Source of the DNA: an uncultured Clostridia bacterium
Lineage (GTDB): Bacteria; Bacillota; Clostridia; TANB77; CAG-508
Direction: 5' to 3'
DNA: 32,000 nucleotides
Assembly: GCA_944390445.1 (NCBI GenBank)
Contig: CALXQB010000004.1
Coordinates: forward strand, 1,848 to 33,847
Below, piece after piece: positions 1 through 32,000 of this stretch. The position numbers and the translations under genes were made by a program. The stretch's first letter is position 1, and every line of letters starts with the position of its first letter. The notes under the pieces were generated by a model. That model was given only the letters and a program-made list of their open reading frames with translations. It was not told where the DNA came from and ran no database searches.

Positions 1-2
1 AA

Positions 3-77
3 GCAGAAGAACTAATGAAACTATATCATTTAACTGCCAATGATATATTACAGAAAATTTGTAATGATGAAATCTAG
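3..77 (+). CDS. C-terminal fragment of an upstream gene (partial at window edge, product unknown)
   Basis: This is the only frame open from the window start, and it ends at TAG 75-77. It is too short to identify. Confidence 0.25.
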   Translation, partial: AEELMKLYHLTANDILQKICNDEI

Positions 78-107
78 TAATAGAATAGTAGAAATAGGTG
101 AAAGAAG

Positions 108-887
108 ATGAATAATCTTTTAAAATGTGATAATTTAGGATATGCTTTTTCAATTTGTAACATGCAAGAAAAAATCGATAATGTATATATTGTAAATATG
201 TCTGAGAAATTCTTAGAAAAAAATATAAAACAAGAATTTTTTATATTAAATTTTGACATTCCAATTTTAAATATTTCAAAAGAAGCAAAAGAAAAAATGA
301 TAAGAAAAATGATAAAAATAGTTAAATATTATTCAAAAAAAGGGAAAAAATGGGGATATATAAAAGAAAAAGATAAAATTATTGCAAACTTTATTCCTGG
401 CTGTATAAAAGGAGAAACAGAAGAAATAAATCATAACGAAGTTATTGTTGCATTAAATGCTATTACATTTGAAGAAAAAGAAAAAATTCAATATTTATAT
501 AAAAAAATTTGTGAATATTTAGATTATCAATTTAAGCGTAATAATTATTGTGATTTTAAAGATGATATTTGCATGGCAAAAAGAGGAACAAATGGAACAA
601 TGGGATGTTGTCATTATTATAGGCATAAATATTTAGGGTTATTATTACCAAATGATTTTGTATTGTGTAGATATCAAAAAAATAGGACATGTAATGCAAA
701 CTGTATAACATGTAAGATGTTTACATGTAAAGAATTAGAAAAGAAAGGAGAGAAGTTCACAAATAAAAATGTAATTCTAATAAAGATTTTCTTTAATCCA
801 TTGCAAAAAATTATTATTGCTACTAGTTACTTTACACATCAATCAGAAATAATTAAGAAATTAATGATTGCAAAAGGAGAAAAATAA
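108..887 (+). CDS. Hypothetical Cys-rich protein (C-terminal cluster CC-H...C...C..C..C..C)
   Basis: 259-aa ORF with an AGGTGA RBS upstream of the ATG. I recognise no family. It has many Cys and His residues in the last 100 aa. Confidence 0.5.
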   Translation: MNNLLKCDNLGYAFSICNMQEKIDNVYIVNMSEKFLEKNIKQEFFILNFDIPILNISKEAKEKMIRKMIKIVKYYSKKGKKWGYIKEKDKIIANFIPGCIKGETEEINHNEVIVALNAITFEEKEKIQYLYKKICEYLDYQFKRNNYCDFKDDICMAKRGTNGTMGCCHYYRHKYLGLLLPNDFVLCRYQKNRTCNANCITCKMFTCKELEKKGEKFTNKNVILIKIFFNPLQKIIIATSYFTHQSEIIKKLMIAKGEK

Positions 888-1060
888 ATTATGCCAAGAT
901 ACATAGTAAATTGGTAACAACTAAAATATGAAGGAAAATGGAAAGATATAAGAGAAATTACAAAAGAGATAGAAAATAAGAAATAAATATTTATTTGTAA
1001 ATTTTATGTGAATTTTTTGAAGACAAGAAAATGTGAGAATAATAGATATATTGTGAAAAA

Positions 1061-1088
1061 AAGCGATAAAAAACATCGCTTTTTTTTG
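1061..1088 (+). terminator. Rho-independent terminator
   Basis: aagcgat...atcgctt stem followed by a T8 run. Confidence 0.6.
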
Positions 1089-1098
1089 TAGAATAGTA

Positions 1099-1127
1099 TT
1101 GCAAAAGTTTTTAATTATTGTTATGAT
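1099..1127 (+). promoter_or_regulatory. Sigma-A-like promoter upstream of ftsE
   Basis: TTGCAA, 17-nt spacer, TATGAT. Confidence 0.4.
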
Positions 1128-1164
1128 GTATTATAGATAAAAATAAATTCTGGGAGTAGGTAAG

Positions 1165-1851
1165 ATGATTGAATTTAGAAATGTTAGCAAAACCTATGAT
1201 ACAGGGACAGAAGCTGTACATAATGCCAATTTTATAATAGAAAAAGGAGAGTTTGCCTTTCTAGTAGGTTCTTCAGGATCAGGAAAATCTACATTAATTA
1301 AGCTGATTTTAAAAGAAGAAGAACCAACAAAGGGAAATATTATTATTAATGGAAAGGATACTACTTTCTTAAAACCAAGTAAAATTCCCTATTTAAGAAG
1401 AAGTATGGGAGTTGTTTTCCAAGACTTTAGATTATTACCAGATAGAACTGTTTATGATAATGTTGCTTATGCCATGTATATTGTAAGAGCAACACCAAGA
1501 CATATTAGGAGACAAGTTCCTATGGTTTTATCATTAGTAGGATTAAGTGATAAAGCAAAAGTATATCCTGACGAATTATCAGGTGGAGAACAACAAAGAG
1601 TGGCCTTAGCAAGGGCATTGGTAAATAATCCATCTATGATTATTGCAGATGAACCGACAGGAAACTTAGATCCAGAAACAGCATGGGATATTATGAATCT
1701 TTTAAATGATATTAACTTAAGAGGAACAACTGTAGTTGTAGCAACACATGCAAAAGATATTGTAGATAAAATGAGAAAAAGAGTCATCCAAATCAATAAA
1801 GGTGAAATAGTAAGAGATTCAAAAAAAGGTGGGTATAGCGGTGAAGTATAA
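1165..1851 (+). CDS. ftsE: Cell division ATP-binding protein FtsE
   Basis: Walker A GSSGSGKST, ABC signature LSGGEQQR, Walker B IIADEPT. Followed by ftsX. Confidence 0.95.
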   Translation: MIEFRNVSKTYDTGTEAVHNANFIIEKGEFAFLVGSSGSGKSTLIKLILKEEEPTKGNIIINGKDTTFLKPSKIPYLRRSMGVVFQDFRLLPDRTVYDNVAYAMYIVRATPRHIRRQVPMVLSLVGLSDKAKVYPDELSGGEQQRVALARALVNNPSMIIADEPTGNLDPETAWDIMNLLNDINLRGTTVVVATHAKDIVDKMRKRVIQINKGEIVRDSKKGGYSGEV

Positions 1852-2734
1852 TATTTTTGGTTATTTAATAGGAGAAGGATTTAGAAATGTATTCAAAAAC
1901 AAAAAATCTACTTTTGCATGTTTAGGAATTATGTGTGCTACAATGCTTATTTTTGGAATTTTTTATATGATTGGAGAAAATATTGACCATGCATTAGAAG
2001 GTTTAGAAGAATCCCAGGGAATGGAAGCATTTATCGAATTTGAGATTGAAGACGAACAAACCGTACAAGAAATTGGAAATCAAATTAGAAGCATAGAAGG
2101 AGTTAACCAGATAGAATATGTTTCTAAAGATGATGCCCTTAATAGAATGAAAGCTAGATTTAAGGAAAATCAAGATTTATTAGATGGATATAGAATTTTT
2201 AAAGCTTCTTATATTGTAACATTGACAGACTTATCATTAAGAGACCAAGTGAAAACACAAATAGAAGCCATAGAGGGAATTGACTCTGTACAAATACGTA
2301 ATGATACTATTGAGGCATTAATGACAGTAGCAGGTGGTATTAGAGTTGTTACTATTATAGTATTGGTATTACTAATATTAATATCTATTTTTATCATTAC
2401 CAATACCATAAAACTAACAGTTCATGCAAGAAGAAAAGAAATTTCTATTATGAAATACGTAGGAGCGACTAACAGCTTCATCCGTTGGCCATTTATAGTA
2501 GAAGGAATCATCATTGGTGTAATTGCAGCTCTTATTTCAGTTTTAATCATTGGACTTTTATACAATGTATTAGCGGACAAAATAGCAGCAGACCCAATTA
2601 TGGATAGAATTCAAATGACACCATTAGGATTTAATGAACTTGTAAATTCTATTATACTAGTGTATTTAGCATTAGGAATTGGAGTTGGAGTGGTTGGAAG
2701 CTGTATTTCAATGAGGAAATACTTAGAAGTATAG
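1841..2734 (+). CDS. ftsX: Cell division permease FtsX
   Basis: N-terminal EGFRN motif, extracellular domain, then 3 C-terminal TM segments. The ORF opens at GTG 1829, but GTG 1841 has a better AGGTGGG RBS spacing. It overlaps the end of ftsE. Confidence 0.9.
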   Translation: MKYNIFGYLIGEGFRNVFKNKKSTFACLGIMCATMLIFGIFYMIGENIDHALEGLEESQGMEAFIEFEIEDEQTVQEIGNQIRSIEGVNQIEYVSKDDALNRMKARFKENQDLLDGYRIFKASYIVTLTDLSLRDQVKTQIEAIEGIDSVQIRNDTIEALMTVAGGIRVVTIIVLVLLILISIFIITNTIKLTVHARRKEISIMKYVGATNSFIRWPFIVEGIIIGVIAALISVLIIGLLYNVLADKIAADPIMDRIQMTPLGFNELVNSIILVYLALGIGVGVVGSCISMRKYLEV

Positions 2735-2752
2735 AAAGGAACGGGAGGAAGG

Positions 2753-3886
2753 ATGAAAAGAAAAGTAGGAAAATTAATATTGGTATTTTTCATCATCCTA
2801 AGTTTTAGAACAACAGGCTTTGCAACAAGTATAGAAGATTTAACACAAAAGCAGAATGAATTACAGAATCAAAAAGATGAAGCAACACAAGCTTTGGAAG
2901 GTGTAAAAACTAATATTTCTGAGACAATGGAAGACTTACAGGAGTTAAGTGAAAAGATTATCCAACATGAAGCAGAGGCAGAAAAATTAGAGTTGGAAAT
3001 TAATGAATTAATAACAGATATAGAGGAAAAAACGATAAATTTAGAAGCCTCTCAAAAAAATTTTGATGAGCAAAAAGCACTATTAGAAAAAAGATTGATT
3101 GTTTTATATGAAGCAGGAGAAACATCTTATTTGGATGTACTATTACACTCAAGTAGTTTATCAGATTTTATTTCCAACTATTACATGATGACAGAAATGG
3201 CTCGTTATGATACAGAATTGTTAGAAAATATTGAGCAAGCAACTAATTTAATAGAAGCAGAAAAAGAAGCTTTAGAAACACAAAAAAGTAAATTAGTAGC
3301 CTTACAAGAAGAAAATGACAAAAAAATAGCAATGGTTTCTAACATGAAGGTATTAAAAACAAATTATATGAACCAATTAACAGAAGAAGAAAAAGCCTTA
3401 CAAGCAGATATTGAAATATTCAATCAAGAAATGGCACAAATTGAATCTGATTTAATTAATTTAACAGATTCTAATTCTGCTTATGCGGGTGGAGAAATGG
3501 CATGGCCTGCACCTGGATACTATACTATTACATCTCCATTTGGATATCGAGTACATCCTATTTTAGGAGTAACAAGATTTCATTCTGGAGTAGATATTGG
3601 AGTACCAACAGGAGGAAAAGTAATAGCAGCAAATGATGGAATTGTTATTAAAACCACTTATACTTCTTCTTATGGCAATATGGTAATGATTGATCATGGA
3701 GGCGGAATTGTAACATTATATGCCCATGGATCAAAAATTATAGCAACATTGGGACAAGAAGTAAAAAGAGGAGATGTTATTATGGAAGCAGGTTCAACAG
3801 GCTGGTCAACAGGACCACATTTACATTTTGAAGTAAGACTTGATGGAGAATATCAACAACCATTAGATTACATAACATCAAATTAA
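2753..3886 (+). CDS. Coiled-coil M23 (LytM-type) peptidase, PcsB/EnvC-like
   Basis: Signal peptide and a long coiled-coil. M23 motifs HSGVDI (HxxxD) and HLHFE (HxH) are present. It lies directly downstream of ftsEX. Confidence 0.9.
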   Translation: MKRKVGKLILVFFIILSFRTTGFATSIEDLTQKQNELQNQKDEATQALEGVKTNISETMEDLQELSEKIIQHEAEAEKLELEINELITDIEEKTINLEASQKNFDEQKALLEKRLIVLYEAGETSYLDVLLHSSSLSDFISNYYMMTEMARYDTELLENIEQATNLIEAEKEALETQKSKLVALQEENDKKIAMVSNMKVLKTNYMNQLTEEEKALQADIEIFNQEMAQIESDLINLTDSNSAYAGGEMAWPAPGYYTITSPFGYRVHPILGVTRFHSGVDIGVPTGGKVIAANDGIVIKTTYTSSYGNMVMIDHGGGIVTLYAHGSKIIATLGQEVKRGDVIMEAGSTGWSTGPHLHFEVRLDGEYQQPLDYITSN

Positions 3887-3923
3887 ACCCAAAAAGATAA
3901 AAAGAAAGGAAAAACAATAGAAA

Positions 3924-5045
3924 ATGAAAAAATTAGTTTGTATCATATGTAGTTTAGTATTAATTTCAATAGGAACTTTAACAAGTATAGCAAGTTCACA
4001 ATCAGATTTAGATCAAATTAACAAAAAAATAGATGAAACATCAACAGAATTAAATGGAGTTAAATCACAAATGTCAGAGACAATGCAACAAGTAAGTGAT
4101 TTAATTACACAAATTAGTAATTATGAAAATGAAATTGCAACCTTAGAGATGGAGATTGAGCAAATAGAAGAACAGTTAGTGCAAAAAGAAGCAGAATTAA
4201 AAAAGGCACAAGAAGATTGTGATCAGCAAGAAGAAGACCTAAAGGCGAGACTAATTGTATTATATGAAGCAGGAGAGACTTCATACATGGATGTTTTACT
4301 AGGCTCTAGCAGTCTCACAGACTTTATCTCAAACTATTACATGATAGAGCAACTTGCAGTATATGATACAGAACTACTAGAAAGTTTAGAAGAAGCTAAG
4401 AATGAAGTAGAAGTTGCAAAACAGGAAATTGAAAATCAAAAAGCAGAAGTAGAAAAAGCAAAAGCTGAGAAAGAGGCAATCAATAATCAATTAATTGCTT
4501 CTAAAATGGAAAAAGATTCTTATGCAGCACAGTTATCTGAAGAAGAAAGTGCTTTACAACGTCAACTAGAAGAATATGAAGCTGACAAACAGAGAATTGA
4601 AGATGAAATTAGGAGAGCAACACAAAATGATGACAATGTAGTATATGCTGGAGGGGAACTAGCATGGCCAGTGCCATCTTGTACCTATATAACTTGTGGA
4701 TTTGGTGATTATTCAGGTCATACTGGCATGGATATTGGAGCTAATACTGGTAGTACAATTGTTGCAGCAAATGATGGGGTTGTTACTACTTCTGTAGCAC
4801 TTAGAAATCCAGATGGTTCTTATAGAAGCTATGGAGAATATATTATTATTAACCATGGAGGAGGAATCGTAACATTATATGCTCATGGGTACCCAGGTTC
4901 AAGAAAAGTACAGGTGGGAGATACCGTAACAAGAGGACAAGCTATTATGCAAGTAGGGTCAACAGGAAATTCCACTGGTGCACATTTACACTTTGAAGTA
5001 AGAGTAAATAGTAGAGCAGTAAATCCAATGAATTATTTTAATTAG
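3924..5045 (+). CDS. Second coiled-coil M23 peptidase (tandem paralog)
   Basis: Same architecture as the upstream gene. It shares LIVLYEAGETSY.DVLL.SSSL.DFISNYYM and has HTGMDI and HLHFE. Confidence 0.9.
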   Translation: MKKLVCIICSLVLISIGTLTSIASSQSDLDQINKKIDETSTELNGVKSQMSETMQQVSDLITQISNYENEIATLEMEIEQIEEQLVQKEAELKKAQEDCDQQEEDLKARLIVLYEAGETSYMDVLLGSSSLTDFISNYYMIEQLAVYDTELLESLEEAKNEVEVAKQEIENQKAEVEKAKAEKEAINNQLIASKMEKDSYAAQLSEEESALQRQLEEYEADKQRIEDEIRRATQNDDNVVYAGGELAWPVPSCTYITCGFGDYSGHTGMDIGANTGSTIVAANDGVVTTSVALRNPDGSYRSYGEYIIINHGGGIVTLYAHGYPGSRKVQVGDTVTRGQAIMQVGSTGNSTGAHLHFEVRVNSRAVNPMNYFN

Positions 5046-5088
5046 AGAATAAAAAATTTCAAGTTTAATTATATAATATAGGAATAAT

Positions 5089-5110
5089 GGGTCGGCGAGG
5101 GCGCCGACCC
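5089..5110. repeat. GC-rich hairpin gggtcggcg-aggg-cgccgaccc (REP-like family member without GTAG head)
   Basis: 9-bp GC stem, same stem family as the elements at 11311, 12924, 22826 and 24782. Confidence 0.6.
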
Positions 5111-5175
5111 AATGTCGTCAATTTAAGGCTGTAATTAGCCAAAATAGCTAATTACAGCCTTAAATTGACGACATT
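5111..5175. repeat. Perfect 29-bp inverted repeat with 7-nt loop
   Basis: aatgtcgtcaatttaaggctgtaattagc / caaaata / gctaattacagccttaaattgacgacatt, exact reverse complement. Confidence 0.9.
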
Positions 5176-5344
5176 AGTCTTGACAAGCCCAAAATAGTGA
5201 ACAAAAAATTTCAATATTACTATACTAATCGCTATAATTTGTAGTATAATAATAAAATAGATGAAGAAGTCAGGTTGAAAAATAATTGAGAACTCAATTC
5301 TTTTCCAACCTAGTTTGTATCTAGAGAAGGGAATGATAATTAAA

Positions 5345-6553
5345 ATGAATACAGAAAAGAAACAAAATATTTATAAAATATTGATGTTAGTTATATTAAC
5401 AGCATTTATTACTTTTATGGTAACATCACTCATTTTATATAAAACAGGAATGATATCCGGAAGTATAAATGAAAAATATGTAATGGTAACAGGAGAAAAT
5501 AGCACACTTGGAATTGATTTAAGTAGAATAAGACAAATTATTGATAAATACTATATGGGAGAAATTAATGAACAAGACTTAAGAGAAGGAGCAATCAAGG
5601 GGTATGTAGAAGGATTGGGAGATGAATATACAGAATATTTTACAGCACAGGAATTAGAGGATTTTTATGCTGATGCTCTAGGCTCCCTAGATGGAGTTGG
5701 AATTTATATGACACAAAATTTGGAAACAGAAGAAATTATTGTAGTATCTACCATTAAAGAATCACCTGCCGAAGCAGCAGGAATACTTTCAGGAGATATC
5801 ATTACTAAAGTAGATGGGGAAGAATGTACAGGGCAAGAGCTAGAAACTGTAAGTAATAAAGTAAGGGGAGAATCTGGTACACAAGTAGAATTAGAAATTA
5901 ACCGAAATGGAGAAATCCTAAATTTTGCGTTAACAAGAACTCATGTTAAAGTAAATCATGTAGAAGGAAAAGTAATAGAAGAAAATATTGGATATATTCA
6001 AGTTGCAAGCTTTGACGAAGAAACAGGAGAAGAATTTGAAGCAAAATATCAAGAATTGAAAGCACAAAATATACAATCTTTAATCGTGGATATTAGAAAT
6101 AATACAGGAGGTATTGTAGATGAAGCATTAGAAATAATTGATTTATTTATTCCAAAAGACAAAACAATGCTTATTACAGTGGATAAAGATAATAATGAGG
6201 AAGAATATAAATCTGAAAGAGATGTTGTAATTGATATGCCAGTGGTATTACTAGTAAATGAATATTCAGCAAGTGCATCAGAGATATTAGCAGGTGCTTT
6301 AAAGGATTATGAAGAAGCTACACTTGTGGGAACAAAGACATATGGTAAAGGAGTAATACAAGAATTATTGCAATTAACAGATGGAAGTGGAATTAAAATT
6401 ACAACAAACGAATACTATACGCCAAATCATAACAAGATTAATAAAGTAGGTATTGAACCAAATGAAACTGTAGAATTACCAGAAGAGGTGGAAGGAATTT
6501 TAACAGAAGAACAAGATACACAATTACAAAGAGCAATCGAATTATTGCAGTAA
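5345..6553 (+). CDS. S41 carboxy-terminal processing protease (CtpA/CtpB-like) with PDZ domain
   Basis: N-terminal TM segment, PDZ-like region (GDIITKVDG), and S41 motifs NNTGG and SASASEI..GA. The start is uncertain: the ORF opens at TTG 5315, with ATGs at 5333 and 5345. Confidence 0.88.
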   Translation: MNTEKKQNIYKILMLVILTAFITFMVTSLILYKTGMISGSINEKYVMVTGENSTLGIDLSRIRQIIDKYYMGEINEQDLREGAIKGYVEGLGDEYTEYFTAQELEDFYADALGSLDGVGIYMTQNLETEEIIVVSTIKESPAEAAGILSGDIITKVDGEECTGQELETVSNKVRGESGTQVELEINRNGEILNFALTRTHVKVNHVEGKVIEENIGYIQVASFDEETGEEFEAKYQELKAQNIQSLIVDIRNNTGGIVDEALEIIDLFIPKDKTMLITVDKDNNEEEYKSERDVVIDMPVVLLVNEYSASASEILAGALKDYEEATLVGTKTYGKGVIQELLQLTDGSGIKITTNEYYTPNHNKINKVGIEPNETVELPEEVEGILTEEQDTQLQRAIELLQ

Positions 6554-6583
6554 AATATTAAAAATCCAAAATATTATGTAACG

Positions 6584-6712
6584 TTTTGACATGCCTATAA
6601 CATATATTTTTCAACAAAACTCTCAAGGTTCAAAGGAGTAATCCGTGAACAGCAGGTGTGTTCGAGCTTTTGTTTCAAAATATATGTATAGGCATGTCAA
6701 AATTTTTATTTT
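6584..6712 (+). ncRNA. Conserved structured element, copy 1 (long hairpin plus U-tract, candidate cis-regulatory RNA or terminator)
   Basis: A 26-bp outer stem (6584-6610 / 6677-6702) encloses the conserved core aaaactctcaaggttcaa.gg.gtaatccg...tgttcgagctttt.tttc. It is followed by tttttatttt. A second copy lies at 20961-21085. Confidence 0.5.
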
Positions 6713-6731
6713 GAAAAGAAAGGACAAAAAA

Positions 6732-8543
6732 GTGAAGCAAGAAAATATTAGAAATTTTAGCATAATTGCCCATATTGACCATGGAAAATCAACACTAGCG
6801 GATAGGCTAATTGAATTAACAGGAGTATTATCAAAAAGAGAAATGGAAAGTCAAGTATTAGATAATATGGACTTAGAAAAAGAACGTGGAATTACCATTA
6901 AAGCACAGGCAGTAAGAATGCAATATCAAGCAAAAAATGGAGAAACCTATATTTTTAATCTAATTGACACGCCTGGGCATGTAGATTTTAACTATGAAGT
7001 ATCTAGAAGTTTAGCTGCTTGTGAGGGTGCTATTTTAGTAGTAGACAGTAGCCAAGGGATTGAAGCGCAAACATTAGCTAATGTGTATTTAGCATTAGAT
7101 AATAATCTAGAAATTTTACCTGTTATCAATAAAATAGATTTACCAAATGCAAGACCAGAAGAAGTAAAAAAAGAAATAGAAGATATTATTGGTTTACCAG
7201 CACAAGACTGCCCTTGTATTTCTGCCAAAACAGGTTTAAATGTGGAGGAAGTACTAGAAAGAATTGTAACAGACTTTACGGCACCAAAAGGCAATAAAGA
7301 AAATCCACTAAAATGCTTAATTTTTGATTCCTTTTATGATAATTATAAAGGAGCTATTAGTTACGTAAGAGTAAAAGAAGGAACGGTAAAACCTGGGGAT
7401 GAAATACTATTTATGGCTACCAATAAAAAATTTGTGGTAACAGAAGTGGGATACTTTGAACCTGGAACTTATCAAGAGACGGACAAGCTGGAAGCAGGAG
7501 AAGTGGGATATATTGCAGCAAGTGTAAAAAATGTAGCGGACTTACATGTGGGAGATACCATTACTTCTAGTCAAAATCCAGCAAAAGAGCCATTACCAGG
7601 ATATAAAAAAGCAGTGCCTATGGTATATTGTGGTATGTATCCTCTAGATGGTAGTGACTACGAAAATTTAAAAACTGCATTAGAAAAATTGAAATTGAAT
7701 GATGCAGCACTAGAATACGAACCTGAAACATCTATTGCGTTAGGATTTGGATTTCGTTGTGGATTTTTAGGATTATTACATCTAGAAATTATCACAGAAA
7801 GATTAGATAGAGAGTTTGGATTAGGCTTAATTGCAACTGCTCCATCTGTAATCTATAAGGTTCATAAAACAAATGGCGAAATTATGGATTTATATAATCC
7901 AGTAGATTTACCAAAAACACAAGAAATCGATTATATTGAAGAACCAATTGTAAAAGCAGAAATTATGTTACCAAAAGAATATGTAGGAAATGTAATGGAA
8001 ATCTGCCAAAATAGGAGAGGAACCTATTTGGATATGAAATATTTGGACACCAATCGCGTCACTCTAGAATATGATCTACCGCTAAATGAAATTATCTATG
8101 ATTTTTTTGATGCCCTAAAATCAAAGACAAAGGGATATGCTTCTTTTGATTATGAATTTAAAGAATATAGAAAATCAAATTTAGTAAAATTAGATATTCA
8201 TATTAATGGAGAGCCAGTAGATGCATTGTCTTTTATTGTGCATAAAGATACTGCATATACAAGAGGAAAAAAGATGGTAGAAAAATTAAAAACAGTAATT
8301 CCAAGGCAATTATTTGAAATACCACTCCAAGCTGTAATAGGGGGAAAAATCATTGCAAGAGAAACAATATCAGCTATGAGAAAAGATGTACTTGCCAAAT
8401 GTTATGGTGGAGATATTACAAGAAAAAAGAAGTTATTAGAAAAACAAAAAGAAGGTAAAAAGAAAATGAGACAGGTAGGAAATGTGGAAATTCCACAAGA
8501 AGCATTTTTGAGTGTATTAAAATTGGAAGATGATAAAAGATAG
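6732..8543 (+). CDS. lepA: Elongation factor 4 (LepA)
   Basis: [29 protein letters not shown] and the LepA C-terminal domain. I chose the GTG 6732 start. The upstream ORF extension overlaps the structured element and is not LepA-like. Confidence 0.95.
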
Positions 8544-8566
8544 TGTAAAGTAATTTATGAAAAAAT

Positions 8567-8588
8567 GTAGGGGCGATTTTAATCGCCC
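8567..8588 (+). repeat. GTAG-headed GC-rich palindrome (REP-like)
   Basis: gtag + gggcgatt/aatcgccc, followed by the palindromic linker ttcttcgaagaa that is also seen in the clusters upstream of the pilin-like genes. Confidence 0.65.
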
Positions 8589-8635
8589 GTTCTTCGAAGA
8601 AATTACTTAAAACAATATTATAGAAAGGAATAAAA

Positions 8636-9376
8636 ATGAAAGAAGAATACATAGATAAAATAGAAGGAAGGAACCCAGTTTTAGAATTACTAAATTCTAC
8701 TAGAGATGTTAATAAAATTCTAATTCAAAAAGGAGAAAAACATGGTTCCATACTGAAAATCATGGCGATTGCGAAAGAGAAAAAAATCATGATAACAGAA
8801 ATTGAAAAAAGAAAATTAGACGAAATAGCAGAAACTCCAAATCATCAAGGTGTTATTGCAATCGTTCCTCCATTTAATTACTGTGAAGTAGAAGATATTC
8901 TATCCTACGCAAAAGAAAGAAATGAAGAACCTTTTATTGTTATTTTGGATGGGATAGAAGATCCACATAATTTAGGCTCTATTATTAGAACAGCAGAAAC
9001 AGCAGGAGTACACGGAATCATTATTCCCAAAAGAAGAGCAGCTACTGTAAATGCAACTGTATATAAAACATCTGCAGGAGCTGTGGAACATATGAAAGTG
9101 GCAAGAGTCAACAATTTAGTAGATACGATACGATATTTAAAAGAACAAGGATTGTGGATATACGGAACAGATGGAGAAGCAAAAACAGAATATACAAAGG
9201 CAAATTTAACAGGACCAATTGCAATTGTAATTGGAAGTGAAGGTTATGGAATGAGTAGATTAGTAAAAGAAAACTGTGATGGCTTAATAAAAATACCGAT
9301 GAAAGGGAAAATAACTTCTCTAAATGCTTCAGTTTCAGCAGCCATTGTCATGTATGAAGTGGTAAGAGAAAAATAG
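8636..9376 (+). CDS. rlmB: 23S rRNA (guanosine-2'-O)-methyltransferase RlmB-like (SpoU/TrmH family)
   Basis: SpoU substrate-binding N-terminal domain. Motifs DPHNLGSIIRTA, GSEG.G and IPM.G...SLNASV. Confidence 0.85.
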   Translation: MKEEYIDKIEGRNPVLELLNSTRDVNKILIQKGEKHGSILKIMAIAKEKKIMITEIEKRKLDEIAETPNHQGVIAIVPPFNYCEVEDILSYAKERNEEPFIVILDGIEDPHNLGSIIRTAETAGVHGIIIPKRRAATVNATVYKTSAGAVEHMKVARVNNLVDTIRYLKEQGLWIYGTDGEAKTEYTKANLTGPIAIVIGSEGYGMSRLVKENCDGLIKIPMKGKITSLNASVSAAIVMYEVVREK

Positions 9377-9399
9377 AGTTAGTATAAGAAGGAGAGAAA

Positions 9400-19404: not shown

Positions 19405-19450
19405 AGAGCAATTCATATATGAATTGCTCTAAATTCAATTGAATTTAGAG
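19405..19450. repeat. Two overlapping perfect palindromes sharing CTCT
   Basis: agagcaattcatatatgaattgctct (19405-19430) and ctctaaattcaattgaatttagag (19427-19450). Confidence 0.8.
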
Positions 19451-19481
19451 ACCAAGCGAAGGTAGGAAGGAGTTTTAAGAC

Positions 19482-20837
19482 ATGAAGAAGACATTCGTTT
19501 TGCGGACAGAGGCAACTTTAGCATCAACGAACCCGACCTTGAGGTTTGGAAATGACAATACCATTGTTATTCCTATGGCGATTCTGCAGAATCTCTACCG
19601 GTACCAAGGACTGCCTGAGAAGCAACGATTAGCTGCTAAATTTATTGAGTACATTGACCAGATTCCGGAGAAGGAATTGCTTTCTGAGATAGGATATCGT
19701 CAACAAAATGGGAGCTATTTGAGAATAGTGGATAACAACCCATTGAATGAGGAAGTTGAGAGCATGGTGGACTTTTCCCGATTAGACAAGCGAGTATACC
19801 AAGTGTGCTTGGACTTGAAGAAAACAGGACATCCCAATGTTATCTTAATTTCCAAAAACCCAACCATCAGATTAAAGGCAAGACAACTCGGAATTGAAGC
19901 ACAGATGTTCAAAGATGAGATTTTCCCATCTCCCAAAGACCAATATAAGGGGTTTGTGGAAATATCGATGTCTCAGACGTCACTCGATAAGATGTGCCAA
20001 AATGGTGAGATACCAATTAAGGAGGTTTACCAATATGGAATGTATAGTTGGATGGAGAATGAATTCTTAAATATTACGACTGAGGCAAGTCATGGAATAG
20101 GGAGGTATACCAATGGAAAAATACTTCCATTGAAATACTCTAGGAAATTGCCTAATGGCTATCGGGCATTGAATGCAGAACAAACAATGCTTTGGGAATG
20201 CTTACTGGCACCGCCGGAAATTGCACCACTTGTTGTGGTAAAAGGAGCGGCCGGAACTGGTAAAACTTATTGCTCAATTGCCATGGCGCTGGAAAGATTA
20301 AGGAATTATTCAAATCCTGAAGTATATGATCAAATTTTAGTGGCATCTCCAACAGTTACGGTAAGCAATGAGAAGATTGGCTATCTTCCAGGAGACATTG
20401 ATGAGAAGGTAGGACCTTATTTAGGTGGAATAATGGACAACCTTAAGGCAATCTTTCGAGAACAGGCTCCAGAAGAAGATAATTCCAAGCTGAAAGATCG
20501 TGCACAGGAGCTCTTCGAACGAGGACTTATTGAAATCCAACCAATTGGCTTTTTACGAGGCAGAACAATACCCAATACTGTGTTTATCATCGATGAAACA
20601 CAGAACATCAAACCAAGTGACATACAAGACATTGTCACAAGAGCTGCCAAAGGTTCCAAGTTCATTTTCTTAGGGGATCCAGATCAAATTAATAATCCAG
20701 AGCTGAACTCTAGGTATAATGGTTTGGTCTATCTTTCTGAAAAAATGAAAGGAAATGCCTTGTGTTGGCAGGTTACCCTAAATAGTGAAAAATCTATTAG
20801 GGGTGATTTGGCACAAGCAGCACTTAACATCTTATAA
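19482..20837 (+). CDS. PhoH-like ATPase with degenerate N-terminal PIN-like domain (YlaK-type)
   Basis: Walker A GAAGTGKT, PhoH motifs IDETQN and LGDPDQ. The N-terminus reads VLRTEAT and ILQNLY where canonical PIN domains have acidic residues. It is visibly GC-richer than its neighbours. Confidence 0.85.
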   Translation: MKKTFVLRTEATLASTNPTLRFGNDNTIVIPMAILQNLYRYQGLPEKQRLAAKFIEYIDQIPEKELLSEIGYRQQNGSYLRIVDNNPLNEEVESMVDFSRLDKRVYQVCLDLKKTGHPNVILISKNPTIRLKARQLGIEAQMFKDEIFPSPKDQYKGFVEISMSQTSLDKMCQNGEIPIKEVYQYGMYSWMENEFLNITTEASHGIGRYTNGKILPLKYSRKLPNGYRALNAEQTMLWECLLAPPEIAPLVVVKGAAGTGKTYCSIAMALERLRNYSNPEVYDQILVASPTVTVSNEKIGYLPGDIDEKVGPYLGGIMDNLKAIFREQAPEEDNSKLKDRAQELFERGLIEIQPIGFLRGRTIPNTVFIIDETQNIKPSDIQDIVTRAAKGSKFIFLGDPDQINNPELNSRYNGLVYLSEKMKGNALCWQVTLNSEKSIRGDLAQAALNIL

Positions 20838-20851
20838 CACTTCCTTCAAAC

Positions 20852-20878
20852 TCAGGCTGTGGTATTACCACAGCCTGA
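20852..20878 (+). terminator. Hairpin terminator after the phoH-like gene
   Basis: tcaggctgtgg/ccacagcctga stem. The T tail is weak. Confidence 0.5.
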
Positions 20879-20960
20879 TAACTTTTCCTTTATAGGGAAT
20901 TGCATTTCCTATTATTGAATAGAAAACAATATAAAGTGAAAATAAAATATAAGAGATTTT

Positions 20961-21085
20961 ATCCCACTCATGAACTTATATTTTTCCATAAAACTCTCAA
21001 GGTTCAAGGGGTAATCCGGCAGCGGAAGGCTGTTCGAGCTTTTATTTCAAAATATAAGTTCATGAGTGGGATATACGAAACTTTT
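20961..21085 (+). ncRNA. Conserved structured element, copy 2
   Basis: A perfect 24-bp outer stem (20961-20984 / 21049-21072) has a different sequence from copy 1 but encloses the same core, followed by ctttttatttt. Confidence 0.5.
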
Positions 21086-21225
21086 TATTTTCAAAAGAAA
21101 AATCACTTTACTTATTCAACCCCAAAATAATATTACACAGAAATATTTGTCACATTTTGTCTAAAAAAACATACAATATAATAGAGAATAAAAGTTCTCA
21201 AAATTTTAAAGAAAAGGTGATAAAT

Positions 21226-21648
21226 ATGGAATTAGACAAGAAAACATGTCCTATTATAGATGTAGACGGATTTATAGAGAAAGGAAAACAATTTGACTTA
21301 GACATTATATTACCAGAAGATGACAGAAATGTTATTTATGGAGTAGTAAAGGATTGCCATCAAGAGCCTATAAGTGATGCTGTAGTAAAACTAATTGAAG
21401 TATGTAAAGAATATGGAAAAGAAGAAAGAAAACCAGTATCACACACATTTACAGATAAAGATGGACAATTTGTATTTGGACCACTTTGCCCAGATAAATT
21501 CTATGAAGTAGAAATTTGGGTAAATAGAGTAAAACACTTTAAAGTATGTGCAGTTTGTAAACACGAAGAAAAATGCTTAAAAGGAGTAGACATGGACTGC
21601 TGTGACTTTAAAGAACCATGTAAAGATGAAAAAAATTGTGAAAAGTAG
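21226..21648 (+). CDS. Hypothetical protein: prealbumin/carboxypeptidase-regulatory-like domain plus Cys-rich tail
   Basis: IYGVVKD....PISDAVVKL......DKDGQFVFGPL is a typical CarboxypepD_reg-like pattern. The tail is VCAVCKHEEKC...CCDFKEPCKDEKNC. I chose the ATG at 21226 for its AAGGTGA RBS; the ORF opens at 21157. Confidence 0.6.
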   Translation: MELDKKTCPIIDVDGFIEKGKQFDLDIILPEDDRNVIYGVVKDCHQEPISDAVVKLIEVCKEYGKEERKPVSHTFTDKDGQFVFGPLCPDKFYEVEIWVNRVKHFKVCAVCKHEEKCLKGVDMDCCDFKEPCKDEKNCEK

Positions 21649-21667
21649 GAATTATTGATAAAAATTT

Positions 21668-21697
21668 GTAGGGGCTCGTCTTGACGAGCCCTTTTAT
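21668..21697 (+). terminator. GTAG-headed REP-like palindrome acting as terminator
   Basis: gtag + gggctcgtcttgacgagccc + ttttatt. The sequence is identical to the element at 13019-13042. Confidence 0.6.
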
Positions 21698-21891
21698 TAT
21701 TCTCTGTCCCCACTGACACTTCTTATGAAATTAAATGATTTAGATAAAAATAAATTTTAGAAAAAATACTTAACAAATGTTTTAAAATATATCGTACAAT
21801 AATATCATAAATATTATAACAATATCCGAAAAAAACAATAAAAAATACAAATATGTTATTATGAGTAAATATTACAAAGAAAGTGATAGTT

Positions 21892-22242
21892 ATGGAATTT
21901 GAAAAATCAAAGCTAATAGAATTAAAAGAAAAATTTGATTCTATTATCAATATGGAAGAAAAAGACAATATAGAATTTTGGTATGCAAGAGATTTGCAGA
22001 CTCAATTAGGATATAAAAGATGGGAAAACTTTTTTGAAACAATAAAAAAAGCAATGCAATCTTGTGAAAATACTAGTATACCTGTAGAAAATCATTTTCG
22101 TGAGGTCACGAAAATGATAAATTTAGCAAAAGGTGCAAGGAGACCAATACAAGACTATATGCTTACAAGATATGCTTGTTATTTAATAGCTCAAAATGGA
22201 GATTCTAAAAAAGAGGAAATCGCATTTGCTCAAACATATTAG
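21892..22242 (+). pseudogene. Truncated DinD-like (DNA-damage-inducible protein D family) N-terminal fragment
   Basis: EFWYARDLQ..LGY..W.NF, RYACYLIAQNGD and IAFAQTY match my memory of the DinD family. The ORF stops where full-length members continue. Confidence 0.5.
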
Positions 22243-22373
22243 CTAATAGCGATAAACTACCCAGTAGGAAAAGCAGAAAAATAATTGCAAAAAGAAAGAG
22301 AATATGATACACTACCTAAGAATAGAATAAAAAGAAAAACAAATACTATACAAAAAAGAAAGGTGGAAGTTAT

Positions 22374-22673
22374 ATGAAAATAACAAGTCAAAATTTTGAA
22401 AAAGAGGTTTTACAATCAGATAAACCAGTTATTGTAGATTTTTATGCAACATGGTGTGGACCATGCAAAATGTTAGCACCAATTATGGAAGAAATTGAAC
22501 AAGAAAATACAAACATAAAAGTATGTAAAATTGATATTGATGAAGATAGCAATTTAGCAGCTCAATATAATATTATGAGTGTACCAACATTAATTGCCAT
22601 TAAAAATGGACAGATAGTAAATACTTTAGTAGGTTTAAGAGACAAACAAGAAATATTAGATATGTTAAAATAA
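22374..22673 (+). CDS. trxA: Thioredoxin
   Basis: WCGPCK active site, 99 aa, good RBS. Confidence 0.95.
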   Translation: MKITSQNFEKEVLQSDKPVIVDFYATWCGPCKMLAPIMEEIEQENTNIKVCKIDIDEDSNLAAQYNIMSVPTLIAIKNGQIVNTLVGLRDKQEILDMLK

Positions 22674-22694
22674 TAAATACCTAATGGAACTGAG

Positions 22695-22787
22695 AGAGGT
22701 GACAGAGATTTTGACAGCATTTCAAACATATATAATTTCAGATTTTTATAAAATTATTGAAATACTGTCAAAATCTCTGTCACCTCT
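22695..22787. repeat. Long inverted repeat (23-bp perfect arms, ~47-nt spacer)
   Basis: agaggtgacagagattttgacag ... ctgtcaaaatctctgtcacctct. The inner atttcaa/ttgaaat extends the pairing. Confidence 0.85.
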
Positions 22788-22821
22788 GTGAGTAATTATT
22801 CACAATTCATCAAAGATATGT

Positions 22822-22848
22822 GTAGGGTGTCGGCGCCATCGCCGACCC
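22822..22848 (+). repeat. GTAG-headed REP-like palindrome
   Basis: gtag + ggtgtcggcgccatcgccgaccc, preceded by the aattattcac.attcat motif seen in the leader modules. Confidence 0.65.
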
Positions 22849-22877
22849 GGGAAAAACCTATACAATGGCACGTAAAA

Positions 22878-22906
22878 TTGCAATTTACATAAAAATGTAG
22901 TATAAT
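22878..22906 (+). promoter_or_regulatory. Promoter of small hydrophobic ORF
   Basis: TTGCAA, 17-nt spacer, TATAAT. Confidence 0.55.
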
Positions 22907-22938
22907 AAAAGTGTATAAATATTATAGGAGGTGTTACT

Positions 22939-23082
22939 TTGAAAACTTGGCAGAAGATAATTGTCTGGACGGTAATAATTCTTGCAGCTATCTTGCTTGC
23001 AGAGTTCACAAGCCGGTTGCTTGTGCTAATTGGAGACCTTTTGATCTTCCTGAAGCAGGGCCTGATTGGACTGTTTCAGTGA
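22939..23082 (+). CDS. Small hydrophobic protein (47 aa, TTG start): (M)KTWQKIIVWTVIILAAILLAEFTSRLLVLIGDLLIFLKQGLIGLFQ
   Basis: AGGAGG RBS 7 nt upstream of the TTG, with its own promoter and terminator. It is GC-richer than its surroundings. The 72-aa ORF listed in the track is in a different frame of the same region and has no RBS. Confidence 0.45.
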   Translation: MKTWQKIIVWTVIILAAILLAEFTSRLLVLIGDLLIFLKQGLIGLFQ

Positions 23083-23092
23083 GCATCTCAAG

Positions 23093-23127
23093 CCCCGGAA
23101 CGAGTAATTGTTCTGGGGATTTCTTTT
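23093..23127 (+). terminator. Terminator between the convergent sORF and ylbJ
   Basis: ccccggaac/gttctgggg stem with a G-U pair that works only on the + strand, followed by atttctttt. Confidence 0.6.
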
Positions 23128-24298
23128 AGTTTTTTTCTTTCCCACTTTGTGATTTTAATAATTTCTTTAACAAAATACAACTTAAAACAAGTAATCCTAG
23201 CAAAATAAAATAACTAGAATCTATGGAATTTTCACGGGCAGTAATATGATTAAATACTGGTGTAATATCTAAATTAAAAAAAGAAAAATGATGTAAGATA
23301 AAAGAAGTATACATAGCTGCCAAAATACCTTGTAATAACTTTCCGAAAAAATAGGGCTTAATAGAAAGTCTTGCTTTTGCAGTAATACTTAACACTTGAA
23401 GTAATACAGATATCCCACCAAAACCAAGAAGAAAGCTACAAATTACCATATTAACAGAAATCATTTTATTCGGAATACTAGCTACTTGTTTTACACCATT
23501 GGTTAATTCCAGAAATCCTGTTAAAATACCAGAAGAATAGGAAGTATTTTCACATAGAGGTTTTAGTAGATGAGTAAAGAAATCTAAAAGATGGCTTTCC
23601 TTGAACATAGAAATAATAACAGAGAAAATAACGACAAAACCACCAATCATAACAATGATATTGACAGAATTCATGATACTAGCGGCTAAAACTTCTCCTA
23701 AATTAGACAAACACACTTTATTGGTATCAGCTTTTTTGTTGATAGGAGAAAAACCGGTACTTTTTTGCCTAAATTTCCAAAAACGAAAAAGAATTCCTAC
23801 ACTAATACAAGCTAAGATGTGAGTCATAAAAAGCAGGAAACCAGTTCTTACATCTCCAAAAAAAGTGATTCCCACGGTACCAATAATAAACAAAGGACCA
23901 GAATTATTTGTAAAGGCAAGTAATCTTTCTGCTTCTTCTTGAGAACAAATTCCTTTTTCTTTTAAATTAGCAGCGATCTTAGCTCCCATTGGGTAACCAC
24001 TAATAATCCCCATAATAAATGCAAAGCTACCTTCTCCAGGTACATTAAAAATAGGTCTCATAATTTTGGAGAAAAATTTACCAAGGATACTTGGAATATT
24101 TGTATAGGATAAAAGATGGGTGGCAATAAAAAATGGGAGTAGGGAAGGAACAACAGAATTTGCCCACAGAGAAAGCCCATCCTTTGCAGCAGTAATATTA
24201 CTTCTTGAGAAAAAAACAAGACATATGGTAAATAAACAAAATAAAAAAGGTAAAAAATGCTTTCTCAAATTTAAGAAAAAAAATAAACTCTTTTTCAC
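23126..24298 (-). CDS. ylbJ: Sporulation integral membrane protein YlbJ (nucleoside-recognition-domain family)
   Basis: Polytopic membrane protein with the DGL.LW...VPSLLPFF N-terminal pattern. GTG start with an AGGTGA RBS. Confidence 0.8.
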   Translation of the reverse strand: MKKSLFFFLNLRKHFLPFLFCLFTICLVFFSRSNITAAKDGLSLWANSVVPSLLPFFIATHLLSYTNIPSILGKFFSKIMRPIFNVPGEGSFAFIMGIISGYPMGAKIAANLKEKGICSQEEAERLLAFTNNSGPLFIIGTVGITFFGDVRTGFLLFMTHILACISVGILFRFWKFRQKSTGFSPINKKADTNKVCLSNLGEVLAASIMNSVNIIVMIGGFVVIFSVIISMFKESHLLDFFTHLLKPLCENTSYSSGILTGFLELTNGVKQVASIPNKMISVNMVICSFLLGFGGISVLLQVLSITAKARLSIKPYFFGKLLQGILAAMYTSFILHHFSFFNLDITPVFNHITARENSIDSSYFILLGLLVLSCILLKKLLKSQSGKEKN

Positions 24299-24342
24299 TT
24301 TAAAATCACCTAATTTATTATATGAGGAAGAAATCTTTCATA

Positions 24343-24402
24343 TGAACATGGAGATATTCCTTAAAGTTCAAAGCAATTATGCTCAGAGTGTTAAAAAATT
24401 AT
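24343..24402 (+). repeat. ~60-nt direct repeat R1 (tgaacatgg.gа-type: ...attccttaaagttcaaag..attatg...agtg)
   Basis: Related copies lie at 26262-26321 and 26407-26467. Confidence 0.7.
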
Positions 24403-24422
24403 AGAAAAGGAGCTAATTTTTG

Positions 24423-24451
24423 TTGACGGAAATATTATGTAATGATAAAAT
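24423..24451 (+). promoter_or_regulatory. Possible promoter of leader module C
   Basis: TTGACG, 17-nt spacer, TAAAAT. Confidence 0.35.
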
Positions 24452-24541
24452 AAAAATATACTAAATTAATATTTGATAACTAATTTGTAAAACGAAATTT
24501 TTATTATAAAGAAATAACCTAACAAAAGGGAGGAACAAGAA

Positions 24542-24604
24542 ATGAACAAAAGCGGAAAACGTTGGGAGAGTAACACACACACACACACACACGATATAAT
24601 TTAA
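24542..24604 (+). CDS. sORF C: MNKSGKRWESN(TH)3DII
   Basis: GGGAGG RBS, with (AC)10 at 24573-24592. It keeps the same frame and the same C-terminus as sORFs A and B. Confidence 0.5.
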   Translation: MNKSGKRWESNTHTHTHDII

Positions 24605-24625
24605 TAAAAAAGGAAATAAATCGGA

Positions 24626-24675
24626 ACTATCCATTTCGAGTGTAATTATTATGCTCGAGATGGGTAGTCTTTTTA
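24626..24675 (+). terminator. Intrinsic terminator after sORF C
   Basis: Stem identical to those of modules A and B, followed by cttttta. Confidence 0.7.
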
Positions 24676-24777
24676 TGTTTAATGAATAATGAAGAATGAA
24701 TAATACATAAAAATATATTTTGCACGAAAATTATTCATTATTAATTATTCACTATTCATTATTCATTAAAAATATAT

Positions 24778-24853
24778 GTAGGGTGTCGGCGCCCACGCCG
24801 ACCCATGCTACGAAGAAATTTCTTAAAATGTAGGGGCTGGTCTTGACCAGCCC
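24778..24853 (+). repeat. REP-like cluster C: two GTAG-headed palindromes
   Basis: Elements 24778-24804 and 24830-24853, joined by the linker atgctacgaagaaatttcttaaaat. Confidence 0.7.
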
Positions 24854-24937
24854 AGAGAGAAAGAACCGCCCAAATGAGACAGTTTTGTCTCAAACGGAAG
24901 CGTCCCAAATGGGACAGAAACGGAGGAAAAAGGAAAG

Positions 24938-26251
24938 ATGAAAAAACAAAAAAGAAGAAAAGAAAAAGGAATCACCCTAGTGGCATTAGTGGTAACCATA
25001 ATTGTGCTAATTATCTTAGCAGGAGTTACCTTAAATATTGTATTAGACCAAAATGGAATTATCAATAAAGCACAACAGGCGACAGAAGATTATGATACTG
25101 CGCAAAGAGAAGAACAAGAATTATTAGGAGTAGTAGAAGACTATATAGAATATGCAGGAAAAACAGCACCAATACCAGGAGGATATACAGTATCCCAAAT
25201 AACAACAGAAGATGATGTGGCAGAAGGATTAGTTATATATGAAATACCAGAAGGAGCAACAGTAGATTGGGAAAATCAAACAATCACTATAGAGGGAAGC
25301 ACAACAAATTTGCAACAAACAGTAGACCAATATGTATGGATACCAGTAGATGATATCAATAGTATGGTAATGTGTAAAAGTAATAGTGGAGATAGTGTAT
25401 GTAATTTAGTATATGATAAAAGTACAAACACATTAACATGCACAAATCCAGACCATTTGGATACTGCAACAGAATTAGTAGGAAGATTATATACAAGTTC
25501 ATTTGTAAATACAGGCAATAACATTTATTCCGAGACTATGGACTTTACAAAAAGGGACCAGACATACGAAGATGATAGTGGCTTACGTGAACCAGATGAT
25601 TTAACAGCTACTGATGCGGGAGATGCAAGTTCAAGGGGTATAGCGGCAATAAAAGAGATACTAGGAAATGATACTGCAAGTACATATGATGAAATAAAAG
25701 ATGAATGGAATAATTTACTAAAAGAAGATTTTAGAAAAATGGCAACCAGTGTCGCAAAAAATGGAGGATTTTATATCAGCAGATATGAAGTAGGAGCAAA
25801 TGGAGGAAGTAAAAAAGGACAACAGGTTCTGACAGAAGGTAGTGGTAATGAAGGAAATTCTTTAGGGGCAAATATGTGGTATGGATTGTTTAATATATTA
25901 AGAGATATTAACAATAACCAACAAATGATATGGGGATGTCAATATGATCAAGTTATCAAATTCATAGGAGAAGAAGCACAAATAGGGCATAGTGATAGAA
26001 ATTTAACAACAAGTGCAGCTTTAACTGGACAAAACGAATTAGATAAAATGAAAAATATCTATGACCTTGAAGGAAATTGTTATGAAGTTACATCAGAAGC
26101 AGAGGTTACAAGAACACGACTTGTACGAGGAGGTGGTTTCGATATTATATCAGGAGGATTCTTTCCGGCTAGTGTTCGTTTAGTGATGTTAGCTAACCCA
26201 CCAGTTGCTTCGAACCTCAACATAACCACTTCACGTTCTACACTTTATTGA
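24938..26251 (+). CDS. Pilin-like-N-terminus / FGE(SUMF1)-like domain protein, paralog C
   Basis: The first ~110 aa are nearly identical to paralog B. It has FYISRYEVG, IWGCQYDQV, IYDLEGNCYEV, RLVRGGGF and a terminal TSRSTLY. Confidence 0.85.
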   Translation: MKKQKRRKEKGITLVALVVTIIVLIILAGVTLNIVLDQNGIINKAQQATEDYDTAQREEQELLGVVEDYIEYAGKTAPIPGGYTVSQITTEDDVAEGLVIYEIPEGATVDWENQTITIEGSTTNLQQTVDQYVWIPVDDINSMVMCKSNSGDSVCNLVYDKSTNTLTCTNPDHLDTATELVGRLYTSSFVNTGNNIYSETMDFTKRDQTYEDDSGLREPDDLTATDAGDASSRGIAAIKEILGNDTASTYDEIKDEWNNLLKEDFRKMATSVAKNGGFYISRYEVGANGGSKKGQQVLTEGSGNEGNSLGANMWYGLFNILRDINNNQQMIWGCQYDQVIKFIGEEAQIGHSDRNLTTSAALTGQNELDKMKNIYDLEGNCYEVTSEAEVTRTRLVRGGGFDIISGGFFPASVRLVMLANPPVASNLNITTSRSTLY

Positions 26252-26261
26252 TAATGAACAT

Positions 26262-26321
26262 TGAACATGTGGGACATTCCTTAAAGTCCAAAGTAATTAT
26301 GTTAAAAGTGCTCAAATAACT
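26262..26321 (+). repeat. Direct repeat R2
   Basis: tgaacatgtgggacattccttaaagtccaaagtaattatgttaaaagtgctcaaataact. Confidence 0.7.
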
Positions 26322-26356
26322 ACAATGAATGGATTAACTTTTGCTGAAAAATTGGA

Positions 26357-26406
26357 ACTATCTATTTTGAGTGTAATTATTATACTCGAGATGGATAGTT
26401 TTTTTG
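26357..26406 (+). terminator. Diverged fourth copy of the module terminator (no sORF upstream), likely terminator of paralog C
   Basis: actatctattttgag/ctcgagatggatagt with U-G wobbles valid only on the + strand, followed by a T7 run. Confidence 0.65.
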
Positions 26407-26467
26407 TTGAATACAGGAGACATTCCTTAAAGTTCAAAGCGATTATGTTCATAGTGTTCAAATAATT
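26407..26467 (+). repeat. Direct repeat R3
   Basis: ttgaatacaggagacattccttaaagttcaaagcgattatgttcatagtgttcaaataatt. Confidence 0.7.
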
Positions 26468-26556
26468 AAGAAAAGAGAAGCCATTTAACTAGACAAATTT
26501 GTGAAAAAATGATATGATAAAAAAGTTAAAATTGAATATAGAAAGGACTTTGTCGT

Positions 26557-32000: not shown

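Follow-up and report, generated by a model that had tools for sequence, protein, structure and literature searches.

Bacterial genomes harbor a variety of small, noncoding, palindromic or MITE-like repeats in their intergenic regions, including ERIC/IRU, Correia (NEMIS/CREE), RUP, BOX, and the bcr1-type repeats of Bacillus cereus. The element analyzed here resembles these repeats in many respects. It is about 100 to 250 nt in length, noncoding, present in tens of copies, strictly intergenic, and found in either orientation, and it is present in some strains and absent from others, would form a long hairpin if transcribed, and displays subfamilies and internal deletions. A conserved central inverted repeat is a feature that it has in common with ERIC, and its modules are arranged in mosaics, as in BOX and BIME. 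On the other hand, it has no sequence similarity to any of these repeats, neither of its two polymorphic sites displays a clean direct duplication of the target, and about 0.6 Mb of retrieved DNA contains no autonomous partner (no split half-sites and no pair of composite terminal inverted repeats [TIRs] enclosing a gene). It also differs from them in that an asymmetric center and the inner stem are the most conserved parts, the distal arms differ by subfamily, and the center occurs in both orientations. The host, an uncultured lineage of gut Clostridia, is also different.

Two other groups of known elements are related in structure. BIME/REP elements, like the element described here, are mosaics in which inverted palindromic units surround a conserved linker, are intergenic, often follow terminators, and vary among strains. 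However, the element is AT-rich with 25-bp arms and lacks the GTAG head, in contrast to the short, GC-rich REP with its 5' GTAG, and we therefore do not regard it as a REP/BIME unit. Invertons (fim, hin, the Bacteroides promoters, and the RecV switches of C. difficile) are segments bounded by inverted repeats, typically of 20 to 30 bp, that occur in both orientations, and they too are found in gut hosts. The segment in our case is only 64 bp, is present in dozens of near-identical copies, and carries no convincing promoter; one of its inversion junctions lies in the distal arm, and flipped copies are a small minority.

A DNA-level process that can act on such structures is template switching in quasi-palindromes (the Ripley model), which predicts that arms stay complementary in spite of sequence change and that the spacer is inverted (PMC5941160, PMC8604942, PMC8794818). 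Template switching has been reported to correct imperfect inverted repeats in bacteria (PMC5941160), to create or maintain hairpins with apparent compensatory changes (PMC8794818), and to homogenize the arms of inverted repeats and invert the spacer between them (PMC8604942). Whereas the cases attributed to this model are mostly short inverted repeats at single loci, here a whole multicopy family with 25-bp arms is involved.

Two copies of a long palindrome upstream of unrelated genes

The DNA analyzed is a stretch of 32,000 nucleotides, referred to as the window, and its features are listed in Table 1. An earlier reading, made from the sequence alone and hereafter called the sequence-only reading, had reported two copies of an element of about 115 nt in which a conserved core is flanked by self-complementary outer stems. 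Both copies are where they had been reported, the first at 6584-6702 and the second at 20960-21073, and the self-complementarity of the stems is evident: the arms of copy 2 form 25 bp without interruption, and those of copy 1 form 26 bp, interrupted by a single bulged A at 6600. The predicted folds are very stable (-49.8 kcal/mol, z = -7.3, for copy 1 and -53.5 kcal/mol, z = -8.4, for copy 2).

TABLE 1 Features of the two window copies and their surroundings
Feature	Position	Strand	Basis or context
Strain-variable block of the ctpA-lepA spacer (approximate)	6554..6718	+	Alignment; spacer of 97 versus 178 nt
Copy 1, long inverted repeat, 5' arm (TTTTGACATGCCTATAACATATATTTT)	6584..6610	+	Sequence; fold
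Copy 1, center (spacer)	6611..6676	+	Alignment; the equivalent in copy 2 is the unit found inverted
Copy 1, 3' arm (AAAATATATGTATAGGCATGTCAAAA)	6677..6702	+	Sequence; fold
Copy 1, T-rich 3' tail (TTTTTATTTTGAAAAGAAA)	6703..6721	+	Common to class-B copies
lepA (elongation factor 4), GTG start at 6732	6732..8543	+	Context of copy 1
Canonical intrinsic terminator of the upstream PIN/PhoH gene	20852..20878	+	The copy 2 composite sits just past its T-run
Copy 2 composite block, net 234 nt	20887..21120	+	Strain alignment; right edge ambiguous by about 10 nt
Copy 2, 5' arm (TATCCCACTCATGAACTTATATTTT)	20960..20984	+	Sequence; fold
Copy 2, 64-nt center	20985..21048	+	Exact reverse complement in contig L089
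Copy 2, 3' arm (AAAATATAAGTTCATGAGTGGGATA)	21049..21073	+	Sequence; fold
Copy 2, 3' tail (TTTTTATTTTCAAAAGAAA)	21082..21100	+	Sequence comparison

The inner 8 to 9 nt of the 5' arm of copy 1 (TATATTTT) are invariant across the family, and the distal part is specific to the copy. Within the center, an inner imperfect helix (CAACAAAACTC / GAGCTTTTGTTTC) encloses an asymmetric core of about 48 nt (CTCTCAAGGTTCAAAGGAGTAATCCG...GTTCGAGC). The 64- to 66-nt center and the 3' tail are common to both copies, and the outer arms differ. This sharing, which the sequence-only reading had pointed out, is far above what chance would give: no matches are expected for the 30-nt core pattern, and 3 occurrences of the tail were counted where 0.04 would be expected. 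In copy 1 the tail directly adjoins the stem, which gives it the look of a terminator, and extends into the ribosome-binding region of lepA. In copy 2 the tail is complementary to a segment of the 5' module (TGAAAATAAAA, 20937-20947), and the palindrome is thereby extended. The conserved unit is larger than the sequence-only reading had described; copy 2 lies within a composite of about 234 nt, in which a TIR-like sequence (ATAGGGAAT..ATTTCCTAT) and the 5' module (TTGAATAGAAAAC..GTGAAAATAAAAT) are joined to the hairpin and its 3' tail.

The palindrome belongs to a repeat family of uncultured gut Clostridia

We scanned one genome per species, and also metagenome contigs, with the pattern CTCTCAAGGTTCA-N20-50-GTTCGAGC. 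In the genomes, 24 true matches to the exact core pattern were found, all in one MAG, "uncultured Clostridia bacterium BRZ_BL bin74"; besides these, three matches in GC-rich genomes are obviously due to chance. The metagenome contigs contributed 11 copies, all from one assembly (ERZ779866) that evidently represents the same population as bin74. As 21 core bases had to match exactly in these scans, strain variants and other diverged copies were missed, and the invariance of the core is in part a consequence of how the copies were found. The sequence-only reading had proposed a search with a covariance model. A model built from 26 copies added two degenerate ones, one of them with its stem lost, which raises the number of copies in bin74 loci to at least 26; further copies of the element thus exist in both the MAG and the ERZ779866 metagenome. 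A relaxed form of the core pattern had 22 matches in viral contigs, all of them chance matches in coding DNA, and no real copy was found; a plasmid collection contained no match to the core.

All copies are intergenic. The sequence-only reading had also proposed that the genes beside other copies be inspected, and these turned out to be unrelated to one another and to face in either direction, with many of the class-A copies (see below) situated between convergent genes. The copies that were compared have no conserved start codon in the core that would indicate a small open reading frame or a start preceded by a Shine-Dalgarno sequence. By eye, parts of the core or arms bear a partial resemblance to an IHF site and a DnaA box. 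With 24 and 2 copies in the MAG, 11 in the metagenome, and 2 in the window, the element has the many short, dispersed, noncoding, intergenic copies of a MITE or other small interspersed repeat. A literature search with the core sequence string retrieved no paper. The element is a previously undescribed repeat family of uncultured, low-GC Clostridia of the human gut.

The copies fall into three groups: class A, with the arm TCAACCATATATACC; class B, with arms such as TATCCAACCCATGAAC and TCCGGCTCATGACC; and singletons, to which copy 1 belongs. The arm of copy 2 (TATCCCACTCATGAAC) is of class B and is an ordinary member of that subfamily. The sequence-only reading had described the outer stems of the two window copies as unrelated in sequence. 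They appeared so because members of two different subfamilies were being compared; across 45 copies the arms are related variants that grade into one another, and each of them ends in ..AC-N-TATATTTT.

Both window sites are polymorphic for the element among strains

LepA of the window has an exact match in an ENA gut metagenome contig. For the copy 1 site, we compared ten retrieved contigs that encode a LepA 98% identical to that of the window. In nine of them the ctpA-lepA spacer is 97 nt and carries two GC-rich REP-like hairpins instead of the element. The 178-nt spacer with the element was found in only one of the ten (L069), as well as in the window and in contig L065. In most strains the variable block is swapped for a 72-nt segment containing the two hairpins; the swap begins about 8 nt earlier, within the last codons of ctpA (approximately 6546), and stops before GAAAGGACAAAAAAGTG, just short of the lepA ribosome-binding site. 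Species whose LepA is 86 to 88% identical have no copy near lepA.

The copy 2 site is the spacer between phoH and a gene for a 140-aa protein. It has three alleles of 154, 358, and 388 nt, the last being that of the window, and the 154-nt allele (contigs L084, L086, and L087) is missing the net 234-nt composite. In contig L088, another class-B composite lies just past the gene for the 140-aa protein, at a position where the window has a REP-like hairpin. The closest cluster of homologs of the 140-aa protein is 87% identical, and an exact look-up of the PhoH protein of the window gave no match. The window also carries separate REP-like hairpins with GTAG(GGG), and true REP-like GC-rich hairpins preceded by GTAG are present in the same genomes, where they occur as alternative alleles in the same spacers. 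Presence/absence polymorphism at orthologous positions, a property of MITE-type repeats, is therefore observed at both sites.

The arms covary, but without the signature of an RNA strand

The sequence-only reading had interpreted the paired changes in the stems as the mark of a structured RNA, such as a regulatory leader, or of a module carrying a programmable duplex. We measured covariation in an alignment of 45 copies and compared it with shuffled alignments and with partners slid out of register. The covariation of the outer stem is overwhelming. In the arm helix, 14 of the 23 pairs have changed on both sides and 96.4% of the cells are paired; the covariation score is 0.317, compared with 0.114 in the shuffles and at most 0.061 with slid partners, and every measure for the arms exceeds all shuffles and all slid controls. 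Two more covarying pairs are found in the inner helix. The covariation that had been noted there between the window copies is real (C-G in copy 1 and T-A in copy 2), and it recurs between subfamilies as a swap of AU/UA to GC/CG. Core helices 3 and 4 display no changes on both sides in the same alignment.

The spectrum of mismatches is not that of a selected RNA. If an RNA strand were responsible, G·U would be tolerated and A·C avoided, but the arms contain 17 G·U and 14 A·C mismatches. The single changes in the core helices P2 and P3 favor opposite strands. Those in P2 are compatible with the plus strand and retain a GNRA-capped hairpin there (A-U to G·U, G-C to G·U, and GUAA to GAAA), which is a weak hint of an RNA constraint. 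Those in P3 (U to C in four copies, and the variant in L047b) pair only on the minus strand. Together with the lack of double changes in the core helices, these results do not support a structured RNA as the source of the covariation. At the copy 2 locus, 13 strain haplotypes were distinguished. One arm pair occurs in all four states (C-G, A-T, A-G, and C-T), mismatched arm intermediates are common among strains, and six polymorphic sites lie inside the seemingly invariant core. In the species of the window there is therefore no visible strong purifying selection on either pairing or the core.

Other observations also argue against a leader. With Rfam gathering thresholds, no matches were obtained across the whole window; in E-value mode, a search on either strand of the two copies brought up nothing but generic plant miRNA models for long hairpins, at 13 to 30 bits against cutoffs of 80 to 211. 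The copies are dispersed and face either way, the neighboring genes are unrelated, and both window copies are missing in other strains. Copy 2 is located directly after the canonical terminator of the upstream gene and before a promoter-like site of the next gene, and consequently need not belong to any leader. As described below, the center occurs in both orientations between the same arms, which argues against a strand-specific RNA motif, as such a motif would not tolerate flips. Neither the leader nor the programmable duplex is therefore supported. We also considered tRNA and tmRNA. None was found, and a T-loop-like GGTTCAA cannot form a T-arm helix.

A resemblance to a terminator had been suggested as well. 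A canonical intrinsic terminator has a GC-rich stem, a short loop, and a U-tract, whereas the stems here are AT-rich and the "loop" is 64 nt. A consensus scan calls no terminator at copy 1 and, at copy 2, calls only the canonical one upstream. What remains of the suggestion is a possible terminator-like side effect at copy 1, where the T-tract adjoins the stem: TTTTTATTTT follows the stem directly, and there is no other terminator between ctpA and lepA. The hairpin may incidentally terminate or stabilize transcripts when it is transcribed.

A broader possibility is that the hairpin functions at the RNA level wherever it occurs, as a bidirectional intrinsic terminator or insulator, an RNase III site, or a stabilizer of mRNA, and that selection for RNA pairing drives the compensatory changes. 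Hairpin roles of this kind have been reported for ERIC and Correia repeats. The stability of the folds, the high proportion of paired arm cells, the GNRA hairpin of the P2 variants, the sole terminator-like site between ctpA and lepA, the A-tract 5' and T-tract 3' of the stem in class-B copies, and the frequent position of class-A copies between convergent genes are all in line with this. Against it stand the equal frequency of G·U and A·C mismatches, the common mismatched haplotypes, the P3 variants that pair only on the opposite strand, and the absence of the element from most strains at both window sites; the long asymmetric core would also be left unexplained. Moreover, several MAG copies, like copy 2, lie between a canonical terminator, which they directly follow, and the next promoter-like site, so that a terminator role would be redundant there and read-through transcription is doubtful. 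Taken together, we consider it unlikely that function as an RNA hairpin accounts for the family.

The center of the palindrome is found in both orientations

In one contig, L089, 416 nt are identical to the window except for the 64-nt center of copy 2, which is replaced by its exact reverse complement between identical arms. This contig is one of 17 that cover the locus, the other 16 share one orientation, and its coverage is 2.1x; the flip may be an assembly artifact. Comparisons among paralogs do not rest on L089 and are unaffected by this doubt. Here the center is reversed relative to its asymmetric flanks five times, as seen in L029 versus L039 (the same composite), L047b, L088 (3314-3435), and L026 of class A. 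Only a minority of the copies have a flipped center (4 of the 15 class-B copies and about 1 of the 11 in class A). In L029, a single arm mismatch has been inverted together with the center, and the junction must therefore lie in the outermost 6 to 8 bp of the arm and not in the conserved inner stem.

These flips raise the question of whether the copies are programmed miniature invertons, in which a putative site-specific recombinase would recognize the inner stem, which does not vary (TTATATTTT / AAAATATAA), and possibly the core as well, and invert the 64-bp center. The signal switched could be an outward -35-like TTGAGA reading into the arm, or an RNA or terminator dependent on orientation, resulting in phase variation of the neighboring gene. 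Invertons are common in gut bacteria (PMC11892184, PMC11602134). Both orientations between identical arms at one locus, and again between copies, are what such a system would produce, and the invariance of the inner 8- to 9-bp stem and core next to freely variable arm positions is how a recombinase site would look. The core variants, such as the GCTAGNTAAGC form, are scattered mosaically across the classes, which is the pattern expected from cassette exchange at fixed sites. A weak promoter-like sequence, TTGAGA-16-TATGTT (general form, TTGAGA-16-TAnGTn), is present on the minus strand of copy 1.

However, the promoter scan gives no higher count than in shuffled sequences, and the would-be -10 element, located in the variable arm, is a poor one (TAAGTT, TAAGGT, TAGGTA, and TAAGTA). 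Orientation among the paralogs is strongly skewed (class B, 11 to 4; class A, about 10 to 1), which fits rare events, the flip at the copy 2 locus is confined to the single contig with about 2x coverage, and the L029 junction is at the distal end of the arm. The genes adjacent to the copies are unrelated and include the housekeeping gene lepA. In addition, a spacer of 64 bp is very short for synapsis by known invertases. A programmed inversion system of this kind therefore seems rather improbable.

The hairpin is often the center of larger mosaic composites

The class-A and class-B copies form the centers of larger palindromic composites of about 200 to 340 nt that contain subfamily-specific modules and end in TIR-like sequences (AATGTCATTAAGTTAAGG in class A and ATAGGAAAC/GTTTCCTAT in class B). 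The conserved core with variable paired stems had been taken as the opposite of a MITE, in which it is the terminal repeats that are conserved; this view is misleading, as the hairpin sits within composites that have TIR-like ends of their own. One composite module occurs alone elsewhere, and one deletion derivative without the core was found. Identity is about 84% over whole composites and about 97% over the central 95 nt or so, and the center and inner stem are nearly identical among the approximately 26 bin74 copies. Homology between classes, and with singletons, is limited to about 25 to 30 nt on each side of the core.

This last boundary could be taken to mean that a module of about 80 to 95 nt (TATATTTT..core..AAAATATA, with TA ends) is alone mobile and inserts into the centers of existing palindromes, so that the arms would belong to different hosts. 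IS1397 and ISKpn1, which insert into the loops of REP elements, are a precedent. At least two composite backbones that differ in their outer TIRs carry the module, one backbone-like hairpin lacks it (window positions 5111-5175), and perfect, loop-less palindromes centered on TA are present in the same genomes. We nevertheless regard such homing as very doubtful, since in all classes the pairing of the arms passes without a break into the module and no host loop is left over, the positions just outside are semiconserved (..AC-N-) and make a graded rather than a sharp edge, the class-B arms are homologous variants that have changed on both sides in situ, the approximately 0.6 Mb of retrieved DNA contains no core-less "empty" pair of class-A or class-B arms except for the one deletion derivative, and the indel exceeds the size of the module at both polymorphic sites.

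DISCUSSION

The copies described here are multiple and spread in mixed orientation, both window sites are polymorphic among strains, the covariation of the arms favors neither strand, centers have been flipped, and mismatched intermediates occur. We propose, with a probability of roughly 0.6, that the element is a lineage-specific, interspersed palindromic DNA repeat of the MITE, BIME, or ERIC kind, whose arms have been homogenized and whose spacer has been flipped by template switching or recombination, and that it is not a regulatory RNA dedicated to lepA.

In this mechanism, inverted-repeat arms of about 25 bp that lie 64 nt apart would allow intramolecular template switching, or recombination or gene conversion, between the arms. 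Changes arising on one side would be copied to the other, and the arms would thereby drift in sequence while staying complementary, which is why they would look as if they covaried in a compensatory manner. Now and then the asymmetric spacer would be inverted, giving rise to flip and flop forms. Neither the homogenization of the arms nor the inversion of the spacer would require a function of the RNA. As template switching has been reported to have both of these effects, both striking features of the family can be explained without selection on RNA. The repeat would be gained, lost, or swapped between strains, and would often be the center of a larger mosaic composite. Template switching or gene conversion as the cause, and the way in which the copies have spread, are inferred.

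One observation is not predicted by the proposed palindromic DNA repeat under neutral drift alone, namely, the difference in identity between the center and the whole composites, and the Ripley model by itself leaves this extra conservation of the center unexplained. The likeness of center and inner stem in bin74 may be due to this segment being common to all subfamilies, in combination with recent spread, ectopic gene conversion, or both. Selection, or a recognition site for a protein, is a possible alternative to gene conversion for the conservation of the center. We find it improbable that an active recombination system lies behind the family, whether in the form of dozens of mini-invertons or exchangeable cassettes that use the TTATATTTT stem and the core, or of a new mobile module that homes to the centers of palindromes.

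The results remove a false lead. The clean and strong hairpin covariation in these sequences comes from a DNA palindrome whose arms coevolve and not from a structured RNA, and this calls for caution in the covariation-based discovery of noncoding RNAs in repeat-rich genomes. If the flipping were driven by an enzyme, the family would represent an unusually small and numerous class of invertons. The flip and flop forms, the homogenization of the arms, and the exchange of alleles with REP-like elements provide a natural data set on template switching and spacer inversion in bacteria.

Other repeat families and palindromes

The GC-rich REP-like hairpins of the window (see table) are a second repeat family beside the AT-rich element, the dispersed palindromic DNA repeat with copies at 6584-6702 and 20960-21073. 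They usually carry GTAG(GGG) on their 5' side, as in GTAGGGGTCGGCGCCCACGCCGACCC; REPs associated with RAYTs are characterized by such a GTAG head. In spacers that hold or lack the AT-rich element depending on the strain, namely, the ctpA-lepA spacer and the one after the 140-aa gene, REP-like hairpins are the alternative occupants. In the repeat that follows lepA, a REP-like hairpin is enclosed by the inverted repeat AAGTAATTT/AAATTACTT, and more than 10 copies of this ~110-nt repeat, with 85-100% identity, were found among loci of the related MAG bin74.

Palindromes and other features, in window coordinates unless a locus is named
Feature	Position	Description
REP-like hairpins	5089-5110, 8565-8591, 11251-11275, 11308-11333, 11401-11425, 21668-21691, 22822-22848	GC-rich
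~110-nt repeat	8535-8645	directly after the lepA stop
Hairpin	5111-5175	perfect 29-bp stem, 7-nt loop
Long inverted repeat	22689-22793	arms 37 nt, spacer 31 nt
Class-B 5' module	e.g. L048, about 5945-5995	
Class-B 5' module	20911-20959	internal deletion
Paralogous genes	11466-12422, 13083-14504, 24938-26251	
Regions upstream of paralogous genes	10900-11600, 12659-13080, 24520-24940	

The perfect hairpin begins with 18 nt (AATGTCGTCAATTTAAGG) similar to AATGTCATTAAGTTAAGG, the outer TIR of class-A composites, and may represent the MITE backbone of that class without the core-bearing hairpin. The long inverted repeat shares GATTTTGACAG..ATTTCA with a MAG hairpin (L031, 6561-6630), and the two probably belong to another palindromic repeat family. 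Within the class-B 5' module lies a 16-bp palindrome, GAAACTTCnnAAGTTTC/GAAATTTC, whose sequence looks like that of an operator; several copies of the module have lost this palindrome by deletion between ATGAA direct repeats.

Neighboring genes

The three paralogous genes of the window form a family without any Pfam match; several loci of bin74 resemble them, with a nucleotide identity of about 77-82%. AT-rich repeats of the TGAATAATGAA type, together with REP-like hairpins, lie upstream of each gene copy. The products of this family are possibly variable surface proteins. A separate cluster, resembling a diversity-generating retroelement, was observed in a sister species whose LepA is 88% identical (positions 1-5500 of L076 and L077), where bAvd, a reverse transcriptase, and a 1387-aa repeat protein are encoded in this order ~5 kb upstream of lepA. 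This cluster bears no relation to the AT-rich palindromic repeat.

Mixed copies in metagenome contigs

When compared with L030, L024, and L047, two contigs of the metagenome ERZ779866 (L052 and L057) combine the left arm and flank of one copy of the AT-rich element with the right arm and flank of another, and the switch between the two falls within the shared core. These contigs are either assembly chimeras at a coverage of 2x or genuine recombinants between copies. Their mixed structure is a warning for any study of this AT-rich element that is based on short-read assemblies.
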